In this document: one piece after another, positions 1 through 64,000 of the stretch | How the letters are laid out: each line of letters starts with the position of its first letter | Position numbering within the stretch: the first letter of the stretch is position 1 | The notes under the pieces: generated by a model | The model's input: only the letters and a program-made list of their open reading frames with translations | What the model was told of the DNA's origin: nothing | The model's database searches: none | Program-made: the position numbers and the translations under genes | Source of the DNA: Escherichia coli | Lineage (GTDB): Bacteria > Pseudomonadota > Gammaproteobacteria > Enterobacterales > Enterobacteriaceae | Assembly (NCBI RefSeq): GCF_003334315.1 | Contig: NZ_QOWR01000003.1 | Length of the DNA stretch: 64,000 nt | Strand: one strand, 5' to 3'

Positions 1-350
1 AGATACTCCGCCTTCGCAGAAAAGTGTTCGCCATTGTCAGAGAGCGCAGAAATACGCGCGCGCTGTAACCCCTCGACCAGCACTTTGACGGTGCCGTCAG
101 GCAGCTTCAGCATCTGCAATATAGAGGCCACGGTCCCGACGGTGAAAAGATCGTTTACACCCGGCTCATCCGTTGAAGCTTCTTTCTGCGCGACCAGCAT
201 AATTTTTTTATCATGGTCCATCGCCGCTTCCAGACAACGGATAGATTTTTCCCGCCCGACAAATAAGGGGATGACCATGTGCGGATAAACCACCACATCG
301 CGCAGCGGCAATACGGGGATTTCAATGCGTTCAGAACGCTCAGGATTCAT
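1..350 (-). CDS. lon: Lon protease, N-terminal part only (gene continues past window start)
   Basis: Minus-strand frame open from window edge to ATG at 348-350; encoded N-terminus MNPERSERIEIPVLPLRDVVVYPHM is the Lon N-terminus; sits directly after clpX as in the clpP-clpX-lon cluster. Confidence 0.92.
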   Translation of the reverse strand, partial: MNPERSERIEIPVLPLRDVVVYPHMVIPLFVGREKSIRCLEAAMDHDKKIMLVAQKEASTDEPGVNDLFTVGTVASILQMLKLPDGTVKVLVEGLQRARISALSDNGEHFSAKAEY

Positions 351-433
351 AGAGCTCTCTCTTAGTTTAATTTCCGCCAGGTAATCAGATGACACGATTG
401 TGCTTCACGCCATCTATTAACATGTACGTCAGT

Positions 434-462
434 ATATGGGGATGTTTCCCCCACATTCAACG
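434..462 (-). promoter_or_regulatory. Heat-shock (sigma-32) promoter of lon
   Basis: Minus strand reads GTTGAAT-N13-CCCCATAT, matching the sigma-32 consensus CTTGAAA / CCCCATNT, about 90 nt upstream of the lon ATG. Confidence 0.6.
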
Positions 463-477
463 CCGAGAATAGAGGAA

Positions 478-510
478 AAATTAAAGGGGAGATAAAATCC
501 CCCCTTTTTG
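478..510 (-). terminator. Intrinsic terminator after clpX
   Basis: GC-rich hairpin (GGGGAGAT/ATCTCCCC arms) followed by a T-rich tract on the minus strand, about 30 nt past the clpX stop. Confidence 0.55.
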
Positions 511-537
511 GTTAACTAATTGTATGGGAATGGTTAA

Positions 538-1812
538 TTATTCACCAGATGCCTGTTGCGCTTCCGGCTTGCCATAAATCAGCAACGGTTTGCTTTGACC
601 ATCAATTACCGACTCGTCTATAACCACTTTTTCGACATCTTCCATGGACGGCAGATCGTACATGGTATCGAGCAGTGCGGCTTCTACGATGGAACGCAGG
701 CCACGGGCACCGGTTTTACGCGCCATCGCTTTCTTAGCGATAGCATCCAGCGCCTCGTCACGGAATTCCAGATCCACGCCTTCCAGATTAAACAGCGCCT
801 GATACTGCTTGGTCAGGGCGTTTTTCGGCTCTTTGAGGATCTGAATCAGAGCTTCTTCGCTCAGTTCATTCAACGTTGCGACAACCGGCAGACGACCAAT
901 GAACTCAGGGATCAGACCAAACTTGATTAGATCTTCCGGTTCAACCTGCGCCAGCAGCTCGCCTTCGCTTGCTTTGTCGGACTTCGCTTTTACCGTCGCG
1001 CCAAAACCAATGCCGGAGCCGGTTTCTACACGGTGGGAAATCACTTTATCCAGACCGGCAAACGCACCGCCACAAATAAACAGGATCTTAGAGGTATCAA
1101 CCTGCAAGAATTCCTGCTGCGGATGTTTACGCCCACCTTGCGGTGGAACAGCAGCTACCGTACCTTCGATCAGTTTCAACAGTGCCTGCTGTACGCCTTC
1201 ACCGGAAACGTCTCGGGTAATGGACGGGTTGTCTGACTTACGAGAAATCTTGTCGATTTCATCGATGTAGACAATACCACGCTGTGCTTTCTGGACATCG
1301 TAGTCGCATTTCTGCAACAGCTTCTGAATGATGTTTTCAACGTCTTCACCCACATAACCGGCTTCGGTCAGTGTAGTCGCGTCGGCCATGGTGAACGGAA
1401 CATCCAGCAGGCGCGCCAGCGTTTCAGCCAGCAGCGTTTTACCGGAACCGGTCGGACCGATCAGCAGAATGTTACTTTTGCCCAACTCGACGCCATTGCT
1501 GGTATCGCCGTTGCGCAGACGTTTGTAATGGTTGTATACCGCGACCGCCAGCACTTTTTTCGCCTGTTCCTGGCCGATAACGTAATCGTCCAGGTGGTTG
1601 CGAATTTCATGCGGCGTCGGTAGCGCACTGCGTTCACGATGCGGTGCAACTTCTTTAATCTCTTCGCGAATGATGTCGTTACATAAATCAACACATTCGT
1701 CGCAGATATACACGGATGGACCGGCAATCAGCTTGCGCACTTCATGCTGGCTTTTGCCGCAAAAAGAGCAATACAGCAATTTGCCTGAGCCATCTTTGCG
1801 TTTATCTGTCAT
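538..1812 (-). CDS. clpX: ATP-dependent Clp protease ATP-binding subunit ClpX
   Basis: 424-aa ORF; N-terminal C4 zinc motif (CSFCGK...CDEC), Walker A GPTGSGKT; expected length and position next to clpP. Confidence 0.97.
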
Positions 1813-1937
1813 GGGTCAAAACCTCTTCTTTGTTCTTTGTGCCGCACACGACGACGCAAATGCCATTCTCAGGCGCAAGCCGCTTACAGCGTTGTGCCGC
1901 CCTGGATAAGTATAGCGGCACAGTTGCGCCTCTGGCA

Positions 1938-2561
1938 TCAATTACGATGGGTCAGAATCGAATCGACCAGACCGTATTCCACCGCTTCAGGGGCGGAAAG
2001 GAAGCGATCGCGCTCGGTATCACGTTCAATCTGTTCTAATGATTGACCCGTATGAAGCGCCATAAGTTCATTCATGCGCCCTTTAACTTTCAGAATTTCA
2101 CGGGCATGAATTTCGATATCGGTCGCCTGGCCCTGGTAGCCGCCCAACGGTTGGTGAATCATCACGCGCGAATTCGGCAGGCAAAAACGTTTACCTTTTG
2201 CCCCTGCGGTCAGCAAGAAAGCGCCCATCGAGGCCGCCTGGCCCATACAGATGGTGCTGACATCAGGCTTGATAAACTGCATGGTGTCATAGATAGACAT
2301 CCCGGCAGTGATCACCCCGCCTGGGGAGTTAATGTACAGATAGATATCTTTTTCTGGGTTTTCCGCTTCCAGGAACAGCATCTGCGCCACAATCAGGTTA
2401 GCCATGTGGTCTTCAACCTGGCCAGTCAGAAAAATGACGCGTTCCTTAAGTAGACGAGAATAGATATCAAAAGAGCGCTCACCGCGTGAGGTCTGTTCAA
2501 TGACCATCGGCACCAGCGCCATATGGGGTGCAAAGTTATCTCGTTCGCCGCTGTATGACAT
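1938..2561 (-). CDS. clpP: ATP-dependent Clp protease proteolytic subunit ClpP
   Basis: 207-aa ORF with serine-protease active-site context GQAASMGA; upstream of clpX. Confidence 0.97.
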
Positions 2562-2640
2562 TTCCGTCTCCTGGATAAAATTGAAAAAACCTGCTGTACC
2601 GATTGTAACCTTATGGACGGATTATCAGCTAGTCCCTGTG

Positions 2641-2670
2641 TTATGGGTACGGCATCACCATATTTCAAGC
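2641..2670 (-). promoter_or_regulatory. Probable sigma-32 promoter of clpP
   Basis: Minus strand reads CTTGAAA-N14-CCCATAAC, about 80 nt upstream of clpP start. Confidence 0.45.
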
Positions 2671-2740
2671 ATAACAATCTTTTGTTGTTACGCTAACACC
2701 GAAAGAGGCTTTTCGCACGGTTCCATGCAAAATTCATGAC

Positions 2741-2772
2741 AAAAAAAAGCCCACCACCTGGCGGTGACGGGC
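2741..2772 (-). terminator. Intrinsic terminator after tig
   Basis: Hairpin GCCCGTCACC/GGTGGTGGGC followed by T8 on the minus strand, about 35 nt past the tig stop. Confidence 0.75.
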
Positions 2773-2806
2773 CTTTGTGCGAATTTAGCGCGTTATGCTG
2801 CGTAAA

Positions 2807-4114
<1,308 letters not shown>

Positions 4115-4359
4115 TCAAAAAATCACAGTGCTCGGTCAACTCTTACCCCGCAAGCACAGGTTGTTGGCTTCGCGGAACCGGGATGTTCTTATAATCAATC
4201 ACATTCCCTGTTACCAGAATCATCCCGAAAGCATTCAAATAGGACGCGGCATTATAGCGGCATCACTTTTATGAGTCGAGAACGGTTATTGCGCGCTGTC
4301 GCGTATTTTTTCACAATTCCCGGGCAATTTTCGTCTGAATGCTGGGCAAAAAGCGCAAA

Positions 4360-4392
4360 ATCCAGACAAAACAAAACGGCCCGCAGGCCGTT
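4360..4392 (-). terminator. Intrinsic terminator after bolA (hairpin is symmetric, T-tracts on both strands)
   Basis: AACGGCC-CGCA-GGCCGTT hairpin flanked by T/A runs, about 60 nt past the bolA stop. Confidence 0.6.
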
Positions 4393-4448
4393 TTTCATAA
4401 AATCTTTAGCAACATACTGGAAAAGCGCCGACAGTTGCAAATGCGTTT

Positions 4449-4766
4449 TTACGCGATGCTTCCTGCTCCACGACAGGGAGGAGAGGCAAAGACGGTGTCC
4501 TGCAACCCTTCCCACTCCTTAATAGTGTAAGTATGCAGAGCCAGCGCATGAACGGTAGTAGAGAGTTCCTCCGCTAAAGTACTGTAAATCATTCGATGAC
4601 GATTCAGAAAACGTTCACCCGTAAAACGATCGCTGACCAGCACAACTTTAAAATGGCTTTCAGAGCCGGCTGGGACATTGTGACGATAGCTTTCATCCAC
4701 TACTTCGAGGAATACGGGTTGGAACGCCGCCCTTAATTTTTCTTCTATCCGCTCACGTATCATCAT
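4449..4766 (-). CDS. bolA: Transcriptional regulator BolA
   Basis: 105-aa protein [17 protein letters not shown]... starting at an ATG preceded by AGGAG; the ORF track extends 11 codons further upstream, which I take to be non-coding. Confidence 0.9.
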
Positions 4767-5070
4767 GAAATATCTCCTCCGACAACGCTGAGATGTCATC
4801 CATCCCTTTAAATACTAGCCGCTTTTACCGTTTCCATTGCAGCTTAACAACAAATATTTAGGTTTCGTCCTGGTTTTTCCGTCAAGCGTATGAAGTTTAC
4901 TGATTTAAAGATTGAAACACAGGCCTCGCATCAGTGTTTCTTTTACCAGGGGCGATTATTTCGTCAACATGATGAATTTACATGCCTTACCCACTTCCCC
5001 TCGCCGTTGGCAATGTTATGATGGCGGGAATTTTTACCAAACACGCTTAAGAGTCTCTGAGAGCCCGAAC

Positions 5071-5649
5071 ATGTTCAAAAAAATCCTCTTCCCGTTAGTT
5101 GCTCTGTTTATGCTTGCAGGATGCGCAAAACCGCCAACAACTATTGAAGTTTCCCCGACGATTACACTGCCACAGCAGGATCCAAGCCTGATGGGCGTCA
5201 CCGTAAGCATTAATGGTGCCGATCAGCGTACCGATCAGGCGCTGGCAAAAGTCACCCGCGATAATCAAATCGTTACCCTGACCGCCTCCCGCGATCTGCG
5301 TTTCCTGCTGCAAGAAGTGCTGGAAAAACAGATGACCGCGCGTGGTTACATGGTTGGTCCGAATGGCCCGGTTAATCTGCAAATCATCGTTAGCCAACTG
5401 TATGCTGACGTGTCCCAGGGCAACGTGCGCTACAACATCGCGACCAAAGCGGATATCGCCATCATCGCTACCGCGCAGAATGGCAACAAAATGACCAAAA
5501 ACTATCGTGCCAGCTACAACGTTGAAGGTGCGTTCCAGGCCTCCAACAAAAATATCGCCGATGCGGTTAACAGTGTGCTGACCGATACCATCGCTGATAT
5601 GTCTCAGGACACCAGCATCCACGAATTCATCAAGCAGAACGCGCGTTAA
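5071..5649 (+). CDS. yajG: Lipoprotein YajG
   Basis: 192-aa product from ATG at 5071; signal peptide with lipobox LAGC; upstream ORF extension lacks support. Confidence 0.85.
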   Translation: MFKKILFPLVALFMLAGCAKPPTTIEVSPTITLPQQDPSLMGVTVSINGADQRTDQALAKVTRDNQIVTLTASRDLRFLLQEVLEKQMTARGYMVGPNGPVNLQIIVSQLYADVSQGNVRYNIATKADIAIIATAQNGNKMTKNYRASYNVEGAFQASNKNIADAVNSVLTDTIADMSQDTSIHEFIKQNAR

Positions 5650-5692
5650 TTTCTGCCCTCTGGCCCGGTGCAAGCCGGGCCTGTAGACGCCC

Positions 5693-7168
5693 ATGTCCAG
5701 TCAATATTTACGTATTTTTCAACAGCCGCGTTCAGCCATATTGCTGATCCTGGGTTTTGCTTCCGGGCTACCGCTCGCCCTGACATCCGGTACCTTACAG
5801 GCCTGGATGACGGTCGAGAATATTGATCTCAAAACCATTGGTTTCTTCTCTCTGGTAGGCCAGGCTTACGTTTTTAAATTCCTCTGGTCACCGCTGATGG
5901 ACCGCTACACGCCTCCATTTTTTGGGCGGCGACGCGGTTGGCTGCTCGCCACGCAAATCCTGTTATTAGTCGCCATTGCGGCGATGGGTTTTCTCGAACC
6001 AGGCACCCAACTCCGCTGGATGGCGGCGCTGGCGGTGGTGATCGCTTTTTGCTCTGCCTCCCAGGATATTGTCTTCGATGCGTGGAAAACCGATGTGCTC
6101 CCGGCAGAAGAACGTGGTGCGGGCGCGGCAATCAGCGTTCTGGGTTACCGTTTAGGGATGCTGGTTTCCGGCGGCCTAGCCCTGTGGCTGGCAGATAAAT
6201 GGCTGGGCTGGCAGGGCATGTACTGGTTGATGGCGGCGCTGTTGATCCCCTGTATTATCGCGACGTTGCTTGCACCAGAACCGACCGACACCATTCCTGT
6301 GCCAAAAACGCTGGAACAAGCGGTTGTTGCACCTCTGCGAGATTTCTTTGGTCGCAATAATGCCTGGCTTATTTTGCTTCTTATCGTGCTGTATAAGCTG
6401 GGCGACGCATTCGCCATGAGCCTGACAACCACGTTTTTGATTCGCGGCGTCGGGTTTGATGCGGGTGAAGTAGGCGTGGTTAACAAAACGCTTGGCTTAC
6501 TAGCGACCATTGTTGGCGCATTGTACGGTGGGATTTTGATGCAGCGCCTGTCACTGTTCCGGGCACTGCTGATTTTCGGCATTTTACAAGGTGCGTCTAA
6601 CGCCGGTTACTGGCTGCTGTCGATTACTGATAAGCATCTCTACAGCATGGGCGCAGCCGTCTTTTTCGAAAACCTCTGTGGCGGGATGGGCACATCAGCC
6701 TTTGTCGCGCTGTTAATGACGCTATGTAATAAGTCATTTTCCGCTACTCAATTTGCCCTGCTCTCAGCGCTTTCTGCTGTAGGGCGAGTTTATGTCGGCC
6801 CCGTGGCGGGTTGGTTTGTTGAAGCACACGGCTGGTCGACATTCTATCTATTCTCCGTCGCCGCTGCCGTACCAGGGCTTATTTTGCTGCTGGTTTGCCG
6901 CCAGACGCTTGAATATACACGAGTAAATGACAACTTTATCTCCCGTACCGCATATCCGGCAGGTTATGCCTTTGCCATGTGGACACTGGCGGCGGGCGTC
7001 AGCCTGTTGGCCGTGTGGTTACTGCTATTGACGATGGACGCGCTGGATTTGACGCACTTCTCTTTCCTGCCTGCTCTGCTGGAAGTCGGGGTTTTAGTCG
7101 CCCTTTCTGGCGTCGTGCTTGGTGGTTTGCTGGATTATCTGGCGCTACGAAAAACGCATCTGACGTAA
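5693..7168 (+). CDS. ampG: Muropeptide permease AmpG (MFS transporter)
   Basis: 491-aa polytopic membrane protein; length and sequence fit AmpG; immediately after yajG. Confidence 0.95.
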   Translation: MSSQYLRIFQQPRSAILLILGFASGLPLALTSGTLQAWMTVENIDLKTIGFFSLVGQAYVFKFLWSPLMDRYTPPFFGRRRGWLLATQILLLVAIAAMGFLEPGTQLRWMAALAVVIAFCSASQDIVFDAWKTDVLPAEERGAGAAISVLGYRLGMLVSGGLALWLADKWLGWQGMYWLMAALLIPCIIATLLAPEPTDTIPVPKTLEQAVVAPLRDFFGRNNAWLILLLIVLYKLGDAFAMSLTTTFLIRGVGFDAGEVGVVNKTLGLLATIVGALYGGILMQRLSLFRALLIFGILQGASNAGYWLLSITDKHLYSMGAAVFFENLCGGMGTSAFVALLMTLCNKSFSATQFALLSALSAVGRVYVGPVAGWFVEAHGWSTFYLFSVAAAVPGLILLLVCRQTLEYTRVNDNFISRTAYPAGYAFAMWTLAAGVSLLAVWLLLLTMDALDLTHFSFLPALLEVGVLVALSGVVLGGLLDYLALRKTHLT

Positions 7169-7624
7169 TCTGTAAATATTATTTAGCTGTAGTAATCACT
7201 CGCCGTAATTATTACGGCTAAATAAACATCAGTATCGCTTATTAATATTTGTTCTTTTGTGCGGCTTAGCGTTTGGAAATTATTGGCGCCATTTATAAAT
7301 TCTATTTTTCTTACACGATTCAGCTAATGAGTCTTTATTTTCTCATCACCCAGTTGTCACTCTAATGATAATTATTTGTTAAATAATTGTTTTATTTCAC
7401 ATTGGTTATACCAATTGCCCGCCCAGACTCCTTCAGCACTCCCCTTTTGTTATAACGCCCTTTTGCAACAGCTTCTTAAAATCAACCTGATATGTTTTGC
7501 AACATATGTGACCTGGCAGCCAAATCCAAGTAACAGGAATTTAATCATGTTTACAGTAATGTAACCTTCCCGTAAAATGCCCACACACTTTAAACGCCAC
7601 CAGATCCCGTGGAATTGAGGTCGT

Positions 7625-8575
<951 letters not shown>

Positions 8576-8584
8576 AGGGGTTGA

Positions 8585-11521
<2,937 letters not shown>

Positions 11522-11532
11522 GAGCGGCGGTT

Positions 11533-12423
11533 ATGATGTTTAAGCAATACCTGCAAGTAACGAAACCAGGCATCATCTTTGGCAACCTGATCTCGGTGAT
11601 TGGGGGATTCCTGCTGGCCTCAAAGGGCAGCATTGATTATCCCCTGTTTATCTACACGCTGGTTGGGGTGTCACTGGTTGTGGCGTCGGGTTGTGTGTTT
11701 AACAACTACATCGACAGGGATATCGACAGAAAGATGGAAAGGACGAAGAATCGGGTGCTGGTGAAAGGCCTGATCTCTCCTGCTGTCTCGCTGGTGTACG
11801 CCACGTTGCTGGGTATTGCTGGCTTTATGCTGCTGTGGTTTGGCGCGAATCCGCTGGCCTGCTGGCTGGGGGTGATGGGCTTTGTGGTTTATGTCGGCGT
11901 TTATAGCCTGTACATGAAACGCCACTCTGTCTACGGCACGTTGATTGGTTCGCTCTCCGGCGCTGCGCCGCCGGTGATCGGCTACTGTGCGGTAACCGGT
12001 GAGTTCGATAGCGGCGCAGCGATCCTGCTGGCTATCTTCAGCCTGTGGCAGATGCCTCACTCCTATGCCATCGCCATTTTCCGCTTTAAGGATTACCAGG
12101 CGGCAAACATTCCGGTATTGCCAGTGGTAAAAGGCATTTCGGTGGCGAAGAATCACATCACGCTGTATATCATCGCCTTTGCCGTTGCCACGCTGATGCT
12201 CTCTCTTGGCGGTTACGCTGGGTATAAATATCTGGTGGTCGCCGCGGCGGTTAGCGTCTGGTGGTTAGGTATGGCTCTGCGCGGTTATAAAGTTGCTGAT
12301 GACAGAATCTGGGCGCGCAAGCTGTTCGGCTTCTCTATCATCGCCATCACTGCCCTCTCGGTGATGATGTCCGTTGATTTTATGGTACCGGACTCGCATA
12401 CGCTGCTGGCTGCTGTGTGGTAA
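11533..12423 (+). CDS. cyoE: Heme O synthase (protoheme IX farnesyltransferase)
   Basis: 296-aa product [18 protein letters not shown]... from ATG at 11533; UbiA-family membrane prenyltransferase; last gene of cyo cluster. Confidence 0.94.
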
Positions 12424-12440
12424 CAAAACCTCTCTATTAA

Positions 12441-12466
12441 AAAGGTGCTACGGCACCTTTTTTCTT
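12441..12466 (+). terminator. Intrinsic terminator after cyoE
   Basis: AAGGTGC-TACG-GCACCTT hairpin followed by TTTTTT, 18 nt past the cyoE stop. Confidence 0.8.
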
Positions 12467-12571
12467 AGCATTAGAAACATATCCCTCTCGAAATATTTAC
12501 TAAAAAATCCGCATGTTTACCCCATTCGTTTGCCGCTTTACACTAGTCGCGAATTTAAAACAGAGGTGGTA

Positions 12572-13936
12572 ATGAACGATTATAAAATGACGCCAGGTGA
12601 GAGGCGCGCGACCTGGGGTTTAGGGACCGTATTCTCGTTGCGCATGCTGGGCATGTTTATGGTTCTGCCGGTTCTGACCACGTACGGCATGGCTCTGCAA
12701 GGTGCCAGCGAAGCATTAATCGGTATTGCCATTGGTATTTATGGTCTGACTCAGGCCGTTTTTCAGATTCCGTTTGGCCTGCTTTCCGACCGCATTGGTC
12801 GCAAACCATTAATTGTCGGTGGGCTGGCGGTGTTTGCCGCCGGTAGCGTTATCGCTGCGCTTTCCGACTCCATCTGGGGAATTATTCTGGGCCGGGCGCT
12901 ACAAGGCTCTGGAGCAATTGCCGCCGCCGTTATGGCGCTGCTTTCCGATCTCACGCGCGAACAAAACCGCACCAAAGCGATGGCGTTTATCGGCGTGAGC
13001 TTTGGCATTACCTTTGCCATTGCGATGGTGCTTGGCCCGATCATCACTCACAAACTTGGGCTGCACGCGCTGTTCTGGATGATCGCTATTCTGGCAACGA
13101 CCGGCATTGCGTTGACCATTTGGGTTGTGCCCAACAGTAGCACTCACGTACTTAATCGTGAGTCCGGAATGGTGAAAGGCAGTTTCAGTAAAGTGCTGGC
13201 GGAACCGCGGCTGCTGAAACTCAACTTTGGCATTATGTGTCTGCATATTTTGCTGATGTCGACGTTTGTTGCCCTGCCCGGACAACTGGCTGATGCAGGG
13301 TTCCCGGCGGCTGAACACTGGAAGGTCTATCTGGCGACAATGCTAATCGCCTTTGGCTCGGTCGTGCCTTTCATTATCTACGCTGAAGTTAAGCGCAAAA
13401 TGAAGCAAGTCTTTGTCTTCTGCGTCGGGTTGATCGTGGTTGCGGAAATTGTGTTGTGGAACGCGCAAACGCAGTTCTGGCAACTGGTGGTCGGCGTGCA
13501 GCTTTTCTTTGTGGCGTTTAATTTGATGGAAGCCCTCCTGCCCTCACTTATCAGTAAAGAGTCGCCAGCAGGTTACAAAGGTACGGCGATGGGTGTTTAC
13601 TCCACCAGCCAGTTTCTTGGCGTGGCGATTGGCGGTTCGCTGGGCGGCTGGATTAACGGCATGTTTGACGGTCAGGGGGTATTTCTCGCTGGCGCAATGC
13701 TGGCCGCAGTGTGGCTGACAGTCGCCAGTACCATGAAAGAACCGCCGTATGTCAGCAGTTTGCGCATTGAAATCCCGGCGAACATTGCCGCAAACGAGGC
13801 GTTAAAAGTGCGTTTGCTAGAAACTGAAGGCATCAAAGAAGTGTTGATTGCAGAAGAAGAACATTCAGCTTATGTGAAAATCGACAGCAAAGTGACGAAT
13901 CGCTTTGAGATAGAACAGGCAATTCGTCAGGCATAA
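12572..13936 (+). CDS. yajR: MFS transporter YajR
   Basis: 454-aa product MNDYKMTPGERRATWGLGTVF... from ATG at 12572 with GAGGTGG SD; ORF track start further upstream rejected. Confidence 0.9.
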   Translation: MNDYKMTPGERRATWGLGTVFSLRMLGMFMVLPVLTTYGMALQGASEALIGIAIGIYGLTQAVFQIPFGLLSDRIGRKPLIVGGLAVFAAGSVIAALSDSIWGIILGRALQGSGAIAAAVMALLSDLTREQNRTKAMAFIGVSFGITFAIAMVLGPIITHKLGLHALFWMIAILATTGIALTIWVVPNSSTHVLNRESGMVKGSFSKVLAEPRLLKLNFGIMCLHILLMSTFVALPGQLADAGFPAAEHWKVYLATMLIAFGSVVPFIIYAEVKRKMKQVFVFCVGLIVVAEIVLWNAQTQFWQLVVGVQLFFVAFNLMEALLPSLISKESPAGYKGTAMGVYSTSQFLGVAIGGSLGGWINGMFDGQGVFLAGAMLAAVWLTVASTMKEPPYVSSLRIEIPANIAANEALKVRLLETEGIKEVLIAEEEHSAYVKIDSKVTNRFEIEQAIRQA

Positions 13937-13944
13937 AAAACGCG

Positions 13945-14041
13945 GCGAATTGCCTGCTGCGCTACGCTTATCAGGCCTACAAAGTTTCTGAATTACAAAC
14001 CTTTGTAGGCCGAATCAGGCGTTCATGCCGCATCTGACATG
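13945..14041. repeat. BIME: two REP elements in inverted orientation
   Basis: GCCTGCTGCGCTACGCTTATCAGGCCTAC and GTAGGCCGAATCAGGCGTTCATGCCGCATCTGACATG between the convergent yajR and yajQ ends. Confidence 0.8.
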
Positions 14042-14063
14042 AACAAAACGCACATAGTCGCGA

Positions 14064-14555
14064 TTAATCGCGGAAGTTTTTGAACTGGAACGGCTGACCG
14101 AGATCGCCACCACGTACCATCGCCATGACAGCCTGCAAATCATCACGAGATTTGCCCGTTACGCGGATTTCATCGCCCTGAATTTGCGCCTGCACTTTCA
14201 GTTTGCTGTCTTTGATCATCTTGACGATTTTCTTCTGGGTCGCGCTCTCAATGCCCTGTTTCAGTTTCGCTTCCACAAACCAGGTTTTACCGCTATGAAC
14301 GATATTCTCCGGTACATCCAGCGAACTGCCTTCAATGCCGCGCTTCAGCAGCTTGGCACGCAGAATATCCAGCAACTGATTGACCTGGAAATCGGACTCG
14401 CTCAACACTTTGATGGTTTTGCTGGCGTCGTTCAGCTCAAATGAGGCTTCAACGTTACGGAAGTCAAAACGGGACTCCACTTCGCGGCTCGCGTTATCGA
14501 CCGCGTTACGTGCTTCCTGAAGATCAACTTCAGAGACAATATCGAAAGATGGCAT
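14064..14555 (-). CDS. yajQ: Nucleotide-binding protein YajQ (UPF0234)
   Basis: 163-aa product [22 protein letters not shown]... from ATG (rc of 14553-14555) with GGAGAGG SD; ORF track extension rejected. Confidence 0.9.
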
Positions 14556-14722
14556 CTTTTCCTCTCCCTTCATTTTTGATGCGAAGCATAATACCCGCAA
14601 AGTTAAATAACCGACAGTCCTGCACCAGGACGTATCCCTTAATTGTGCATAGTCGCAACAGCATGCACAATTAAGGGATAGCCTTATTGAACACCCGGAG
14701 TGGTTGCGGGTGAGGAGGAACA

Positions 14723-16187
<1,465 letters not shown>

Positions 16188-16190
16188 TGT

Positions 16191-16228
16191 CGGATGCGGC
16201 AAACGTCGCATCTGACCAGATGCGACGT
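16191..16228. repeat. REP-like palindrome (12-bp perfect stem)
   Basis: CGGATGCGGC...ACGTCGCATCTG-AC-CAGATGCGACGT between the convergent 3' ends of yajL and thiI. Confidence 0.6.
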
Positions 16229-16240
16229 AAAAACCACAAA

Positions 16241-17689
16241 TTACGGGCGATATACCTTCACATTGTTAAAGCCCTGCTCGCGCAGATAGAGCGCCTGCAG
16301 ACGGCTCATCACCCCGCGCTCACACCACAGCAGCCAGGTTTTGTTCTGGTCGAGATCGCCAAATTTGGTGCTCAGTTTATAGAACGGCAGAGAAACCACA
16401 TCAATCCCTTCGACTTTCAGTGGCTTATCTTCCTGTTCATCGATAGAACGGATATCGAGGATCACGTCGTTCGGGCCGAAGCCATTGACGGTTTCCACTT
16501 CCACCACTTCCTGCTCGGTCTGCTGGGCGATTTCGCGGATATCAACGTTATTCGCTTCCTCAACCACTTTATCGAGAATGCTGAAGTCGAACTTCTCTTC
16601 TTCCGCTTCAATCTTCGATTTAACTGCTTTCACCGTCGGGCTTTTGGAGATCACACCACAATATTCCGGCATCGTGCGAGCAAAGTCTTCGGTGCCAATC
16701 TGGCGGGCCAGGTTGATGATGTGCTCTTTGTCGTAAGAGATCAGCGGACGCAGGATCAGCGTGTCGGAGACGTTATCAATCAGGCGCAGGTTGGTCAGCG
16801 TCTGGCTGGACACCTGGCCGAGCGCTTCGCCGGTGACCAGCGCCTGTACGCCGTAACGTTCAGCCACTTTAGATGCGGCACGCACCATCATACGTTTGAG
16901 GATAACGCCCATCTGACCGTCGTCGATTTTCTCGAGAATTTCCCCGACGACCGGTTCGAAATTAATAGCGACAAAACGCACGCGGTGGGAGCTGCCAAAG
17001 CGGTTCCACAGATAATGCGCCACCTGACGCACGCCAATTTCATGCGCCGCGCCGCCGAGGTTAAAGAAGCAGTAATGCACGCGGCAGCCGCGACGCATCA
17101 ACATATAACTGGAAACACCGGAGTCGAAACCACCGGAAATGAGCGACAGCACATCTTCCTGGGTGCCGATCGGGAAACCGCCAATACCTTCGTAGCGGCC
17201 TTTAATCAGCAGGAGACGATCGTCTTCCACTTCCAGATGGACAGTCACATCCGGATTGGTCAGCTTCACGCGCGCGGATTCAATATGCTGATTTAAACCG
17301 CCGCCGACGTAACGTTCCACATCAATCGAGCTAAAATCATGTTTGCCACGGCGCTTCACGCGTACGCAGAAGGTTTTGCCTTCCAGCTGATCGCGATACT
17401 GAACCAACGCTTTCTCGAAAATATCGTGCATGTCGGTAAACGGCACGTCTTCGACTTCGAGAATATGGTGGATACCCGGAATACGGGTCAGAGCGTCGCG
17501 AATAGCCAGACGCTGGTTTTCATCTTTTGCGCGAACTTCGATGTTATCCCAGTGGCGGACGACAGCGAGCGTCTCATCATAGTGCTTTAAAACGTTACGA
17601 ATGTTCCCGGTAAGGATTTTTATAAAGCGCAAGCGCACAGATTGGCTTTTGATGGTGATTTCCGGGAACAATTTAATGATAAACTTCAT
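16241..17689 (-). CDS. thiI: tRNA 4-thiouridine synthase / thiamine biosynthesis protein ThiI
   Basis: 482-aa ORF with PP-loop SGGFDS and C-terminal rhodanese-like domain. Confidence 0.96.
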
Positions 17690-17894
17690 GGCGGCAATGC
17701 TTCGTTGGCAAGCCTTAAGCGACTTGTATAGGGAAAAATACAGCAGCCCACACCTGCGGCTGCATCCAGGCGCGGAAGTATACCACTAACATCGCTTTGC
17801 TGTGCACATCACCTTACCATTGCGCGTTATTTGCTATTTGCCCTGAGTCCGTTACCATGACGGGGCGAAAAATATTGAGAGTCAGACATTCATT

Positions 17895-18137
17895 ATGCCG
17901 AAGAAAAATGAGGCGCCCGCCAGCTTTGAAAAGGCGCTGAGCGAGCTGGAACAGATTGTAACCCGTCTGGAAAGTGGCGACCTGCCGCTGGAAGAGGCGC
18001 TGAACGAGTTCGAACGCGGCGTGCAGCTGGCACGTCAGGGGCAGGCCAAATTACAACAAGCCGAACAGCGCGTACAAATTCTGCTGTCTGACAATGAAGA
18101 CGCCTCTCTAACCCCTTTTACACCGGACAATGAGTAA
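17895..18137 (+). CDS. xseB: Exodeoxyribonuclease VII small subunit
   Basis: 80-aa [25 protein letters not shown]...; followed by ispA and dxs. Confidence 0.95.
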
Positions 18138-19036
18138 TGGACTTTCCGCAGCAACTCGAAGCCTGCGTTAAGCAGGCCAACCAGGCGCTGAGCCGTTTTA
18201 TCGCCCCACTGCCCTTTCAGAACACTCCCGTGGTCGAAACCATGCAGTATGGCGCATTATTAGGTGGTAAGCGCCTGCGACCTTTCCTGGTTTATGCCAC
18301 CGGTCATATGTTCGGCGTTAGCACAAACACGCTGGACGCACCCGCTGCCGCCGTTGAGTGTATCCACGCTTACTCATTAATTCATGATGATTTACCGGCA
18401 ATGGATGATGACGATCTGCGTCGCGGTTTGCCAACCTGCCATGTGAAGTTTGGCGAAGCAAACGCGATTCTCGCTGGCGACGCTTTACAAACGCTGGCGT
18501 TCTCGATTTTAAGCGATGCCGATATGCCGGAAGTGTCGGACCGCGACAGAATTTCGATGATTTCTGAACTGGCGAGCGCCAGTGGTATTGCCGGAATGTG
18601 CGGTGGTCAGGCATTAGATTTAGACGCGGAAGGCAAACACGTACCTCTGGACGCGCTTGAGCGTATTCATCGTCATAAAACCGGCGCATTGATTCGCGCC
18701 GCCGTTCGCCTTGGTGCATTAAGCGCCGGAGATAAAGGACGTCGTGCTCTGCCGGTACTCGACAAGTATGCAGAGAGCATCGGCCTTGCCTTCCAGGTTC
18801 AGGATGACATCCTGGATGTGGTGGGAGATACTGCAACGTTGGGAAAACGCCAGGGTGCCGACCAGCAACTTGGTAAAAGTACCTACCCTGCACTTCTGGG
18901 TCTTGAGCAAGCCCGGAAGAAAGCCCGGGATCTGATCGACGATGCCCGTCAGTCGCTGAAACAACTGGCTGAACAGTCACTCGATACCTCGGCACTGGAA
19001 GCGCTAGCGGACTACATCATCCAGCGTAATAAATAA
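18137..19036 (+). CDS. ispA: Farnesyl diphosphate synthase
   Basis: 299-aa ORF with both aspartate-rich prenyltransferase motifs (DDLPAMDDDDLRRG; QVQDDILD); start overlaps xseB stop. Confidence 0.96.
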   Translation: MDFPQQLEACVKQANQALSRFIAPLPFQNTPVVETMQYGALLGGKRLRPFLVYATGHMFGVSTNTLDAPAAAVECIHAYSLIHDDLPAMDDDDLRRGLPTCHVKFGEANAILAGDALQTLAFSILSDADMPEVSDRDRISMISELASASGIAGMCGGQALDLDAEGKHVPLDALERIHRHKTGALIRAAVRLGALSAGDKGRRALPVLDKYAESIGLAFQVQDDILDVVGDTATLGKRQGADQQLGKSTYPALLGLEQARKKARDLIDDARQSLKQLAEQSLDTSALEALADYIIQRNK

Positions 19037-19060
19037 ACAATAAGTATTAATAGGCCCCTG

Positions 19061-20923
19061 ATGAGTTTTGATATTGCCAAATACCCGACCCTGGCACTGG
19101 TCGACTCCACCCAGGAGTTACGACTGTTGCCGAAAGAGAGTTTACCGAAACTCTGCGACGAACTGCGCCGCTATTTACTCGACAGCGTGAGCCGTTCCAG
19201 CGGGCACTTCGCCTCCGGGCTGGGCACGGTCGAACTGACCGTGGCGCTGCACTATGTCTACAACACCCCGTTTGACCAATTGATTTGGGATGTGGGGCAT
19301 CAGGCTTATCCGCATAAAATTTTGACCGGACGCCGCGACAAAATCGGCACCATCCGTCAGAAAGGCGGTCTGCACCCGTTCCCGTGGCGCGGCGAAAGCG
19401 AATATGACGTATTAAGCGTCGGGCATTCATCAACCTCCATCAGTGCCGGAATTGGTATTGCGGTTGCTGCCGAGAAAGAAGGCAAAAATCGCCGCACCGT
19501 CTGTGTAATCGGCGATGGTGCGATTACCGCAGGCATGGCGTTTGAAGCGATGAATCACGCGGGCGATATCCGTCCTGATATGCTGGTGGTTCTCAACGAC
19601 AATGAAATGTCGATTTCCGAAAATGTCGGCGCGCTCAACAACCATCTGGCGCAGCTGCTTTCCGGTAAGCTTTACTCTTCACTGCGCGAAGGCGGGAAAA
19701 AAGTTTTCTCTGGCGTTCCGCCAATTAAAGAGCTGCTCAAACGCACCGAAGAACATATTAAAGGCATGGTAGTGCCTGGCACGTTGTTTGAAGAGCTGGG
19801 CTTTAACTACATCGGCCCGGTTGACGGTCACGATGTGCTGGGGCTTATCACCACGCTTAAGAACATGCGCGACCTGAAAGGCCCGCAGTTCCTGCATATC
19901 ATGACCAAAAAAGGTCGTGGTTATGAACCGGCAGAAAAAGACCCAATCACTTTCCACGCCGTGCCTAAATTTGATCCCTCCAGCGGTTGTTTGCCGAAAA
20001 GTAGCGGCGGTTTGCCGAGCTATTCAAAAATCTTTGGCGACTGGTTGTGCGAAACGGCAGCGAAAGACAACAAGCTGATGGCGATTACTCCGGCGATGCG
20101 TGAAGGTTCCGGCATGGTCGAGTTTTCACGTAAATTCCCGGATCGCTACTTCGACGTGGCAATTGCCGAGCAACACGCGGTGACCTTTGCTGCGGGTCTG
20201 GCGATTGGTGGGTACAAACCCATTGTCGCGATTTACTCCACTTTCCTGCAACGCGCCTATGATCAGGTGCTGCATGACGTGGCGATTCAAAAGCTTCCGG
20301 TCCTGTTCGCCATCGACCGCGCGGGCATTGTTGGTGCTGACGGTCAAACCCATCAGGGTGCTTTTGATCTCTCTTACCTGCGCTGCATACCGGAAATGGT
20401 CATTATGACCCCGAGCGATGAAAACGAATGTCGCCAGATGCTCTATACCGGCTATCACTATAACGATGGCCCGTCAGCGGTGCGCTACCCGCGTGGCAAC
20501 GCGGTCGGCGTGGAACTGACGCCGCTGGAAAAACTACCAATTGGCAAAGGCATTGTGAAGCGTCGTGGCGAGAAACTGGCGATCCTTAACTTTGGTACGC
20601 TGATGCCAGAAGCGGCGAAAGTCGCCGAATCGCTGAACGCCACGCTGGTCGATATGCGTTTTGTGAAACCGCTTGATGAAGCGTTAATTCTGGAAATGGC
20701 CGCCAGCCATGAAGCGCTGGTCACCGTAGAAGAAAACGCCATTATGGGCGGCGCAGGCAGCGGCGTGAACGAAGTGCTGATGGCCCATCGTAAACCAGTA
20801 CCCGTGCTGAACATTGGCCTGCCGGACTTCTTTATTCCGCAAGGAACTCAGGAAGAAATGCGCGCCGAACTCGGCCTCGATGCCGCTGGTATGGAAGCCA
20901 AAATCAAGGCCTGGCTGGCATAA
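19061..20923 (+). CDS. dxs: 1-deoxy-D-xylulose-5-phosphate synthase
   Basis: 620-aa transketolase-like ORF with TPP-binding motif [17 protein letters not shown]. Confidence 0.97.
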
Positions 20924-20931
20924 TCCCTACT

Positions 20932-21098
20932 CCACTCCTGCTATGCTTAAGAAATTATTCATAGACTCTAAATAATTCGAGTTGCAGGAAGGCGGCAAAC
21001 GAGTGAAGCCCCAGGAGCTTACATAAGTAAGTGACTGGGGTGAACGAATGCAGCCGCAGCACATGCAACTTGAAGTATGACGAGTATAGCAGGAGTGG
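20932..21098. repeat. ERIC (IRU) element
   Basis: Contains GTGAAGCCCCAGGAGCTTACATAAGTAAGTGACTGGGGTGAACG, which carries both ERIC primer sequences (ERIC1R complement and ERIC2) with one mismatch each as I recall them; bounded by 13-bp perfect terminal inverted repeats CCACTCCTGCTAT / ATAGCAGGAGTGG. Confidence 0.8.
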
Positions 21099-21102
21099 CA
21101 GC

Positions 21103-22077
21103 ATGCAATACAACCCCTTAGGAAAAACCGACCTTCGCGTTTCCCGACTTTGCCTCGGCTGTATGACCTTTGGCGAGCCAGATCGCGGTAATCACGCATG
21201 GACACTGCCGGAAGAAAGCAGCCGTCCCATAATTAAACGTGCACTGGAAGGCGGCATAAATTTCTTTGATACCGCCAACAGTTATTCTGACGGCAGCAGC
21301 GAAGAGATCGTCGGTCGCGCACTGCGGGATTTCGCCCGTCGTGAAGACGTGGTCGTTGCGACCAAAGTGTTCCATCGCGTTGGTGATTTACCGGAAGGAT
21401 TATCCCGTGCGCAAATTTTGCGCTCTATCGACGACAGCCTGCGACGTCTCGGCATGGATTATGTCGATATCCTGCAAATTCATCGCTGGGATTACAACAC
21501 GCCGATCGAAGAGACGCTGGAAGCCCTCAACGACGTGGTAAAAGCCGGGAAAGCGCGTTATATCGGCGCGTCATCAATGCACGCTTCGCAGTTTGCTCAG
21601 GCACTGGAACTCCAAAAACAGCACGGCTGGGCGCAGTTTGTCAGTATGCAGGATCACTACAATCTGATTTATCGTGAAGAAGAGCGCGAGATGCTACCAC
21701 TGTGTTATCAGGAGGGCGTGGCGGTAATTCCATGGAGCCCGCTGGCAAGGGGCCGTCTGACGCGTCCGTGGGGAGAAACTACCGCACGACTGGTGTCTGA
21801 TGAGGTGGGGAAAAATCTCTATAAAGAAAGCGATGAAAATGACGCGCAGATCGCAGAGCGGTTAACAGGCGTCAGTGAAGAACTGGGGGCGACACGAGCA
21901 CAAGTTGCGCTGGCCTGGTTGTTGAATAAACCGGGCATTGCCGCACCGATTATCGGAACTTCGCGCGAAGAACAGCTTGATGAGCTATTGAACGCGGTGG
22001 ATATCACTTTGAAGCCGGAACAGATTGCCGAACTGGAAACGCCGTATAAACCGCATCCTGTCGTAGGATTTAAATAA
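21103..22077 (+). CDS. yajO: Aldo-keto reductase YajO
   Basis: 324-aa product MQYNPLGKTDLRVSRLCLGCMTFG... from ATG at 21103; SD AGGAG lies inside the ERIC terminal repeat. Confidence 0.92.
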   Translation: MQYNPLGKTDLRVSRLCLGCMTFGEPDRGNHAWTLPEESSRPIIKRALEGGINFFDTANSYSDGSSEEIVGRALRDFARREDVVVATKVFHRVGDLPEGLSRAQILRSIDDSLRRLGMDYVDILQIHRWDYNTPIEETLEALNDVVKAGKARYIGASSMHASQFAQALELQKQHGWAQFVSMQDHYNLIYREEEREMLPLCYQEGVAVIPWSPLARGRLTRPWGETTARLVSDEVGKNLYKESDENDAQIAERLTGVSEELGATRAQVALAWLLNKPGIAAPIIGTSREEQLDELLNAVDITLKPEQIAELETPYKPHPVVGFK

Positions 22078-22085
22078 GAGTCCAG

Positions 22086-22118
22086 GCCTGATGAGACGTG
22101 ACAAGCGTCACATCAGGC
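22086..22118. repeat. REP-like palindrome
   Basis: GCCTGATGAGACG...CGTCACATCAGGC between the convergent yajO and pgpA 3' ends. Confidence 0.55.
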
Positions 22119-22130
22119 ATCGGTGCACAA

Positions 22131-22649
22131 CTACGACAGAATACCCAGCGGCCAGTGATGACCGATAAAATACAGGATGCCTGCGGAAATCACCCCGGCG
22201 ACAATATCGTCGATCATGATCCCCATGCCGCCATGCACATTGCGATCAAACCAGCGGATCGGCCACGGCTTCCACATATCCAGAATACGGAAAATCACAA
22301 ACCCGGCGGCAACCCACTGCCAGTCATTGGTCGGCAGCGCCATGAGCGTGATCCACATACCAATAAATTCGTCCCAGACAATGCTGCCATGATCGTGCAC
22401 ACCCATGTCTTTCGCCGTTTGATGACAAAGATAGACGCCGATACAGATCCCCAGCATCACCACCAGCGAATAGAGCTGCCAGGGCAAAAAGGTCATCAGA
22501 TACCAGAACGGAATCGCTGCCAGCGATCCCATCGTCCCAGGAATGATCGGGCTTAATCCACTTCCGAATCCGACAGCAAGCAGATGCCACGGATTACTCA
22601 TCTTCAGGCGACTTTTCGCGACATCTTTATGGCGTGGCAAAATGGTCAT
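22131..22649 (-). CDS. pgpA: Phosphatidylglycerophosphatase A
   Basis: 172-aa membrane protein; start overlaps thiL 3' end by 23 nt. Confidence 0.94.
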
Positions 22650-23604
22650 ATCCTTTCCAGTCTAACGTGACAGGTTCGCCGTCACGAACAAAACAGAGTC
22701 CTTCTATATCGGCGGTCATTTGCCCGATACAGGTAAATGGTACGCCCAGATGTCCCAAAGCGACATCCAGCGCGCCACGGTTCAGTTCCGGCACCGTGAA
22801 ACACAACTCGTAATCTTCGCCACCAGAGAGCGCCCAGCGCAGCGCCTGTTCCGGTTCAACGTGGCGAGAAAGTGCGTCAGAAAACGGCAGCAATGCCAGG
22901 CCAATACGTGCGCCGCAGTCGCTGGCTTTCACGATATGCCCGAGATCGGAAATCAAACCGTCAGAGAGATCGATGGCTGAATTTGCCAGATCGCGCAGTG
23001 CCTGCCCCTGTAAAATACGCGGCGATGGACGGAGATGACGTTTGATCAAGTAGTCCGCATCTTTAGCATCGGCAACCTGCAAACGGTTTTGCAAAATCGC
23101 CAGCCCGGCGGCGCTATCGCCCGGTGTACCGGTCACATAGATCCAGTCACCCGGTTTCGCCCCAGAGCGCGTTAAGGCTCGTCCCATCGGAACAAAGCCG
23201 TGGATACCCAACGTCATTGATAATGGCCCACGCGTGGTATCGCCGCCAATGAGTTGCATATCGTAATAATTGAGAAGATCAAACAAACTGTCGCTGAAGG
23301 ACTCAAGCCACGCTTCGTCTACGTCCGGTAAGGTTAATGCCAGCGTCAGCCAGGCCGGATCGGCCCCCATCGCTGCCAGATCGCTTAGGTTCACCGCCAG
23401 TGCTTTATAAGCCAGATCAGCAGGATCGATATCAGGGAGGAAGTGGTTGCCCGCCACCAGCGTATCAGTGCTGATCGCCAGGGTCTGTTTCTCGGGGATA
23501 TTGAGAAGAGCGCAATCGTCGCCGATGCCCAGTTCGACATCAAGACGAGAACTTCTTACACGGTCAAAATAACGGGCAATCAGGGAGAACTCGCCACATG
23601 CCAT
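22627..23604 (-). CDS. thiL: Thiamine-monophosphate kinase
   Basis: 325-aa [19 protein letters not shown]...; AIR-synthase-like fold family; downstream of nusB. Confidence 0.95.
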
Positions 23605-23681
23605 ACGTTATGCCTCAGCAGGTAAAAAAGAAAAGGCCGGCGATCATGGAACAGTCTTCCGTGAATCTACCGGCCTGGATA

Positions 23682-24101
23682 TTACTTTTTGTTAGGGCGA
23701 ATCACAGGTGCTGCTTTATCGAGTACGCCGTTGACGAACTTATGGCTGTCTTCTGCGCCGAACGATTTCGCCAGTTCGATCGCTTCGTTAATGGCCACTT
23801 TGTATGGCACATCGCTACGTTTAGACAGTTCGTACAGCGCAATGCGCAGTACTGCTTTTTCTACCTGTCCCAGTTCTTCCAGCAGGCGGGACAGGTATGG
23901 CTTCATCAGTCCGTCGAGGTATGCGGTATTAGTCGCCACCCCGGCCAGCAGCTCACGGAAGTACAGGACGTCAACGTCTTTTACATCCTGTTCAGCCAGG
24001 AACTGGTATTCAACATCAGCGATGTCGTTCTGGGACAACTGCCAGGAGTAGAGCGCCTGGACGGCACACTCACGAGCGCGGCGACGAGCAGCAGGTTTCA
24101 C
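23682..24101 (-). CDS. nusB: Transcription antitermination factor NusB
   Basis: 139-aa [26 protein letters not shown]... Confidence 0.96.
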
Positions 24102-24120
24102 GGATTTCCCCTTACTAATT

Positions 24121-24591
24121 TCAGGCCTTGATGGCTTTCAATACATTAATCATTTCAAGCGCGGTCAGTGCAGCTTCTGCACCTTTGTTGCCAGCTTTGG
24201 TGCCAGCACGTTCGATCGCTTGTTCAATGCTTTCAGTGGTCAGAACCCCAAAAGCAACCGGAATTTCGCTGTCCTGGGCAACATGCGCCAGGCCGTTGCT
24301 TGCACCACCAGCGACATATTCAAAATGGGCAGTGCCACCACGAATAACCGTACCCAGCGCAATCACCGCGTCGTATTTACCGGTTTTAGCCAGTGCACCC
24401 GCCGCCAGCGGCAGCTCATAGGCACCAGGCACCCAAACAACGGTAATGTTTTCATCTTTTACCTGACCGATACGTTTCAGTGCATCAATTGCACCTTCCA
24501 GCAGGCTGTCATTGATAAAGTTGTTGAAACGCGCGATGGTGATGGCGACGCGAGCGTCCGGGGTAGCAACGTTAGCTTCAATAATGTTCAT
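24121..24591 (-). CDS. ribH: 6,7-dimethyl-8-ribityllumazine synthase
   Basis: 156-aa product [23 protein letters not shown]... from ATG (rc of 24589-24591) with AGGAAG SD; ORF track extension rejected. Confidence 0.93.
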
Positions 24592-24679
24592 TTTCTTCCT
24601 TCGGGTTCGAGTATGGCCCCGCAGGGGGGCGGATTTTAGCATAATATTTTGTGCGCTGCTTCCCTTTCGAGCCGGGAGA

Positions 24680-25783
24680 TCATGCACCCACTAAATGCAG
24701 GCAAACATCCGGGCCTACATGACGTATCTCTTTGAATTTAAATTGGGGGGCGTCGGCTAATTTCTCAAGCCCTGGCAGCGAGCATAATCCACGGGCGTCG
24801 CTGCCTAATAGTTTAGGTGCGATATAGACAATCAGCTCATCGACTAAACCCGCCTGCAGCAATGCGCCAGCGAGCGTTGGCCCCGCTTCCACCCAGATGC
24901 TGTTAATTTGCTGTTTACCCAGTTGCATCATCAGTACAACCAGATCCAGATGACCTTTATGCGCTGGAATCAGCAAGGTACGCACCGTTTCCGGCCACTC
25001 ACGAGAATCTTCCTGCGTACGCGCGAACCAGGTTTCGCCGGGCTGCTGCACAATGCGATGTACCGGCGTCACGCGATTTTGGCTATCAATCACAATACGT
25101 ATCGGCTGACGGAGATTTTGTTGCGGATAGAGCGCCTGAGTTTGTTCATCCAGTTCAGACCAACGCACCGTTAAGGCAGGATCATCCGCCAGCACCGTGG
25201 CGCTGCTGGTTAAAATGGCATGACTTTGCGCGCGCAGTAGTTGTACATCACGCCGCGCCTGGGGCGAAGTGATCCACTGGCTTTCGCCGCTCGCCATCGC
25301 CGTGCGACCATCAAGCGATGCGCCAAGTTTTAACTGAATATAAGGAAAGCCGGTGCGCATCCGCTTGAGAAAGCCTTTATTCAATTGCTCGGCTTCACTC
25401 ATCATCAGGCCGTGGCTGACGTCAATGCCAGCCTGTTGCAGACGGTAAAGTCCACGCCCAGCGACCTGCGGGTTAGGATCCTGCATCGAGGCAACCACGC
25501 GCGCTACGCCAGCGGCGATGAGTGCGTCACAGCACGGTGGCGTACGACCATGATGGCTACAGGGTTCGAGTGTGACATAGGCGGTCGCACCTTTGGCTTT
25601 TTCACCCGCCATACGCAACGCGTGTACTTCGGCATGTGGTTCACCCGCACGTTGGTGGTAACCTTCACCGACAATTTCGCCATCTTTGACAATGACGCAC
25701 CCGACATTCGGGTTGGGATGCGTGGTAAAACGTCCTCGTTGCGCCAGCTTTAGCGCCCGCGCCATGTAATACTCGTCCTGCAC
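24680..25783 (-). CDS. ribD: Bifunctional riboflavin biosynthesis deaminase/reductase RibD
   Basis: 367-aa ORF with cytidine-deaminase-type zinc motif (HAEV...[11 protein letters not shown]). Confidence 0.96.
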
Positions 25784-25786
25784 GGC

Positions 25787-26272
<486 letters not shown>

Positions 26273-26386
26273 TTACCCTGAACTGACGATACAACAAAGG
26301 CGCAACGCTTTTGAGATAAAGGATCGATGCTTTCGCTGCTTTTACCCTCTACCATTAGGCTAATTGCGACGAGAAAGGGACGACCT

Positions 26387-26926
26387 ATGAATACTAACGT
26401 TTTTCGACTGCTCCTGCTGGGAAGCCTGTTCAGCCTTAGCGCCTGTGTGCAGCAAAGTGAAGTGCGACAGATGAAACACAGCGTCAGCACGCTGAACCAG
26501 GAGATGACGCAACTCAATCAAGAAACAGTCAAAATCACTCAGCAAAACAGGCTGAATGCAAAATCCAGCAGTGGGGTTTACCTTCTGCCTGGAGCGAAAA
26601 CACCGGCAAGACTGGAAAGCCAGATCGGTACTTTACGTATGTCGCTGGTGAATATTACGCCTGATACAGATGGCACCACCCTGACGCTACGTATTCAGGG
26701 CGAGTCGAATGATCCCTTGCCCGCATTCAGCGGAACTGTTGAATATGGGCAAATTCAGGGAACAATAGACAACTTTCAGGAAATCAATGTGCAGAATCAA
26801 TTGATTAATGCCCCTGCCAGCGTCCTTGCCCCCAGCGATGTTGATATTCCGTTACAGTTAAAGGGGATTTCTGTGGATCAATTAGGCTTTGTACGTATCC
26901 ACGACATTCAACCTGTTATGCATTAA
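26387..26926 (+). CDS. yajI: Lipoprotein YajI
   Basis: 179-aa product from ATG at 26387; signal peptide with lipobox LSAC. Confidence 0.85.
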   Translation: MNTNVFRLLLLGSLFSLSACVQQSEVRQMKHSVSTLNQEMTQLNQETVKITQQNRLNAKSSSGVYLLPGAKTPARLESQIGTLRMSLVNITPDTDGTTLTLRIQGESNDPLPAFSGTVEYGQIQGTIDNFQEINVQNQLINAPASVLAPSDVDIPLQLKGISVDQLGFVRIHDIQPVMH

Positions 26927-27224
26927 ACGTATTGCGGGGCAATTTTGTGCGTCCCGCAACATCTTTCCCCGTCATTTTGTTACTCCGCTTACATCACCCA
27001 GATTGATAGTAAAAGTTTGCAACAAGGGTGAAAGTCAGTACAATCCCTGCCCGAATGTGTGTAAACGTGAACGCAATCGATTACGTAAATGATAGAACTG
27101 TGAAACGAAACATATTTTTGTGAGCAATGATTTTTATAATAGGCTCCTCTGTATACGAAATATTTAGAAACGCAATTTGCGCCTTTTTCACTCCCGCAAG
27201 GGATTTTCAAACAGTGGCATACAT

Positions 27225-28109
27225 ATGAAAAAAACATTACTGGCAGCCGGTGCGGTACTGGCGCTCTCTTCGTCTTTTACTGTCAACGCAGCTGAAAACG
27301 ACAAACCGCAGTATCTTTCCGACTGGTGGCACCAGAGCGTTAACGTTGTCGGAAGCTATCACACCCGTTTCGGACCGCAGATCCGCAACGATACCTACCT
27401 TGAGTACGAAGCATTCGCTAAAAAAGACTGGTTCGACTTCTATGGTTATGCGGATGCGCCGGTATTCTTCGGCGGTAACTCCGATGCAAAAGGTATCTGG
27501 AACCACGGTTCTCCGCTGTTTATGGAAATCGAACCACGTTTCTCCATCGACAAGCTGACCAATACTGACCTTAGCTTCGGTCCGTTCAAAGAGTGGTACT
27601 TCGCGAACAACTACATTTACGACATGGGTCGTAATAAAGATGGTCGCCAGAGCACCTGGTACATGGGTCTGGGTACCGATATCGACACTGGCCTGCCGAT
27701 GAGCCTGTCCATGAACGTCTATGCGAAATACCAGTGGCAGAACTATGGCGCAGCGAACGAAAACGAGTGGGACGGTTACCGTTTCAAAATTAAATACTTT
27801 GTGCCGATTACCGATCTGTGGGGCGGTCAGCTGAGCTACATCGGCTTCACCAACTTCGACTGGGGTTCCGATTTAGGGGATGACAGCGGTAACGCAATCA
27901 ACGGTATTAAGACCCGTACTAATAACTCTATCGCTTCCAGCCATATTCTGGCTCTGAACTACGATCACTGGCACTACTCTGTCGTAGCTCGTTACTGGCA
28001 CGACGGTGGTCAGTGGAACGACGATGCAGAACTGAACTTCGGCAACGGCAACTTCAACGTTCGCTCTACCGGCTGGGGTGGTTACCTGGTAGTAGGTTAC
28101 AACTTCTGA
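27225..28109 (+). CDS. tsx: Nucleoside-specific outer-membrane channel Tsx
   Basis: 294-aa product [25 protein letters not shown]... with signal peptide, C-terminal Phe; ORF track extension rejected. Confidence 0.95.
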
Positions 28110-28117
28110 TTATGAAA

Positions 28118-28146
28118 ATGCCGGGATTTATTCCCGGCATTTCTGA
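28118..28146 (+). terminator. Intrinsic terminator after tsx
   Basis: ATGCCGGGA-TTTAT-TCCCGGCAT hairpin followed by a T-rich tract, 9 nt past the tsx stop. Confidence 0.8.
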
Positions 28147-28170
28147 TTGTTAACAACGTGTGCTTTGTTC

Positions 28171-28270
28171 ATGCCGGATGCGGCGTAAACGCTTTGTCCG
28201 GCCAACAAAAGCACGTAAATTCAATATATTGCTGAAATAACGTAGGCCTGATAAGCGTAGCGCATCAGGC
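28171..28270. repeat. Two REP elements (BIME)
   Basis: ATGCCGGATGCGGCGTAAACGCTTTGTCCGGCCAAC and GTAGGCCTGATAAGCGTAGCGCATCAGGC between tsx and yajD. Confidence 0.8.
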
Positions 28271-28285
28271 AATTTTACGTTTTAA

Positions 28286-28633
28286 TCACTTCTTCTTGTT
28301 CATCATCGCTTTCAGGTCAGCGAATGGGTTGTACTTCGCTTCACCGACATCTTTCTGCGCATCTTCCCCTGCGATAACGGTCGTACCATACTGATCCGCT
28401 TCGGTATATTTCGAATGCTCATGATCGTGGCAATAGAGACACAACAATTCCCAGTTACTGCCATCTTCCGGGTTATTGGTATGGTCGTGATCAATGTGGT
28501 GAACGGTAAGTTCACGCAGGTTGGAATAAACAAACTCGCGGGAACAGCGACCGCAGACCCACGGATAGATTTTTAATGCTTTTTCGCGATAGCCGCTTTC
28601 TAACCGCGCATAGTTTTTTGGGATGATAGCCAT
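28286..28633 (-). CDS. yajD: HNH-endonuclease-family protein YajD (function unknown)
   Basis: 115-aa ORF with CxxC...CxxC zinc knuckle and HNH signature (CGRC ... HHIDHDHTNN ... CLYCHDHEH). Confidence 0.9.
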   Translation of the reverse strand: MAIIPKNYARLESGYREKALKIYPWVCGRCSREFVYSNLRELTVHHIDHDHTNNPEDGSNWELLCLYCHDHEHSKYTEADQYGTTVIAGEDAQKDVGEAKYNPFADLKAMMNKKK

Positions 28634-28709
28634 GAAAAGTTACCTGGATGAAATGTAGGGTTACGCGCAGTTTCCCAAGATGCGGGGATTTTCGCAATCT
28701 CCATACATC

Positions 28710-28737
28710 AAAAAAATCCCGATCTTCTGACCGGGAT
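28710..28737 (-). terminator. Intrinsic terminator after secF
   Basis: ATCCCG/CGGGAT hairpin followed by T7 on the minus strand, about 25 nt past the secF stop. Confidence 0.7.
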
Positions 28738-28760
28738 TTTCAACATCAACGGGAACTTGA

Positions 28761-29732
28761 TTACGGCAGAATTGACGGCTGATCCGCCCCTTCTTTTTCC
28801 ACTTTCTGCTGCAACATGTGTTCGCGCTTCATACCCAGTTTCAGAGCCAACGCAGATGCCACATAGATGGAAGATGCAGTACCGATGGAAACACCGATAA
28901 GCATGGTCAGCGAGAAGCCTTCCAGTACCGGACCACCGAAGAGGTACAGCATCAGGATAACCATCAAGGTAGTACCGGATGTGATCAAGGTACGGTGCAG
29001 CGTCTGGGTCAAGGACACGTTAAAGATTTCGTAAGGCGTACCGCGACGGATCTTGCGGAAGTTTTCACGAATACGGTCCGATACCACGATACTGTCGTTA
29101 AGCGAGTAACCGATAACCGACATCAACGATGCCACAATGGTCAGGTCAATCTCGATATGGAATAACGACAAAATACCCAGCGTAATGATAACGTCGTGCG
29201 CCAGCGCAATAACCACCCCTGCCGCCAGTCGCCACTCAAAGCGGAAACCTACGTACACGAGGATAGACAGCAGCGCTGCCATCAACGCCATCGCACCGGT
29301 TTGCGCAAGGTCTGCCCCCACGCTCGGACCGACGAACTCAATACGCTTCACTGCTGCATTCTGATTGGTGGATTCGTTAATCACCTTCAGAACCTGGCTG
29401 CCCAACACCTGACCGCCGGTTTCGCCTTCAGCAGGCGGCATACGGACCATGATGTCATGGCTGCTACCAAAGTTTTGCAGCATCGGCTCTTCAAAACCGG
29501 CTTTTTGCAATGCATCACGCATTACGTCAATTTCAGCCGGTTTTTCGAGCGTAATTTCAATAACCGTACCACCGGTGAAATCCAGCCCCCAGTTAAAGCC
29601 GCGCACGCCCATAATAACGATAGCAGCGATTAACAGCAGACCAGAGATGCCGAAAGCCCAGTAGTCCCAGCGCATAAAGTCATAGACTTTACGGCCGTGG
29701 TTTAGTTGTTCAACAGTATATTCCTGTGCCAC
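28761..29732 (-). CDS. secF: Protein translocase subunit SecF
   Basis: 323-aa product (M)[18 protein letters not shown]... with GTG start (rc of 29730-29732) 10 nt after the secD stop; no in-frame ATG gives the expected N-terminus. Confidence 0.9.
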
Positions 29733-29742
29733 ATCGCACTCC

Positions 29743-31590
29743 TCAGATTGACAGCTTCTTGACGCGCTTGCCGCCATATAGCAGGTTTACGATGGCACGC
29801 GTACCGACAATCGCGGTAAACATCGACGTCGCCACACCGATACCGGTAGTAATCGCGAACCCTTTAATTGCCCCGGTACCCACTGCGTACAGGATGATGA
29901 CTTTAATCAGCGTGGTGATGTTCGCATCGAAGATAGAACTGAATGCGCCACGATAACCTTCATCAATTGCCTGTTGAACAGTACGTCCGTTGCTCAACTC
30001 TTCTTTAATACGTTCGTTGATCAGTACGTTCGCATCGACCGCCACCGCAAGGGTTAAGACGATACCCGCGATACCTGGCATACTCAGCGTTGCGCCTGGC
30101 AACAGCGACATAATGCCGACGATTAAGATCAAGTTGGCAATCAGAGCACTGGTCGCAATCAGACCAAACTTCTTATAGAAGATGATCATGAACAGAATAG
30201 AAACCAGCAGACCGGCAAGGCAAGCCTCCAGCCCCTGTTCAATGTTCTGCATACCCAGGGTTGGGCCAATGGTACGTTCTTCAACAATCTGAATCGGCGC
30301 GATCAACGCACCGGCACGCAGCAGCAGTGACAGCTGACGGGCTTCGTTCGGGTTGTTGATGCCGGTGATACGGAAGCTGTTACCCAGACGAGACTGGATG
30401 TTGGCGATGTTAATCACCTCTTCCTGTTTCACCAGAACCGCACGACCATTTGCATCTTTCTTACCGCTGTCTTTGTACTCCACAAACAGGGTTGCCATCG
30501 GTTTGCCGATGTTGTCCTTAGTGAAGTTAGACATGATGTTACCACCAGCGCTATCGAGCGAGATGTTAACCTGCGGTTGGTTGTATTCGTCCTGGCTGGA
30601 AGTGGAGTCGGTGATATGGTCACCGGTCAGAATTACGCGTTTGTACAGCACAACTGGCTGACCTTCGCGGGTCTGTTTCACTTCAGAGTCGCCCGGTACG
30701 CGACCGGATGCCGCAGCGGCCTGGTCAACGTTGGTGTTTACCAGACGGAATTCCAGCGTTGCCGTCGCACCCAGAATCTCTTTCGCACGCGCAGTGTCCT
30801 GAATACCTGGCAGTTCAACAACGATACGGTCAGCACCCTGACGCTGAACCACCGGCTCCGCCACGCCAAGTTGGTTTACACGGTTACGCAGGATATTAAT
30901 GTTCTGCTGCACCGCATATTCACGCGCTTCACTCAGACGAGCATCGCTCATTACCGCACGCAGCTGGTTGCTGCCCTGGCTGCTAATCACCAGGTCCGGA
31001 TGGCGCTTGCTCAGATACGCAATGGCTTCATCACGAGCTTTAGCATCGCGGAAAGTGATGCTCAGGCCGTAGTTGTTTTCTTTACGAACAGTGGTATACG
31101 GGATGCCCTTTTCGCGCAGGTCACTGCGTAGGCTATCGATATTTTGTTCCTGGAGTTTGCCAAGCGCGGTGTCCATATCCACTTCCATCAGGAAGTGAAC
31201 GCCGCCACGCAGGTCAAGGCCGAGCTTCATCGGCTCAGCGTGAATAGCTGCCAGCCAGCGCGGCGTTGCCGGGGCAAGGTTAAGCGCCACGACGTATTTG
31301 TCACCCATAACGCCCATTAATGCTTCACGAGCGCGCAACTGGGTGTCAGTGGAGTCGAAGCGCGCAAGAATAGCGCCCTCTTCCAGTGCCACAGACTTAG
31401 CAGTTATTTTTTCTTCTTGTAACGTTTTCTGGACCTGGATCAGCGTTTGCTCACTGGCGGCGACTCCGCGCGCACCAGTGATCTGAACAGCCGGATCCTC
31501 ACCAAACAGGTTGGGAAGCGCATACAGCAGACCGATGACAATCACCACGATCAGCATGACGTACTTCCACAAAGGATAACGGTTTAACAC
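29743..31590 (-). CDS. secD: Protein translocase subunit SecD
   Basis: 615-aa membrane ORF with large periplasmic domain. Confidence 0.97.
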
Positions 31591-31617
31591 GGCAATTCCC
31601 TTAGGGAAAAATTTTAA

Positions 31618-31950
31618 TTACAGCGCCTTCATGGTGCCTTTCGGCAGGACGGCAGCTACGAAGTCACGTTTAATAACTACTTCAGTGGTGTCATTCAGCG
31701 CGATAGCAATGTAGCCGTTTTCCGCTACTTTGGTTACGCGACCAACCAGGCCACCGTTCGTCAGAACTTCATCACCTTTGGCAATGGAGTCCATCAGCTT
31801 TTTGTGTTCTTTGGTGCGCTTCTGCTGTGGACGCAGGATCATGAAATAGAAAATCAGACCGAATACCACCAGCATCAAAATCAAAGACATCGGGCTACCT
31901 TGCGCCGGTGCACCCGTTGCCGCTACCGCATCAGAAATAAAAAAGCTCAT
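31618..31950 (-). CDS. yajC: Sec translocon accessory subunit YajC
   Basis: 110-aa product MSFFISDAVAATGAPAQGSPMSLI... from ATG (rc of 31948-31950); single TM helix. Confidence 0.93.
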   Translation of the reverse strand: MSFFISDAVAATGAPAQGSPMSLILMLVVFGLIFYFMILRPQQKRTKEHKKLMDSIAKGDEVLTNGGLVGRVTKVAENGYIAIALNDTTEVVIKRDFVAAVLPKGTMKAL

Positions 31951-31972
31951 TAAATTTCCCTCATTATTAATA

Positions 31973-33115
<1,143 letters not shown>

Positions 33116-33155
33116 TCAGAAAAACAGTCCAACGTTTTAAACCAGCGCCGCGGAA

Positions 33156-34226
33156 TTACTCCCCGACGCGCTCATTAATTGCCTGCGGATTGTACGTGAT
33201 AAACATCGCATCACCGTAACTAAAAAAGCGATATTTCTCTTCTACCGCTGCTTTATAGGCGTTCATGGTGTGTTGATAACCGGCAAAGGCCGAAACCAGC
33301 ATAATCAGCGTCGACTCTGGCAAGTGGAAGTTCGTCACCAGCGCATCGACCACTTTGTACTGGAAGCCCGGATAGATAAAGATTTGGGTATCGTCGAAGA
33401 ACGGTTCAATGAGATCGTTTTTCGCTGCCTGAGCCGCGCTTTCCAGCGAACGTACTGAAGTGGTGCCAACCGCAATCACCCGGTTACCGCGCGCTTTCGC
33501 CGCCAGTACCGCGTCTACCACATCCTGCGGTACTTCAGCGTATTCCGAGTGCATGATGTGATCTTCAATGGTGTCGACGCGCACCGGCTGGAAGGTGCCC
33601 GCACCAACGTGCAACGTCACAAACGCCATCTCCACGCCTTTGGCGCGCAATTTTTCCAGCAAAGGCTCGTCAAAATGCAGACCTGCGGTCGGGGCTGCAA
33701 CCGCGCCCGGTTTTTCGCTATAAACGGTTTGATAAAGTTCGCGGTCAGCGTCTTCGTCCGGACGGTCGATATACGGCGGCAGCGGCATATGGCCGATGCT
33801 GTTGAGAATATCCAGCACCGAGCGTTCATCATTAAATTCGACTTCAAACAGTGCGCCGTGGCGCGCGGTCATTGTTGCGTTAATACTTTCGTCATCGCCC
33901 AGCAGCAGTTCTGCGCCAGGTTTTGGCGCTTTCGAGGCGCGAATATGCGCAAGAATGCGTTTGTCGTCGAGCATCCGTTCAACCAGCACTTCAATCTTGC
34001 CGCCGCTGGCTTTACGCCCAAACAGGCGCGCCGGGATCACGCGGGTATTATTAAAAACCAGAAGATCGCCGGGGTTGAGCTTATCAAGTAAATCGGTGAA
34101 AGTACCGTGCGTCAGCGCGCCCGTCGGCCCGTCCAGCGACAGTAAACGACAGCTACTGCGTTCAGGCATGGGATAGTGGGCAATCAGGGATTCGGGCAAT
34201 TCAAAGGAGAAATCGGTAACGCGCAT
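33156..34226 (-). CDS. queA: S-adenosylmethionine:tRNA ribosyltransferase-isomerase
   Basis: 356-aa [32 protein letters not shown]... Confidence 0.97.
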
Positions 34227-34318
34227 GACACTGACTCAGACTAAAATAAGAGGCGGGTAGTCTAGTGCCGGGGCGCTCTCCCTGCAACCTTTACCCCCTT
34301 TTGGATAGAATATAATCG

Positions 34319-34900
34319 ATGAATTTTTTAGCTCACCTGCATTTAGCCCATCTCGCGGAAAGCTCGCTTTCCGGCAATTTACTGGCTGATTTCGTACGCG
34401 GAAATCCTGAAGAAAGTTTTCCGCCCGACGTCGTGGCTGGCATTCATATGCATCGACGTATCGACGTATTGACTGACAATCTGCCGGAAGTCCGCGAAGC
34501 ACGGGAGTGGTTTCGTAGTGAAACGCGCCGCGTTGCGCCTATTACGCTGGATGTCATGTGGGATCACTTTCTTTCCCGCCACTGGTCGCAGCTGTCGCCG
34601 GACTTTCCGCTACAGGAATTTGTCTGTTATGCCCGCGAGCAAGTGATGACGATTTTGCCGAACTCACCGCCACGTTTTATCAATCTGAACAATTACTTGT
34701 GGTCAGAGCAGTGGCTGGTGCGCTATCGCGATATGGATTTCATCCAGAACGTGTTAAACGGCATGGCAAGCCGCCGCCCACGTCTGGATGCCCTGCGTGA
34801 CTCCTGGTACGATTTAGACGCTCATTATGACGCCCTCGAAACCCGCTTCTGGCAGTTTTATCCGCGGATGATGGCGCAGGCGTCACGCAAGGCGTTATAA
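34319..34900 (+). CDS. acpH: Acyl carrier protein phosphodiesterase
   Basis: 193-aa [34 protein letters not shown]... Confidence 0.93.
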
Positions 34901-34904
34901 AACG

Positions 34905-36722
34905 TTAGTTCATCCATACCGTAGCCGAAATGGCAGGCAAAGCCAGAATCCCGTCAGTCAGTTGCCCATGCCCTTCTTTGCATTGCCATTGCACGGCATT
35001 GAGAAACGGTGACGCGGGTAGCACCACTTCACAGGCCTCGCCACGGTTGATTGCCACCAGTACACGTTGCTGATTCAGCACGCGGACAAATACCACCACG
35101 TTATCTTCCGCATACAGCACCTGACAGCCGCCATGACGTAGCGCCTGACTTTTCTTACGCAGCGCAATCATTCGCTGGTACAGCGCGAATAACGCCGTAT
35201 CCTGCTTTTCCACCTGCCAGGGGAACGGTTTACGGCAAAACGGATCGTTTTTGCCATCCAGTCCTACTTCATCACCGTAATAAATGCACGGTACACCAGG
35301 CCAGGTGAACAGCCAGACCACCGCCAGCGGCAGGCGCGCAATATCCCGACCGAGCAGCGTTTTAAATCGCGCAGTATCGTGGCTGTCGAGCTGATTAAAC
35401 ATACGTAATTGTTGTTGATGAGAAAGCCCTGCGCGGTAATTATCCATCCAGGCCATACAGGTTTGGGCATCAATTTGCTGCGGATCGTAAGAGATATCGG
35501 TATTGGCAAGAAATCCCCACAACGGGAATGTGAAGCCACGATAGTTCATGGCGGCATCTTCCACATCGGCCTGTAACCATTGCCGTGCATCGCCAAAATG
35601 TTCGCCGACAATATACGCTTCCGGCTGGGTTTCTTTCGCCGCTTCGGTGATCCCGGCAACGTGCTGCATATTATTGCGCGCCCCACCCGCCTCCCCCAGC
35701 ATATGCACCACATCCAGCCGCCAGCCGTCCATATTCCACGGCGCTTTCAGCCAGTGGCGGACAATACTGTCTTCCCCGCGATAAATTTCATTCACCAGAC
35801 TTTCCGACTGATAATCCAGCTTCGGCAAGCTGGCATAGCCAAGCCAGTCGAGCGCCGTGCCATCATCACTAAACGAGTACCAGTCGCGCCAGGGCGATTC
35901 GGGGTTGTGACAAGCACCACCCGTGCCACGATTATGCCTGTCAAACCAGGCATGGGAATCGCCACTGTGGTTAAACACGCCGTCCAGCACCAGCCGCATT
36001 CCCAGCTGCTGCGTATTGTGTCGCAAACGCAGCAACGCCCCATCACCGCCAAACTGCGGATCGACATGGCGATAATCCTCGGTATCGTATTTATGTACGC
36101 TGGGAGCTTTAAACACCGGATTGAGATACAGCGCTGTCACGCCAAGCTTTTTCAGATACGGCAGTTTTTCGCTTATCCCGTCCAGATCGCCGCCATAGAA
36201 CGTTGATCCGCCCGCCTGCGCCGTGACCGGTTCATCCCAGTCACGCAAGATGATCTCTTGTCCGGCTGCATGATGGTAATAGACATGATCCTGTTCAGCT
36301 TCACGAGGAAGACTACGCGCAAAACGATCAGGGAAGATCTGATAAAAAATCTGATCCGCAGCCCATTGTGGGCCGATATCCGGTACATCGACGGCAAACT
36401 GCTCCAGTCGTGCCGGCGGCATTCGGCTGAAGCCCTGCGGTGTAAACCAACGCTGGCGATCGTGCCACAGCAGTTTGAAACTGTAACGCCGCCGGGGTTG
36501 TCCGCTGGAGAGATCAATCGCCGCACGCCATGCGGTGACGCCAGGCTGCGGCTGACTGCGCTGCTTATGCATCGGTACTGACATTTCTTCGTTATCGTGT
36601 TCTGTACGCAGCATAATGCGCTGCGGTGGGTCTTCGCCCGTCAGCCACAGTGTAATGAGCAGTTGATCTTTGCTTTGTTTAACAAATGGGGGCACCGGCA
36701 GGTGCCATGCATTTAACATCAT
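34905..36722 (-). CDS. malZ: Maltodextrin glucosidase
   Basis: Glycoside hydrolase family 13 ORF of 605 codons (604 if the second of two adjacent ATGs is used). Confidence 0.93.
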
Positions 36723-36877
36723 AATTCCCCTGTGATGAAAATCTGATCACCTTGCCATAGCCTAATGCAGGATCACTCATCATCTGAAGGATATTTGGGG
36801 GAGGAGGACGGGGGCGGATAACTTTCGGAATAGCCGGATCAGGATTTCCTCCTGAACCGGCTTACAGAACGCAAGGA

Positions 36878-38251
36878 TTACTGGTTTTCAGCCAGCTGAC
36901 GATCGTGGCGGCGTTTAAACATCCAGCCAATCAACAGCACAACAATCCACGCGAAACCGACATACAGCGAGATACGCGTATCCGGGTGATAACCAATCAA
37001 CCCGATAATAAAGAGCAGGAAAATCAGCCCGCCGATGGTCGTTGCTACCCCACCCGGCACTTTAAATTTCAGCGCCTTAACTTCTTCTGGCGGCAAACGG
37101 CGACGGAAGGCAATTTGCGACAGCAGGATCATAATCCACACCCACACCGTGGCGAAGGTTGCCAGCGAAGCGATCACCAGGAAGACGTTTTCCGGCATGA
37201 TGTAGTTCAGATACACCGCAAACAGCAGCGCGGTAGTCATCACCAGCACCGTAACCCACGGAATACCGCGACGCGACGTTTTGCTGAAAATTTTCGGCGC
37301 GCTGCCCTGCTCTGCCATACCGTGGAGCATACGGCCTACGCCAAATACATCACTGTTAATTGCCGACAGCGAAGCAGTCAGCACAACAAAGTTAAGAATG
37401 CTGGCGGCAAAGGTAATGCCCATATGCTGGAACGTCAGCACGAACGGGCTACCGGCAGTGCCAACCTGATTCCACGGGTAGATAGACATAATGACGAACA
37501 GCGTACCGACGTAGAACACCAGAATACGCATCGGCACGGAGTTAATCGCACGCGGTATCGATTTCTCAGGATCTTTCGCTTCACCGGCGGTAATCCCGAT
37601 AATTTCGATCCCACCGTAAGCAAACATCACCATTTGCAACGACATTACCATGCCAAGCCAGCCGTTACTGAAGAAGCCGCCGTTGCTCCACAGGTTATGA
37701 ATACCGGTCGGTTGCCCGCCGTTGCCAATCCCCCAGATGATGATGCCGAAACCGGCGACAATCATGATGATGATGGTGGCGACTTTAAAGAACGAGAACC
37801 AGAATTCCAGCTCACCGAATACCTTCACGCTCATCAGGTTTACGGCGCAAATGATCAGCACCACGCTCAGTACCCAAATCCAGTGCGGCACCGTCGGGAA
37901 CCAGACACCCATATAGATACCAAAAGCGGTCACATCGGCGATGGCGACAATAAGGATTTCAAAGCAGTAGGTCCAGCCGGTAATGTAACCTGCCAGCGGG
38001 CCGAGGTTTTCCTGCGCATAACGCGAGAAAGAGCTGGCGGCCGGGTTATGTACCGACATTTCCCCCAGCGCACGCATAATGATATACGCCGCGATACCAC
38101 CGATAATATAGGCCAACAACACGCTCGGACCGGCCATTTTGATGGCGTCTGCCGAACCGTAAAACAGCCCGGTGCCAATTGCTGAACCCAGTGCCATAAA
38201 GCGTATGTGGCGGGTACTTAGCCCACGCTTTAGCTTGTTCTTACTTTCCAT
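36878..38251 (-). CDS. proY: Proline-specific permease ProY (APC family)
   Basis: 457-aa product [33 protein letters not shown]... from ATG (rc of 38249-38251); the ORF track first codon is an upstream TTG. Confidence 0.94.
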
Positions 38252-38270
38252 CAATTCCTAACCCATCAAC

Positions 38271-38305
38271 ACAATAAAAAACCACGGGGCATCGCAGCCC
38301 CGTGG
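38271..38305 (-). terminator. Intrinsic terminator after brnQ
   Basis: CCACGGGGC-ATCGCA-GCCCCGTGG hairpin followed by T-run on the minus strand, about 20 nt past the brnQ stop. Confidence 0.75.
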
Positions 38306-38326
38306 TTAAAACAAATGTTCAGTGAT

Positions 38327-39646
38327 TTAGTGAGCGCTGGAGGTCACCTGACGACCTGCCGCGCGATCCCAGATAATGGCCAGAACCACCATCACCACTG
38401 TTGGCATTAACCACGCCAGACCTTGTTCGGCCAGCGGTAAACGCTGCGCCCAGGACGGTAAGATATCGCTGAATGCAGATGCTTTGATCCCGTCGAGAAT
38501 ACCAAAAAGCAGGCTGATAAACATCGGCGGAGCAATCACGCGGGACGAATTATGCCACCATGAGCGTGTAAAACTTAATACAACCAGTGCGATACACGGC
38601 GGATAAATAGCGGTCAGCACCGGTACGGAGATCTGGATCAGCTGGCTTAAGCCGAGGTTAGAAACCACCATCGAGAAGCCGCCGAGGATAAACACCAGCG
38701 TACGATAAGAGAGCGGTACGTACTGGGCAAAGAATTCTGCACAAGCACAGGTAAGGCCAACTGCCGTTACCAGGCAGGCGATGAAGATTAACGCCGCCAG
38801 CAGGAAGCTACCGCCGCCGCCAAAGGTGTGCTGAACGTAAGCATGCAGAATAGCAGCGCCGTTTGCAGACTGATCGACCAGCGACGCGCTGTCTGACCCC
38901 AGACGGAACAGCGCCAGGTACAGCAGAGTCAGACCAACACCCGCCATCAGGCCAGCCCAGACGGTATAACGGGTCAGCAGACGCGCTTCGGTAACGCCAC
39001 GAGAACGCGCCGCGTTAACAATAACGATACCAAACACCATTGCGCCCAGCGTATCCATGGTCAGATAGCCGTTAACGAAGCCGTTAGAAAACGCAGCGTT
39101 TTGATAAGCCTCAGTCGCCGTGCTGATAGAACCCGCCGGCCAGACAATCGCGGCAACAGACAGGATGACCAGCGCGATAATTTTCAGCGGCGCAAGGAAG
39201 TTGCCCACGGTATCCAGCAGCTTGCCCGGATAGAGCGAAACCAGAATAACGATAGCGAAATAGACCAGGCTGTAGATAAACAGCGGCAGCGCGGAATCAC
39301 CCGTCAGCGGCGCAATCCCCACTTCAAAAGAAACGGTAGCTGTACGCGGCGTAGCGAAAAGCGGCCCCACCGCTAGGTAACAAACCGTTGCCAGCAGTAC
39401 GCCAGCGACTTTACCGATTGGCGTGCTGAGGCTGTCAACACCGCCGCCAACTTTTGCCAGCGCCACTACCGTTAATACCGGCAGGCCAACGGCAGTAATG
39501 AGGAAGCCGAATGCCGCAGTCCAGACGTGTTCGCCTGCCTGTAAGCCGACCATTGGAGGGAAAATAATGTTACCTGCGCCGACGAACAACGCAAATGTCA
39601 TAAAGCCCAGAGCGATGATATCGCGCGATCTTAATTGATGGGTCAT
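38327..39646 (-). CDS. brnQ: Branched-chain amino acid transport system II carrier
   Basis: 439-aa polytopic membrane [34 protein letters not shown]... Confidence 0.96.
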
Positions 39647-39991
39647 AAATCATACTGCCTGTGGATGTGGTGTTGTAACGTTAAATTTTTGTGCCAATCC
39701 CTGGGGATGATACAGCGGTATATTTAAACAATTTTAGCGGGAAATACTCCCAACCAGGCGCGGCGAAGAATAGTTTTTCGATTTACCGCGTTAATGCAGT
39801 CAGTATGACAGCACCTGAAGCGCAATTTAAACGCTTATAACGTTTTAAAGCAAGGAGGGATCTAAAAACCAGAGGTATATAGCGATAAGAAATCACCAAC
39901 CAGTATAAAACACTATTTCCGTGAAAAAGACATGGCTAATCATGCGAACAAAAAACCACCAACCGTTGTAAAATCTAACGCCCATATTTTG

Positions 39992-40025
39992 ACTGCAAAG
40001 AAAATAAGCCAGCATCGGCTGGCTT
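39992..40025 (-). terminator. Intrinsic terminator after phoR
   Basis: AAGCCAGC-ATCG-GCTGGCTT hairpin followed by a T-rich tract on the minus strand, about 30 nt past the phoR stop. Confidence 0.65.
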
Positions 40026-40052
40026 ATGGCAATAAAAGATGACAAAGGCGGA

Positions 40053-41348
40053 TTAATCGCTGTTTTTGGCAATTAAACGTTCCGGGATAACAAAACTGAA
40101 ACGTGTTCCTTTTCCTACTGTACTCTCAATATTCAGGCGACTTTCGTGATGATTCACCGCATGTTTCACGATCGCTAACCCTAATCCGCTACCGCCGGTT
40201 TGCCGGGAACGCGCTTTATCAACGCGATAAAAACGCTCGGTCAGGCGCGGAATATGCTCCGGTGCAATGCCCGGTCCGTTATCTTCAATGCTAAATTCGG
40301 CACCGTGCGGCACTCGCTGCCAGCGTACGGTGATATGCGTACCTTCCGGCGTATGATTCACGGCGTTATAGACCAGGTTCGAAATCGCACTGCGTAGCTG
40401 ATCTTCGTTGCCAGACACCTTGAGGCCGTTATCTATCTCAAAGGTAAATGTCTGTTTTTTCTGACTCAGAGTCTGAGCCTCGCGCTCAACAACGCGCAGC
40501 ATCATCGGCACATCAACCTTTTCATTGAGCAAATGCGTCGGTGCGGCTTCTATTTTCGACAGCGTCAGTAATTGCTTCACCAGCCCTTCCATCCGCTGGG
40601 TCTGCTCGCGCATGGTGTGCAACGCTTTTTCACGTACCGCGCCTTCCAGCGGTTGCTCATCCATCATCTCCAGGTAACCCTGTAACACGGTCAATGGCGT
40701 ACGTAACTCATGGCTCACGTTGGCAAAAAAGTTACGCCGCGCCCCTTCCAGTTGATGCATTTGCGTGACATCACGCGCCACCATCAGTAACTGTTTGTGG
40801 GTATAAGGCATGACGCGAATTTCCAGATGCCGCCCGGTGTTGAGCACCAGATTGAGCGGGCGAGAAAAATCACGCGTTTTCAAATATTGCGTAAACTCCG
40901 GGTAACGCAGCAGGTTAAGGATGTTCTGCCCGTTATCTTCCGGCCAGCGCAAACCAAGAATCTGTTGCGCCAGACCGTTACACCAGAAAATACCGCCCTC
41001 TTCCGTGGTCAGCACCACTGCGTCGGGCAGCGACTCCGCGCCGCTACGAAAGCGTTTAATCAGATTGCCCAGTTCACGGCGGCGTTTTTTATTTCGCAGC
41101 TGCATCTGGTGTAAGCCGTATAGTAGCGGCTCCCAGCTACCACGCCCCGGTGGCGGGGTCATACTACGATCCACCCACAGCCACCATGAAAGGCGCAATA
41201 AATTCCAGAAATGCCAGATAAGCAGTCCCGTTACCGATGCCAGCAAAAACCAGGGCAGGTAACCAAAAAATGCACCCAGGATGAAAGCCGGGAGGCAGCA
41301 AAGTAGCAGCTCCAGCACCAGCCTTTTCCACGACAGCCGTTCCAGCAC
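40053..41348 (-). CDS. phoR: Phosphate regulon sensor histidine kinase PhoR
   Basis: 431-aa ORF; H-box [10 protein letters not shown]; HATPase domain; downstream of phoB. Confidence 0.97.
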
Positions 41349-41405
41349 GTAAGATACTCCAGTTAAGAAATCATAAGCCCTGCTCTGCGTCCGATGAACA
41401 AGGCG

Positions 41406-42095
41406 TTAAAAGCGGGTTGAAAAACGATATCCTGTACCGCGCACGGTCTGCACCATGCGGTCATGCCCGCCGGGCTCCAGTGCTTTACGCAGGCGACGAA
41501 TGTGGACATCGACCGTGCGGTCTTCCACATACACGTTAGTTCCCCAGACGTGGTTTAACAGCTGCTCGCGGCTGTACACGCGCTCAGGATGCGTCATAAA
41601 AAAGTGCAGCAGTTTAAATTCTGTCGGCCCCATCTCCAGTGGCTCTTCGCCCGCCATCACCCGGTGAGATGTCGGGTCGAGGCTTAGCCCCTGCATCTCA
41701 ATCACCTCTTCCACCGCCATTGGCGAAATACGGCGCATTACCGCTTTGATTCGCGCCACCAGCTCCTTCGGCGAAAACGGCTTGGTGATATAGTCATCCG
41801 CGCCGGTTTCAAGGCCGCGCACGCGATCTTCTTCTTCCCCTCTGGCGGTCAACATCACCACTGGAATATCCCGGGTCATCGACTCGCGCTTGAGGTGTTT
41901 GATGAACTGGATACCGGAGCCGCCAGGTAACATCCAGTCAAGGAGAATTAAATCCGGCCAGGGTTCATTCAGTTGATTCACAGCACTGTCATAATCTTCC
42001 GCTTCGACCGGCTGAAAGCCATTTTGTTCGAGCACGAAGCAGACCATTTCGCGAATTGGAGCTTCATCTTCTACGACCAGAATACGTCTCGCCAT
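41406..42095 (-). CDS. phoB: Phosphate regulon response regulator PhoB
   Basis: 229-aa ORF; receiver domain ([13 protein letters not shown]) plus winged-helix output domain. Confidence 0.97.
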
Positions 42096-42138
42096 GATTT
42101 GCCCTGTTGTAATAAATAGGTTGCGATCATTAATGCGA

Positions 42139-42176
42139 CGTCATTATGCGTCAGATTTATGACAGATTTATGAAAA
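42139..42176 (-). promoter_or_regulatory. Pho box of the phoBR promoter
   Basis: Minus strand reads TTTTCATAAATCTGTCATAAATCTGACGCATAATGA, tandem CTGTCAT-type PhoB sites about 45-80 nt upstream of the phoB ATG. Confidence 0.8.
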
Positions 42177-42284
42177 GCTCGTCGCACATATCTTCAGGTT
42201 ATTGATTTCCGTGGCGCAGAAAAAAGCAAATGGCACATCTGTTTGGGTATAATCGCGCCCATGCTTTTTCGCCAGGGAACCGTT

Positions 42285-43487
42285 ATGCGCATCCTTCACA
42301 CCTCAGACTGGCATCTCGGCCAGAACTTCTACAGTAAAAGCCGCGAAGCTGAACATCAGGCTTTTCTTGACTGGCTGCTGGAAACAGCACAAACCCATCA
42401 GGTGGATGCGATTATTGTTGCTGGTGATGTTTTCGATACCGGCTCGCCGCCCAGTTACGCCCGCACGTTATACAACCGTTTTGTTGTCAATTTACAGCAA
42501 ACTGGCTGTCATCTGGTGGTACTGGCAGGAAACCATGACTCGGTCGCCACGCTGAATGAATCGCGCGATATCATGGCGTTCCTCAATACGACCGTGGTCG
42601 CCAGCGCCGGACATGCGCCGCAAATCTTGCCTCGTCGCGACGGGACGCCAGGCGCAGTGCTGTGCCCCATTCCGTTTTTACGTCCGCGTGACATTATTAC
42701 CAGCCAGGCGGGGCTTAACGGTATTGAAAAACAGCAGCATTTACTGACAGCGATTACCGATTATTACCAACAACACTATGCCGATGCCTGCAAACTGCGC
42801 GGCGATCAGCCTCTGCCCATCATCGCCACGGGACATTTAACGACCGTGGGGGCCAGTAAAAGTGACGCCGTGCGTGACATTTATATTGGCACGCTGGACG
42901 CGTTTCCGGCACAAAACTTTCCACCAGTCGACTACATCGCGCTCGGGCATATTCACCGCGCACAGATTATTGGCGGCATGGAACATGTTCGCTATTGCGG
43001 CTCCCCCATTCCACTGAGTTTTGATGAATGCGGTAAGAGTAAATATGTCCATCTGGTGACATTTTCAAACGGCAAATTAGAGAGCGTGGAAAACCTGAAC
43101 GTACCGGTAACGCAACCCATGGCAGTGCTGAAAGGCGATCTGGCGTCGATTACCGCACAGCTGGAACAGTGGCGCGATGTATCGCAGGAGCCACCTGTCT
43201 GGCTGGATATCGAAATCACTACTGATGAGTATCTGCATGATATTCAGCGCAAAATCCAGGCATTAACCGAATCATTGCCTGTCGAAGTATTGCTGGTACG
43301 TCGGAGTCGTGAACAGCGCGAGCGTGTGTTAGCCAGCCAACAGCGTGAAACCCTCAGCGAACTCAGCGTCGAAGAGGTGTTCAATCGCCGTCTGGCACTG
43401 GAAGAACTGGATGAATCGCAGCAGCAACGTCTGCAGCATCTTTTCACCACGACGTTGCATACCCTCGCCGGAGAACACGAAGCATGA
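42285..43487 (+). CDS. sbcD: Nuclease SbcCD subunit D (Mre11-like phosphoesterase)
   Basis: 400-aa product [24 protein letters not shown]... from ATG at 42285; calcineurin-like motifs (DWHLG, GDVFD, GNHD). Confidence 0.95.
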
Positions 43488-46400
43488 AAATTCTCAGCCT
43501 GCGCCTGAAAAACCTGAACTCATTAAAAGGCGAATGGAAGATTGATTTCACCCGCGAGCCGTTCGCCAGCAACGGGCTGTTTGCTATTACCGGCCCAACA
43601 GGTGCGGGGAAAACCACCCTGCTGGACGCCATTTGTCTGGCGCTGTATCACGAAACTCCGCGTCTCTCTAACGTTTCACAATCGCAAAATGATCTCATGA
43701 CCCGCGATACCGCCGAATGTCTGGCGGAGGTGGAGTTTGAAGTGAAAGGTGAAGCGTACCGTGCATTCTGGAGCCAGAATCGGGCGCGTAACCAACCCGA
43801 CGGTAATTTGCAGGTGCCACGCGTAGAGCTGGCGCGCTGCGCCGACGGCAAAATTCTCGCCGACAAAGTGAAAGATAAGCTGGAACTGACAGCGACGTTA
43901 ACCGGGCTGGATTACGGGCGCTTCACCCGTTCGATGCTGCTTTCGCAGGGGCAATTTGCTGCCTTCCTGAATGCCAAACCCAAAGAACGCGCGGAATTGC
44001 TCGAGGAGTTAACCGGCACTGAAATCTACGGGCAAATCTCGGCGATGGTTTTTGAGCAGCACAAATCGGCCCGCACAGAGCTGGAGAAGCTGCAAGCGCA
44101 GGCCAGCGGCGTCACGTTGCTCACGCCGGAACAAGTGCAATCGCTGACAGCGAGTTTGCAGGTACTTACTGACGAAGAAAAACAGTTAATTACCGCGCAG
44201 CAGCAAGAACAACAATCGCTAAACTGGTTAACGCGTCAGGACGAATTGCAGCAAGAAGCCAGCCGCCGTCAGCAGGCCTTGCAACAGGCGTTAGCCGAAG
44301 AAGAAAAAGCGCAACCTCAACTGGCGGCGCTTAGTCTGGCACAACCGGCACGAAATCTTCGTCCACACTGGGAACGCATCGCAGAACACAGCGCGGCGCT
44401 GGCGCATATTCGCCAGCAGATTGAAGAAGTAAATACTCGCTTACAGAGCACAATGGCGCTTCGCGCGAGCATTCGCCACCACGCGGCGAAGCAGTCAGCA
44501 GAATTACAGCAGCAGCAACAAAGCCTGAATACCTGGTTACAGGAACACGACCGCTTCCGTCAGTGGAACAACGAACCGGCGGGTTGGCGTGCGCAGTTCT
44601 CCCAACAAACCAGCGATCGCGAGCATCTGCGGCAATGGCAGCAACAGTTAACCCATGCTGAGCAAAAACTTAATGCGCTTGCGGCGATCACGTTGACGTT
44701 AACCGCCGATGAAGTTGCTACCGCCCTGGCGCAACATGCTGAGCAACGCCCACTGCGTCAGCACCTGGTCGCGCTGCATGGACAGATTGTTCCCCAACAA
44801 AAACGTCTGGCGCAGTTACAGGTCGCTATCCAGAATGTCACGCAAGAACAGACGCAACGTAACGCCGCACTTAACGAAATGCGCCAGCGTTATAAAGAAA
44901 AGACGCAGCAACTTGCCGATGTGAAAACCATTTGCGAGCAGGAAGCGCGCATCAAAACGCTGGAAGCTCAACGTGCACAGTTACAGGCGGGTCAGCCTTG
45001 CCCACTTTGTGGTTCCACCAGCCACCCGGCGGTCGAGGCGTATCAGGCGCTGGAGCCTGGCGTTAATCAGTCTCGATTACTGGCGCTGGAAAACGAAGTT
45101 AAAAAGCTCGGTGAAGAAGGTGCGACGCTACGTGGGCAACTGGACGCCATAACAAAGCAGCTTCAGCGTGATGAAAACGAAGCGCAAAGCCTCCGACAAG
45201 ATGAGCAAGCACTTACTCAACAATGGCAAGCCGTCACGGCCAGCCTCAATATCACCTTGCAGCCACTGGACGATATTCAACCGTGGCTGGATGCACAAGA
45301 TGAGCACGAACGCCAGCTGCGGTTACTCAGCCAACGGCATGAATTACAAGGGCAGATTGCCGCGCATAATCAGCAAATTATCCAGTATCAACAGCAAATT
45401 GAACAACGCCAGCAACTACTTTTAACGACATTGACGGGTTATGCACTGACATTGCCACAGGAAGATGAAGAAGAGAGCTGGTTGGCGACACGTCAGCAAG
45501 AAGCGCAGAGCTGGCAGCAACGCCAGAACGAATTAACCGCGCTGCAAAACCGTATTCAGCAGCTGACGCCGATTCTGGAAACGTTGCCGCAAAGTGATGA
45601 ACTCCCGCACTGCGAAGAAACTGTGGTATTGGAAAACTGGCGGCAGGTACATGAACAATGTCTCGCATTACACAGCCAGCAGCAGACGTTACAGCAACAG
45701 GATGTTCTGGCGGCGCAAAGTCTGCAAAAAGCCCAGGCGCAGTTTGACACCGCGCTACAGGCCAGCGTCTTTGACGATCAGCAGGCGTTCCTTGCGGCGC
45801 TAATGGATGAACAAACACTAACGCAGCTGGAACAGCTCAAGCAGAATCTGGAAAACCAGCGCCGTCAGGCGCAAACTCTGGTCACTCAGACAGCAGAAAC
45901 GCTGGCACAGCATCAACAACACCGACCTGACGACGGGTTGGCTCTCACTGTGACGGTGGAGCAGATTCAGCAAGAGTTAGCGCAAACTCACCAAAAGTTG
46001 CGTGAAAACACCACGAGTCAAGGCGAGATTCGCCAGCAGCTGAAGCAGGATGCAGATAACCGTCAGCAACAACAAACCTTAATGCAGCAAATTGCTCAAA
46101 TGACGCAGCAGGTTGAGGACTGGGGATATCTGAATTCGCTAATAGGTTCCAAAGAGGGCGATAAATTCCGCAAGTTTGCCCAGGGGCTGACGCTGGATAA
46201 TTTAGTCCATCTCGCTAATCAGCAACTTACCCGGCTGCACGGGCGCTATCTGTTACAGCGCAAAGCCAGCGAGGCGCTGGAAGTCGAGGTTGTTGATACC
46301 TGGCAGGCAGATGCGGTACGCGATACCCGTACCCTTTCCGGCGGCGAAAGTTTCCTCGTTAGTCTGGCGCTGGCGCTGGCGCTTTCGGATCTGGTCAGCC

Positions 46401-46630
46401 ATAAAACACGTATTGACTCGCTGTTCCTTGATGAAGGTTTTGGCACGCTGGATAGCGAAACGCTGGATACCGCCCTTGATGCGCTGGATGCCCTGAACGC
46501 CAGTGGCAAAACCATCGGTGTGATTAGCCACGTAGAAGCGATGAAAGAGCGTATTCCGGTGCAGATCAAAGTGAAAAAGATCAACGGCCTGGGCTACAGC
46601 AAACTGGAAAGTACGTTTGCAGTGAAATAA
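43484..46630 (+). CDS. sbcC: Nuclease SbcCD subunit C (Rad50-like SMC ATPase)
   Basis: 1048-aa ORF; Walker [10 protein letters not shown], long Q/E-rich coiled coil with central CPLCG zinc hook, signature LSGGESF and Walker B LFLDEGF; ATGA overlap with sbcD. Confidence 0.97.
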
Positions 46631-46755
46631 CTATTCAGCAGGATAATGAATACAGAGGGGCGAATTATCTCTTGGCCTTGCTGGTCGTTATCCTGCAAGC
46701 TATCACTTTATTGGCTACGGTGATTGGTAGCCGTTCTGGTGGTTGTGATGGTGGT

Positions 46756-47940
46756 ATGAAAAAAGTCATTTTATCTTTGGCTCTGGGCACGTTTGGTTTG
46801 GGGATGGCCGAATTTGGCATTATGGGCGTGCTCACGGAGCTGGCGCATAACGTAGGAATTTCGATTCCTGCCGCCGGGCATATGATCTCGTATTATGCAC
46901 TGGGGGTGGTGGTCGGTGCGCCAATCATCGCACTCTTTTCCAGCCGCTACTCACTCAAACATATCTTGTTGTTTCTGGTGGCGTTGTGCGTCATTGGCAA
47001 CGCCATGTTCACGCTCTCTTCGTCTTACCTGATGCTCGCCATTGGTCGGCTGGTATCCGGCTTTCCGCATGGCGCATTTTTTGGCGTCGGAGCGATCGTG
47101 TTATCAAAAATTATCAAACCCGGAAAAGTCACCGCCGCCGTGGCGGGGATGGTTTCCGGGATGACAGTCGCCAATTTGCTGGGCATTCCGCTGGGAACGT
47201 ATTTAAGTCAGGAATTTAGCTGGCGTTACACCTTTTTATTGATCGCTGTTTTTAATATTGCGGTGATGGCATCGGTCTATTTTTGGGTGCCAGATATTCG
47301 CGACGAGGCGAAAGGAAATCTGCGCGAACAATTTCACTTTTTGCGCAGCCCGGCCCCGTGGTTAATTTTCGCCGCCACGATGTTTGGCAACGCAGGTGTG
47401 TTTGCCTGGTTCAGCTACGTAAAGCCATACATGATGTTTATTTCCGGTTTTTCGGAAACGGCGATGACCTTTATTATGATGTTAGTTGGGCTAGGGATGG
47501 TGCTGGGAAATATGCTAAGTGGCAGGATTTCAGGACGTTATTCACCACTGCGCATTGCAGCAGTGACTGACTTTATAATTGTACTGGCACTGCTGATGCT
47601 CTTTTTCTGCGGCGGCATGAAAACAACGTCGCTTATTTTTGCTTTTATTTGTTGCGCGGGATTATTTGCCCTTTCAGCACCGCTACAAATATTGTTACTA
47701 CAAAACGCCAAAGGCGGAGAGTTATTAGGTGCCGCAGGTGGGCAAATAGCGTTTAACCTCGGTAGCGCCGTCGGCGCATATTGCGGAGGTATGATGCTGA
47801 CGCTGGGGCTGGCATATAATTACGTGGCGCTGCCTGCCGCCCTGCTTTCATTTGCTGCGATGTCGTCGTTGCTGCTGTATGGTCGCTATAAGCGCCAGCA
47901 AGCGGCGGATACTCCGGTGCTGGCGAAACCACTGGGGTAG
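46756..47940 (+). CDS. araJ: MFS transporter AraJ
   Basis: 394-aa product MKKVILSLALGTFGLGMAEFGIMG... from ATG at 46756; ORF track extension rejected. Confidence 0.9.
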   Translation: MKKVILSLALGTFGLGMAEFGIMGVLTELAHNVGISIPAAGHMISYYALGVVVGAPIIALFSSRYSLKHILLFLVALCVIGNAMFTLSSSYLMLAIGRLVSGFPHGAFFGVGAIVLSKIIKPGKVTAAVAGMVSGMTVANLLGIPLGTYLSQEFSWRYTFLLIAVFNIAVMASVYFWVPDIRDEAKGNLREQFHFLRSPAPWLIFAATMFGNAGVFAWFSYVKPYMMFISGFSETAMTFIMMLVGLGMVLGNMLSGRISGRYSPLRIAAVTDFIIVLALLMLFFCGGMKTTSLIFAFICCAGLFALSAPLQILLLQNAKGGELLGAAGGQIAFNLGSAVGAYCGGMMLTLGLAYNYVALPAALLSFAAMSSLLLYGRYKRQQAADTPVLAKPLG

Positions 47941-47967
47941 GTTATAGTCTCGGTGCTCATTACTTAT

Positions 47968-48067
47968 TGCCGGATGCGGCGTGAACGCCTTATCCGCCCT
48001 ACGCGGTTCTGGCACATTTTGCAGGCCTGATAAGACGCGGCAAGCGTCGCATCAGGCATGATGCGCC
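47968..48067. repeat. Two REP elements (BIME)
   Basis: TGCCGGATGCGGCGTGAACGCCTTATCCGCCCTAC and GCAGGCCTGATAAGACGCGGCAAGCGTCGCATCAGGCATGATGCGCC between the convergent araJ and mak ends. Confidence 0.85.
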
Positions 48068-48082
48068 AATTGCCTACGTTTT

Positions 48083-48991
48083 TTACTCTTGTGGCCATAA
48101 CCACGCAGCGCCGCGTACGCCGCTGGAATCACCGTGCTTCGCCTTACGCACCGGCGTTTCACATTCGCCGCCGAAGACAAATTGTTTAATCAACTGCCCA
48201 ACCGTTTGATATAAACGGTCTACATTGCTCATCCCGCCCCCCAGGACAATCACATCCGGATCGAGAATATTCACGACATGTGCCAGCGATTTTGCCAGCC
48301 GCAGCTCGTAGCGACGCAATGCCAGTTCCGCTACCGGATCGCTTTCTTCAACCAGGCGGATAATTTCACTGCCTTTCAGCGCATGTCCGCTCAAACGACG
48401 ATAATCCATCGCGAATCCCGTGCCCGAAATAAAGGTTTCAATACAACCTTGTTTACCGCAATAACAAGGGACTTCCTCGCGATAACGCAGTTCGTCTTCG
48501 TCCATCCACGGTAGCGGATTGTGTCCCCACTCACCTGCCGTGCCATTGCCGCCGATATGCGCCCGCCCATTGAATGCCACGCCCGCGCCGCATCCCGTGC
48601 CGATAATCACGGCAAATACCGTCTGCGCTCCCGCTGCCGCGCCATCTACTGCTTCTGAAACCGCCAGACAGTTAGCGTCATTTGCCAGCCGCACTTCCCG
48701 CTGCAACCTCGCGCTTAAGTCTTTATCGAATGGCTGACCGTTGAGCCAGGTTGAATTGGCATTCTTCACCACACCGGTGTAAGGCGAAATTGAGCCAGGA
48801 ATGCCCATACCTACCGTTCCGCGCTGCCCCGTCGCCTGCTCCGCCATATCAACCAACGTGGCGATCGTTTCAATAGTCTGCCGGTAATCATCACGCGGCG
48901 TGGGCAGACGATGGCGGTACAACTGCTCCCCTGCATCGCCCAGTGCAATCACTTCAGTTTTGGTGCCGCCTAAATCGATACCTATACGCAC
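48083..48991 (-). CDS. mak: Fructokinase / manno(fructo)kinase Mak (ROK family)
   Basis: ROK-family sugar kinase with CYCGKQGC zinc motif; start taken as GTG (rc of 48989-48991) preceded by AAGGAGAG, giving 302 aa ([14 protein letters not shown]...); start is uncertain. Confidence 0.88.
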
Positions 48992-49115
48992 GGTACTCTC
49001 CTTATTTTTTTCAATATCAATAGCGTAGAGACGGACAACCGGATTGGCAATGCAAGGCCGCCGACAATTCGTTATCATGCCCGCTAAATTTAACGACAAG
49101 GCCGTGGAAATTATC

Positions 49116-50027
49116 ATGCTGTGGTTCAAAAATTTAATGGTTTACCGTCTTAGCCGCGAGATTTCGCTGCGTGCAGAAGAGATGGAAAAACAGCTAGCCT
49201 CGATGGCATTTACCCCATGCGGCAGCCAGGACATGGCGAAGATGGGCTGGGTTCCTCCGATGGGATCGCACAGCGATGCGTTAACGCACGTTGCCAATGG
49301 TCAAATTGTTATCTGCGCGCGCAAAGAAGAAAAAATCCTCCCGTCTCCGGTGATTAAACAGGCGCTGGAAGCGAAAATCGCCAAACTGGAAGCGGAACAG
49401 GCGCGTAAGCTGAAGAAAACCGAAAAAGATTCGCTGAAAGACGAAGTGCTGCACTCTCTGCTGCCGCGTGCTTTCAGCCGTTTTAGCCAGACAATGATGT
49501 GGATCGACACGGTTAACGGTTTGATTATGGTGGACTGCGCCAGTGCCAAAAAAGCGGAAGATACGCTGGCATTACTGCGTAAAAGCCTGGGGTCGTTACC
49601 GGTTGTACCATTGAGCATGGAAAACCCGATTGAACTGACGCTGACCGAATGGGTACGTTCCGGTAGTGCGGCACAGGGCTTCCAGCTGCTTGATGAAGCC
49701 GAGCTGAAATCGTTGCTGGAAGATGGCGGCGTGATCCGCGCGAAGAAACAAGATCTGACCAGCGAAGAGATCACCAATCACATTGAAGCCGGAAAAGTGG
49801 TGACTAAACTGGCGCTCGACTGGCAGCAGCGCATTCAGTTTGTGATGTGCGACGATGGTTCGCTCAAGCGTCTGAAGTTCTGCGACGAGCTGCGCGATCA
49901 AAACGAAGATATCGACCGTGAAGATTTCGCCCAGCGTTTTGATGCCGATTTCATCCTGATGACTGGTGAACTGGTAGCGTTAATTCAAAACCTGATTGAA
50001 GGATTAGGTGGCGAAGCACAACGTTAA
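49116..50027 (+). CDS. rdgC: Recombination-associated protein RdgC
   Basis: 303-aa product [27 protein letters not shown]... from ATG at 49116. Confidence 0.94.
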
Positions 50028-50044
50028 TTGCTGATTTTCCTTTA

Positions 50045-50083
50045 ATGCCGGATGCGACGCCTGCCGCGTCTTATCCGGCGTAC
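50045..50083. repeat. REP element
   Basis: ATGCCGGATGCGACGCCTGCCGCGTCTTATCCGGCGTAC 18 nt after the rdgC stop. Confidence 0.8.
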
Positions 50084-50184
50084 GAAGCCACACCAGGCAT
50101 ATAATTATTCGCTACGGCGAGCAATAATTTTTAGCGCAGCAATATTATGCGTTTTACGCTGTAACTTGCTCCATGGACGTTGTG

Positions 50185-50466
50185 TCATTGTTTTTCCTCA
50201 AGCCGGTGACGCGCTTCACTGCGAATTTTCCGCGTTGCCCCGGTTTTCACTAAATCACGTAACAGCGAAAGATCGGGTTGTTCGACAAATAAGAGTAATG
50301 ATGGATCCTCTTTTAACCACGCCGTTTTCACATCGGCAGCCAGCTGTGGATTATTAATAGCCAGCGACCGATCCTGAGGCTCAGTCAATGTCGTTAACAA
50401 CAACGCCGGGGTATGTGCGTTGCGCAATGCCGTTTGGCGTAAATGATCATTGCGACTTTGCAGCAA
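50185..50466 (-). pseudogene. ykiA: ATG-less ORF; probable gene remnant (ykiA-like)
   Basis: 93-codon minus-strand frame containing no ATG/Met codon at all (track start is TTG), no SD, adjoining an AT-rich stretch; position between rdgC and ppnP matches where I recall ykiA in K-12. Confidence 0.4.
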
Positions 50467-50673
50467 TGCACGCCACCATTCATCATCTGATTTATCTTTT
50501 ATCGTAGCCAGTTCCGCAACAATATCTGGAGATCTTCACTGATATTTATATCAACCTTGATAAATTATGAATATATCGGAAATTGAAAAAATCGCAGCAA
50601 AGGAAATATTATTATGGGTTAAAGAAAGGATATTTCAGAAAAATGCCCTCCCGTTCAAGGGGAAGGCGAGGAA

Positions 50674-50958
50674 TTACAGATAGCGGCACAGATAAGAGGT
50701 GGGTTCGGCAACTTGCAGATGAAACTCACTGTGACCGGGAACATTAAACACCGAACCGGCTTCATACACTTGCCAGTCGGTCGCGTCAGGCAGTAACACA
50801 TTCAGCGCGCCACTGATTACCGTCATCTCTTCCGGCTCAGCGGTGCTGAAGGTGTATTCGCCTTCAACCATAACACCCACGCTGGCGCGACCAGTGCTGC
50901 TGCTGGAAAAGCCGATCGATTTCACTTTGCCGGAAAAGTACTCATTACTTTGAAGCAT
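50674..50958 (-). CDS. ppnP: Pyrimidine/purine nucleoside phosphorylase PpnP (formerly YaiE)
   Basis: 94-aa [40 protein letters not shown]... Confidence 0.93.
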
Positions 50959-51029
50959 AAACTGGCCCTGTCTGGTAGTTGAACATCTACTTCACTATAG
51001 GGGCCAGAGGCGCTGGCTGTCACGCAAAA

Positions 51030-51707
51030 TTACACCAGTAATTCCGCAGCCAGCCGTGCAATCAATACGTTAGAGAGCAAGACAGGAACATCGAGCTGTT
51101 TTTGCAGTAAATCGCGATGACGCTGGTTAAATCCCAAACAATCCAGCATGATGACATCAGCCCCTTTTGCCAGTAATTCTTTCCCGGCATCAATGATTTT
51201 TTGTTCTGAATCATGAATGGGGTTACCCAATGAAAATACCGGCGGTTTCTGCAAAATTTGCCATTTTTGCGCCTGAACGGTCAGCAACTCCTCAACCGGT
51301 ACGATAACCCCTACCTGATGATCTTCAACAATAGAGGAAACCAGCGGTGGCAATATCCGCGACGGCTCAAGAAAGATCGTATTACGCGCAGTCATACTAC
51401 TAATGTTTGCCGTACTCATTAATATAATGACGTCGTAGCCCTGATTATCGAGCACTTCAACCACACCTTGCAGGTCACGCTCTACTTTGCGACGCGAAAC
51501 ATGGGCCAGATGGTTGTCATTTAATAATGTGAGAATTGTGTCTTCGCCTGCTTCTGGCGCGTACTCCGCCATCACTTCTTCGCGGCTTAACTTCCCCAGC
51601 AGGCTATGATGGGAAATATTATCTTCGTCAATGTATTCTGTCAGGAGCGGCAAAACTTCCTGCATAGGTACAATGCCGATGGTTAGAATCGCCAACGACG
51701 CACTCAT
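51030..51707 (-). CDS. aroM: Protein AroM (function unknown)
   Basis: 225-aa ORF downstream of aroL-yaiA. Confidence 0.93.
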
Positions 51708-51964
51708 TGTTCTTCCACCTTACTTTTATTTCGTCGTTAATTACCGGGCAAGTGTTAAGCACCACTGCTGACACTTACTTGTGCTACAAATGACAAAAAG
51801 CGTAGCAGCAGACGTGCACGGCATAATGTAAAGATTCCAAATGATTCCAGTAATGGATTGTTATTGTTTAATATTCTAATTATTTGAAAAACATGAATTA
51901 TGAAAAATGTGACGCAGATCCCTTGTAGTGGCACTCAGAATCCCTTCCGAGCAGTCTGATGCGG

Positions 51965-52165
<201 letters not shown>

Positions 52166-52205
52166 TTATTTCACGGGATGAACGTTAAGTATAGGCGCTC
52201 GAAAA

Positions 52206-52730
52206 TCAACAATTGATCGTCTGTGCCAGGGCGCTGCGAATTTCAGAAATCACCTGGCTGGGTTCGTTTGTTGCGTCGATGATAATATGCGCAACTTCGC
52301 GATATAGCGCATCGCGTTCTTCCAGCACTTCCTGAACTTCTTCGCTCAGCGGTTTTCCCGTTAAGGTTGGCCGTAAATCTTCTTCCGGTGCAGCTTGCAG
52401 TCGGTTAACCAGGACTGATACTGGCGCACACAAATAAACCACGATCCCGTTATTTTGCATGAAGTGACGATTAAATTCCGTCAGAATAATGCCGCCGCCT
52501 GTAGCGATAACGGTGGATGGCGCAGTTACCGCTTCCAGCGCCGCCGTTTCTCTGGCGCGAAATCCCGCCCACTCTTCCCTTTCGACGATCTCCGCGACCG
52601 TCATATTGAGCTGTGATTGCAACCACTGATCGGTATCGACAAACCGACGGTTAAGCGAATCGGCAAGGGCCATTCCGACCGTTGTTTTACCACAGCCCCG
52701 AGGCCCGATCAGAAAAAGAGGTTGTGTCAT
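52206..52730 (-). CDS. aroL: Shikimate kinase 2
   Basis: 174-aa ORF with Walker [10 protein letters not shown]. Confidence 0.97.
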
Positions 52731-52789
52731 CGTGGGTTTTCCCCAATAGGTCGCAATGCGGCGAAAGCCGGTGTCATGAGAATAGCGAT

Positions 52790-52809
52790 CATACCATCAA
52801 ACTAGTACA
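52790..52809 (-). promoter_or_regulatory. Probable TrpR operator in the aroL promoter
   Basis: Minus strand reads GTACTAGTTTGATGGTATGAT, containing the GTACTAGT trp-operator half-site overlapping a TATGAT -10-like hexamer. Confidence 0.4.
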
Positions 52810-52817
52810 ATTTCGAT

Positions 52818-52835
52818 TGTAAAGGAAAAATTCCA
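52818..52835 (-). promoter_or_regulatory. Possible TyrR box (weak)
   Basis: TGTAAA-GGAAAA-ATTCCA; one half-site matches the TGTAAA-N6-TTTACA consensus. Confidence 0.4.
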
Positions 52836-52893
52836 CTTAAAGTGAAAATCTCAATACACCCCTTACTATACCAATAAATATTCAAGAATGAAG

Positions 52894-52911
52894 TGTAAAT
52901 AATAAATTACA
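52894..52911 (-). promoter_or_regulatory. TyrR box (strong)
   Basis: TGTAAA-TAATAA-ATTACA, 11 of 12 match to TGTAAA-N6-TTTACA; overlaps the yaiI stop codon. Confidence 0.55.
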
Positions 52912-53371
52912 TTTGGCCGCGACTACGTTGCACTTCCAGCCACCATTTCTCCAGCTCCGCAGCAAAGGCCTGGCGGTCACGTTGTGAAAGACTATCTGGT
53001 CCGCCGGTCTGGATCCCACTGGCACGTAAGGTATCCATAAAATCGCGCATCGTCAGGCGCTCACGAATGGTCGCTGGCGTGTAACGTTCGCCGCGCGGAT
53101 TAATCGCCGCAGCGCCTTTCTCGATGGCTTCAGCAGCCAAAGGTATATCTGCGGTGATCACCAAATCGCCCGCTTCACACTGCCGGACAATTTCGTTATC
53201 GGCAACGTCGAAACCTGCCGCGACGCGCAGCGTACGAATAAATCGCGATGGCGGCACGCGTAAACTCTGGTTTGCTACCAGTACCAGCGGCATCTGCATA
53301 CGTTCCGCCGCGCGATACAAAATCTCTTTAATTACATTGGGACACGCGTCGGCATCCACCCAAATTGTCAT
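52907..53371 (-). CDS. yaiI: UPF0178-family protein YaiI (function unknown)
   Basis: 154-codon product [35 protein letters not shown]... from ATG (rc of 53369-53371); ORF track extension rejected. Confidence 0.88.
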
Positions 53372-53490
53372 AAAGTCATCCTTTGTTGGGTAATCCTCTA
53401 TTGTGTCGCGCTTTTGCCTTCCGGCATAGTTCTGTTTATGCTTCTGCCAGCGATTATCAAAACAATGAATTTCACGGCAGGAGTGAGGCA

Positions 53491-64000: not shown

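Follow-up and report, generated by a model that had tools for sequence, protein, structure and literature searches.

A clpX terminator and a probable dual sigma-32/sigma-70 promoter of lon in the clpX-lon spacer of Escherichia coli

The window, i.e. the whole stretch of 64,000 nucleotides that was analysed, belongs to the chromosome of E. coli, and its first 4 kb contain genes in the order tig-clpP-clpX-lon, all of them on the minus strand. These are tig (2807..4105), clpP (1938..2561), clpX (538..1812, with its TAA stop codon at 540..538) and the 5' part of lon (1..350, with the ATG at 350), which is cut by the start of the window. The 424-aa open reading frame of clpX is annotated as such in 5,400+ E. 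coli genomes, and lon was recognised from its translation (MNPERSERIEIPVLPLRDVV...) and from the annotated lon genes. A megablast search with window 1..900 gave matches at >=99% identity, with annotated clpX and lon, in 5425 of 5426 complete E. coli genomes; the clpX-lon junction is intact in 5370 of the 5426 and lacks an intact form in 56. The spacer between the two genes is 187 bp long and identical to that of K-12 MG1655 (clpX end 458,700; lon start 458,888), and positions were converted as MG1655 = 458,700 + (538 - window position). For comparison, 120 Enterobacterales loci were retrieved with a degenerate nucleotide pattern encoding the N-terminus of Lon (MNPERSERIEIPV), giving 110 distinct clpX-lon spacers, and an alignment of 102 of them served as the conservation profile. 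The junction itself is an ordinary and well-known regulatory site, part of the established and already described biology of a model organism, and confirming such a textbook junction adds nothing new. A preliminary description had placed a compact terminator-promoter junction at 430-510; its coordinates hold, but it omitted the strand, the elements being on the minus one. It also passed over an overlapping sigma-70-type -10 hexamer, the antisense sraA family and a hotspot of IS186 insertion.

The clpX gene is followed by an intrinsic terminator, the stem-loop AAAGGGGGGATTTTATCTCCCCTTT (507..483, minus strand), which was identified by a terminator scan of both strands, by its fold energy and by the comparison of spacers. 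The hairpin begins 30 nt past the clpX stop codon and continues into AATTTTTCC, hairpin and T-tract together occupying 507..476 (minus strand); the T-tract TTTAATTTTTCC was delimited at 474..485 (minus strand) by a mapped 3' end and by T-richness across the spacers. The stem consists of 11 pairs, 5 of them GC, and folds with -15.5 kcal/mol, the corresponding z of -1.7 in a 71-nt context being modest. Term-seq data (Adams 2021, PMC7815308) place a clpX-sense RNA 3' end within the T-tract, at MG1655 458,758 (window 480), 130 nt upstream of the lon ATG. This end was found in two growth conditions with an intrinsic-terminator score of 6.2, the threshold being 3.0; the region around it is additionally marked as Rho-sensitive, with a Rho score of 1.66 (Adams 2021, PMC7815308).

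According to per-sequence folds, a stable hairpin with a T-run is located between the clpX stop codon and the -35 element in 110 of 111 distinct orthologous Enterobacterales spacers. At least four complementary types of stem occur (GGGGGG/CTCCCC, ATGGGGG/CCCCCAT, ATGAGGG/CCCTCAT and GTGGGAG/CTCCCAC). Per-sequence folds were used instead of RNAalifold because MAFFT aligned the clades in different registers: applied to 50 terminator segments, RNAalifold recovered the 5-pair core only, and 10 of the 50 sequences had A-U in place of a G-C pair, a double change. The 12 nt that follow the stem core contain 8.2 T on average (110 spacers). Thus, the clpX terminator hairpin of the preliminary description is borne out by the scan, the fold, the Term-seq 3' end at 480 and the comparison of spacers. 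The scan called the hairpin on both strands, as it has an A-tract on its 5' side and a T-tract on its 3' side; the A-tract is conserved (mean of 4.8 A in 8 nt, 110 spacers), and therefore the hairpin could terminate transcription in both directions. Like the symmetric intrinsic terminators that are often called bidirectional, it combines a GC-rich stem and a short loop with a U-tract on the 3' side, where the RNA end was mapped, and with an A-tract on the 5' side; its termination on the plus strand is a prediction from sequence.

Downstream of the terminator lies the promoter of lon, whose boxes are all on the minus strand. The -35 element GTTGAAT (455..461) contains TTGAA, matching the sigma-32 consensus CTTGAA, and its TTGAAT also resembles a sigma-70 -35 element. 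It is followed by the 13-nt spacer GTGGGGGAAACAT (442..454), of fixed length in the 110 spacers, and by the sigma-32 -10 element CCCCATAT (434..441; consensus CCCCATNT), which was assigned on the basis of conservation, spacing and ChIP and lies 84 nt before the lon ATG (350). From the first base of the hairpin to the last base of the -10 element the junction spans 74 bp. Compared with the consensus of sigma-32 promoters, CTTGAA for the -35 and CCCCATNT for the -10 element including the CC of an 'extended -10' (PMC10216364), the hexamer GTTGAA (461..456) matches the former in 5 of 6 positions. In the structure of the sigma-32 open complex (PMC10216364) the dnaK P1 scaffold has CTTGAA at -35 to -30 and CCCC at -15 to -12. 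The separation between TTGAA and CCCC is 14 nt in lon (455..442), the same as in dnaK P1, and the alignment of the two promoters predicts the lon +1 at window 426, one base from the start site mapped in heat shock and stationary phase.

The string TTGAAT-N13-CCCCAT was found with identical spacing in all 110 distinct Enterobacterales spacers, in combination with 58 different sequences of the intervening 13 nt, and CCCCATAT is invariant in the same 110. In the profile of 102 aligned species, TTGAAT and CCCCATATA are invariant, and conservation is poor in the sequence between them and in the 15 nt that precede the -35 element. The sigma-32 promoter GTTGAAT-N13-CCCCATAT had been proposed at 461..434, and both the string and its coordinates proved right, with conservation in 110/110 spacers and sigma-32 ChIP binding behind them. 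The sigma-32 motif by itself is only mildly improbable by chance: TTGAA-N13-16-CCCCAT occurs once on both strands of the 64-kb window, the expectation being 0.11, and this loose motif has at least one match in 11 of 100 shuffles of the window. These shuffles are what could be said for a fortuitous match, with the true promoter of lon elsewhere. A chance match is nevertheless untenable, because the motif stands directly upstream of lon in a 187-bp spacer and is invariant in 110/110 orthologous spacers. Start sites mapped 9 to 11 nt past CCCCATAT, sigma-32 binding in ChIP and the same start position in Klebsiella argue against it as well, and its probability is regarded as negligible. The comparison of sequences shows very strong purifying selection on the hairpin structure and on both promoter boxes.

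The start sites of lon have been mapped to A425 and A423 (423..425, minus strand), i.e. 9 to 11 nt past the end of CCCCATAT (434). The first, at 458,037 in Cho 2014 (PMC3923258), was covered by 1744 reads and detected in stationary phase, with glutamine and in heat shock. The second, from exponential phase, corresponds to 458,039 of the old K-12 coordinates and gives a 73-nt leader (Kim 2012, PMC3415461); the same study placed the lon start of Klebsiella pneumoniae at the homologous position, downstream of GTTGAATGTGTGGAATACATCCCCATATACTG, with the same boxes. Mapping of the lon start had been named as the check on the promoter, and the sites at 425 (including heat shock) and 423 lie next to position 426, predicted by the dnaK P1 alignment.

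The ChIP-chip data attached to the start site at 425 are labelled 'DH', standing for sigma-70 and sigma-32, and the 'binding + motif' entry is also DH (Cho 2014, PMC3923258). An overlapping sigma-70-type -10 hexamer, TATACT (431..436, minus strand), was recognised by the scan, by conservation and from this sigma-70 binding. Combined with the -35 element as TTGAAT-18 nt-TATACT, it scores 9/12 against the sigma-70 consensus, the register of the sigma-70 -10 element not being resolved by ChIP-chip. Conservation extends two bases past the sigma-32 core (CCCCATATAcT), the final T (431) being invariant and the C present in ~80%. The invariant T beyond the sigma-32 core, together with the sigma-70 ChIP signal, supports a dual sigma-32/sigma-70 promoter. 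The statement that lon keeps heat-shock control stands as far as sigma-32 binding and a start site active in heat shock are concerned, but the promoter is not purely a heat-shock one, because it is also bound by sigma-70 and has a conserved sigma-70-type -10 element. The offset of 2 nt between A423 and A425 equals that between the two -10 registers, in which A437 or A435 takes position -11. The match between these offsets is suggestive only, since the two start sites come from different data sets and the shift may be technical.

According to the classical literature, transcription of lon rises on temperature upshift in a manner dependent on rpoH. The heat-shock promoter of lon (capR) is a classic member of the sigma-32 (RpoH) regulon, reportedly mapped in Gayda 1985, Chin 1988, Cowing 1985 and Nonaka 2006. 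The promoter described here occupies the same locus, and its sequence is that of the 50 nt which Kim 2012 and Cho 2014 print upstream of the mapped start. Nothing distinguishes it from the classic promoter, the identity of the two resting on the genome-wide data sets and on the classic papers. A search of the full-text literature with the promoter sequence gave no match, and Shimada 2017 and a study of heat-evolved strains contained nothing specific to the lon promoter.

Taken together, the data are best described by a clpX terminator followed by a separate, dual sigma-32/sigma-70 promoter of lon on the minus strand, a reading to which we assign a probability of about 0.93. Polymerase transcribing clpP-clpX stops at the Rho-independent terminator, releasing RNA that ends at 480 in the U-tract after the hairpin 507..483, and transcription of lon starts afresh 55 nt downstream (counted to 425), at A425 or A423. 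With sigma-32, the -35 sequence TTGAA and the -10 element CCCCATAT, separated by 14 nt as in dnaK P1, would provide induction by heat shock; with sigma-70, the shared -35 element TTGAAT followed after 18 nt by TATACT would probably provide basal expression. Each sigma factor presumably uses its own -10 register.

The preliminary description regarded lon as insulated from clpX transcription, and the terminator is probably efficient enough to make the expression of lon largely independent of clpPX. As clpP-clpX is itself bound by sigma-32 (Cho 2014, PMC3923258), the terminator would separate transcript levels, not heat-shock control. Coverage on the two sides of the 3' end at 480 is equal, 361 upstream vs 353 downstream (Adams 2021, PMC7815308), which is uninformative on termination because the lon promoter fires just downstream. 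Two weak start sites were reported inside the 3' half of clpX, at 457,517 and 457,701 of the old MG1655 numbering, with 82 and 166 reads (Cho 2014, PMC3923258); they correspond to window positions of about 945 and 761 (minus strand). One of them was active in heat shock only and the other with glutamine and in heat shock, and both were assigned to lon units (PMC3923258), which would need read-through of the terminator, so that some read-through is possible. No clpX entry was found in the SMRT-Cappable-seq supplements.

These weak sites, the Rho-sensitive flag on the terminator region and the binding of sigma-32 at clpP, clpX and lon alike would fit a leaky hairpin, with clpP-clpX-lon being largely one operon and the lon promoter merely adding to read-through without any insulation. 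Such an arrangement is unlikely in view of the distinct Term-seq 3' end with its intrinsic score of 6.2 in two growth conditions, the 1744 reads at the lon start against 82 and 166 at the sites within clpX, and a terminator structure kept in 110/111 spacers. It is also at odds with the Lon deficiency reportedly caused by IS186 in the promoter, which would be unexpected with ample read-through, although the IS may itself block read-through.

The 5' UTR of lon (351..425, minus strand), as seen in the conservation profile, is not uniform. Its last 35 nt (385..351, TTACCTGGCGGAAATTAAACTAAGAGAGAGCTCT), including the Shine-Dalgarno region, are almost invariant in 102 Enterobacterales. This conservation is far above what a Shine-Dalgarno sequence needs and, judged from the alignment, suggests an undescribed translational or regulatory element. 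A significant region of Rho termination starts inside the leader, at window ~407 (minus strand; MG1655 458,831; Adams 2021, PMC7815308), and may reflect premature termination either of lon transcripts or of read-through from clpX. Inside the lon coding sequence, the consensus scan also picked up a terminator-like hairpin (293..316, minus strand) and a sigma-70-like site (118..146, minus strand), which are probably chance matches.

The same bases are claimed on the opposite strand by a putative small RNA. The model of sraA (RF02029), a curated sRNA family of Rfam, matches 422..517 of the plus strand over its full length with 106.7 bits, the gathering score being 56; the match is antisense to the lon promoter and shares the clpX hairpin. 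Thus SraA (psrA3/t15) coincides with the lon promoter and the clpX hairpin in sequence and differs from them in strand and in the claimed product. Matches to the DapZ, L20 leader and leuA-Halobacteria models were far below their thresholds and were attributed to chance. The original Northern evidence for SraA reportedly stems from Argaman 2001. A review of Salmonella sRNAs (PMC3384567) places SraA between clpX and lon, and the sRNA list of EcoCyc still contains it (PMC12306157); overexpression of SraA had no phenotype in one screen.

It is therefore conceivable that the conserved elements belong mainly to sraA, the hairpin being the terminator of SraA and the conserved blocks its sequence. The full-length match of 106.7 bits would agree with this, as would matches that exceed the threshold at the same place, antisense to lon, in 14 of 18 diverse Enterobacterales loci, the symmetric hairpin, whose conserved 5' A-tract would allow termination on the plus strand, and the listing of SraA as an sRNA of both E. 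coli and Salmonella. The pattern of conservation points the other way. Besides the shared hairpin, the columns conserved in the model correspond to CCCCATATACT and GTTGAAT in reverse complement. Invariance coincides exactly with TTGAAT and CCCCATATAcT, held at a fixed distance while the sequence between them varies freely, which is the signature of a promoter rather than an RNA helix. As for the 5' hairpin of the Rfam model, it is only weakly kept, with all 5 pairs in 20 of 110 spacers and 4 of 5 in most of them; this test is permissive and its result uninformative, because G-U pairing lets any purine-rich spacer pass. In the 102-spacer alignment, conservation within the spacer is lowest in the presumed promoter region of sraA (386..421), and inspection by eye and a scan of 350..421 revealed no convincing plus-strand promoter. 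Neither a start site on the sraA strand between clpX and hupB in the table of Cho 2014 nor a 3' end in the sraA sense in the tables of Adams 2021 was present, and the screen without an overexpression phenotype also speaks against this view. An sRNA origin of the conserved elements is accordingly considered very improbable. As far as the alignments tell, the sraA family would owe most of its conservation to the lon promoter and the clpX terminator on the opposite strand.

The lon promoter also contains a hotspot for IS186. The palindrome GGGGGAAACATCCCC (452..438, minus strand) is formed by the promoter spacer and the CCCC of the -10 element, and IS junctions were seen at this site. As stated in passages of two later papers (PMC3045373, PMC7377907) that refer to saiSree 2001, this hotspot in the lon promoter is the basis of the Lon deficiency of E. 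coli B. The GGGG-N-CCCC target is the same as that occupied in E. coli B/BL21, but the promoter in the window is intact and uninterrupted. Among the retrieved loci, the fifth G (GTGGGGG), which completes the palindrome, is restricted to E. coli and E. albertii, and related genera have GTGTGGG. The match to the window breaks off at 451 in one record, with an IS186-family transposase upstream, the sequence reading ...GCGCTTATG up to the junction and GGGAAACATCCCCATAT after it. An insertion at 451 splits the -35 from the -10 element, and this junction is common to seven genomes. In the B-lineage strains BLR(DE3), C2566, C3029, BLK9 and BLK16 the match does not begin until the shared terminal repeat, a pattern that fits the opposite orientation of IS186 at the same site; in BLR(DE3) the order of genes is clpX, transposase, lon. 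A 128.8-kb record labelled as plasmid pEcFELIX533.1 (NZ_CP137697.1, 110185-116635) carries the chromosomal genes ybdK-hokE-IS186-lon-hupB-ppiD. Its chromosomal segment is joined at IS186 in the lon promoter, which suggests either excision of a circle through IS186-IS186 recombination or a misassembly.

The distances within the spacer are unequally constrained. Across the 110 Enterobacterales spacers, 46-83 bp separate the clpX stop codon from the end of the stem core (sd 6.7) and 75-276 bp separate the -10 element from the lon ATG (sd 29.6), whereas only 22-30 bp (sd 1.5) lie between the end of the GC core of the stem and the -35 element. The latter length is nearly constant though the intervening sequence is poorly conserved, and insertions flank the terminator-promoter unit on either side, none of them falling inside it. 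Some Enterobacter, Cedecea and Xenorhabdus loci (L031, L051, L053, L079, L093, L095 and L103) have spacers of 250-377 bp; their extra DNA is in the lon leader, downstream of the promoter, and never between terminator and promoter.

The constant spacing raises the question of whether terminator and promoter are one co-evolving module rather than chance neighbours, their fixed distance reflecting functional coupling. We consider this unlikely. With no more than 55 nt between the 3' end of the RNA and the start of lon transcription, the junction could couple clpPX and lon. One conceivable route would be contacts of the alpha-CTD with the T-tract of the terminator, which occupies positions of about -60 to -51 relative to the lon promoter, where a distal UP-element half-site would be expected, and might act in an UP-like manner; another would be re-initiation at lon by polymerase that remains bound to the DNA once it has terminated, as described in PMC10372574.

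The practical weight of the lon promoter is known, as the occupied IS186 hotspot makes B and BL21 expression strains Lon-deficient. The conservation of sraA, apparently explained in full by elements of the opposite strand, calls for caution in the curation of sRNAs. If the terminator and the promoter do form a module, it would mean coupling of clpPX and lon instead of insulation, and the constant terminator-promoter spacing across the Enterobacterales may be used to test ideas on terminator-promoter coupling.

Follow-up and report, generated by a model that had tools for sequence, protein, structure and literature searches.

A Z2+Y BIME between the convergent yajR and yajQ genes of Escherichia coli forms the body of the yajQ 3' UTR

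The gap between the convergent yajR and yajQ genes of Escherichia coli holds a BIME made of two inverted REPs, a near-perfect Z2 unit on the left and a Y unit, decayed in K-12, on the right. This BIME makes up the body of the yajQ 3' UTR, and the hairpin that marks the end of the messenger includes no more of it than its outer edge. The explanation that we favour, and that we hold to be probable, is that an ordinary Z2 plus decayed-Y BIME is transcribed into the yajQ 3' UTR and that the mRNA comes to end after a terminal hairpin mainly by trimming. The element is an ordinary representative of a known class of repeat, in the bacterial genome that has been studied most. It matters little in itself: the E. 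coli K-12 catalogues of REPs and BIMEs go back to the 1980s-1990s, and the yajR-yajQ copy is a routine one. It does call for caution with a familiar label: the equation of a REP with a 3' stabiliser, a gyrase site or an IHF site is not automatically transferable to this locus, because there is no IHF motif, the Y REP has decayed and the mRNA end, as measured, falls outside the REP stems.

The yajR-yajQ gap and its two REP units

The DNA analysed is a stretch of 64,000 nucleotides, hereafter the window. Around the BIME it is base-for-base identical to E. coli K-12 MG1655, and window position x corresponds to position 459238 - x of NC_000913.3, a mapping that was checked base by base. The features discussed below are collected in Table 1. 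The gap between the two convergent genes spans 13937-14063 and measures exactly 127 bp, as originally predicted. The statement that the REPs fill this gap was slightly generous, as the two REPs and their linker cover 89 of the 127 bp, while the predicted bounds, 13945-14041, bracket the element properly. The stem of the Z2 REP (GCCTG, from 13952) begins 15 nt past the yajR stop codon, and the Y REP begins 24 nt past the yajQ stop codon, on the yajQ strand. The two units are inverted, 24 nt apart, with their CTAC (13977-13980) and GTAG (14005-14008) ends facing each other; these are the tetranucleotides conserved at the foot of REPs, and both units have kept theirs.

Table 1. Features of the yajR-yajQ gap (window coordinates)
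Feature	Position	Strand	Remarks
yajR stop codon TAA	13934-13936	+	ORF end
yajQ stop codon	14064-14066	-	ORF end
Z2-type REP (palindromic unit), TGCC...CTAC orientation	13951-13980	+	TGCCTGCTGCGCTACGCTTATCAGGCCTAC; 1 mismatch to the Z2 consensus
Linker between the CTAC and GTAG ends	13981-14004		AAAGTTTCTGAATTACAAACCTTT; 24 nt, nearly palindromic, locus-specific
Decayed Y-type REP	14005-14039	-	TGTCAGATGCGGCATGAACGCCTGATTCGGCCTAC; + strand starts GTAG; 5 edits to the Y consensus
Terminal hairpin of yajQ mRNA	13911-13956	-	11-nt arms, 100% complementary; loop with the yajR stop codon
Central hairpin	13974-14011		Two REP tails and linker ends; perfect 11-bp arms GGCCTACAAAG (13974-13984) / CTTTGTAGGCC (14001-14011)
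Alternative hairpin of yajQ-sense RNA	14021-14044	-	GUUCAUGUC / GGCAUGAAC; predicted folds
Weak terminator-like hairpin	14058-14083	+	TCGCGATTAATCGCGG then AAGTTTTTGA; faces yajR transcription, overlaps the yajQ stop codon

REPs were located with a bit-parallel edit-distance scan, using Y, Z1 and Z2 consensus sequences that agree with the REP queries printed in Durrant et al. (2024). The left unit is one edit away from the Z2 consensus as against nine from Z1. Such a match to Z2 is expected zero times by chance, and the best chance matches found in 60 simulated 64-kb sequences were at 9 edits for Y and 7 edits for Z2. RefSeq NC_000913.3 carries no REP repeat_region features, and this includes the K-12 site used for comparison, which we take to be REP1. 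The REP1 and REP325 copies of K-12 lie 1-3 edits away from the consensus sequences employed. Rfam does not contain a REP family; the only related match, of 15.9 bits, was to naRNA4 (REP325), whose gathering score is 59.5. This match was so far below the gathering score that it could not be used as a threshold, and a covariance model of our own was therefore built from 11 REPs of other loci, with both yajR-yajQ units left out. When the whole window was scanned with filters off, this model found nine REP matches. The left REP scored 33.7 bits (E ~9e-7) and the right REP 21.1 bits (E ~0.002), where the background of non-REP sequence starts at about 12 bits. The right REP also aligns with the Y half of Rfam naRNA4, with two pairs broken. 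Thus, the original prediction of two inverted REPs between the convergent genes is confirmed by the consensus scan that it proposed as well as by the covariance model, both units standing above background, and the extragenic element of the yajR-yajQ gap is a BIME. It shares with the classical Y, Z1 and Z2 REPs their length of 30-37 nt, the imperfect palindrome, the GTAG/CTAC foot, the extragenic position between convergent genes and the presence of many copies in the window. The right copy of K-12 departs from them in that it is without two basal pairs and, as modelled, would no longer fold into the REP hairpin.

Class of the element and its linker

The conserved GTAG/CTAC at the foot of the REP palindrome is described by Ton-Hoang et al. 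(2012), who also set out the classes of BIMEs: BIME-1 joins Z1 and Y through a long L linker, often with an IHF site; BIME-2 consists of Z2 and Y in tandem copies with short linkers; and atypical BIMEs are mixtures. The yajR-yajQ element shares with BIME-2 its inverted Z2 and Y pair, but BIME-2 arrays are tandem, with S and s/l/r linkers, whereas all E. coli genomes sampled have one pair only at this site, and its 24-nt linker is unlike the 17-18-nt linkers of REP325 and of window positions 48003-48020. With BIME-1, or RIP-RIB, it has in common two inverted REPs in single copy and a linker lying between the CTAC and GTAG ends, but Z1, the 35-nt L motif and the IHF consensus are all missing. 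Judged by sequence, we class the element as a Z2+Y BIME whose linker is peculiar to the locus, and as neither a BIME-1 nor a canonical tandem BIME-2.

A derivation of the 24-nt linker from a truncated L motif seemed plausible by eye and was rejected, as the alignment of the linker to two L motifs was no better than that of shuffles; K-12 REP1 and window 28207-28241 have L motifs that agree with each other at 30 of 35 positions. The IHF consensus, WATCAANNNNTTR, has no match with at most one mismatch in the gap (13937-14063), and together with the absence of the L motif this leaves the suggested role as an IHF site not borne out. A match to the same consensus is found in another BIME of the window, in its L linker (28219-28231).

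The yajQ mRNA ends beyond the BIME

Supplementary file 1 of Adams et al. (2021) gives Term-seq 3' ends for MG1655 in three growth conditions. The sole 3' end reported between K-12 positions 441410 and 446773 is 445327(+), on the yajQ sense strand, with 5,179 and 1,381 reads in two of the three entries that the file has for it. It corresponds to window 13911(-), the 61-nt string printed by Adams et al. being the reverse complement of window 13901-13961, and its position 25 nt within yajR has it classified there as antisense to that gene. This position is 153 nt past the yajQ stop codon, beyond the entire BIME and 40 nt beyond the Z2 REP. In these Term-seq data there is no 3' end at either REP of the yajR-yajQ BIME, on either strand, nor is there one on the yajR strand. 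The proposed check, whether transcript 3' ends map at the REP stems, thus has a negative outcome in the published data, in which 13911(-) is the only end. The related suggestion that the REPs act as mRNA 3' stabilisers survives in part: the outer edge of the Z2 REP does belong to the hairpin that marks the end, but the mapped 3' end is at neither REP stem.

The mapped end falls 5 nt after the stem of the terminal hairpin, a perfect helix of 11 bp. The upstream arm, CAGGCAAUUCG (13946-13956), is composed of the outer TGCCTG of the Z2 REP and five flanking bases, and the downstream arm (13916-13926) of the yajR codons CAG GCA ATT CG (Gln-Ala-Ile-Arg), so that the hairpin shares only the outer 6 nt of the Z2 REP. 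With its extensions, it has a predicted free energy of -22.6 kcal/mol (z -5.05), and it was predicted in all eight alleles folded. In B2/E alleles, the helix is lengthened by CGCC/GGCG pairs, as read off the printed fold, because of a synonymous CGT-to-CGC change in yajR. The last yajR codons (13916-13933, CAG GCA ATT CGT CAG GCA TAA with the stop) hold the sequence CAGGCA twice. Both copies are complementary to the REP start TGCCTG, so that any REP placed here in the same orientation would find a partner in the coding sequence.

Substantial transcription continues past the hairpin. In Supplementary file 2 of Adams et al. (2021), a Rho termination region is listed at 445853(+), i.e. window 13385(-), antisense to yajR; reads drop from 268 to 13 in untreated cells, whereas bicyclomycin leaves 105 of 232 (Rho score 9.3, p 1.7e-18). 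As this region lies about 0.5 kb into yajR antisense, many polymerases pass both the BIME and the hairpin. The same study places a second Rho region inside the yajR ORF on the sense strand, at 446281(-), window 12957(+), with a score of 2.7. The U-tract that follows the terminal hairpin is poor, with five U among the eight nucleotides after the stem in K-12, and is not conserved, reading UUCUAUCU in K-12 and UUCAACCU or UUCAACAU elsewhere. This argues for trimming over intrinsic termination as the probable origin of the end at 13911, which could instead be generated by intrinsic termination at the hairpin. The T6 run at 13936-13941 was also considered as a possible intrinsic terminator of yajQ and was discarded: it lacks an adequate stem upstream, and the mapped end falls 25 nt beyond it.

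Predicted folding of the BIME RNA

The structures described here are thermodynamic predictions. In the course of transcription the Z2 REP hairpin may form preferentially; it and the terminal hairpin compete for the sequence CAGGC. Taken singly, the REP hairpins are weak in the predictions (-8.2 to -11.9 kcal/mol), with no advantage over shuffles. The Z2 hairpin folds as expected, if weakly (-9.5 to -10.3 kcal/mol, not better than shuffles), and in the predicted fold of the K-12 Y copy the canonical REP stem is not adopted. What replaces it on yajQ-sense RNA is an alternative hairpin involving the interior of the Y REP and 5 nt of its right flank, kept in seven of the eight alleles folded, L005 being the one whose predicted fold is without it. 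Inside the BIME, the strongest predicted structure is the central hairpin, GGCCUACAAAG / CUUUGUAGGCC, which reaches -20 to -22 kcal/mol whichever strand is folded, with z about -5, and is part of the predicted fold of all eight alleles. The terminator-like hairpin that faces yajR transcription is weak (-6.9 kcal/mol, z -1.4), and the corresponding pattern-scan matches occur at chance rate.

Conservation within E. coli

The BIME is a core-genome feature, as anticipated. Of 5,426 complete E. coli genomes, 5,425 have a match to the 401-nt region containing it, and in 5,285 the match covers at least 80% of that region, so that the element itself is present in some 5,285 of the 5,426. The same two REPs are found at the same place in K-12-like strains, in Nissle 1917 (B2), in O157:H7 and in others, and the gap measured 127 nt in 10 of 10 further contigs. 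Among alleles, the gap is 90.7-100% identical, which makes it less conserved than the 401-nt stretch with its coding flanks. Variation is unevenly distributed within it: among 11 distinct alleles, 2 of 30 columns vary in the Z2 REP, 8 of 24 in the linker and 9 of 35 in the Y REP.

An NA3664-type allele, seen at two of the loci compared, differs from K-12 by seven substitutions in the Y REP, at positions equivalent to window 14013-14036. By eye, the alignment gives this Y REP a perfect 7-bp basal stem (GCCGAAT/ATTCGGC), with an upper stem moved by one register relative to K-12 in the aligned sequences; the predicted fold shows a different hairpin. The substitutions look like compensatory evolution or like gene conversion from another REP.

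The same gap in related genera

Relatives were searched with a degenerate DNA pattern for the YajQ C-terminus, which returned at least 120 loci; the matches listed include no other Escherichia species. Among these matches, the loci that have yajR as the convergent neighbour differ in what occupies the gap. A hairpin of 29-33 nt, preceded by an A-tract and followed by a T-tract and thus laid out as a compact bidirectional terminator, takes it up in Enterobacter, Leclercia, Lelliottia, Siccibacter and Silvania. A 46-nt gap with one REP-like palindrome is found in Salmonella enterica subsp. arizonae, and a 45-nt gap with one perfect palindrome, TGTCAGATGGCG...CGCCATCTGACA, in two Citrobacter species (sp. 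FP75 and Cu233). Two REPs, again tail to tail, occupy the 79-107-nt gap of the other Citrobacter listed, and their order is the reverse of that in E. coli, the Y-like unit being the one nearer to yajR and the Z2-like unit the one nearer to yajQ. Pseudocitrobacter has a gap of 96 nt with two REPs of its own genus type. The yajR-yajQ gap thus illustrates how one and the same convergent gap can be filled by a compact bidirectional terminator, by a single REP, or by BIMEs that differ from genus to genus.

Aligned with the E. coli BIME, the arms of the FP75/Cu233 palindrome correspond to its outer arms (window 13946-13962 and 14027-14049), and this alignment takes in the seemingly decayed TCTGACA of the K-12 Y REP. 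Going by the alignment, either the interior was deleted in these Citrobacter or it was inserted in E. coli. Since the outer arms of the BIME align with single palindromes, a REP may well have been present at this site before these genera diverged; the comparison suggests that it was then remodelled in each lineage, as BIMEs are known to be (Ton-Hoang et al. 2012). The bidirectional intrinsic terminators occupy the same position as the E. coli BIME and presumably do the same job, but the BIME is without proper U-tracts, and yajQ transcription reads through it to the Rho site.

Origin of the yajQ 3' end and alternative explanations

In the explanation that we favour, the BIME is simply transcribed on the yajQ strand, where it constitutes most of the 153-nt 3' UTR. 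RNA polymerase passes it and travels about 0.5 kb into yajR antisense, to be terminated there by Rho, and the stable yajQ mRNA ends 5 nt after the strong hairpin formed by the outer edge of Z2 and the last yajR codons. We infer that this end is produced mainly by 3'-to-5' exonucleases trimming the RNA back to the terminal hairpin, and that the structured BIME RNA behind it, with its central and alternative Y-REP hairpins, may serve as a second barrier. Dar & Sorek (2018) put forward such a model for Rho-dependent transcripts, involving stable stem-loops and trimming by PNPase and RNase II. The presence of a Rho region downstream and of a poor U-tract at the hairpin fits their model, in which diffuse Rho termination is followed by trimming to a stem-loop. 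REP325, in the yjdM-yjdN gap, which is described as both terminator and stabiliser (Harris et al. 2026), offers a parallel, being likewise a transcribed 3' UTR element with partial read-through and Rho downstream. It differs in being a six-fold tandem array between tandem genes, as opposed to one pair between convergent genes; a further difference is that at yajQ the mapped 3' end is outside the REP stems. Harris et al. (2026) describe REPs as local regulators in 3' UTRs and count a REP between 207 of 704 convergent gene pairs. They also report that terminal REPs have no general effect on mRNA half-life, which weighs against the favoured explanation.

A more specific proposal is that the insertion of the BIME beside the yajR stop codon made a new determinant of the yajQ 3' end, namely a composite hairpin that, in place of either REP, would set this end inside the yajR coding sequence. 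The synonymous CGT-to-CGC extension of the helix in B2/E strains fits this proposal, which we put forward tentatively, rating it at somewhat less than an even chance; if true, the composite hairpin would tie synonymous sites of yajR to the stability of yajQ mRNA. We are more doubtful that the element is a neutral selfish repeat, a REP/BIME remnant spread by the REP-associated transposase, with no selected function and the useful hairpin as a by-product. The decay of the Y REP, the free variation of the linker and of the Y REP, the lower conservation of the gap compared with the stretch that includes its coding flanks, and the tolerance of the site to an IS621 insertion all agree with neutrality, as does the fact that related genera manage with a 29-33-nt bidirectional terminator, with one REP or with a BIME of opposite make-up. 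So does the finding that BIMEs are plastic and are substrates of TnpA-REP (Ton-Hoang et al. 2012). A neutral remnant sits less well with the retention of the same place and the same 127-nt length in nearly all E. coli, with a Z2 REP that is almost invariant, and with a terminal hairpin that is kept in all alleles folded and lengthened in B2/E by the synonymous change in yajR.

The remaining explanations assign a function to the REPs themselves, and we consider each of them unlikely. As a classical stabiliser, the REP stem-loops would stop 3' exonucleases and leave mRNA ends at the foot of a REP hairpin, as they do at many E. coli loci. Indeed, 3' ends directly after REPs are found elsewhere in the same Term-seq table, for example at 25802(+) and 50365(+), and REP-associated ends make up 24% of Rho-dependent termini (Dar & Sorek 2018), in line with such a role. 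At yajR-yajQ the Term-seq data speak against it on both strands, and so do the weakness of the isolated REP hairpins, no better than shuffles, and the non-canonical fold of the Y unit. A translational brake on yajR, whereby REP structure near the stop codon stalls the terminating ribosome and lowers yajR expression, strikes us as a shade less likely still. Liang, Rudd & Deutscher (2015) are reported to describe ribosome stalling and lower expression of the upstream gene when a REP lies less than 16 nt past its stop codon. The Z2 stem, at 15 nt from the yajR stop, obeys this rule but at its very limit; a predicted helix on yajR-sense RNA begins only 5 nt past the stop, but the isolated Z2 hairpin is weak at -9.5 kcal/mol, and Rho termination within yajR at 446281(-) also weighs against a brake. 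The least probable explanation, to our mind, is a site acting at the DNA level on the topology between the convergent genes, bound by gyrase as in BIME-2 or by IHF as in BIME-1. Convergent transcription builds up positive supercoils, which speaks for such a site. The Z2 and Y make-up is that of BIME-2, and the Topo-seq study (Sutormin 2018) reports gyrase cleavage sites to be enriched in a subset of BIME-2, mostly at Y REPs. The yajR-yajQ element is nevertheless a single pair and not a tandem array, its Y REP has decayed by five edits, and yajQ and yajR are without mention in the accessible portion of the Topo-seq supplements. An IHF site is disfavoured by the lack of a consensus match within one mismatch in 13937-14063 and by a linker unrelated to L.

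Other REPs in the window and rearrangements of the gap

Another BIME, at 28172-28271, has a Y REP first and a perfect Z2 REP last; the 35-nt L motif between the two contains an IHF-like site, ATTCAATATATTG. By its composition it is a hybrid ("atypical") BIME, in which L is joined to Z2 and not to Z1. The covariance model found further REPs at 47968-48058, 50046-50083, 22082-22119 and 60120-60156: a Y+Z1 pair with an 18-nt linker, a solo Y/Z1 hybrid, and two degenerate solo units (27.8 and 26.1 bits).

Rearrangements of the yajR-yajQ gap recur, since about 140 of the 5,425 genomes fall short of 80% coverage of the 401-nt query. In strain 1368KP (NZ_CM173843.1), yajR and the whole BIME are absent from the left of yajQ; a gene for a tetratricopeptide-repeat protein comes to within 59 nt of the yajQ stop codon and is followed by a GC-rich hairpin of another sequence, GGGCCACCACGGTGGCCC. 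The Z2 REP contains, at 13970-13980, the sequence ATCAGGCCTAC, which is exactly the natural target reported for the bridge-RNA recombinase element IS621 (Durrant et al. 2024). In strain cS108a (NZ_CM176581.1, 3537000-3539300), an IS621 copy lies inside the Z2 REP of the yajR-yajQ BIME. The junction reads ...CTTATCAGGCCT / IS621 / CTACAAAG, with 1277 bp plus a duplicated CT core, and is equivalent to window 13977/13978.

Follow-up and report, generated by a model that had tools for sequence, protein, structure and literature searches.

An 18-bp perfect inverted repeat in the spacer between the divergent Escherichia coli genes yajQ and panE probably serves in two capacities, its DNA providing a pair of overlapping divergent promoters and its RNA forming an RNase III hairpin within a long yajQ leader. 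The repeat lies in a window of 64,000 nucleotides (contig NZ_QOWR01000003.1); the positions used here are those of the window (w), and they convert to the MG1655 genome (NC_000913.3) by g = 459238 - w. In the mechanism that we favor, the heptamer ATTGTGC/GCACAAT in each arm would be the -35 element in one direction and the -10 element in the other, with 17-bp spacers, and the arms would act as overlapping divergent sigma-70-type promoters directing the panE-yajL start at 14677/8 and the yajQ P2 start at 14635. The repeat would be transcribed whole only from a third yajQ promoter, P3 (start at 14822), and its 18-bp stem would then be cut by RNase III, a cleavage that published data link to a longer yajQ mRNA half-life. 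The P3 leader would also pair with the first ~145 nt of the panE mRNA, giving a duplex that RNase III would process too. Published experiments show the cleavage, the four start sites and the duplexes, and our own inferences are the choice of hexamers, the mutual exclusion of RNA polymerase at the overlapping promoters and the evolutionary history. The genes and the parts of the repeat are as follows.

14064-14555, minus strand: yajQ, with its start at 14555.
14617-14631, either strand: small palindrome GTCCTG-CAC-CAGGAC, at the position of the likely ancestral panE -10 (GCGCTATACTAGGCT in relatives).
14633-14650, either strand: left arm of the repeat, TATCCCTTAATTGTGCAT.
14651-14662, either strand: 12-nt spacer or loop, AGTCGCAACAGC.
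14663-14680, either strand: right arm of the repeat, ATGCACAATTAAGGGATA, which holds the published RNase III position 444573 (14665).
14723-15634, plus strand: panE, with its ATG at 14723, followed by yajL and thiI.

The presence of the repeat was confirmed, and it is far from random, well beyond what chance would provide. The arms were found on re-checking to be 100% complementary around the 12-nt loop, as the preliminary description of this DNA had them, and the distances that it put at about 40 and 80 nt come to 43 nt for the panE ATG and 78 nt for the yajQ start, the repeat lying upstream of both. Its rough chance estimate of 1e-5 agrees with the analytic expectation of 64000 x 13 x 4^-18 = 1.2e-5. 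At loops of 3-15 nt, no perfect inverted repeat in the window is longer, the runner-up having 11 bp, and the longest repeats in 40 first-order-Markov random windows had at most 13 bp. When folded as RNA, the hairpin reaches -28.1 kcal/mol in the yajQ sense (z = -7.1) and -27.1 kcal/mol in the panE sense (z = -8.0). RNase III hairpins are characterized by about two helical turns of largely uninterrupted double-stranded RNA, and the stem offers 18 contiguous pairs and 2 inner ones.

Complete E. coli genomes carry the repeat at one locus each (5425 of 5426); the "2 places per genome" returned by the E. coli search reflect a palindrome that matches both strands of a single locus. The earlier judgment that it is neither REP-like nor a terminator can be upheld, as dispersed copies of the kind that mark REP/BIME, ERIC and MITE elements are not seen for a sequence with a single locus in 5425 genomes, and a scan of the locus, where the neighboring genes are divergent, found no terminator-like site. 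Rfam covariance models run against 13800-15400 at a permissive E-value gave chance-level matches only (E of at least 1.8). Searches for plasmid and phage homologues of the repeat found none, and, with its single E. coli copy, a mobile or repeated element was rejected as a candidate.

The authors of the preliminary description did not recall any account of the repeat, but the hairpin is already known as a biochemically verified RNase III site, published in 2017 by Gordon, Cameron and Pfleger in mBio (PMC5371410). RNA-seq coverage was compared there between wild type and an rnc deletion, and position 444573, listed as "Intergenic (panE-yajQ)", had rnc/WT read ratios of 48 and 32. Because the reads were aligned to NC_000913.3, this position corresponds to 14665, inside the right arm. 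Purified RNase III cut the site in vitro (scored "Y"), and several cuts were mapped by 5' RACE (PMC5371410), which establishes the RNase III-type processing site that had been listed among the options. The half-life of yajQ was ~6 min in wild type versus ~3 min in the rnc mutant, cleavage in the 5' UTR being stated there to stabilize the transcript, and yajQ was the only gene of the two whose stability changed (PMC5371410). The same authors pointed out that complementarity makes similar hairpins possible on both strands and that panE is perhaps affected too. Their in vitro substrates were artificial T7 transcripts begun inside the neighboring coding sequences (primers GG420-GG423; PMC5371410), and templates that start from the neighboring genes reveal that either strand is cleavable rather than which strand cells make. 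From the start-site maps and the yajQ-only effect on half-life, and given that the Gordon library was maybe not strand-specific, we infer which strand is cut in vivo.

Four public start-site datasets, when combined, show that the hairpin-bearing strand in vivo is the minor long yajQ leader. The mapped starts, leaders and their upstream elements are these.

14556-14822, minus strand: long yajQ leader of 267 nt from P3 (Kim 2012 start 443640; Cappable-seq).
14580, minus strand: yajQ P1 primary start, with a 25-nt leader (Cappable-seq 443882; SMRT-Cappable-seq 444657; dRNA-seq FWD-443882).
14588-14593, minus strand: yajQ P1 -10 TATTAT, conserved across Enterobacterales.
14635, minus strand: yajQ P2 primary start (Cappable-seq 443827; SMRT-Cappable-seq 444602; dRNA-seq FWD-443827).
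14677-14678, plus strand: panE-yajL primary start (SMRT-Cappable-seq 444560 reverse; dRNA-seq RVS-443785, in.2 coordinates).
14678-14722, plus strand: panE 5' UTR of 45 nt, hairpin-free, from the mapped start.
14829-14834, minus strand: yajQ P3 -10 TACAAT, inside panE, which needs the Escherichia-specific Cys codon TGT.

The yajQ-sense rows listed in Cappable-seq (Ettwiller 2016; U00096.2) are 443640, 443827 and 443882, i.e., 14822, 14635 and 14580. In SMRT-Cappable-seq (Yan 2018), the panE-yajL operon (b0425 and b0424) starts at 444560 on the reverse strand, equal to 14678, and yajQ starts are placed at 444602 and 444657. The differential RNA-seq of Romero 2014 has RVS-443785 at 14677, FWD-443827 at 14635 and FWD-443882 at 14580, and contains no other reverse-strand start between 440598 and 445912. 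For yajQ, Kim 2012 reported a start at 443640, a UTR of 267 nt and a promoter ending ...CACGCTACAATAAGGTTG. P1 and P2 are thus supported by three datasets each, and P3 and the panE-yajL start by two each. By these maps, the mRNAs of panE, yajQ P1 and yajQ P2 (the last with an 80-nt leader) begin at or beyond the edges of the repeat, and none of them contains the hairpin. Among the mapped natural transcripts, the whole hairpin is found only in the P3 leader, which begins 100 nt inside panE, and its restriction to the long yajQ leader fits the yajQ-only change in stability seen by Gordon et al. The structured 5' leader that had been proposed at first therefore exists for the minor long yajQ transcript from 14822, and does not exist for E. 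coli panE or for yajQ P1 (14580) and P2 (14635).

Folding of the 267-nt P3 leader gives the hairpin a pair probability of 0.97, with the small 6-bp hairpin directly after it. The leader is antisense to the panE mRNA over 14678-14822, ~145 nt. Products of RNase III captured by the p19 protein (Huang et al. 2020 supplement, PMC7373196) include five duplexes of 22 nt, each sequenced on both strands, at.2 coordinates 443641-443777, which are positions 14821-14685. The span of these duplexes matches the predicted overlap between the P3 leader and the panE mRNA and ends at the edge of the repeat, and this is evidence both that cells make the long leader and that panE transcription starts where it was mapped. 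The captured products further indicate that, beside the intramolecular hairpin, a duplex between two RNAs is processed by RNase III. The panE/yajQ locus figures only in the tables of Huang et al., with no discussion in the main text (PMC7373196).

Masking of the yajQ ribosome binding site by the long leader, through pairing of the panE SD antisense with the yajQ SD, and its release by RNase III was tried as an explanation and set aside, as the fold is undiscriminating. The yajQ SD is mostly paired in every isoform (probability unpaired of 0.05-0.19), and the AUG alone differs (0.25 vs at least 0.94). Occlusion of this kind would be a weak idea, drawn from predicted structures.

The start-site maps also indicate an option that the preliminary description did not include, namely that the arms carry core promoter elements. 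The elements, as placed from the mapped starts, would be the following.

14643-14648, plus strand: putative panE-yajL -35 TTGTGC, placed from the mapped start with a 17-bp spacer; 3/6 consensus.
14666-14671, plus strand: putative panE-yajL -10 CACAAT, with -11A and -7T, 6 nt before the mapped start.
14665-14670, minus strand: putative yajQ P2 -35 TTGTGC, from its position relative to the start.
14642-14647, minus strand: putative yajQ P2 -10 CACAAT, from its position relative to the start.

Read on either strand, the sequence is identical, TTGTGC-17-CACAAT-6-A, and both of the starts that it predicts are observed. The panE start at 14678 was forecast from the symmetry of the repeat and then matched by SMRT-Cappable-seq 444560 reverse. 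The panE-yajL and P2 starts mirror each other about the center of the palindrome at 14656.5, ~21.5 nt on each side, and each lies 3 nt inside the outer edge of the repeat. Support for starts at these promoters comes from three methods, two of which select triphosphate ends. As judged against consensus, TTGTGC matches at 3/6 and CACAAT at 4/6, and a consensus sigma-70 scan of 14400-14900 (at least 4/6 per hexamer and 9/12 overall) returned 0 sites; since the scan was empty, the promoter assignment rests on start positions, not on mutagenesis. With starts only 42-43 bp apart, the RNA polymerase footprints of the two divergent promoters must overlap completely, and binding at one would be expected to exclude binding at the other. 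The perfect symmetry extends to bases that a promoter does not need (TATCCC/GGGATA), and hence promoter function alone does not account for an 18/18 repeat.

This last point is what would be expected if the repeat were purely an RNA element, selected for the RNase III hairpin, with the 5' ends at its edges arising as by-products of structure or processing. Selection on RNA pairing, and not on promoters, predicts 18/18 symmetry, the hexamers are poor against consensus and the promoter scan is empty, and RNase III cleavage is the sole function that has been directly tested. Such a reading is nonetheless unlikely. The edge starts were captured by Cappable-seq and SMRT-Cappable-seq, which take triphosphate ends, and by TAP-dependent dRNA-seq, whereas the ends made by RNase III are monophosphates and its cuts fall inside stems rather than 3 nt from their base. 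There is no upstream panE-sense start from which a precursor of the 14677/8 end could come. The p19 duplexes reach no further than 14685, as they should for a panE mRNA begun at the edge of the repeat. The ancestral panE -10, described below, is destroyed in E. coli while panE is expressed, and its loss means that a new promoter is required.

A site for a dimeric regulator had been another of the early suggestions. Genomic SELEX (Shimada et al. 2021) has an NtrC peak of 41% at 443,846 (.2 coordinates), about 14616, in the panE/yajQ spacer, the assay being run in vitro on fragments of 200-300 bp. Motifs resembling TGCAC-type half-sites form a cluster of three, at 14621, 14643 and 14664, and the latter two lie in the arms, where they overlap the putative -35 hexamers. 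These observations could be taken to mean that the repeat is mainly an operator, with NtrC as the candidate among dimeric or oligomeric regulators that would control both divergent genes. We regard this as distinctly improbable, however, given that the spacer holds no full 17-bp NtrC box, (T)GCA(CC)AnnnT(GG)TGC(A), the best match being 9/14, a score that occurs 150 times across the window. The two arm half-sites, everted and at a distance of 14 nt, do not have the geometry of TGCACCAnnnTGGTGCA, and a 48-bp span with a 12-nt non-palindromic center is atypical for a single operator. The evidence for NtrC is in vitro only, and an operator would leave the RNase III data unaccounted for, although it could co-exist with the promoter-and-hairpin explanation. 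What stands of the suggestion is thus the in vitro peak in the spacer, weakly, and not the full box, and a regulator site is a weak candidate for an added layer and not the main explanation. A sigma-54 promoter was searched for at the locus and not found.

The small palindrome beside the repeat, which the preliminary description had grouped with it, is indeed present at 14617-14631, but as a functional unit it was rejected. About 16 palindromes of 6 bp are expected by chance per loop length in 64 kb, and this one is polymorphic, a SNP breaking its pairing in strain APEC E16002 and the sequence being altered in E. albertii. It holds an NtrC-like half-site, TGCACCA, and in the yajQ P2 RNA, where it makes up nt 5-19, it can fold into a 6-bp hairpin.

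The history of the element was approached with a comparison set of 80 yajQ loci and targeted look-ups. The yajQ-panE spacer is ~113-125 bp long and repeat-free in Salmonella, C. amalonaticus, C. farmeri, Enterobacter, Leclercia and others. E. coli and E. albertii, which carry the identical repeat, have a spacer of 167 bp, and the Citrobacter freundii complex, with a homologous but imperfect hairpin, has one of 174 bp. Among the taxa compared, the repeat-bearing block of ~61 bp occurs only in Escherichia and the C. freundii complex. The conserved GCGCTATACT found in most Enterobacteriaceae is likely the ancestral panE -10, judging by its sequence, and the C. freundii complex hairpin directly follows this motif, with an intact TATACT ~7 nt upstream. 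The Escherichia counterpart is GTCCTGCACCAGGAC, within the small palindrome, in which TATACT is lost and TGCACC stands instead.

The Citrobacter stems, in 8 to 12 distinct versions, contain 23 G.T versus 2 A.C cells, falling in ~8 columns versus 1, and relative to E. coli they have one compensatory change and three fixed mismatches. A G.T cell can pair, as G.U, in the panE-sense RNA but not in the yajQ-sense RNA, and accordingly the panE-sense folds are better than the yajQ-sense ones by 7-11 kcal/mol. On sequence grounds, a leader hairpin of panE would seem to have been under selection in Citrobacter, as suggested by few independent events in related sequences. The Citrobacter versions also have promoter-like hexamers that do not vary, one strand reading TTGTAC-18-AACAAT and the other TTGTTC-18-TACAAT.

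These features bear on the idea that led the preliminary description, in which the repeat would give the panE mRNA of E. coli a structured 5' leader that acts on panE stability or translation. The Citrobacter hairpin, placed ~7 nt after an intact TATACT and G.U-compatible on the panE-sense strand only, is what such a role would look like, and Gordon et al. saw a T7 transcript of the panE sense cleaved in vitro and allowed for an effect on panE (PMC5371410). For E. coli itself, the idea is now highly improbable: the sole mapped panE-sense start, at 14677/8 in two datasets, lies inside the right arm, the ancestral -10 upstream of the hairpin is gone, and the rnc mutant changed the stability of yajQ only. 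Only in the C. freundii complex, going by its sequences, is such a leader hairpin of panE plausible, and the comparison suggests that the role of the element differs between Citrobacter and Escherichia.

Returning to the promoter-and-hairpin explanation, the order of events that it would imply begins with a ~61-bp palindromic block that inserted into the leader of panE, directly behind the ancestral -10 TATACT. The block of the C. freundii complex would still resemble a panE-sense leader hairpin. In Escherichia, the ancestral -10 would have been lost and the repeat made perfect, initiation would have shifted into the arms, and P3 would have arisen by a synonymous codon change. The P3 -10 TACAAT is present only in E. 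coli and E. albertii among the genera compared, and the panE Cys codon is TGC in nearly all other genera, which removes the -11A of P3. In Escherichia, the loss of the ancestral -10, the perfect repeat with starts in its arms and the new antisense-overlapping yajQ promoter thus coincide. It is possible, and we put it forward tentatively, that a panE leader-hairpin insertion was co-opted in Escherichia as a mirror-image promoter pair while still serving as an RNase III target in the antisense-overlapping yajQ leader. The codons concerned in panE are the Tyr-Cys pair TAT TGT (14829-14834), in which the synonymous TGT creates the P3 -10.

Within E. coli, the 48 bp of the element are identical in 5384 of 5425 genomes, with 1-2 changes in the other 41, and 300 genomes differ when 26 extra flanking bases are included; as raw genome counts with phylogeny ignored, these figures are suggestive of constraint on the 48 bp. 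That the repeat is instead a selfish or neutral palindromic relic, REP/MITE-like or cruciform-forming and with no selected role, is scarcely credible, for while the ~61-bp insertion is lineage-restricted, unrelated insertions occupy the same spot in other genera and one strain has an IS3-family element in the right arm, the repeat is single-copy in E. coli genomes with plasmid and phage homologues absent, it is identical in those 5384 of 5425 genomes and in E. albertii between variable flanks, and it contains mapped starts and a verified RNase III site.

The strain in question is the clinical isolate E. coli 13TMH22 (NZ_CP019256.1), in which an IS3-family element, annotated as IS1203, follows directly after CACAAT in the right arm (14671/14672). 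The insertion sits between the putative panE -10 and the start, parting panE from its promoter. Kluyvera, Pantoea sp. IMH and Erwinia endophytica (loci L009, L035 and L046; 13TMH22 is L090) have unrelated insertions of 45-55 bp after a TATAAT/TATACT motif, some of them with inverted repeats of their own, e.g., CCCTCAG...CTGAGGG in L035. Taken together, these cases suggest that the panE leader just past the conserved -10 is a recurrent insertion spot.

An 8-bp inverted repeat, ACCCGCAA / TTGCGGGT (14593-14600 / 14704-14711), brackets the whole promoter region and is conserved in many genera. Its differences between genera had the look of covariation, but as a conserved helix this outer pairing was rejected, since all four base combinations occur at its variable position. 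Downstream, the convergent yajL (end at 16187) and thiI (end at 16241) have between them an 11-bp perfect inverted repeat, ACGTCGCATCT gacc AGATGCGACGT, at 16203-16228, probably a terminator-type hairpin that both genes share. The longest open reading frame for yajL (15591-16187) takes in the last 44 nt of panE, which ends at 15634, and from the RefSeq yajL start the overlap with panE is 38 nt; the overlap is consistent with the single panE-yajL transcription unit of SMRT-Cappable-seq. The panE gene is partly redundant with ilvC.

The element can be set beside several known systems. With the RNase III leader hairpins of E. coli (pnp, rnc, adhE and the Gordon set, which includes the panE/yajQ site), it shares a 5' UTR stem of long, near-perfect double-stranded RNA that is depleted in vivo in an rnc-dependent way, is cut by purified RNase III in vitro and alters the half-life of the mRNA. 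Unlike hairpins of the pnp, rnc and adhE type, cleavage at panE/yajQ is reported to stabilize the downstream mRNA; the stem is also present only in a minor long isoform, and the same DNA holds promoter elements. The stem-loops of the ompA type, at the 5' terminus, stabilize bacterial mRNAs. Some likeness to these is found in the C. freundii complex hairpin, within a few nt of the predicted panE start, and in the small 6-bp hairpin that folding places 4 nt from the 5' end of the E. coli yajQ P2 RNA, while the large E. coli hairpin, in contrast, is at no mapped 5' end. The symmetry-derived bidirectional promoters described by the Grainger laboratory have one shared -10 and divergent starts 10, 18 or 23 bp apart (PMC12825309). 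Common to both is symmetry that puts elements on both strands, divergent mRNAs and overlapping polymerase binding, but the panE/yajQ starts are 42-43 bp apart and the -10s are separate (14642-47 and 14666-71), each on the -35 of the other. Excludon-like loci and p19 clusters (PMC7373196) likewise have a long 5' UTR antisense to a divergent neighbor and ~22-nt duplexes from the overlap, with the difference that at panE/yajQ an intramolecular hairpin is immediately beside the intermolecular duplex.

What is added to the 2017 paper is that the arms coincide with the panE-yajL and yajQ P2 starts, that the hairpin strand is the minor long leader and, as a suggestion from the comparison, that the element has changed role between Citrobacter and Escherichia. 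Should the co-option in Escherichia prove true, panE-yajL and yajQ would be coupled by mutually exclusive polymerase binding at one 48-bp element and coupled a second time by RNase III processing of the hairpin and of the sense/antisense duplex. The geometry, with starts 43 bp apart and each -10 on a -35, would be distinct from the class with a shared -10, and the relocation of a promoter into an inserted palindrome would be documented. If the embedded promoters hold, the repeat would be a compact natural case of one sequence under constraint both at the DNA level, as promoter, and at the RNA level, as RNase III substrate, and would be useful for understanding how palindromic insertions become recruited into regulation.

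Follow-up and report, generated by a model that had tools for sequence, protein, structure and literature searches.

A perfect palindrome on a degenerate REP element as the probable shared 3′-end hairpin of the convergent panE-yajL and thiI transcripts of Escherichia coli

The spacer between the convergent genes yajL (+) and thiI (-) of Escherichia coli carries a three-arm element built on the degenerate REP unit REP39, and the perfect palindrome within it probably acts as the shared 3′-end hairpin of panE-yajL and thiI, together with Rho and 3′ trimming. Existing catalogues already cover the palindrome, as a part of REP39 and as a bidirectional terminator mapped by experiment, so its significance is limited and goes little beyond annotation. 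The present analysis adds the three-arm anatomy, the location of half of the hairpin outside REP39, a strand asymmetry in which G-U pairs become C-A mismatches, and an indication of Rho-limited read-through. The locus would be a clean example of a mobile-element remnant serving as the common 3′-end hairpin of two convergent genes; the functional hairpin lies half inside and half outside REP39, and REP-based annotation alone would mislocate it.

The palindrome lies within a 53-bp spacer (16188-16240; positions refer to the window, that is, the whole 64-kb stretch of DNA analysed). An inverted-repeat search placed its left arm, ACGTCGCATCTG, at 16203-16214 and its right arm, CAGATGCGACGT, at 16217-16228, separated by AC. 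An exact palindrome with a 12-bp stem between convergent yajL and thiI had been reported in an earlier note made from the sequence, and this was confirmed: the arms are 12 nt each, 100% complementary and 2 nt apart. A 2-nt loop cannot close, so the RNA form is an 11-bp stem with a 4-nt loop, folding at -17.9 kcal/mol on the + strand (z = -7.1 against shuffled sequences) and -17.4 kcal/mol on the - strand (z = -5.4), with a stem GC content of 75%. It is the sole perfect inverted repeat in the window with arms of at least 12 nt and a spacer of at most 10 nt, and a chance origin was rejected, since such repeats averaged 0.03 per 64-kb window over 100 random sequences from a first-order Markov model. 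Window positions 16100-16330 are identical to MG1655, where coordinates are obtained as 459238 minus the window position.

On alignment, the left palindrome arm corresponds to the head arm of a REP that is degenerate yet complete. The REP-like left flank named in the earlier note, CGGATGCGGC, is present at 16191-16200. That flank had been described as lacking the usual REP 3′ half, which was mistaken, as the left palindrome arm is that half: arm 1 (16189-16200) pairs with GTCGCATCTGAC (16205-16216) through 12 bp including 2 G-U pairs, closed by the loop AAAC. On the - strand REP39 reads GTCAGATGCGACG-TTTG-CCGCATCCGAC-A-CTAC. Its best alignment among the canonical REPs of the window is with a Z2-type unit at 48021-48058. 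Head arm and loop match this unit at 19/22 positions, and arm 2 matches its GCGGCAAGCGTCGCATCAGGC portion (48038-48058) at 18/21. REP39 shares with Z2 REPs the head arm G(C/T)C(T/A)GATGCGACG, the loop TTGCCGC, the CTAC/GTAG tail and an extragenic position between convergent genes; it differs in its tail arm, where a 5-nt deletion (GTCTT) relative to the Z2 unit, followed by ATCCGAC-ACTAC against ATCAGGC-CTGC, shifts the pairing register, in two G-U pairs that replace the usual internal bubble, and in one extra base, the T at 16188, that separates GTAG from the stem. The canonical REPs in the window end in CTAC, CAAC or GTAC. REP39 thus shows a degenerate match to the unit consensus, a GTAG offset by 1 nt, an extragenic position between convergent genes and a curated name. 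Table S16 of Harris et al. 2026 (bioRxiv 10.64898/2026.03.23.713779) supplies that name and reports that the element overlaps MG1655 443004-443039 by 20 nt, from which REP39 would span about 16184-16218, as our own alignment also indicates. The features of the locus are listed in Table 1.

Table 1. Features at the yajL/thiI boundary, in window coordinates
Feature	Position	Strand	Basis or remark
yajL CDS (protein deglycase), last gene of panE-yajL	15597..16187	+	ORF; MG1655 yajL 443051..443641
yajL stop codon TAG	16185-16187	+	ORF
GTAG of REP tail (CTAC on - strand), overlapping the yajL stop codon	16184..16187	+	Read from sequence
Arm 1, GTCGGATGCGGC, tail-side arm of REP39	16189..16200		Inverted repeat, pairs with 16205-16216; part of + strand minimum-energy fold
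REP39 hairpin loop AAAC	16201..16204		16203-16204 double as outer pairs of the perfect palindrome
Arm 2, shared arm	16203..16216		16205-16216 = REP39 head-side arm; 16203-16214 = palindrome left arm
Arm 3, CAGATGCGACGT, exact inverted copy of arm 2	16217..16228		Almost all beyond the putative REP39 end (16218)
REP39, one degenerate Z2-type palindromic unit	16184..16218 (extent inferred)	-	Table S16 name and 20-nt overlap; alignment
Published overlap of convergent transcripts, bidirectional terminator no. 31	16199..16234		Table S16 row 31
thiI CDS (tRNA 4-thiouridine synthase), stop codon 16241-16243	16241..17689	-	ORF; MG1655 thiI 441549..442997
Rho termination region, thiI-strand transcript in antisense yajL	16010 (MG1655 443228 +)	-	Adams et al. 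2021, about ±800 nt resolution
Rho termination region, yajL-strand transcript in antisense thiI	16521 (MG1655 442717 -)	+	Adams et al. 2021, about ±800 nt resolution

Judged by the same alignment, the right palindrome arm (arm 3) is an extra, exact inverted copy of the REP39 head arm, an addition absent from any canonical REP unit. As in a BIME such as REP325 (yjdM/yjdN), the locus has two oppositely oriented REP head arms that face one another. A BIME, however, has at least two complete units that alternate and are joined by defined linkers, whereas this locus has one complete unit and a bare 12-nt arm without a linker motif; the distance from the CGCATC to the GATGCG core is 6 nt here versus 21 nt in the canonical BIME-2 array REP325, where a 13-nt linker lies between facing unit heads. 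Arm 3 as a truncated neighbouring BIME unit was rejected, since a 6-nt spacing needs overlapping units and no linker motif is present. Only 12 nt are left between arm 3 and the thiI stop codon. The non-consensus bases of arm 2 are mirrored in arm 3 (T16213:A18, A16203:T28), and a templated inverted copy of arm 2 would be a more economical origin of arm 3 than a truncated REP. A multi-copy three-arm family was also rejected, as the 50-nt element matches only this locus in 5426 E. coli genomes (the palindrome also matches itself on the other strand). The MG1655 RefSeq annotation has no feature in the spacer, which is uninformative because canonical REPs in 49 kb are equally unlabelled. An Rfam scan of 15800-16600 (E up to 10) returned only a meaningless miRNA match, at 16.6 bits versus a gathering score of 86. 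A sigma-70-like match on the - strand at 16174-16202 (TTGCCG, 17 nt, AATAAT; 9/12), directed into antisense yajL, overlaps REP arm 1; it is probably due to chance (2 in the 600-nt region versus 0.4 expected).

The two alternative hairpins of the element are predicted to differ between the transcripts. In yajL RNA (+), the REP hairpin (arm 1:arm 2) folds at -20.2 kcal/mol and competes with the palindrome (arm 2:arm 3) at an ensemble ratio of about 61:39. In thiI RNA (-), the REP hairpin reaches only -12.3 kcal/mol, because its two G-U pairs turn into C-A mismatches, and the palindrome has a pairing probability of about 1.0. The third arm would therefore matter mostly for thiI, where only the perfect palindrome gives a stable 3′ hairpin, and the thiI-side weakness of the REP hairpin may explain the retention of the extra arm. 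This asymmetry, good pairing in one transcript and mismatches in the other, offers a simple rationale for perfect palindromes between convergent genes.

Published transcript ends fall around the palindrome on both strands. Table S16 of Harris et al. 2026, which crosses 306 published bidirectional terminators with REPs, has in row 31 an overlap at MG1655 443004-443039 (36 nt). Its sequence, GGUUUUUACGUCGCAUCUGGUCAGAUGCGACGUUUGC, is given an 11-bp stem, a 4-nt loop and -17.4 kcal/mol, with no A counted in the 5′ flank and two U in the 3′ flank; the entry is classified as convergent, in a gap region, found in log and stationary phase, and assigned to the genes yajL:panE:thiI and to REP39. These coordinates put the 3′ end of thiI RNA at 16199 and that of yajL RNA at 16234, which is 4 nt and 6 nt beyond the stem, respectively, so that both 3′ ends flank the perfect palindrome symmetrically and not the REP39 hairpin. 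We infer from the layout of the table, as far as it goes, that its source list is the set of SEnd-seq overlapping bidirectional sites of Ju et al. 2019. The earlier note had left a choice between a degenerate REP and a bidirectional RNA 3′-end structure, and both hold together, given the Z2-type alignment and the Table S16 entry. It had also proposed 3′-end mapping as a check, which the published overlap answers in part: Adams et al. have no entry for 44299x-44304x in their curated Term-seq lists of 3′ ends, possibly owing to low expression, and the 3′ ends thus rest on one dataset. A literature search by gene names found no paper on a yajL/thiI terminator.

The hairpin is GC-rich, as in intrinsic terminators, and has neither a U-tract after the stem nor an A-tract before it; the flanks after the stem are UUUGCC on the thiI side and AAAAAC on the yajL side, and a scan of both strands for terminator-like sites (hairpin plus T-run) had no match. 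The lack of a U-tract noted earlier was thus borne out, and the hairpin is for this reason not a classical intrinsic terminator. Bicyclomycin data point instead to Rho (Adams et al. 2021, PMC7815308, supplementary file 2; 800-nt windows with about 15-100 reads). At 443228 + (antisense yajL), upstream/downstream reads were 78/23 untreated and 96/103 with bicyclomycin (Rho score 3.64, p = 1.2e-6); at 442717 - (antisense thiI) they were 78/15 and 99/94 (Rho score 4.94, p = 6.4e-8). The downstream/upstream coverage ratio thus rose from 0.29 to 1.07 on the thiI strand and from 0.19 to 0.95 on the yajL strand, and a ratio of about 1 under Rho inhibition suggests that the hairpin alone stops few polymerases, although the Rho scores rest on low counts and bicyclomycin can release unrelated antisense transcription. 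On both strands the Rho termination regions lie within 190-290 nt of the 3′ ends. The C/G ratio of the transcribed strand in the 200 nt past each 3′ end is 1.43 and 1.52 versus a window 95th percentile of 1.41, high C/G also being a general trait of antisense coding sequence.

Most likely, then, the hairpin defines and protects both 3′ ends and Rho does much of the terminating. Transcribed from either strand, the palindrome would form the same 11-bp hairpin as a common 3′-end structure. Polymerases that pass it would run into the opposite gene in antisense, through untranslated and C-rich sequence, where Rho would halt them within a few hundred nucleotides; 3′-to-5′ exonucleases would next shorten the RNA as far as the hairpin, which would shield the mRNA. 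This follows a general model in which Rho termination is diffuse and downstream, exonucleases trim the transcript, and a U-less stem-loop, often a REP, protects the 3′ end (Peters et al. 2012; Dar and Sorek 2018, PMC6061677). The yajL/thiI hairpin resembles such protective stem-loops in being stable, U-less and just upstream of the 3′ end, in having C>G sequence downstream, into which read-through is bicyclomycin-sensitive, and in involving a REP. Unlike them, a single hairpin serves both strands.

Hairpin pausing and head-on polymerase collisions may contribute to this scheme. A fuller version, in which the locus is a collision-type bidirectional terminator where the hairpin pauses RNA polymerase and head-on plus trailing co-directional collisions release it without Rho, is the foremost alternative, though a tentative one. 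The locus stands in the published list of overlapping bidirectional terminators (Table S16), a class described in a preprint of the laboratory behind Ju et al. 2019 (Wang et al., 10.1101/2022.10.23.513370), whose authors propose hairpin pausing plus collisions and state that bidirectional sites do not resemble intrinsic terminators and are independent of Rho. Like members of this SEnd-seq class, it has a 36-nt overlap centred on one hairpin, no A/U tracts and detection in two growth phases. Unlike the class as described, read-through here appears Rho-limited on both strands, and the return of the coverage ratio to about 1 under bicyclomycin suggests that Rho does much of the stopping. The collision model also predicts poorer termination for lowly expressed pairs, and both genes are at about 78 reads per 800 nt here (DirectRNA-seq). 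The two accounts are compatible and non-exclusive.

The element is almost universal in E. coli. The locus was found in 5425/5426 complete genomes, and at least 5417/5426 retain a stem of 10 bp or more. Exact-word searches gave three haplotypes that sum to this number: haplotype A, that of the window, with 12-bp arms (3212 genomes); haplotype B, A16203G, with 11-bp arms (2158 genomes); and haplotype C, T16213C, with a 10-bp stem and 6-nt loop (47 genomes). Loop and top positions vary among strains (C16200T, A16203G). The three-arm layout and an unchanged core, ACGTCGCATC/GATGCGACGT, recur in E. whittamii, E. albertii and a further Escherichia species, with differing loops (GC, TACAC, CGGCAC). 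Across the four Escherichia species and the E. coli haplotypes, variable columns number 0/18 in the palindrome core versus 12/23 in the rest of the spacer (Fisher p = 2.7e-4). Comparison with relatives had been a second check proposed at the outset, and it returned a core stem invariant in four Escherichia species. This invariance points to constraint; a covariation test on seven Escherichia sequences detected no compensatory substitutions in either helix, and conservation for that reason cannot separate RNA-structure from DNA- or sequence-level constraint.

The yajL stop codon varies across the genus. E. coli and E. whittamii use TAG, which sits inside the REP GTAG, and E. albertii uses TAA, having lost the REP GTAG (GTAA) and retained the palindrome; in the Escherichia species of locus L010 it is TGA, followed by a 9-nt insert before the hairpin. 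E. coli B-95.deltaA (L002 295-320; window 16176-16190) carries an 8-nt insertion at the yajL stop (TACGAGTAA|TCGAGTAG), which looks like a deliberate UAG-to-UAA replacement in an RF1-free strain that left the original GAGTAG and REP GTAG downstream.

The closeness of REP39 to the stop codon raises the prospect that it lowers yajL translation, with a stalled terminating ribosome leading to mRNA cleavage and trans-translation. Stop-proximal REPs stall terminating ribosomes, according to the gist of Liang, Rudd and Deutscher 2015 as relayed in PMC4513850. Arm 1 begins only 2 nt past the TAG, at 16189, and the REP39 hairpin is predicted to be strong in yajL RNA at -20.2 kcal/mol. Such stalling is reportedly confined to REPs within about 15 nt of the stop codon. 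Against this, arm 3 is an alternative partner for arm 2 and could ease the unwinding of arm 1, the L010 species has its 9-nt insert between stop and hairpin, and E. albertii has a changed stop codon. We consider the effect unlikely; it would moreover be additional and leave the palindrome unexplained.

A speculative extension, to which we give similarly little credence, is that arm 3 is a selected 'repair' of a damaged REP and that the three arms form a translation-sensitive, strand-specific switch kept across Escherichia. After the 5-nt deletion, the REP39 hairpin would have folded well in yajL RNA alone; inverted copying of the head arm, templated by a hairpin, would then have produced the perfect palindrome and restored a strong thiI 3′ hairpin. 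While a ribosome at the yajL stop covers arm 1, arm 3 would be a substitute partner for arm 2, so that the mRNA would still have a 3′ hairpin as translation terminates and might avoid the ribosome stalling that REPs induce.

Other genera fill the same slot with different structures. Salmonella, Enterobacter, Leclercia and Kosakonia have genus-specific REP pairs. Klebsiella (L017, L051, L064 and L069; about 3098-3130) has a bidirectional intrinsic terminator, AAAACGGCAACCCAGGGTTGCCGTTTT, which shares with the Escherichia version its position, the convergent yajL/thiI arrangement and a single symmetric hairpin, and differs in having A and T tracts on both sides where the Escherichia hairpin has none. 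The Klebsiella slot is thus a natural example of hairpin types swapped at one gene boundary. On comparative grounds, the yajL/thiI slot appears consistently to need a strong hairpin, for which Escherichia would use a REP remnant. Six Enterobacter loci (L028, L033, L036, L055, L060 and L063) have the repeat CCCTCTCCCCGTGGGAGAGGGCCGGGGTGAGGGC..., which we take to be boxC-like, in the spacer, sometimes beside a canonical terminator. In the Citrobacter freundii group (L018, L042, L049, L050, L053, L054 and L068), an extra small ORF starting ATGAAAGGATATCTGAGC (MKGYLS..., signal-peptide-like) lies between yajL and thiI.

These comparisons also bear on a role at the DNA level, or none in RNA, for the palindrome: a REP remnant for REP-associated transposase, gyrase or IHF, a cruciform or single-stranded DNA hairpin, or a neutral relic that corrects itself by template switching. 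REPs are believed to descend from hairpins mobilised by a transposase (Harris et al. 2026), arm 3 copies the non-consensus bases of arm 2 as templated copying would, and no covariation proves an RNA structure. The RNA 3′ ends, however, are symmetric around the palindrome and not around the REP39 hairpin, the core is invariant where loop and flanks vary, E. albertii lost GTAG and kept the palindrome, and other genera place unrelated RNA hairpins in the slot, including a classical terminator, which argues for an RNA 3′-end function. We therefore regard a purely DNA-level explanation as improbable. Least credible is a classical Rho-independent bidirectional terminator, for which the GC-rich 11-bp hairpin with its 4-nt loop and the three U after the stem in thiI RNA (GACGUUUGC) would speak, against the missing terminator-like site, the 0 A upstream and 2 U downstream counted in Table S16, the AAAAAC after the stem on the yajL side and the bicyclomycin sensitivity of read-through.

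Shorter perfect palindromes occur elsewhere in the window. Just after cyoE, a 10-bp example at 12439-12462, AAAAAGGTGCTACGGCACCTTTTT, has A and T runs alongside and looks like a classical bidirectional intrinsic terminator. Between yajD and tsx, an 11-bp palindrome at 28116-28142, AAATGCCGGGATTTATTCCCGGCATTT, corresponds to row 29 of Table S16. A degenerate Y-type REP lies 30 nt from it (28174-28207), and row 29 names no REP, so at yajD/tsx the REP and the terminator are distinct structures. Two more perfect palindromes, 10-11 bp long, follow brnQ (38280-38307) and phoR (40004-40027) and are presumably 3′-end hairpins.

Follow-up and report, generated by a model that had tools for sequence, protein, structure and literature searches.

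We consider it probable that the ERIC element between dxs and yajO in Escherichia coli is nested in the loop of a conserved hairpin that predates it and sequesters the yajO Shine-Dalgarno sequence (SD), that the SD is native to the locus, and that the end of ERIC and a native TG together form an antisense promoter. The native stem-loop would be common to the Enterobacteriaceae, its 5' arm CCACUCCUGCUAU pairing with a 3' arm AU[A/G]GCAGGAGUGG, and would span from 8 nt after the dxs stop codon to 4 nt before the yajO ATG. In about half of E. coli, K-12 and the window (the whole 64,000-nucleotide stretch of DNA that was analyzed) among them, ERIC would have entered at the 3' edge of the loop. Because this long imperfect palindrome folds on itself, the native stem is still expected to close, with SD, spacing and sequestration unaltered, and the insertion would have been structurally tolerated and not domesticated. 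The anatomy, polymorphism, conservation, predicted folds and promoter geometry were obtained here; the RNA 3' end, the Rho effect, the antisense start and the double-stranded RNA (dsRNA) come from published papers, and we infer the causal links between the anatomy and those RNA data.

In the MEP isoprenoid pathway the product of dxs is the enzyme that controls flux, and the yajO product is an alternative DXP-forming enzyme that is used in terpenoid engineering. Across the junction of the two genes the window has the same sequence as E. coli K-12 MG1655 (100% identity), so published K-12 data are directly applicable to it. From 20700 to 21400, every position given in the earlier note agrees with the sequence; its spacer coordinates, arms, core and AGGAG spacing are correct to the base. 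The open reading frame list contains the yajO frame, with the annotated start at the ATG at 21103, and the 4 nt CAGC separate this codon from the right arm. The features of the locus are as follows.

19061 to 20923, plus strand: dxs coding sequence (1-deoxy-D-xylulose-5-phosphate synthase), from the open reading frame list and the RefSeq annotation of the identical K-12 sequence
20921 to 20923, plus strand: dxs stop codon TAA, from the sequence
20932 to 20944, plus strand: left arm CCACTCCTGCTAT, 8 nt downstream of the dxs stop
20935 to 20939, plus strand: anti-SD CUCCU, within the left arm and part of the invariant CTCCTGCTATGCTT block
20945 to 20961, plus strand: native loop GCTTAAGAAATTATTCA to the left of the insertion, from alignment of filled and empty alleles
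20962 to 21088, no strand assigned: ERIC/IRU element, 127 bp, TAGACTC...GAGTATA, from alignment with three other ERIC copies, the allele length difference and an Rfam V_AS5 match
21009 to 21040, no strand assigned: ERIC central inverted repeat CCCCAGGAGCTTAC/GTAAGTGACTGGGG, the tip of the ERIC hairpin, from a repeat search
21086 to 21098, plus strand: right arm ATAGCAGGAGTGG, its first 3 nt being the end of ERIC and the remainder native
21091 to 21095, plus strand: yajO SD AGGAG, native, pairing with 20935-20939, 7 nt before the ATG
21103 to 22077, plus strand: yajO coding sequence (324-residue aldo/keto reductase), from the open reading frame list, RefSeq annotation and homologues

The element is a genuine and ordinary ERIC/IRU copy, as the earlier note had recognized. 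The quoted core, GTGAAGCCCC...GGGGTGAACG, lies at 21003-21046 and occurs once in the window and in none of 100 shuffled sequences. Full-length copies at yafP-rtcB, ybhJ-ybhI and yeiS-preT are 92-95% identical to the window element and have the conserved sequence and the central inverted repeat in common with it. ERIC/IRU elements have been reviewed as a class (PMC2229807, PMC3184786), and 7-bp terminal inverted repeats and a terminal 5'-TA-3' are among their listed features (PMC2229807, Table 1). Here the 127-bp length, the 7-bp terminal inverted repeats and the TA at both termini were all found, and the filled alleles are 125 bp longer than the empty ones. The element is also multi-copy (a 127-base search returned a median of six megablast places per E. 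coli genome), intergenic, and present or absent according to the strain. In common with other members of this group of MITEs it has a central palindrome and a predicted long hairpin in its RNA, and it is co-transcribed with its neighbors. It differs from them in a mismatch in the left terminal repeat and is otherwise unexceptional; its landing site differs in being the loop of what would be a pre-existing regulatory hairpin and in having no TA in the empty alleles of today.

The boundaries of ERIC do not coincide with the 13-nt arms. Across yafP-rtcB, ybhJ-ybhI and yeiS-preT the similarity begins at TATACTC and stops at GAGTATA, and the sequences on either side are unrelated. The right end in the window, GAGTATA, is exact, and the left end, TAGACTC, departs from TATACTC at one base. 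The element overlaps the right arm only by its last 3 nt (ATA, 21086-21088), and the SD lies wholly in the native flank. The arms CCACTCCTGCTAT/ATAGCAGGAGTGG, which the earlier note had taken for the terminal repeats of ERIC, are present where ERIC is absent and missing beside the other ERIC copies. The K-12 type allele reads TTCA-TA-[123 bp]-TA-GCAGG, the pattern expected from duplication of a TA target site. ERIC reportedly duplicates TA, yet the sampled empty alleles read TTCATGGCAGG, with CATGG at the target and no TA. We sought a TA-bearing empty allele (TTCATAGCAGG) with a query from which the element had been excised in silico; joined matches from filled genomes dominated the ranking.

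A 481-nt query covering the junction matched all 5,426 complete E. coli genomes. The full query is covered in 2,844 of them; the others match in two pieces that span 356 rather than 481 bases, 125 bp less. About 48% of the genomes thus lack ERIC at the site, a split of about 52/48 between filled and empty alleles, so that the strains constitute a natural test of the effect of ERIC on its neighbors dxs and yajO. The empty alleles of ST131, O145:H28 and A0 34/86 read CCACTCCTGCTATGCTTAAGAAATTATTCATGGCAGGAGTGGCAGCATG, with the same arms, SD and spacing and with ERIC absent; their stem has one G.U pair where K-12 has A-U. ERIC-less E. coli retain CAGGAGTGGCAGCATG as well as the upstream CCACTCCTGCTAT. 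In six further filled alleles the right junction reads either ...GAGTATGGCAGG (G-type) or ...GAGTATAGCAGG (A-type), and two A-type filled strains also carry AGCGGGAG. The A-type makes up about 62% of filled genomes and ...GAGTATGGCAGG about 38%. It is the A at 21088 that makes the 13-nt repeat perfect, and since both kinds of junction occur, the 13/13 match is an allele-specific detail: the exact complementarity reported earlier holds for the K-12 type allele of the window and not for other E. coli, where ATGGCAGGAGTGG gives a G.U pair at one arm position.

At ten loci anchored on the YajO protein, yajO directly follows dxs across a spacer of 56-60 nt that contains no ERIC. The ten include Citrobacter koseri, C. 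amalonaticus, C. freundii, Salmonella enterica, Scandinavium and two further Enterobacteriaceae. All ten carry CTCCTGCTATGCTT and CAGGAG[T/C]GG, and their start codon follows at a distance of 6-7 nt. In metagenomes, a scan anchored on the end of dxs and the left arm, with the E. coli variant left out, added 88 loci; these were selected by pattern for the left arm, and only the ten protein-anchored loci are unbiased in this respect. All 88 of these metagenome loci, which are from outside E. coli, have a spacer free of insertions. Since the 13-nt arms are retained in ERIC-less E. coli, Salmonella, Citrobacter, Scandinavium and the 88 metagenome loci, they are not ERIC terminal repeats. The earlier note had also proposed that ERIC supplied a ribosome-binding site that yajO then domesticated, and had named in advance the comparison with ERIC-less genomes as one that could overturn this proposal; those E. 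coli and the other genera keep the identical AGGAG-to-ATG context and the upstream complement. An attractive story is corrected in this way, as the repeat donated no translation signal. The identification of AGGAG as the yajO SD has fared better and is very likely right, because CAGGAG is invariant in 45 distinct spacers and always lies 6-7 nt from the start codon.

In each of the 45 distinct spacers the predicted fold places the SD in a stem, with energies from -19 to -39 kcal/mol. Higher up, the hairpin varies by lineage and stays paired, as UUAAAC/GUUUAA, AAAGG/CCUUU, AAGGGUAC/GUACCCUU or GCUUAA/UUAAGC. In an alignment of 40 sequences, 81.6% of cells can pair, compared with 34-53% when the partner is slid, the set being partly pattern-selected. 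Five pairs in this alignment have changed on both sides, and the pair flanking the SD (20-65) is GC in 18 sequences, GU in 15 and AU in three. The covariation score exceeded that of 500 of 500 shuffles, a thin signal in that six central pairs never vary and are uninformative. RNAalifold predicts a nine-pair SD/anti-SD helix. Pairing of the SD with the anti-SD is conserved across the taxa with compensatory change, the core pairs being uninformative on this point. An upstream open reading frame from the invariant AUG of the left arm (20943) was considered and set aside as a conserved peptide; it has no SD, lies in the stem and varies between taxa in its product and in its length, from four codons to very long.

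In the window a repeat search found an outer inverted repeat of 16 nt with 94% complementarity (20932-20947 and 21083-21098), inside which two pairs of ERIC arms are nested. The RNA from 20915 to 21115 (201 nt) is predicted to fold at -81.2 kcal/mol (z = -7.2) into a long inner hairpin closed by the outer arms, and none of 200 shuffled sequences was equally stable. The earlier statement that transcripts crossing the spacer carry a large hairpin agrees with this predicted fold. The most stable local structure pairs CUCCU at 20935-20939 with AGGAG at 21091-21095, and the native stem closes around ERIC in both the minimum-energy and the centroid structures. When folded from 20931 to position +30 of yajO, the SD has a pairing probability of about 1.0 in each of five alleles (empty, G-type, A-type, GGGAG and a form 78 bp longer). 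Since its 3' arm contains the SD, the hairpin is predicted to sequester the yajO ribosome-binding site, and repression of yajO by this means is a prediction from thermodynamic folding. The predicted cost of opening the ribosome-binding window falls from 25.8 kcal/mol for the empty allele to 15.5 kcal/mol for the filled one; the lower cost arises in the model because the freed left arm re-pairs within ERIC. Two SD-like decoys in ERIC, GCAGGAAG and CCAGGAGC, were considered as a means of freeing the SD and rejected, with pairing energies of -11.1 and -9.7 kcal/mol against -22.9 kcal/mol for the true arm. Only folds of partial length contain them, and they would be at most transient during transcription. 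At equilibrium ERIC is, in these modeled folds, a passenger in the loop. It sits where a self-folding insert spares the signal, and the locus illustrates how such elements can be tolerated in transcribed spacers.

The published K-12 data for the sense strand are consistent with a leader of this kind. Three further features of the junction go with them.

20916 to 20924, plus strand: putative yajO promoter with extended -10 TGGCATAAT, overlapping the dxs stop, its geometry fitting a start at 20931
20931, plus strand: probable 5' end of the yajO leader, the first gene-specific base of primer JW10397 (Adams et al., supplementary file 4)
21103, plus strand: dominant RNA 3' end by Term-seq, 5 nt downstream of the stem (supplementary files 1 and 3 of Adams et al.)

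The Term-seq 3' end at 438135(-) in NC_000913.3 corresponds to the A of the yajO ATG, yajO being annotated there at 437161-438135; it has a score of 38352, a Rho score of 2.89 and an intrinsic-terminator score of 1.03 (Adams et al., bioRxiv 10.1101/2020.07.18.207399). In the same work a transcriptional fusion of the yajO 5' UTR and open reading frame rose more than 2-fold in a rhoR66S strain; the fusion has a foreign promoter and spans both the 5' UTR and the open reading frame, and its Rho signal is not localized to the hairpin. The "entire 5' UTR" of yajO was cloned from TCCACTCCTGC, window position 20931 (bioRxiv 10.1101/2020.07.18.207399). Judged by this cloning primer, the yajO 5' end would lie 1 nt before the left arm, and CATAAT at 20919-20924 with TG at 20916-17 would be the yajO -10. 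No starts near the locus were found in the Cappable-seq and SMRT-Cappable-seq supplements. In RNA-seq expression units, the values are 8-35 for yajO and 300-800 for dxs (Huang et al. 2020, PMC7373196).

A sequestering leader would keep yajO translation low, the untranslated yajO RNA would be open to Rho-dependent termination, and trimming of the RNA to the base of the stable composite hairpin could leave the 3' end at the A of the ATG. Together, low translation, Rho and trimming may account for the roughly 25-fold lower level of yajO RNA relative to dxs RNA. The same hairpin may also cap transcripts that arrive from dxs. In its upstream anti-SD, its 3' end in the leader or at the start of the open reading frame and its Rho-sensitive reporter, the locus resembles the SD-sequestering, Rho-coupled leaders of Adams et al. 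(bioRxiv 10.1101/2020.07.18.207399); it differs in a stem that, at about -23 to -28 kcal/mol, is too stable for a simple thermometer. A single anatomy would unite three K-12 observations, namely the 3' end at the yajO start codon, the Rho sensitivity of yajO and the "New AS" dsRNA cluster S-43 described below.

The hairpin might instead be mainly a 3'-end element of the xseB-ispA-dxs transcript, either a terminator or an exonuclease barrier that stabilizes dxs mRNA, with the pairing of the SD as a by-product; we regard this as possible, although on the unlikely side. The sole strong Term-seq 3' end downstream of dxs does lie 5 nt past the stem, RNA falls about 25-fold from dxs to yajO, and the composite hairpin is extremely stable. 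However, the stem is followed by CAGCAUGCAAUAC with no U-run, a terminator scan of the plus strand was empty, the intrinsic-terminator score of 1.03 (Adams et al.) is below 3 and stands beside a Rho score of 2.89, and in every taxon the stem is built precisely from the SD and the anti-SD. A 3'-end role of this kind would be compatible with a conserved SD-sequestering hairpin, the two overlapping and not being exclusive.

The left arm and the adjoining GCUUAA are more conserved than pairing alone needs, and for this reason they are likely to have an additional or different sequence-specific role. Of all the features, only this excess conservation of CUCCUGCUAUGCUUAA could conceal something more interesting. 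A more ambitious reading, which we think rather improbable, is that the 47-nt yajO leader is an undescribed cis-regulatory RNA, widely conserved in Enterobacteriaceae and composed of the invariant CUCCUGCUAUGCUUAA, a variable upper helix and CAGGAG, that it gates YajO by signal-regulated release of the SD and by Rho attenuation, and that in half of E. coli it has been rewired by ERIC through the SD-like decoys, the 10 kcal/mol lower opening cost and the antisense promoter. If this were true, synthesis of YajO, a back-up route to DXP, would be under leader control, and if ERIC had rewired the leader, the filled/empty polymorphism would alter the expression of yajO and possibly of dxs. The Rfam search gave no family match for the hairpin, and our literature search found no description of it.

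Two scenarios that reassign part of the hairpin are less likely. In the first, which has a small chance of being correct, ERIC is ancient at this site, empty E. coli alleles result from excision or deletion, and the loop of Salmonella and Citrobacter is a remnant of the right end of ERIC. In Salmonella the loop CTTGAAGAGTGACGGGTATA agrees at 17 of 20 positions with the final 20 nt of ERIC and adjoins the right arm at the same junction, and a deletion from CTTAAG (20946) to CTTGAAG (21069) yields exactly the 26-nt length of that loop. On the other side, the match has p = 0.002 per sequence when the invariant block is left out, which is borderline after 45 tests, and no other taxon is significant; the loops of empty E. 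coli resemble that of the outgroup Scandinavium; and ERIC was found at the site in none of 98 loci outside E. coli. ERIC is nearly invariant in the filled alleles of E. coli, which points to one recent insertion event. In the second scenario, to which we give slightly less credence still, the left-arm block would be conserved as DNA, with TGCTATGCT (20939-20947) as a yajO extended -10 and a start near 20954 giving freely translated transcripts without the anti-SD. TGnTATGCT does have T-12, A-11, T-7 and the TG motif, and the block shows no variation even when the bases that it pairs with change. Against this, a promoter scan gave no call, the leader of Adams et al. begins upstream at 20931, no transcription start near 20954 appears in the texts searched, and GCUUAA pairs with a downstream UUAAGC in many taxa, which suggests an RNA role.

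The account with which the locus was first described, that the 13-nt arms are ERIC terminal repeats whose insertion brought the AGGAG used by yajO, draws on the perfect complementarity of the 13-mers that bracket the ERIC core in the K-12 allele and on the last 3 nt of ERIC (ATA) falling within the right arm, where the A at 21088 perfects the repeat, but it is almost certainly wrong, given that the same arms, SD and spacing occur in the absence of ERIC both in E. coli with an empty site and in at least seven other taxa, and that the three other ERIC loci end in TATACTC/GAGTATA with unrelated flanks.

With ERIC nested in the older SD-sequestering hairpin, its one clear addition to the locus would be a promoter on the opposite strand. 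The features concerned are the following.

21083 to 21091, minus strand: candidate antisense extended -10 TGCTATACT, with TATACT from the ERIC terminal inverted repeat and TG from the native arm
20511 to 21076, minus strand: antisense transcript as relayed by Huang et al., overlapping ERIC, the left arm and 412 nt of the 3' end of dxs
20883 to 21069, no strand assigned: dsRNA cluster S-43 (Huang et al. 2020, Table 2 and supplement)

Published positions in NC_000913.2, where yajO is 436385-437359 and dxs 437539-439401, were converted as window = 20923 + (437539 - coordinate), and the conversion was checked against the gene table of Huang et al. and against NC_000913.3. As relayed in Table S1 of Huang et al. 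(PMC7373196), Thomason's antisense start at 437386(+) in NC_000913.2 falls at window position 21076 on the minus strand, and Conway's antisense unit, 437387-437951, runs from 21075 to 20511. With +1 at the A at 21076, 7 nt below TGCTATACT, TATACT occupies -12 to -7 and TG -15/-14, which is canonical extended -10 geometry. TATACT is present in every ERIC copy, and the TG, which derives from the native GCAGG, is missing at yafP-rtcB, ybhJ-ybhI and yeiS-preT. The empty allele reads TGCCATGAA at this place and has no -10; G-type filled alleles read TGCCATACT. The antisense RNA is most simply explained as a probable by-product of this particular junction of ERIC with the native arm. Another antisense start, that of Dornenburg at 20969, was sequenced once and has a 1/6 match to a -10; it was not relied on.

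Cluster S-43 of p19-captured RNase III dsRNA (437,393-437,579 in NC_000913.2; Huang et al. 2020, PMC7373196, Table 2) is the fourth most abundant coding cluster and is labeled "yajO, dxs, New AS" (PMC7373196). Abundant 21-22-nt duplexes map to 20978-21068, inside ERIC, and the reads carry locus-specific bases. The abundance of the cluster could be explained by the antisense RNA pairing with the sense RNA and feeding RNase III, and in A-type alleles the antisense RNA and RNase III may reduce the sense RNA further. ERIC is never mentioned by Huang et al. (2020, PMC7373196), and no paper in our literature search pairs ERIC with yajO. The synthesis at this locus, a MITE in a conserved hairpin with a hybrid antisense promoter and a 52/48 polymorphism, appears to be new and is unsurprising in kind, being a known element inside an ordinary class of SD-occluding leader hairpin. 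In placing a -10 in the terminal repeat of an element and drawing on flanking bases, the arrangement is like the hybrid promoters at IS junctions and the promoters of Correia/NEMIS elements (PMC3184786). Unlike those, it faces inward and would transcribe the element antisense, with the flank giving only the TG of the extended -10.

Rfam has no ERIC family as such. The Vibrio antisense RNA family V_AS5 (RF02818) aligns end to end with the window element (20961-21084, model positions 1-129, E = 4e-10), at a score of 52.5 bits that is below the gathering score of 96. V_AS5 is likewise annotated as antisense, in Vibrio. Several of its stem pairs differ, which makes the window element a relative and not a member; the alignment along the whole model shows that the Vibrio RNA is itself an ERIC-like element.

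Among the ten loci retrieved through the YajO protein (L005-L014), the sequence CTCCTGCTATGCTT (window 20935-20950), which takes in most of the left arm of the native stem and is followed by AA in most of these loci, is invariant in all ten. It is constant although its pairing partners outside the yajO Shine-Dalgarno sequence differ, and its conservation exceeds what the stem requires. The block includes an AUG and an extended -10-like motif, TGnTATGCT.

The loop of the Salmonella enterica locus, CTTGAAGAGTGACGGGTATA (L007:665-684), is identical at 17 of 20 positions to the last 20 nt of ERIC (window 21068-21088), a match with p = 0.002 per sequence when the invariant block is left out, which is borderline given 45 tests. 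This loop adjoins the right arm of the stem, the same junction that ERIC has. Deletion of the filled allele (the dxs-yajO site with ERIC) between CTTAAG (20946) and CTTGAAG (21069) would leave a loop equal in length to that of Salmonella.

Serotype lineage is no obvious predictor of whether the dxs-yajO site is filled or empty (genome matches H15, H62 and H73). The site is filled in O111:H8; in O104:H4, O157:H7, O145:H28 and ST131 the best ERIC match is at another place, and the dxs-yajO site is therefore empty. This pattern may reflect recombination or multiple events.

A longer ERIC is found between dxs and yajO in some E. coli, with an internal insert of 78 bp that consists of four small hairpins:

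L003:569-646 (strain E5, dxs-yajO), corresponding to a point between window 21048 and 21049: 78-bp ERIC insert.

Of the 5,426 complete genomes, 646 contain this insert, each at one to three places. The roughly 121 genomes with a match of at least 99% probably represent the dxs-yajO locus, and 523 genomes match at 90-95%, at other loci. RNA folding predicts that the native stem still closes in the long allele.

Two filled alleles (L016 and L020) have AGCGGGAG in place of AGCAGGAG at the equivalent of window 21090-21095. This changes the yajO Shine-Dalgarno sequence from AGGAG to GGGAG, with pairing kept through G.U. The RefSeq annotation of strain 2013C-3250 lists yajO among its pseudogenes, with a stop codon inside the frame.

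In the consensus ERIC, TATACT, which agrees with the -10 hexamer at five of six positions, is read inward at both ends (L110, L111, L112, L113 and window 20962-21088), giving every ERIC copy two inward-facing -10-like hexamers; in the dxs-yajO ERIC the left-end hexamer is weakened to TAGACT. Dornenburg's antisense start at 437493+ (window 20969, minus strand) lies in this left end and is a second published antisense start at the dxs-yajO locus. It is a weak start, because it was sequenced once and its -10 matches at one of six positions. A promoter scan also predicted TTAAGA-18 nt-AATAAT on the plus strand at window 20947-20976. Its TTAAGA belongs to the native loop and its AATAAT to the left end of ERIC, so this promoter would be restricted to filled alleles; we found no start-site evidence for it.

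The antisense strand holds two open reading frames:

Window 20927-21205, minus strand: antisense open reading frame of 92 codons.
Window 20955-21113, minus strand: antisense open reading frame of 52 codons.

Both cross ERIC inside the published antisense transcript. Open frames in ERIC copies have been remarked on in ERIC reviews.

Follow-up and report, generated by a model that had tools for sequence, protein, structure and literature searches.

The 23 nt that thiL and pgpA share in the window (the whole 64,000-nt stretch of Escherichia coli DNA analysed here) are, to judge from the conservation of both reading frames, a genuine gene overlap and not a gene-calling artefact. The account of this site held to be rather probable as a whole is that of an ordinary gene junction with a ribosome-binding site embedded in thiL, in which a TTG codon would be the ancestral pgpA start and the annotated ATG an extra one, and which would be served by read-through transcripts and, in K-12, by a short-leader transcript as well.

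The family identities of both gene products are secure. ThiL scores 644.6 bits against NF004350 (cut-off 441) and 396.4 bits against TIGR01379 (cut-off 184), in both cases as a full-length match at equivalog level, and its C-terminus in the translated open reading frame reads ...DHFATP. PgpA matches NF008288, also at equivalog level, with 330.7 bits (cut-off 226) over residues 7–170, and NusB matches TIGR01951 with 151.8 bits. The minus-strand gene order in the window is nrdR-ribD-ribH(ribE)-nusB-thiL-pgpA, and this cluster is convergent with yajO and dxs (Table 1); a search for Rfam families at 21900–26500 returned none. The 1.6-kb thiL-pgpA region was found in 5425 of 5426 complete E. coli genomes, several of them 100% identical to the window; among the 5428 matches one lies on a plasmid-labelled record, and one genome has two copies. 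The 3' half of thiL (22400–22900) has only about 95–96% identity to most E. coli genomes and at least 99% in just 156 of 5425, the exact 62-nt junction being present in 2175. Compared with K-12, identity amounts to 97.9% for thiL, 99.8% for nusB, 99.6% for ribE, and 99.2% for pgpA. These values suggest that the thiL allele of the window is mosaic or recombinant. Between the convergent pgpA and yajO, at 22086–22118, there is an imperfect, REP-like inverted repeat, GCCTGATGTGACG...CGTCTCATCAGGC, without a clear T-tract, which may stabilise the 3' ends of both genes or act as their terminator.

Table 1. Features of the nusB-thiL-pgpA region, in coordinates of the window.
Feature	Position	Strand	Basis or remarks
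pgpA CDS as annotated (phosphatidylglycerophosphatase A, 172 aa)	22131..22649	-	ORF list, NCBIfam NF008288, RefSeq; ATG 22649-22647
In-frame ATG (Met17), rejected start	22599..22601	-	Leu in 47/80 loci; coding periodicity in the 8 codons before
thiL/pgpA overlap as annotated	22627..22649	-	thiL Y319(part)-D-H-F-A-T-P-stop; pgpA M1-H7 + part of K8
thiL CDS (thiamine-phosphate kinase, 325 aa)	22627..23604	-	ORF list, NCBIfam NF004350, RefSeq; stop TAA 22629-22627
TTG, pgpA codon 4, alternative start candidate (14-nt overlap)	22638..22640	-	in 73/80 loci
Shine-Dalgarno-like AAGGA	22651..22655	-	thiL codons K317-G318; 1 nt before ATG, 10 nt before TTG
Position homologous to the K-12 transcription start	22657..22658	-	8-9 nt upstream of pgpA ATG; transferred via K-12 locus L082
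Candidate -10 region TGTCACGTTAGACT	22659..22672	-	has TAGACT 22664-22659 and TGT+CACGTT 22672-22664
Intrinsic-terminator-like element	23623..23676	-	hairpin 23676-23634, then U-tract UUUUCUUUUUU at 23633-23623
nusB CDS (139 aa), 77 nt upstream of thiL	23682..24101	-	ORF list, RefSeq, TIGR01951

The overlap length of 23 nt, as given in an earlier sequence-only reading of this DNA, is borne out by the open reading frames, by the RefSeq annotation of an identical genome, and by that of K-12 MG1655, where thiL (435634–436611) and pgpA (436589–437107) overlap identically. The pgpA frame lies one base downstream of the thiL frame, and the ATG of pgpA is composed of bases 2 and 3 of thiL Tyr319 (TAT) and the first base of Asp320. 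By estimate, an in-frame start would arise by chance within seven codons with a probability of about 10% for ATG alone and about 29% for ATG, GTG, or TTG. Since this chance is not low, the junctions of 80 relatives were compared, namely the closest 80 of 312, comprising Enterobacteriaceae and three Serratia. In all 80 loci the junction is tight, the extremes being an overlap of 29 nt and a gap of 1 nt. In the Serratia loci the pgpA ATG is located 1 nt past the thiL stop, at the equivalent of residue 8, so that the junction is tight and free of overlap. In the aligned junctions the pgpA-frame codons straight after the thiL stop encode KD(V/I)AKSRL; mean entropies over residues 9–16 are 0.28 bits at first, 0.20 at second, and 1.23 at third codon positions, and D9, A11, R14, and L15 of PgpA do not vary in any of the 80 loci. 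It is because coding conservation in the pgpA frame sets in right after the thiL stop that the overlap is regarded as real. Both frames behave as coding frames of an overlapping pair, the thiL frame keeping KGYDHF and the pgpA frame being periodic. Such double coding is cheap here, because the KGYDHF of ThiL and its variable tail of one to six residues meet the poorly conserved first seven residues of PgpA.

Long overlaps are a familiar class of start-site mis-annotation, and pgpA does possess an in-frame ATG at codon 17 (22601–22599), 25 nt past the thiL stop, from which it could begin without any true overlap; the NCBIfam profile, too, leaves residues 1–6 uncovered. The same profile, however, begins at residue 7 and thus upstream of Met17, and Serratia pgpA starts at the residue-8 equivalent. 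Codon 17 specifies leucine (CTG, TTG, CTA, CTC, or TTA) in 47 of the 80 loci, and residues 9–16, which a start at Met17 would leave out, are conserved with third-position wobble, four of them being the invariant ones named above. As the codons after the thiL stop are conserved and Met17 is not, the pgpA start is to be sought upstream, inside thiL; a start at Met17 is effectively refuted by the conservation among the 80 loci and is considered extremely improbable.

Only two possible starts, the ATG and the TTG at codon 4, are available in the pgpA frame of the window ahead of residue 8 and after the last in-frame stop, and AAGGA is the sole Shine–Dalgarno-like motif at the pgpA start. A Shine–Dalgarno spacing of 1 nt is reportedly non-functional, and one of 10 nt is said to be long but usable. 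ATG is intrinsically a far stronger initiator than TTG and is favoured by gene callers. Among the closest 80 of 312 relatives both codons are found in 40 loci, TTG alone in 33, ATG alone in four, and neither in three, which are those from Serratia, where the ATG lies further downstream. Among the 33 loci devoid of the ATG there is mostly no in-frame start other than the TTG ahead of the conserved KDVAKSRL, and all seven TTG-less loci have another ATG. The ATT at codon 3, ideally spaced from the Shine–Dalgarno-like motif, was rejected as a start, as this codon is ACT in 27 of the 80 loci.

The two candidate starts differ in how the thiL codons that create them have evolved. The remaining thiL and pgpA codons of the same loci, with TTT at 60%, TAT at 63%, and GGR at 32%, served as the codon-usage control. 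The thiL codon for Phe322, which contains the base creating the TTG, is TTT in 73 of 80 loci (91% versus 60%), and that for Gly318, which creates the Shine–Dalgarno-like motif, is GGA or GGG, likewise in 73 of 80 (91% versus 32%). The codon for Tyr319, containing the base that creates the ATG, is TAT in 44 of 74 loci (59% versus 63%), which equals the background. Binomial P values for codon usage ignore relatedness, and this was allowed for by Fitch parsimony on a neighbour-joining (NJ) tree of thiL. Over 58 conserved two-fold-degenerate thiL columns the median number of third-base changes was 11 (range 2–21), compared with 10 at Tyr319 and three each at Phe322 and Lys317. Phe322 belongs to the lowest five of these 58 sites, where Phe F13 is equally constrained, and the GGR fraction of Gly318 (0.91) is the highest of 27 conserved glycine columns. 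Gains and losses of the pgpA ATG in the 80 loci number about ten, which corresponds to the neutral rate. By these comparisons the synonymous thiL sites making AAGGR appear clearly constrained and the site making TTG suggestively so, whereas the site making the ATG, as far as codon usage and parsimony tell, drifts neutrally.

Because the AAGGR and TTG sites are constrained and the ATG site is neutral, the TTG, with its 14-nt overlap, is probably the ancestral, family-wide start of pgpA; the ATG would be an additional or alternative start in E. coli, including the window. A fuller version of this reading can be put forward tentatively, as plausible rather than probable: the maintained start would be AAGGR-N10-TTG, written into the wobble positions of thiL Lys317, Gly318, and Phe322, with a neutral ATG, with PgpA beginning at codon 4 or having mixed N-termini, and with a K-12 transcript of the short-leader type that is lineage-specific. 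A literature search for N-terminal sequencing, Ribo-RET, or TetRP data that would show the pgpA start codon directly found none, the TetRP supplement being without a pgpA entry. The sequence-only reading had put the start at the ATG inside the last thiL codons. A position upstream of the thiL stop agrees with the conservation; the exact ATG fits less well, with AAGGA only 1 nt away and with its neutral drift.

A transcription start also lies in this part of thiL. By dRNA-seq, Romero et al. (2014, PMC4681348) identified in K-12 a TAP-dependent primary 5' end (class I) within thiL, at position 435804 of U00096.2, which was confirmed by RLM-RT-PCR in K-12 and BW25113, and they classified pgpA as one of five 'leaderless' E. 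coli mRNAs, defined by a leader of <10 nt. The leader is tabulated there as 8 nt (PMC4681348, Table S3, Fig. S1) and was recounted here as 9 nt, because the gene 'Left' coordinate in that paper is 0-based. This 5' end speaks for a real internal pgpA promoter in K-12, which may be specific to that lineage. In the window the homologous start would be one of the two G's at 22658/22657, directly 5' of AAAGGA. True leaderless initiation requires a 5'-terminal AUG. The published start is 8 nt (9 as recounted) before the ATG, and this leader carries the Shine–Dalgarno-like AAGGA; the pgpA mRNA is not leaderless in the strict sense.

The model derived from that work (Romero et al. 2014) has pgpA translated from the ATG on a leaderless or very-short-leader mRNA made mainly from its own promoter, the overlap being a by-product and thiL translation irrelevant. 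The mapped primary 5' end is its main support, even though the leader measures 8–9 nt and not 0. As to the promoter, TAGACT (22664–22659), named the −10 box by Romero et al. (PMC4681348), is present in the window, yet it abuts the mapped K-12 transcription start and is therefore badly placed as a −10. K-12 has in addition an extended −10, TGTTACATT, 5–6 nt from the start, which on grounds of this spacing would be the better-placed −10. Its counterpart in the window, TGTCACGTT, keeps TG, A2, and T6 and has lost T1 and A4, owing to two changes (TACATT>CACGTT) that are silent in thiL. From TTAGACT through +60 of pgpA the window and K-12 are identical, and the sampled E. coli are invariant from GGAAAGGATATG through +50. 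Both −10 candidates are nevertheless polymorphic within E. coli. Exact matches to the 62-mer among 5426 E. coli genomes number 2175 for the window type and 1088 for the K-12 type, TACATT being confined to the latter allele (1088/5426 genomes), and the HS-type allele has TTTGACT, by which TAGACT is destroyed. In Salmonella and Citrobacter both elements are missing, and a consensus sigma-70 scan gave no match inside thiL in either the window or K-12. Expression of pgpA mainly from its own promoter is, on balance, held to be unlikely. The −10 region as such (loci L082–L088) reads TGTTACATTAGACT in K-12, TGTCACGTTAGACT in the window and in O157:H7, and TGTCACGTTTGACT in HS, where the variant also turns a ThiL leucine into phenylalanine; TGTTACGTTAGACT also occurs.

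As for transcription from further upstream, the co-directional genes ribD-ribH(ribE)-nusB-thiL-pgpA stand in a conserved order. One paper quotes ribE-nusB-thiL-pgpA as an operon of E. coli (PMC8743547), and another places pgpA, partly overlapping thiL, at the distal end of an operon of four genes (PMC11143247). In V. cholerae every junction from proB to pgpA, including that between thiL and pgpA, was found by RT-PCR to be co-transcribed (PMC5312566), and the order nusB-thiL-pgpA also occurs in P. aeruginosa and A. baumannii. Unlike thiL and pgpA, nusB and thiL do not overlap, and their 77-nt spacer contains a hairpin of −23 kcal/mol (z = −3.27 versus shuffles) followed by a U-tract. Nearly all of the 78 loci with an extractable spacer (Enterobacteriaceae and Serratia; spacers of L002–L081) have a GC-rich stem, mostly GGCCGG/CCGGCC, and then a T-rich run, while the inner-stem sequences vary. 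Judged by its sequence, the element looks like a putative intrinsic terminator or attenuator within the cited operon; its long loop is the reason why the terminator scan did not pick it up. With such an element after nusB, transcription of thiL-pgpA from the ribE/nusB promoters would need read-through. A literature search on a nusB terminator returned nothing relevant, and PMC4898720 was uninformative with regard to operon structure. In some species of Buttiauxella, Cedecea, Dryocola, Raoultella, and Enterobacter (L026, L048, L051, L054, L055, L059, and L074) the nusB-thiL spacers are enlarged to 97–207 nt and contain extra long hairpins, possibly small repeat elements that were inserted there. 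Within the 4.6-kb region a single consensus sigma-70-like site turned up, TCGAAA-18-TATTAT at 24670–24641 of the minus strand; it is situated in the ribD-ribH spacer upstream of ribH, where the promoter of ribE-nusB-thiL-pgpA would be expected, and is also present in K-12.

The geometry of the junction bears on a possible coupling of pgpA translation to that of thiL. According to the review by Brown and Wade (2025, PMC12548453), translational coupling is most efficient at spacings of −4 to +3 nt and drops faster with growing overlap than with growing distance, no coupling having been detected at −25 nt in the synthetic constructs of Tian and Salis; more than 80% of gene overlaps are shorter than 30 bp. 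The spacing at thiL-pgpA, −23 or −14 depending on the start, falls outside the efficient range. By analogy, the 23-nt overlap would be of a common length but not of a geometry favouring strong termination-reinitiation, 14 nt would be intermediate, and termination-reinitiation at this overlap length is expected to be weak. A search for a hairpin occluding the ribosome-binding site was negative, the 131-nt junction RNA folding no better than shuffles (z = +0.58), and coupling by unfolding would therefore be without an obvious substrate. The selectively maintained Shine–Dalgarno-like motif in thiL suggests, for its part, that pgpA has a ribosome-binding site of its own. Polarity, reporter, or Ribo-seq data on the thiL-pgpA junction were not found in the literature.

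These results bear on the sequence-only reading, in which a single nusB-thiL-pgpA message was thought to be co-translated, with a separate pgpA promoter named as what would speak against it. A single message is consistent with the cited operon and the co-directional genes, and less so with the terminator-like hairpin after nusB and the separate K-12 start; for K-12, a primary start such as a promoter of the kind named would give has been mapped 8–9 nt before the ATG (PMC4681348). Co-translation has the operon on its side, and against it the overlap length poor for coupling, the Shine–Dalgarno-like motif of pgpA, and the internal start of K-12. In its strict form, with initiation at the ATG on the nusB-thiL-pgpA message only and by coupling or termination-reinitiation, this view can point to co-directional, overlapping genes in a cited operon, to the V. 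cholerae RT-PCR (PMC5312566), and to the tight junction kept in all of the closest 80 of 312 relatives. It is, however, hard to reconcile with the K-12 primary start (PMC4681348), with a terminator-like hairpin parting nusB from thiL, with an efficiency that decays with overlap and is nil at −25 nt (PMC12548453), with a constrained motif that favours independent initiation, and with the loss of the ATG about ten times in relatives that kept pgpA. Strict coupling is accordingly held to be quite unlikely.

The preferred reading of a thiL-embedded ribosome-binding site can be worded as follows. AAGGA at Lys317–Gly318 of thiL would be the own ribosome-binding site of pgpA, too near (1 nt) to the annotated ATG and at a distance (10 nt) that suits the TTG at codon 4. 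Ribosomes would get to the pgpA start on read-through ribE-nusB-thiL-pgpA transcripts, on which the translation of thiL would keep the pgpA start region unfolded and might contribute to re-initiation. In K-12 at least, a second route would be the short-leader transcript that begins at the GG just before AAGGA. Because the coupling geometry is weak and the Shine–Dalgarno-like motif is constrained, the most economical model would be one of independent initiation on any transcript present, with thiL translation giving at most modest help.

Short co-directional overlaps are reportedly common in prokaryotic operons and are said to form 'spatially coupled ORFs'. The thiL-pgpA pair resembles the short co-directional overlaps reviewed in PMC12548453 in that the genes are adjacent on the same strand, the overlap is <30 bp, and the downstream Shine–Dalgarno motif resides inside the upstream coding sequence. 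It differs from the enriched overlap classes of −4, −1, and −8 by its spacing of −23 (or −14), from coupled short overlaps by a length at which coupling is reported to be low or nil (PMC12548453), and from pairs encoding subunits in that ThiL and PgpA are not known to belong to a common complex as subunits. The K-12 junction (b0417/b0418, operon ribE-nusB-thiL-pgpA) has the same 23-nt overlap as the window, which carries a different thiL 3' allele with TACATT>CACGTT in the best-placed −10. Like the leaderless or short-leader E. coli mRNAs of cI, tetR, and rhlB, that of K-12 pgpA has a primary 5' end that falls within the preceding gene, very close to the annotated start codon; unlike strictly leaderless mRNAs it has an 8–9-nt leader with AAGGA, and this 5' end is known from the K-12 allele.

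The overlap itself is already known: it is in every RefSeq annotation of E. coli, and it was stated in a paper of 2024 (PMC11143247). In that work the Keio pgpA deletion was re-made, because the allele takes out 20 nt of thiL (PMC11143247), a loss that fits the 23-nt annotation. The pgpA deletion was also the strongest low-thiamine-pyrophosphate (TPP) match in a genome-wide riboswitch-sensor screen, and the effect persisted with intact thiL and was rescued by plasmid-borne pgpA (PMC11143247). Together with the thiL-pgpA synteny in Gammaproteobacteria, this effect hints at a link between PgpA and thiamine metabolism.

Mildly new, and of the nature of an annotation refinement, would be that the ATG appears dispensable in evolution and that the start maintained seems to be a TTG lying 9 nt further downstream, whose Shine–Dalgarno motif is written into thiL wobble positions. 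If the TTG reading is true, the ATG of E. coli is one of about ten neutral TAT/TAC gains or losses at thiL Tyr319, and the 'leaderless' transcript of K-12 is a short-leader mRNA peculiar to its lineage, with a −10 that varies between E. coli strains. The significance hardly extends past annotation hygiene. In practice, deleting pgpA, as in the Keio allele, costs 20 nt of the essential thiL, and the annotated N-terminus of PgpA, MTILPRH..., may be three residues too long, which is relevant to tagging and to expression constructs. More generally, a gene overlap alone is not evidence of translational coupling, since an internal transcription start, an embedded Shine–Dalgarno motif, and a terminator-like hairpin, as found around thiL, complicate the picture.

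Follow-up and report, generated by a model that had tools for sequence, protein, structure and literature searches.

YajD of Escherichia coli: a strongly constrained, solitary protein with a predicted zinc-ribbon HNH nuclease site and a conserved C-terminal peptide

What does yajD do for the cells that keep it? The gene lies in the 64,000-nucleotide stretch of Escherichia coli DNA analysed here (the window); gene and family are already known and annotated, and among the E. coli K-12 'y-genes' yajD belongs to those that still await a function. The literature searched contains neither a biochemical study nor a nuclease activity for any member of the YajD family, and a full-text search under YajD or P0AAQ2 agreed with the original prediction that the protein has no assigned function. 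In Salmonella, a yajD deletion mutant is wild-type-like for growth, temperature, salt, pH, H2O2 and mouse virulence, and cbpA/yajD and ychN/yajD double mutants are sensitive to H2O2 (PMC3878590). Two further papers, one of them PMC12207403, use the gene as a model system to study how transcription pauses and terminates. What is added here is the strength of the constraint on YajD, its spread across phyla, the lack of a partner gene, an assignment of the catalytic residues, and a three-part build that includes a C-terminal peptide.

The reading frame appears in the ORF listing of the window at 28286..28633 on the minus strand, with an ATG start and 115 amino acids followed by a stop codon; its translation is MAIIPKNYARLESGYREKALKIYPWVCGRCSREFVYSNLRELTVHHIDHDHTNNPEDGSNWELLCLYCHDHEHSKYTEADQYGTTVIAGEDAQKDVGEAKYNPFADLKAMMNKKK. 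A codon-by-codon reading of the DNA recovered this frame together with the motifs CGRC, CLYC, HHIDHDH and HDHEH, all as first described, and the DNA is 100% identical to that which RefSeq annotates as 'HNH nuclease YajD'. Its status as a coding sequence is supported by synonymous divergence that is saturated and non-synonymous divergence that is very low. The NCBIfam equivalog profile NF008448 ('YajD family HNH nuclease') scores YajD at 210.3 bits against a curated cut-off of 87 and pairs residues 2–113 with profile positions 2–113 of 113, as for a full-length member, and the Pfam HNH profile PF01844 aligns over model positions 1–47 of 47 with residues 27–75 (E 1.5e-12), a match that is far beyond chance. 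With the catalytic signature intact, these two matches establish YajD as the standalone, conserved HNH-family protein it was taken to be. The E. coli protein is the founding member of the family (NF008448 / PRK11295; UniProt 'Putative HNH nuclease YajD') and shows no difference from it, and the family name 'YajD HNH nuclease' is itself a prediction.

The gene is retained to a striking degree: the coding sequence occurs in 5425 of 5426 complete E. coli genomes, in exactly one copy each, which upholds its description as a core gene. Comparison with E. albertii gave a dS of 0.53 and a dN of 0.007 (dN/dS ~0.01), and comparison with other Enterobacterales gave saturated synonymous differences (pS 0.7–0.9) with dN of 0.02–0.05. 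The identity of 92–97% between YajD and its orthologues in Salmonella, Kluyvera and Pseudocitrobacter thus reflects purifying selection; recent horizontal transfer, considered as a source of this high identity, is excluded by the saturation at synonymous sites. Across the genomes sharing the locus, YajD is conserved to the same extent as SecD, SecF, YajC and NrdR, and clearly more than Tsx, YajI and RibD, and is among the most strongly constrained small proteins of its neighbourhood. An exhaustive HMMER scan (E up to 1e-3, with clustering at 50% identity) delineated a family of 640 representative clusters whose cores are still 55–75% identical to E. coli YajD, with members in Vibrionales, Alteromonadales, Pseudomonas, Chromatiales, Xanthomonadales and Magnetococcus, and full-length members also in Nitrospirota, Myxococcota and Hydrogenedentota. 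A separate curiosity is the metagenomic ORF P0128 (190 aa), in which a YajD core is joined to an N-terminal segment with LLSPFDPIVWDR at its end; we take this segment to resemble the C-terminus of YcaQ/AlkZ-type crosslink glycosylases. P0128 could have arisen by gene fusion, by a frameshift that joins two neighbouring genes, or as a chimera in the assembly, and chimeras do occur in the family data set (e.g. ArgG-YajD in P0132).

An alignment of 39 diverse family members, read together with the predicted model, locates the constraint within the protein (Table 1). C30, L42, V44, H45, H46, N54, G58, N60, W61, E62, L64, C65, C68, H69 and H73 are invariant among these relatives, R16, C27 (at least 90% conserved), R32, F34, T43, H51, P55, D57, S59 and E72 are near-invariant, and D48 and H49 are variable. 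Two CxxC pairs bracket the HNH motif, as in the zinc-ribbon [CxxC]2 subgroup, and form a predicted zinc site; the residue set of an HNH enzyme, namely a general-base His, a structural Asn and a metal-ligand His on the helix, is represented by the invariant H46, N60 and H69. Specifically, motif and model lead us to predict H45 as a metal ligand and H46 as the general base. The family profile also weakly matches Sall4 (E 4e-4) and other C2H2 fingers, a likeness that we judge to be a coincidence of pattern or composition, as the invariant Cys4 set is in keeping with an HNH zinc ribbon. Residues 24–49 (28487–28564), with the arrangement PWVCGRCSREF..L..VHHIDH, do mimic a classical C2H2 pattern.

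Beyond the core, the protein alternates in charge and in conservation. The isoelectric points are 9.8 for residues 1–22, 5.7 for residues 23–76 (the His-rich catalytic core) and 10.0 for residues 100–115, with the acidic linker preceding the last of these segments, and the linker varies in length from 26 to 46 aa across the family. The C-terminal peptide, basic and hydrophobic in character, follows the family motif T[HY]xPFAxLxx[LM][LM]KKK in 256 of 379 intact members, is visible across phyla, and is a candidate docking or regulatory peptide. In a smaller subfamily that includes the Nitrospira members the tail is absent, the proteins end in LLGDYL, and the PW[VI] that precedes C27 is replaced by G[LW]I; the paired changes may mean that tail and core are coupled, or may be no more than a sign of common ancestry.

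Table 1. Features of yajD, its product and its flanks, in window coordinates
Feature	Position	Strand	Basis
Basic N-terminal helix, residues 8–22, with conserved Y15-R16-E-x-A-L-K	28568..28612	minus	AF2 helix 8–22
First CxxC, C27-G-R-C30, of the predicted Cys4 zinc ribbon	28544..28555	minus	direct reading; alignment
H45-H-I-D-H-D-H51, at the end of strand beta1	28481..28501	minus	alignment; AF2 strand 42–46
N60, the Asn of H-N-H, in the invariant block G58-S-N60-W61-E62 (S59 near-invariant)	28454..28456	minus	alignment
Second CxxC and predicted catalytic helix, C65-L-Y-C68-H69-D-H-E-H73	28415..28441	minus	alignment; AF2 helix 66–82
Variable acidic linker, residues 77–99, pI 4.05	28337..28405	minus	low conservation; pLDDT ~61
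Conserved C-terminal peptide, residues 100–115, KYNPFADLKAMMNKKK	28289..28336	minus	family motif
yajD 3′ UTR with two REP hairpins	28145..28285; hairpins ~28167–28203 and ~28245–28275	minus	repeat count, consensus, folding
Intrinsic-terminator-like hairpin of secF	28713..28740	minus	inverted repeat with 12-nt arms, then T-run
tsx/yajD intergenic hairpin	28116..28142		perfect inverted repeat, 11-nt arms, 5-nt loop
Conserved promoter-like upstream block, GATTGCGAAAAT...GGGAAACTGCGCGTAACCCTACATTT	28651..28699	minus	cross-species conservation

Structure prediction followed by comparison with characterised HNH nucleases, which the original prediction had proposed as a check, returned matches to the zinc-ribbon HNH fold. 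The predicted YajD fold matches the zinc-ribbon HNH domains of ZRANB3, McrA, GVE2, Cas5-HNH and Gme, and the beta-beta-alpha-metal arrangement is present in the model. Over the full length, AFDB orthologue models superpose on the YajD model at 9–14 Å rmsd, and the placement of the tail is not reproducible among them. A linker-fused two-copy AF2 model, used as a crude dimer test, gave a pTM of 0.35 and a pLDDT of 53, with tail pLDDT of 33–42.

The known enzymes that share this fold differ from YajD in instructive ways. Gmet_0936 (Gme HNH, PDB 4H9D) is a stand-alone zinc-ribbon HNH protein of ~100 aa from Geobacter and, at 17% identity to YajD, represents a different family. Its spacing equals that of YajD, in that D53/H54-N68-N77 corresponds to H45/H46-N60-H69 and C73xxC76-N77 to C65xxC68-H69 (PMC3765158), whereas the metal ligands are Asp and Asn where YajD is predicted to have His and His. 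Neither the acidic linker nor the conserved C-terminal peptide of YajD is present in Gme, and Gme dimerises, whereas the fused model of YajD gave no confident dimer. On its own, Gme HNH nicks DNA weakly in a Mn-dependent manner, with AP-site DNA as the preferred substrate, and does not resolve Holliday junctions (PMC3765158). In human ZRANB3 (HNH and C-terminal APIM, PDB 5MKW; 19% identity), the HNH domain belongs to a large SNF2 ATPase, in contrast to the bare domain of YajD, and a C-terminal peptide beside that domain acts through PCNA to recruit the nuclease and stimulate it (PMC5481773). The tail of YajD shows no match to the ZRANB3 APIM, and the likeness between the two proteins is one of architecture only. 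We take the tail to be equally unlike the bacterial beta-clamp motif QL[SD]LF.

By sequence, the sole nuclease found in the PDB is T4 endonuclease VII (PDB 1EN7/1E7D; E 0.008), which aligns through its residues 8–66 with YajD residues 15–73. The match spans the H-x-D-H-D-H stretch and the N-terminal helix, the latter aligned by phmmer with helix H1 of the phage enzyme. Placement in the endonuclease VII family (PF02945) was not supported: the Pfam E value is 3, D48 and H49 vary, the C-terminal domain is absent and the dimer model is poor. Because D48 and H49, the residues aligned with the T4 Asp40/His41 dyad, are not conserved, we assign the predicted catalytic pair of YajD to H45/H46. A further parallel lies in the colicin DNases. 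The all-His pattern of ColE9 consists of H102, H103, N118, H127 and H131, and the H-H...N...H-x3-H spacing of colicins E7 and E9 is nearly that of H45, H46, N60, H69 and H73 in YajD. Colicins, however, are secreted toxins that come with immunity proteins, and they lack the Cys4 zinc ribbon. No colicin was found among the PDB matches to YajD (phmmer, E up to 10), and hhalign against a ColE9 motif peptide returned a probability of 0.1; homology to the colicin DNases was rejected, the spacing alone being similar.

The reading best borne out by this evidence, to which we give an even chance, is that YajD is a housekeeping, one-metal zinc-ribbon HNH endonuclease that depends on a partner and probably acts on damaged or branched DNA. 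In the mechanism that we propose, C27, C30, C65 and C68 would hold a structural zinc, and one catalytic divalent metal would be held by H45, H69 and probably H73, an assignment based on motif spacing, the predicted model and what is known of His-Me fingers. Such an all-His site suggests that Mn, Ni, Zn or Co would be preferred over Mg. H46, at the end of strand beta1, would activate a water molecule for attack on the phosphodiester, leaving 5′-phosphate and 3′-OH ends, and N60 would brace the hairpin. Because the protein has no separate DNA-recognition domain and its core is net acidic, YajD alone would be expected to act as a weak, non-sequence-specific nickase; the C-terminal peptide may tether the enzyme to a conserved cellular partner, or gate it through one. 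The reading of YajD as a partner-dependent enzyme that nicks DNA, or recognises its structure, is thus drawn from the catalytic site, the lack of a recognition domain, the acidic core and the tail, together with the H2O2-sensitive double mutants and the ruvAB and recQ/ligA neighbours described below. Gme HNH, as a stand-alone nickase, and ZRANB3, with its peptide beside the HNH domain, are precedents for such an enzyme. Against an endonuclease stand (i) the Salmonella single-deletion strain without a phenotype, (ii) the repair-gene neighbours, which are isolated cases, and (iii) the upstream region, in which no LexA-type box was seen.

Conserved histidines would, in addition, also be expected in a purely metal-binding protein. 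YajD could then be a non-catalytic metal-binding or adaptor protein, like Legionella DotN/IcmJ, or a metal buffer or sensor, with the His and Cys residues kept as ligands. We consider this unlikely: the full catalytic set, including H46 and N60, is invariant across phyla and has the exact spacing of active HNH enzymes, no metal-regulator box was seen upstream of the gene, and no metal-homeostasis neighbours were found at the loci examined.

The endonuclease reading has a bolder extension, in which YajD would be the nuclease end of an undiscovered conserved pathway, carried to its substrate and switched on when its tail docks on a highly conserved hub protein such as the sliding clamp, SSB, RecA or RNA polymerase. 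In bacteria, YajD would then play the part that the HNH-APIM-PCNA arrangement of ZRANB3 plays at stalled forks. We hold this extension to be distinctly unlikely; if true, tail docking would explain how a 115-aa protein without a single-deletion phenotype has been kept as constant as the Sec translocon across phyla.

The RefSeq annotation of the identical DNA gives the order tsx(+), yajD(–), secF(–), secD(–), then yajC-tgt-queA on the minus strand, and so confirms the location between the secDF operon and tsx. REP elements had been expected on both flanks and occur on the 3′ side only. The yajD–tsx spacer (28145–28285) is repeated at a median of 20 places per E. coli genome, has a REP consensus match at 28173 and a folding z-score of –5.5, and gives matches below threshold to REP-derived RNAs in Rfam; the secF–yajD spacer (28634–28760) is unique, at a median of 1 place per genome, and holds the secF terminator hairpin only. 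That hairpin, lying upstream of yajD, sets the gene apart from the secDF transcript. At the other end, the first REP stem begins 15 nt past the yajD stop codon, and REPs so near stop codons have been reported to influence translation termination and mRNA stability. In Salmonella enterica (locus L082, 5786–5893), the space between the two genes that the REP pair occupies in E. coli holds an Ldr-family type I toxin gene. The tsx/yajD intergenic hairpin was found by a terminator scan of the plus strand, and its minus-strand continuation is UUUUCAU; bordered by an A-run and, on its opposite side, a T-run, it resembles a bidirectional intrinsic terminator for the convergent tsx and yajD genes. We infer that this hairpin is the yajD terminator validated in vitro (PMC12207403), and the literature shows yajD to be transcribed, with a working terminator.

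Upstream of yajD, the conserved block follows the pattern GATTG..AAA...GGA[A/C]ACT...TAACCCTACATTT and is common to E. coli, E. albertii, Cedecea and several Enterobacter spp. despite different flanking genes. The block presumably has a promoter-like function, to judge from its conservation. A simple scan found no consensus sigma-70 promoter upstream of yajD, inspection by eye found no LexA-, Fur- or Zur-type box, and the block itself matched no recognised regulator consensus. Because the block is shared while the flanks differ, yajD seems to have moved with its own promoter region.

Genomic context in other lineages was surveyed at the best 80 loci, all from Gammaproteobacteria, and in 12 look-ups of distant members, and no neighbour of yajD is conserved in either set. 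Among the loci examined, only those of Escherichia, Salmonella, Kluyvera and Pseudocitrobacter have the secF-yajD-tsx arrangement. In Citrobacter, yajD lies between a chitinase-like gene and yeaC-msrB-gapA, and in Yersinia, Pectobacterium, Vibrio, Photobacterium, Shewanella, Colwellia and others the neighbours all differ. Two distant arrangements involve genes of DNA metabolism. In Hydrogenedentota (L094/L095, 2858–5414), ruvA, ruvB, an unannotated 118-aa ORF and yajD stand head to tail with short gaps, possibly as an operon through which YajD would be linked to branch migration; in one distant lineage the order is recQ<>yajD...ligA. These neighbours and the H2O2-sensitive double mutants are hints of a role in DNA metabolism, and neither the ruvA-ruvB nor the recQ/ligA adjacency recurs in the related loci examined. 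Since adjacencies fail to recur in related loci, we regard yajD as a solitary unit. Genome context was consequently set aside as a guide to YajD function, no neighbour being recurrent and the arfB, ruvAB and recQ adjacencies being one-off.

The arfB adjacency is the main reason to ask whether YajD acts on RNA, or in ribosome or RNA quality control, and not on DNA. In one Chromatiales lineage (L085–L088, 6001–6842) the order is cls-yajD-arfB-NYN, in which a phospholipase-D/cardiolipin-synthase-like gene precedes yajD, yajD overlaps by 4 nt a 148-aa, ArfB-like gene with an RF-1 domain, and an NYN-domain gene follows. Slow evolution of the kind seen in YajD is, moreover, characteristic of proteins in contact with the machinery of translation or transcription. 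Yet the yajD-arfB arrangement is absent from the related loci examined and from the best 80 gammaproteobacterial loci, and the structural relatives of YajD are all DNA nucleases, which leaves an action on RNA improbable.

The original prediction had pointed to defence or DNA repair as frequent roles of standalone HNH proteins, and the two alternatives fared differently. An anti-phage nuclease or restriction-like enzyme would be in keeping with the structural similarity of YajD to McrA, Cap5, PtuB and the retron HNH effectors, and with a domain-level likeness to ZorE of the Zorya system, the only PADLOC match (27.5 bits, positions 213–269 of 282, within the HNH domain). However, PADLOC matches cover just the HNH domain of much longer proteins, and no full-length match to a PADLOC family was returned; the gene has no sensor or partner genes beside it, its neighbours being secDF and tsx, and a single-copy core gene under strong purifying selection is unlike the patchy, fast-evolving genes of defence. 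These observations make a defence function very improbable, and leave a repair-type role as the more plausible of the two.

The records of mobile elements likewise portray a resident gene. Among 50,697 phage records there is no full-length relative of yajD, and the phage matches are partial, confined to the HNH core and at most 51% identical. Plasmid matches are mostly to large Pantoea plasmids (61 Pantoea plasmid records), in which yajD sits among ordinary metabolic genes; the others probably represent chromosomes, whole or in pieces, deposited as plasmid records, to judge from E. coli records of 4.8–4.9 Mb and from the chromosomal gene content of a Salmonella record. An origin of yajD in phages or plasmids was rejected, the phage matches being partial and the plasmid records mostly from Pantoea or probably misfiled. 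The Pantoea plasmids that carry the gene are 130–180 kb in size and their YajD is 94% identical to that of E. coli; on pPag1 of Pantoea vagans (L083), yajD has an RND efflux gene on one side and a gene for 2-phosphosulfolactate phosphatase on the other. Residence in phages, introns or inteins, recent copies of almost identical DNA among unrelated genomes, and a patchy, multi-copy spread, as in mobile or homing HNH genes, were not observed. It is hardly credible that yajD is a domesticated or still selfish free-standing gene of the homing type, which would explain its shifting position (Escherichia/Salmonella, Citrobacter, a plasmid in Pantoea, Yersinia, Vibrio and others), its apparent travel with its own upstream block and its presence on Pantoea plasmids, because there is one copy per genome, full-length relatives are missing from the phage records, synonymous saturation between genera argues against recent spread, and a dN/dS of ~0.01 is incompatible with a decaying selfish element. 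Overall, the single-copy core status, the purifying selection and the pattern of phage, plasmid and PADLOC matches mark yajD as a housekeeping gene, and not as a defence or selfish nuclease.

A predicted nuclease that is universally retained with an intact active site, and that has neither a partner gene nor an obvious phenotype, points either to a maintenance activity or to a regulated interaction, of a kind that escapes current screens. The analysis provides experimental handles in the predicted catalytic residues H45, H46, N60, H69 and H73, in the Cys4 zinc site, and in the C-terminal peptide, which could serve as bait for a partner. Should YajD not be a partner-gated repair nuclease, it would be an ordinary annotated orphan; if it is one, it would be a new component of bacterial genome maintenance.

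Follow-up and report, generated by a model that had tools for sequence, protein, structure and literature searches.

The divergent phoBR and sbcDC operons of Escherichia coli share one intergenic region, and this region contains a Pho box. The question that arises is whether PhoB bound at this site acts on both promoters or only on that of phoB. The locus is a textbook one and already known, and the hypothesis that PhoB regulates sbcDC is already entered in RegulonDB; at least three genome-wide tests bear on it, of which the better-resolved ones find no regulation. We approached the question in a window of 64,000 nucleotides, this being the whole stretch of DNA that was analysed. The positions of the genes, the box and the −10 hexamers and their conservation come from the present analysis; the transcription start sites, the PhoB occupancy and the unchanged expression of sbcD are taken from published work.

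The window is E. coli chromosome. Its segment 41300–43600 shows 100% DNA identity to several RefSeq genomes and is found in 5425 of 5426 complete E. coli genomes, and through this DNA identity the four genes are the annotated E. coli PhoR, PhoB, SbcD and SbcC. On the minus strand, the response regulator gene phoB (41406..42095; 229 amino acids; the ATG is the reverse complement of 42093–42095) is followed by the second gene of phoBR, the sensor kinase gene phoR (40053..41348), as given by both the list of open reading frames and the RefSeq annotation of the identical stretch. On the plus strand, sbcD (42285..43487; 400 amino acids) starts with the ATG at 42285, which is also the start in RefSeq, and its product shares 99.75% identity with the sbcD translation from the matching RefSeq genome. 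The following sbcC (43484..46630, plus strand; 1048 amino acids) has a 4-bp overlap with the sbcD stop, consistent with a single sbcDC operon for the SbcCD hairpin nuclease. The boundaries in RefSeq agree exactly with those of the original prediction, which gave the phoB start at 42095 (minus strand), the sbcD start at 42285 (plus strand) and the shared spacer of 189 bp between them (42096–42284; 42% G+C).

As a Pho box we accepted two 7-bp direct repeats with a 4-bp A/T spacer, and thus an 11-bp period, that fit the consensus CTGTCATAWAWCTGTCAY, and such a box is present in the spacer. The consensus matches the minus strand at 42176..42159 and at 42165..42148 with two mismatches each, the second match being an overlapping register displaced by one 11-bp unit downstream. 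The only other match in the 64-kb window is the Pho box of phoA; these three matches compare with 0.16 expected from shuffled sequences, and none of 100 shuffles reached three. The activation Pho box of phoB, TTTTCATAAATCTGTCAT, spans 18 bp on the minus strand (42159..42176; 22 bp with the trailing AAAT included) and contains the 11-bp unit CAGATTTATGA twice in exact tandem.

The transcript of phoB starts at a G at 42136 and has a leader of 41 nt (42096..42136, minus strand). This start is the single one entered for phoB in the table of Kim 2012 (PMC3415461), at position 416325 (+) of MG1655 with 18 reads and a 41-nt leader, and the 50-mer upstream of it is identical to the reverse complement of 42136–42186 of the window. 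Relative to this start, the −10 hexamer CATAAT (42148..42143, minus strand) lies at −12 to −7 and the activation box at −40 to −23. The box takes the place of a −35 element, leaves 10 bp between its end and the −10, and faces phoB, and its position and orientation for phoB are therefore canonical.

In the segment 42139–42158, next to the activation box, a third and degenerate repeat is accompanied by the phoB −10 and by a low-affinity auto-repression site for PhoB that covers this −10. We place the latter on the plus strand at approximately 42137..42157, where two CGTCA tracts (42139–42143 and 42149–42153) suggest its borders. Two half-sites on the antisense strand around the phoB −10 have been described with a Kd of 4.9 µM, and their mutation abolishes repression (Gao & Stock 2018). 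The span 42139–42176 had been put forward as the Pho box. It does contain the box, as both consensus matches confirm, but the activation box occupies only 42159–42176 and the full span is better named as all of the PhoB-contacted DNA of the phoB promoter.

No difference is seen from the phoBR promoter of E. coli K-12. The two promoters agree in the 50 nt that precede the start, in the start itself, in the −10 and in both antisense half-sites, the 18-bp motif is the one called there in ChIP-chip and ChIP-seq, and they are the same locus in different E. coli strains. The Pho box of phoBR is reportedly due to Makino et al. 1986. In the mechanism that we propose, phosphorylated PhoB would bind the direct repeats of the box at −40 to −23 in place of a −35 element and recruit sigma-70 RNA polymerase to the CATAAT −10, and at high PhoB levels the weak second site over the −10 would serve to repress the phoB promoter.

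Two further sequences around phoB resemble PhoB sites. The first, ATTCACAGCACTGTCATA, lies inside the phoB coding sequence in antisense orientation (41976..41993, plus strand), outside the intergenic control region, and has its own ChIP-seq peak (417245, score 5; Fitzgerald 2023, PMC10294691, Table 1). It is not followed by a good −10 at the canonical spacing, and the starts listed near it by Kim 2012 (PMC3415461) are sense starts with only 2 reads. The second is the half-site-like decamer TGTAATAAAT (42108–42117, plus strand), which lies at +19 to +28 relative to the phoB start, on the strand opposite to the transcript, and is complementary to the units of the Pho box (inverted repeats I1/I2). 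Neither Citrobacter nor Enterobacter conserves it, and it is probably there by chance.

For sbcD, too, Kim 2012 (PMC3415461) enters a single start, at position 416200 (−) of MG1655 (29 reads; leader of 24 nt), and the 50-mer that precedes it, GTGGCGCAGAAAAAAGCAAATGGCACATCTGTTTGGGTATAATCGCGCCCA, recurs unchanged at 42211–42261 of the window. The start is the A at 42261, and the leader (42261..42284, plus strand) carries the Shine–Dalgarno sequence AGGGAA at 42274–42279. This table is the only start-site data set used here for E. coli and derives from cells that were not phosphate-starved, and an additional, starvation-specific sbcD promoter closer to the Pho box is possible. The −10 hexamer of the mapped promoter is a perfect TATAAT (42248–42253, plus strand; 6/6) at −13 to −8. 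It is followed by the G+C-rich discriminator CGCGCC. A hexamer scan finds no recognisable −35, the best candidate being AGCAAA at 42225–42230 (2/6), and an A-tract is located at 42220–42225, about −41 to −36. The sbcD promoter is thus a weak promoter dominated by its −10. A scan of 41800–42600 for consensus promoters returns no sigma-70 promoter, and a −35 is lacking in both the phoB and the sbcD promoter.

Several other features of this segment were considered and set aside. A longer mechanical open reading frame of sbcD begins with TTG at 42243, and we reject this start because it lies upstream of the mapped transcription start. A terminator-like match at 42244–42261 is not a terminator but the segment of the sbcD promoter from −10 to +1. 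The core of the sbcD promoter is flanked, from about −40 to +9, by a perfect 8-bp inverted repeat, AAAAAGCA/TGCTTTTT (42221–42228 and 42262–42269), and the spacer also contains a 27-nt direct repeat of 70% identity. Being short, A/T-rich and not conserved in other genera, both repeats are judged to be probably chance occurrences.

With both starts placed, the relative geometry of the two promoters can be described. The starts at 42136 (minus strand) and 42261 (plus strand) are divergent, back to back and 125 bp apart. All PhoB sites fall between −40 and −3 of phoB, equivalent to −85 to −122 of sbcD, and they face away from sbcD. The activation box itself is at −85 to −102 of the sbcD start and in the opposite orientation, which is not a canonical arrangement for sbcD. 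From the nearest edge of PhoB-contacted DNA, at 42176, it is 72 bp to the sbcD −10 and 85 bp to the sbcD start, and occlusion of the sbcD promoter is for this reason not geometrically plausible. The PhoB sites do not overlap or adjoin the core (−60 to +20) of both promoters. Nominal polymerase footprints from −55 to +20 would likewise not overlap, occupying 42191..42116 at phoB and 42206..42281 at sbcD. With the sites 85–122 bp upstream of its start and oriented towards phoB, PhoB would be expected neither to occlude nor to activate the sbcD promoter.

A weaker action of PhoB at this distance has to be considered, in which PhoB, from the shared Pho box, weakly and directly represses sbcDC, which would then count as a minor Pho-regulon member. 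Such repression could operate by hindering upstream contacts of polymerase at the sbcD promoter, of the α-CTD/UP-like kind, or by competition from the polymerase that is strongly recruited to the phoB promoter. The absence of a −35 together with the A-tract suggests that the sbcD promoter may indeed depend on upstream contacts, but at 85 bp upstream of the start the edge of the PhoB sites is past the usual reach of the α-CTD (about −60).

The conservation of the spacer was examined next to that of the gene order. A PhoB-based scan with one genome per species gave 80 loci, from Enterobacterales out to Firmicutes. Among these, only the loci of Citrobacter, Enterobacter and Photorhabdus encode SbcD upstream of phoB in divergent orientation, and it is absent from the 2.5 kb upstream of phoB in Arsenophonus, Vibrio, Shewanella, Pseudoalteromonas, Pseudomonas and the other loci. 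K. pneumoniae has the gene order and the phoB start of E. coli; the start-site table for this species includes a start for phoB and has no entry for sbcD.

In alignments of the four taxa from E. coli to Photorhabdus, two islands of the spacer are conserved. One is a block of about 36 bp that spans Pho box and phoB −10 (TTCATAAATyTGTCAyAAAwCTGACGCATAATG). The second is the −10 of sbcD, kept as TATAATC in Citrobacter, Enterobacter and Photorhabdus along with the ribosome-binding region and at a constant distance of 37–38 bp from the ATG. The sequence between the islands (42177..42247 in the window), which includes the poor −35 region of sbcD, is unconserved and variable in length, and the Pho box is separated from the sbcD −10 by 73 bp in E. 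coli, 74 bp in Citrobacter, 84 bp in Enterobacter and 141 bp in Photorhabdus. Among these four taxa, the Pho box therefore keeps neither a conserved spacing nor a conserved phase relative to the sbcD promoter. Two islands separated by a variable gap are the pattern expected of two independent promoters and not of one site that acts on both, and the unconserved spacing also speaks against weak repression of sbcD from the Pho box.

Published binding and expression data are in conflict on whether both transcripts respond to loss of PhoB. In the study of Yang 2012 (PMC3465305), one ChIP-chip peak was assigned to both phoB and sbcD, with log2 changes of +8.52 for phoB and −0.64 for sbcD, the latter being 1.56-fold lower expression with PhoB activity. 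The motif centre is given there as 72.5 bp upstream of the phoB ATG and 117.5 bp upstream of sbcD, and both distances agree with the coordinates in the window. An sbcD::luciferase plasmid moreover differed significantly between the wild type and phoB::Km (Yang 2012, PMC3465305). It is because of this study that RegulonDB lists sbcC and sbcD as PhoB targets, and peak, expression change, reporter and database entry all favour weak repression. The 1.56-fold effect comes, however, from a microarray of the phoB::Km strain and the reporter from a multicopy plasmid, and the ChIP-chip study has since been rated as low-resolution (Fitzgerald 2023, PMC10294691).

The later studies of higher resolution report binding without regulation. 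ChIP-exo detected PhoB binding, but sbcC and sbcD showed no differential expression by RNA-seq and no iModulon membership, and they were classed as 'hypothetically functional binding genes' (Choudhary 2020, PMC7657598). ChIP-seq gave a peak at 417093 (score 11) labelled 'sbcD/phoB' (Fitzgerald 2023, PMC10294691, Table 1). RNA-seq in the same study, at a single condition with both strains at OD 0.5–0.7 in 0.2 mM phosphate, counted 274 reads for sbcD and 32,731 for phoB in the wild type, and 271 and 34 (the last value marked with an asterisk) in Δ-phoB. Expression of phoB thus changes about 1000-fold and that of sbcD stays the same.

The interaction in RegulonDB coincides with the original prediction in the PhoB site, in the divergent neighbour and in the idea put forward. 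Against it stand the later binding data just described and the location of the site at −85 to −102 of the mapped sbcD start, which is not a position typical of a repressor. Overall, weak direct repression of sbcDC by PhoB appears unlikely to us. For the original prediction, the divergent arrangement around a PhoB site is real, and occlusion or influence on sbcD finds no support in the geometry, the conservation or the best of the expression data. The sbcD promoter lies clear of the PhoB sites, with its start at 42261 and its −10 72 bp from 42176, and expression of sbcD is independent of phoB in the RNA-seq counts and in Choudhary 2020, the small effect (log2 −0.64) in the microarray and reporter study of Yang 2012 being the one deviation.

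Deletion of phoB removes PhoB binding and firing of the phoB promoter together, and the unchanged sbcD reads therefore argue not only against occlusion but also against competition by polymerase and against coupling through supercoiling. In the last of these, strong transcription from the phoB promoter during phosphate starvation would under-wind the 125-bp segment between the starts and thereby stimulate or alter the sbcD promoter. The back-to-back starts and the approximately 1000-fold induction of phoB make such coupling conceivable, and in a twin-domain model the CGCGCC discriminator could render melting sensitive to superhelicity. It is largely excluded by the identical sbcD mRNA levels with the phoB promoter on (32,731 reads) or off (34), and the discriminator is not conserved in Citrobacter, Enterobacter or Photorhabdus. 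We regard it as extremely improbable.

The most satisfactory description, which we hold to be very probable, is that of two independent, non-overlapping back-to-back promoters whose adjacency is a lineage-specific gene order of Enterobacterales with no demonstrated regulatory consequence. The sbcD promoter would function on its own, from a perfect TATAAT without a −35, on the other strand, 125 bp away and with a leader of 24 nt, and the phoB promoter would fire without a measurable change in sbcDC mRNA.

Two other spacers in which one PhoB site is situated between divergent genes, phoE/proB and cusR/cusC, allow a comparison (Fitzgerald 2023, PMC10294691). The phoE/proB pair behaves like phoB/sbcD, with phoE regulated about 1000-fold and proB essentially unaffected (6,306 versus 4,330 reads). 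For cusR/cusC, the change in cusC is significant (208 versus 50 reads, the latter value again marked with an asterisk) and cusR shows a smaller, non-significant drop (391 versus 239), which places this pair nearer than phoB/sbcD to a shared control region. The PhoB site upstream of sbcD serves one promoter only, like that between phoE and proB. A transcription-factor site in a shared intergenic region should hence not be read as evidence that both neighbours are regulated.

Independent promoters are compatible with an indirect effect of phosphate on sbcDC, which would be an extension of that explanation. If phosphate starvation affects sbcDC at all, the effect would most likely run through general starvation and RpoS and not through the Pho box: the anti-adaptor IraP would stabilise RpoS and an RpoS-dependent rise in sbcDC would follow, with the Pho box uninvolved. 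The gene for IraP is present in the window (57489..57749, minus strand) next to phoA. Reportedly, IraP stabilises RpoS in phosphate starvation (a finding credited to Bougdour et al. 2006) and sbcDC transcription depends on starvation and RpoS (credited to Darmon et al. 2007, J Bacteriol 189:6686), and the two together make an indirect, PhoB-independent effect of phosphate plausible. Both strains compared by Fitzgerald 2023 were in low phosphate, and dependence on phosphate itself falls outside that comparison. The −10 context of sbcD (G at −13, TATAAT), on the other hand, bears no sigma-S signature such as a C at −13, and our literature search found no data for sbcD in high versus low phosphate. 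The same search returned nothing further on sbcDC with phoB, promoter, RpoS or starvation. We put the chance that phosphate acts on sbcDC by this indirect route at slightly under even.

A more specific variant would be a modest tuning of sbcDC, by PhoB bound at the Pho box or by very heavy polymerase traffic from the phoB promoter, in stationary phase or when phosphate starvation is prolonged. The setting would be one in which RpoS drives the sbcD promoter while PhoB~P is maximal. Such tuning would link phosphate starvation to the processing of hairpins and palindromes and to the formation of double-strand breaks, and it would explain the persistence of the phoB–sbcD adjacency from Escherichia to Photorhabdus. 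We consider it very unlikely.

The phoA end of the window offers a separate observation. The Pho box of phoA, CTGTCATAAAGTTGTCAC (57451–57468, minus strand), is 63–80 nt upstream of the GTG of phoA at 57388 and begins only 21 bp past the iraP stop codon. The adjoining positions of box and gene place two branches of the response to phosphate starvation side by side.

Within E. coli, 5051 of 5425 complete genomes carry the phoB–sbcD spacer at 99% identity or more. One deviating genome (NZ_OZ039171.1, 1162923–1163300) lacks exactly one 11-bp unit of the Pho box, the equivalent segment of the window being 42152–42173. In it, TTTTCATAAAT[CTGTCATAAAT]CTGACG is collapsed to a single unit and the spacer is reduced to 178 bp. 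This deletion is found in at most 4 of 5425 genomes, those in the matching identity band, and an assembly error is possible for the genome in question. To judge from its sequence, the change looks like slippage between direct repeats, and by shifting or abolishing the activation site it should impair auto-induction of phoBR.

A search of the whole window at the Rfam gathering threshold gives no match in or near the phoB–sbcD spacer. Its sole match is the small RNA sraA (422–517, plus strand; 106.7 bits) between lon and clpX. In the araJ–mak intergenic region (47962–48059), the window is about 104 bp shorter than the otherwise collinear NZ_CP104618.1, and the alignments overlap. By its sequence, the region resembles REP/BIME palindromic units, and the length difference is probably one of repeat copy number between strains.

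Follow-up and report, generated by a model that had tools for sequence, protein, structure and literature searches.

The window analyzed here, a stretch of 64,000 nucleotides from Escherichia coli, contains a long open reading frame whose product carries the motif QPCPLCG, and the question raised by this locus is whether the motif is a zinc hook of the kind that joins the arms of Rad50-like proteins. In this family, the hook keeps the two arms joined, and Mre11-Rad50 depends on it to function. The initial annotation had taken the motif for such a hook, and in our assessment QPCPLCG is almost certainly the zinc hook of SbcC, a DNA-repair ATPase of E. coli that is homologous to Rad50.

Identity and genomic context of the gene

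The flagged reading frame and its upstream neighbor were assigned as follows.

43484..46630, + strand: sbcC coding sequence, 1048 amino acids and a stop codon
42285..43487, + strand: sbcD coding sequence, 400 amino acids, encoding the nuclease partner

The protein encoded by the flagged reading frame scored 1933.7 bits against the NCBIfam family NF007600 (cut-off, 750) and 1456 bits against TIGR00618 (cut-off, 478.5), both of which represent SbcC, and the PDB chain 6s6v_C ("Nuclease SbcCD subunit C") matched it over its full length, residues 1 to 1048. The upstream protein scored 639.5 bits against NF008206, the SbcD equivalog (cut-off, 450). Besides, the 4.5 kb from 42200 to 46700 showed 100% identity to several complete chromosomes of E. 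coli, whose annotation of this stretch is sbcD and sbcC. The flagged gene is a complete and intact E. coli sbcC, and the earlier gene call was thus confirmed by the NCBIfam equivalog, by genome identity, and by the full-length match to a known structure. The SbcC of the E. coli entries 6S6V, 6S85, 7YZO, 7YZP, and 7Z03 and of NF007600 is the same protein, with nothing different.

The gene sbcD lies directly upstream of sbcC with a 4-bp overlap, ATGA (43484-43487), in which the start codon ATG of sbcC (43484-43486) runs into the stop codon TGA of sbcD (43485-43487). This stop-start overlap suggests translational coupling of the SbcD and SbcC subunits. The pair is neighbored by phoR and phoB upstream and by araJ, mak, and rdgC downstream, i.e., it occupies the chromosomal phoBR-sbcDC-araJ locus, and the sbcDC stretch occurs as a single copy in 5425 of the 5426 complete E. 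coli genomes compared.

A few minor observations concern the locus as a whole. The sbcDC match was absent from 1 of the 5426 genomes, and one single sbcDC copy in that collection came from a record classified as a plasmid. The mechanically called reading frame of sbcD begins at a TTG at 42243, and the RefSeq start is the ATG at 42285, which gives 400 amino acids; the N terminus of the NCBIfam match agrees with the latter. Two antisense reading frames within sbcC (45378-45818, - strand, 146 amino acids, and 46246-46584, - strand, 112 amino acids) have no RefSeq annotation, do not overlap the hook codons, and are probably spurious. No RNA family of Rfam reached its gathering threshold between 41000 and 48000.

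The motif and the domain layout of SbcC

Within sbcC, we located the motif, its two cysteine codons, and the ATPase motifs.

43592..43615, + strand: Walker A GPTGAGKT, residues 37-44 (Pfam AAA_23 matches residues 5-206)
SbcC residues 154-156: Q-loop SQG
44993..45013, + strand: QPCPLCG, core of the CxxC zinc hook, residues 504-510 (C506, C509, and G510 invariant)
44999-45001, + strand: codon of Cys506, tgc
45008-45010, + strand: codon of Cys509, tgt
46334..46348, + strand: ABC signature LSGGE, residues 951-955 (Pfam SbcC_Walker_B matches residues 931-1002)
46421..46435, + strand: Walker B LFLDE, residues 980-984
SbcC residues 1015-1016: H-loop SH

The letters at 44993-45013 on the plus strand, CAGCCTTGCCCACTTTGTGGT, are in frame (frame 0) with the reading frame 43484-46630 and translate into Q504 P505 C506 P507 L508 C509 G510. 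The ABC-ATPase motifs of SbcC are divided between both termini, with Walker A in the N-terminal part (37-44) and the signature and Walker B in the C-terminal part (951-955 and 980-984), as the initial annotation had described. It had also placed the motif roughly midway through a long region rich in Q, E, and L between Walker A and the signature and Walker B motifs. Indeed, C506 lies at 0.51 of the distance from Walker A to the signature, calculated as (506-37)/(951-37), and residues 191 to 880 are composed of 20.7% Q, 13.3% L, 11.3% A, and 9.1% E. CPLC is the sole CxxC in SbcC, which contains 8 cysteines in total.

Position of the motif in the coiled coil

To our knowledge, the cryo-EM entries of E. 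coli SbcC do not show the hook at high resolution. We modeled its surroundings with AF2, both as a fragment of residues 440 to 580 (46 homologues; pLDDT, 92.4; pTM, 0.78) and within the full-length protein (59 sequences; pLDDT, 79.5), and divided the rod into three parts.

44024..44974, + strand: ascending N-terminal coiled-coil arm, residues 181-497, 296 helical residues (AF2)
44975..45058, + strand: nonhelical apex loop with reversal of the chain, residues 498-525 (AF2 models and heptad trough)
45059..46144, + strand: descending C-terminal coiled-coil arm, residues 526-887, 309 helical residues (AF2)

The fragment model consisted of two helices (441-498 and 526-579) and the loop between them (499-525). 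In the full-length model, helices 408-497 and 526-587 flanked a nonhelical stretch (498-516), a short helix (517-520), and a second nonhelical stretch (521-525), and the first of these stretches was the longest nonhelical one in the 700-residue helical rod. A crude heptad score, which rewards hydrophobic residues at positions a and d and penalizes hydrophobic residues elsewhere as well as Pro and Gly, was raised over approximately residues 181 to 880 and had its deepest trough inside the rod at 501-530. Residues 506 to 509 lie inside the apex loop 498-525 and not outside the apex, and the Rad50-type hook architecture that had been claimed for the protein, i.e., an apex loop between arms of 296 and 309 helical residues, was upheld. 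Furthermore, the fragment model fits helical hairpins and the Rad50 hook 6zff at 2.9 Å. Judging from the pTM of this model and its structural matches, helices 408-497 and 526-587 are predicted to pack into an antiparallel hairpin around CPLC.

The helical residues of the two arms correspond to approximately 44 nm for the N-terminal arm (296 residues, 181-497) versus 46 nm for the C-terminal arm (309 residues, 526-887), and an exact equalization of the helical counts would put the split at 529-530, approximately 20 residues past the motif. HS-AFM has shown pairs of SbcC coiled coils that are linked through the hook and measure approximately 90 nm in contour (bioRxiv 10.64898/2026.07.21.739852), and a predicted arm of approximately 45 nm, counted twice, agrees with that length. 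Among homologues of 1006 to 1295 amino acids, the lengths of the N- and C-terminal arms co-varied (r = 0.81; slope, 0.78), as would be predicted for arms that have to pair while keeping the hook at their tip.

The full-length model also contained helix breaks at 208-214, 276, 292, 355, 362-363, and 399-407 in the N-terminal arm and at 588-598, 652-659, 701-713, 760-775, and 813-824 in the C-terminal arm. Expressed as helical residues from the hook, breaks lie at 90, 125-131, 193-208, and 269 in the former and at 62, 115, 156, 202-209, and 246 in the latter. We considered an arrangement of the breaks mirrored about the hook and did not rely on it, the pairing being only approximate. Separately, the C-terminal arm is interrupted by a Pro-rich stretch at 701-713 (45584-45622) with an AF2 pLDDT below 50, and the N-terminal arm has small breaks at 276 and 292 (44309-44359) with prolines at 278, 288, and 294; the two sites are about equally far from the hook. 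At residues 701-713 and 276-292, the rod may be kinked or discontinuous, as has been reported from HS-AFM (bioRxiv 10.64898/2026.07.21.739852).

Conservation of the hook

We scanned 1.84 billion cluster representatives with HMMER and kept the best 150 matches at a mutual identity of 50% or less. A central CxxC was present in 148 of these 150 representatives, at a mean relative position of 0.51 between Walker A and LSGG, and it read CPLC in 138 cases. Column counts anchored on the motif were made over 149 hook-bearing sequences (the 148 representatives and the query), and MAFFT alignments, which are independent of the anchored counts, agreed on the conservation of the hook. Four columns were invariant (C506, C509, G510, and H514; 149/149), and three were nearly so (R497 and L500, 99%; L493, 98%). 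L508 was found in 97% of the sequences and Val in the remainder, so that Leu or Val accounted for 100%, and P507 was found in 95%. Conservation extended beyond CPLCG to P515 (96%) and Y520 (86%), and on this basis we delimited a larger module.

44960..45043, + strand: extended conserved hook module, L493-Y520, with L493, R497, L500, CPLCG, [SA]511, H514, P515, and Y520

Together with W368, the hook columns were the only invariant or near-invariant ones between approximately residues 290 and 665. There was no other conserved cysteine within 70 residues on either side of CPLC, and with one CxxC per chain, a site of four cysteines needs a second chain. At the nucleotide level, two divergent E. 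coli strains differed at 5 and 4 of the 81 hook nucleotides, all of the changes being synonymous, and a K-12 derivative was 100% identical over the hook stretch. The hook is under strong purifying selection.

These data bear on whether the motif might be a chance CxxC without function. Some CxxC did arise in 5.2% of 50,000 shuffles of the SbcC sequence, but only 0.14% of the shuffles put one inside the apex loop (498-525). Moreover, both cysteines are in place in 148 of 150 representatives that share no more than 50% identity, they belong to an island of conservation within a poorly conserved rod, and the differences among E. coli strains are synonymous only. We reject a chance origin, which is refuted by the conservation data and which we regard as practically impossible.

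Two of the 150 representatives lacked the hook. One of them (P0076, 1156 amino acids) has the hook loop deleted and C553 and C561 where the loop would be, and the other (P0002, 697 amino acids) has lost an internal segment asymmetrically, corresponding to approximately residues 232 to 580; either may be a hookless variant, a pseudogene, or an assembly artifact. In length, E. coli SbcC with its 1048 amino acids ranks near the lower end of the 150 best representatives, 90 of which have 1200 to 1249 amino acids, and the extra length of the longer ones is split across both arms. A megablast search with the 81-nt hook query gave matches in 5161 E. coli genomes only, a count that probably reflects the exact 28-nt word required by megablast and not absence of the hook.

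Comparison with Rad50 hooks

The Rad50 hook (Pyrococcus furiosus, 1L8D and 6ZFF; Chaetomium thermophilum, 7ZQY; Pfam PF04423) is, like that of SbcC, a knuckle of the form C-P-hydrophobic-C-G, and in both proteins the knuckle lies in the loop at the tip of an antiparallel coiled coil, with one ABC-ATPase half-domain on either side in the sequence. Alignment with Rad50 hooks, by which the initial annotation was to be checked, supported it. When the SbcC hook profile was compared by hhalign with the P. furiosus Rad50 hook, whose sequence we verified to be identical to residues 43 to 103 of 1l8d_A, a match was obtained with an E value of 7e-5 and a probability of 63%, in which CPLCG lay opposite CPVCG, and H514 and Y520 lay opposite a His and a Tyr, respectively. 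Gaps of 3 and 2 residues were needed after the Gly. In addition, the counterparts of P507, L508, and G510 of SbcC in P. furiosus Rad50 are P445, V446, and G448, residues for which stabilization of the Zn(hook)2 complex has been demonstrated by experiment (PMC5093744). Unlike Rad50 hooks, the SbcC clade has its own extended signature, R-x2-L-x5-CPLCG[SA]xxHP-x4-Y.

The Pfam model of the Rad50 zinc hook, PF04423 (Rad50_zn_hook), gave no match on full SbcC at an E value of 10 or less, and on 46 fragments of the hook region (in E. coli SbcC, residues 440 to 580, 44801-45223 of the window) it matched 0/46 at an E value of 0.001 or less and 2/46 at 0.1 or less. We read this miss as the limited reach of the model, because hhalign aligns the same hook with the solved one at an E value of 7e-5. 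Domain-based annotation will overlook the hook of the SbcC clade, including that of E. coli.

Other searches of the PDB were nonsignificant or returned SbcC itself. With the hook region (residues 439 to 582) as the query, phmmer found SbcC alone and no Rad50 hook. The profile of the 46 fragments reached 1l8d at an E value of 0.14 and 6zff at 0.34, both nonsignificant and buried among generic coiled coils. Foldseek, searching 350,542 chains, returned nothing at an E value of 0.001 or less, and its top four matches were LmuB (9hqu_A and 9hqx_B) and 1l8d_A and 1l8d_B (nonsignificant E values of 0.12 to 0.22), with LmuB in first place and the latter two at ranks 2 and 4 with E values of 0.15 to 0.22. 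A shorter profile of 57 columns did not retrieve the Rad50 hooks from the PDB; its matches were CPxCG sites of rubredoxins and Zn knuckles and LmuB (9hqu), all at E values above 0.01.

The rubredoxin knuckle shares the local form C-P-x-C-G[SA] with the SbcC hook, and the short hook profile matched rubredoxin knuckles at E values of 0.19 to 3. Rubredoxins have two knuckles per chain, whereas SbcC has one, and the second knuckle must therefore come from another chain. The same matches are relevant to a different reading of the motif, in which CxxC, also the redox motif of the thioredoxin family, would be a redox-active dithiol/disulfide switch and not a metal site at all. The form C-P-x-C-G fits metal knuckles, and the best non-self PDB matches of the short profile were rubredoxin or Zn-knuckle sites. 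Besides, there is no thioredoxin fold around the motif, which lies in a loop between helices of 60 to 90 residues, the full-length AF2 model has no strands within residues 181 to 920, and SbcC resides in the reducing cytoplasm. We rejected the redox switch on conservation and secondary structure, and it appears extremely unlikely.

The invariant histidine raises a subtler alternative within the metal-binding interpretation. In the sequence CPLCGxxxHP, His514 might be a third ligand of a noncanonical site, either Cys2His within one chain or switchable, in place of a site of four cysteines from two chains. His514 is present in all 149 hook-bearing sequences, followed by Pro515 in 96% of them, and it lies 5 residues past Cys509 in the same nonhelical loop. 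However, hhalign pairs it with a His of the P. furiosus hook, in which zinc is bound by four cysteines only (PMC5093744), and a conserved His could equally be a second-shell or packing residue. We consider such a site very unlikely. A broader proposal would see the hook of the SbcC clade as a 28-residue apex module, which comprises the invariant His514-Pro515 as well as R497, L500, and Y520 and in which the His serves as an extra or alternative ligand or as a switch between splayed and rod-like states; we regard this, too, as unlikely, if somewhat less so. No description of His514 as a ligand or as a switch of hook states was found in the literature searched. The two-chain zinc hook remains our preferred reading.

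Related systems and proposed function

The hook has further counterparts in LmuB of the Lamassu anti-phage systems (9HQU and 9HQX) and in RloC, both of them reported to be SMC-like ABC ATPases that bear a CxxC hook at their center and are related to SbcC (PMC12663957; PMC2610378). They differ from SbcC in their far shorter coiled coils and in their partner proteins and effectors, and in LmuB the hook is variably present. Unlike the partners of LmuB and RloC, the neighbor of SbcC is sbcD, in a chromosomal phoBR-sbcDC-araJ context.

In our preferred reading, the SbcC chain folds back on itself, bringing the N-terminal half-domain (Walker A) and the C-terminal half-domain (signature and Walker B) together into one ABC-ATPase head, and residues from approximately 181 to 497 and from approximately 526 to 887 pair as an antiparallel coiled coil of approximately 45 nm. 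The chain reverses in the loop 498-525, which bears C506-P-L-C509-G. The mechanism can be proposed by homology with the solved Rad50 hooks. Cys506 and Cys509 from two SbcC chains would coordinate one Zn2+ in tetrahedral geometry, and the metal would join two arm tips and hold SbcC2-SbcD2 together far from the head. Finally, the arms may close to a ring or rod around DNA and thereby gate the SbcD nuclease at ends and hairpins. For zinc binding, coordination by two chains, and the mechanics downstream, we infer the behavior of SbcC from that of the Rad50 hook, as described for 1L8D, in PMC5093744, and in the reviews PMC7752040 and PMC6969161. In E. coli itself, SbcC dimers joined at the hook have been visualized by HS-AFM (PMC6969161; bioRxiv 10.64898/2026.07.21.739852).

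The initial annotation had presented the hook as known biology, and this is correct, as E. coli SbcC has already been termed a CxxC zinc-hook SMC-like protein (PMC12663957; PMC2610378). A literature search pairing SbcC with CPLC gave no match. The zinc hook of SbcC is an already known and ordinary feature, and its presence at this locus adds nothing new to established biology. Its use here is that of a consistency check, which supports the annotation of the reading frame: sbcC is intact, and its product has the head, coiled coil, and hook of the Rad50 type. The textbook account is extended in two small respects, namely, that PF04423 misses this clade and that an invariant His-Pro forms part of the longer hook signature of the clade.
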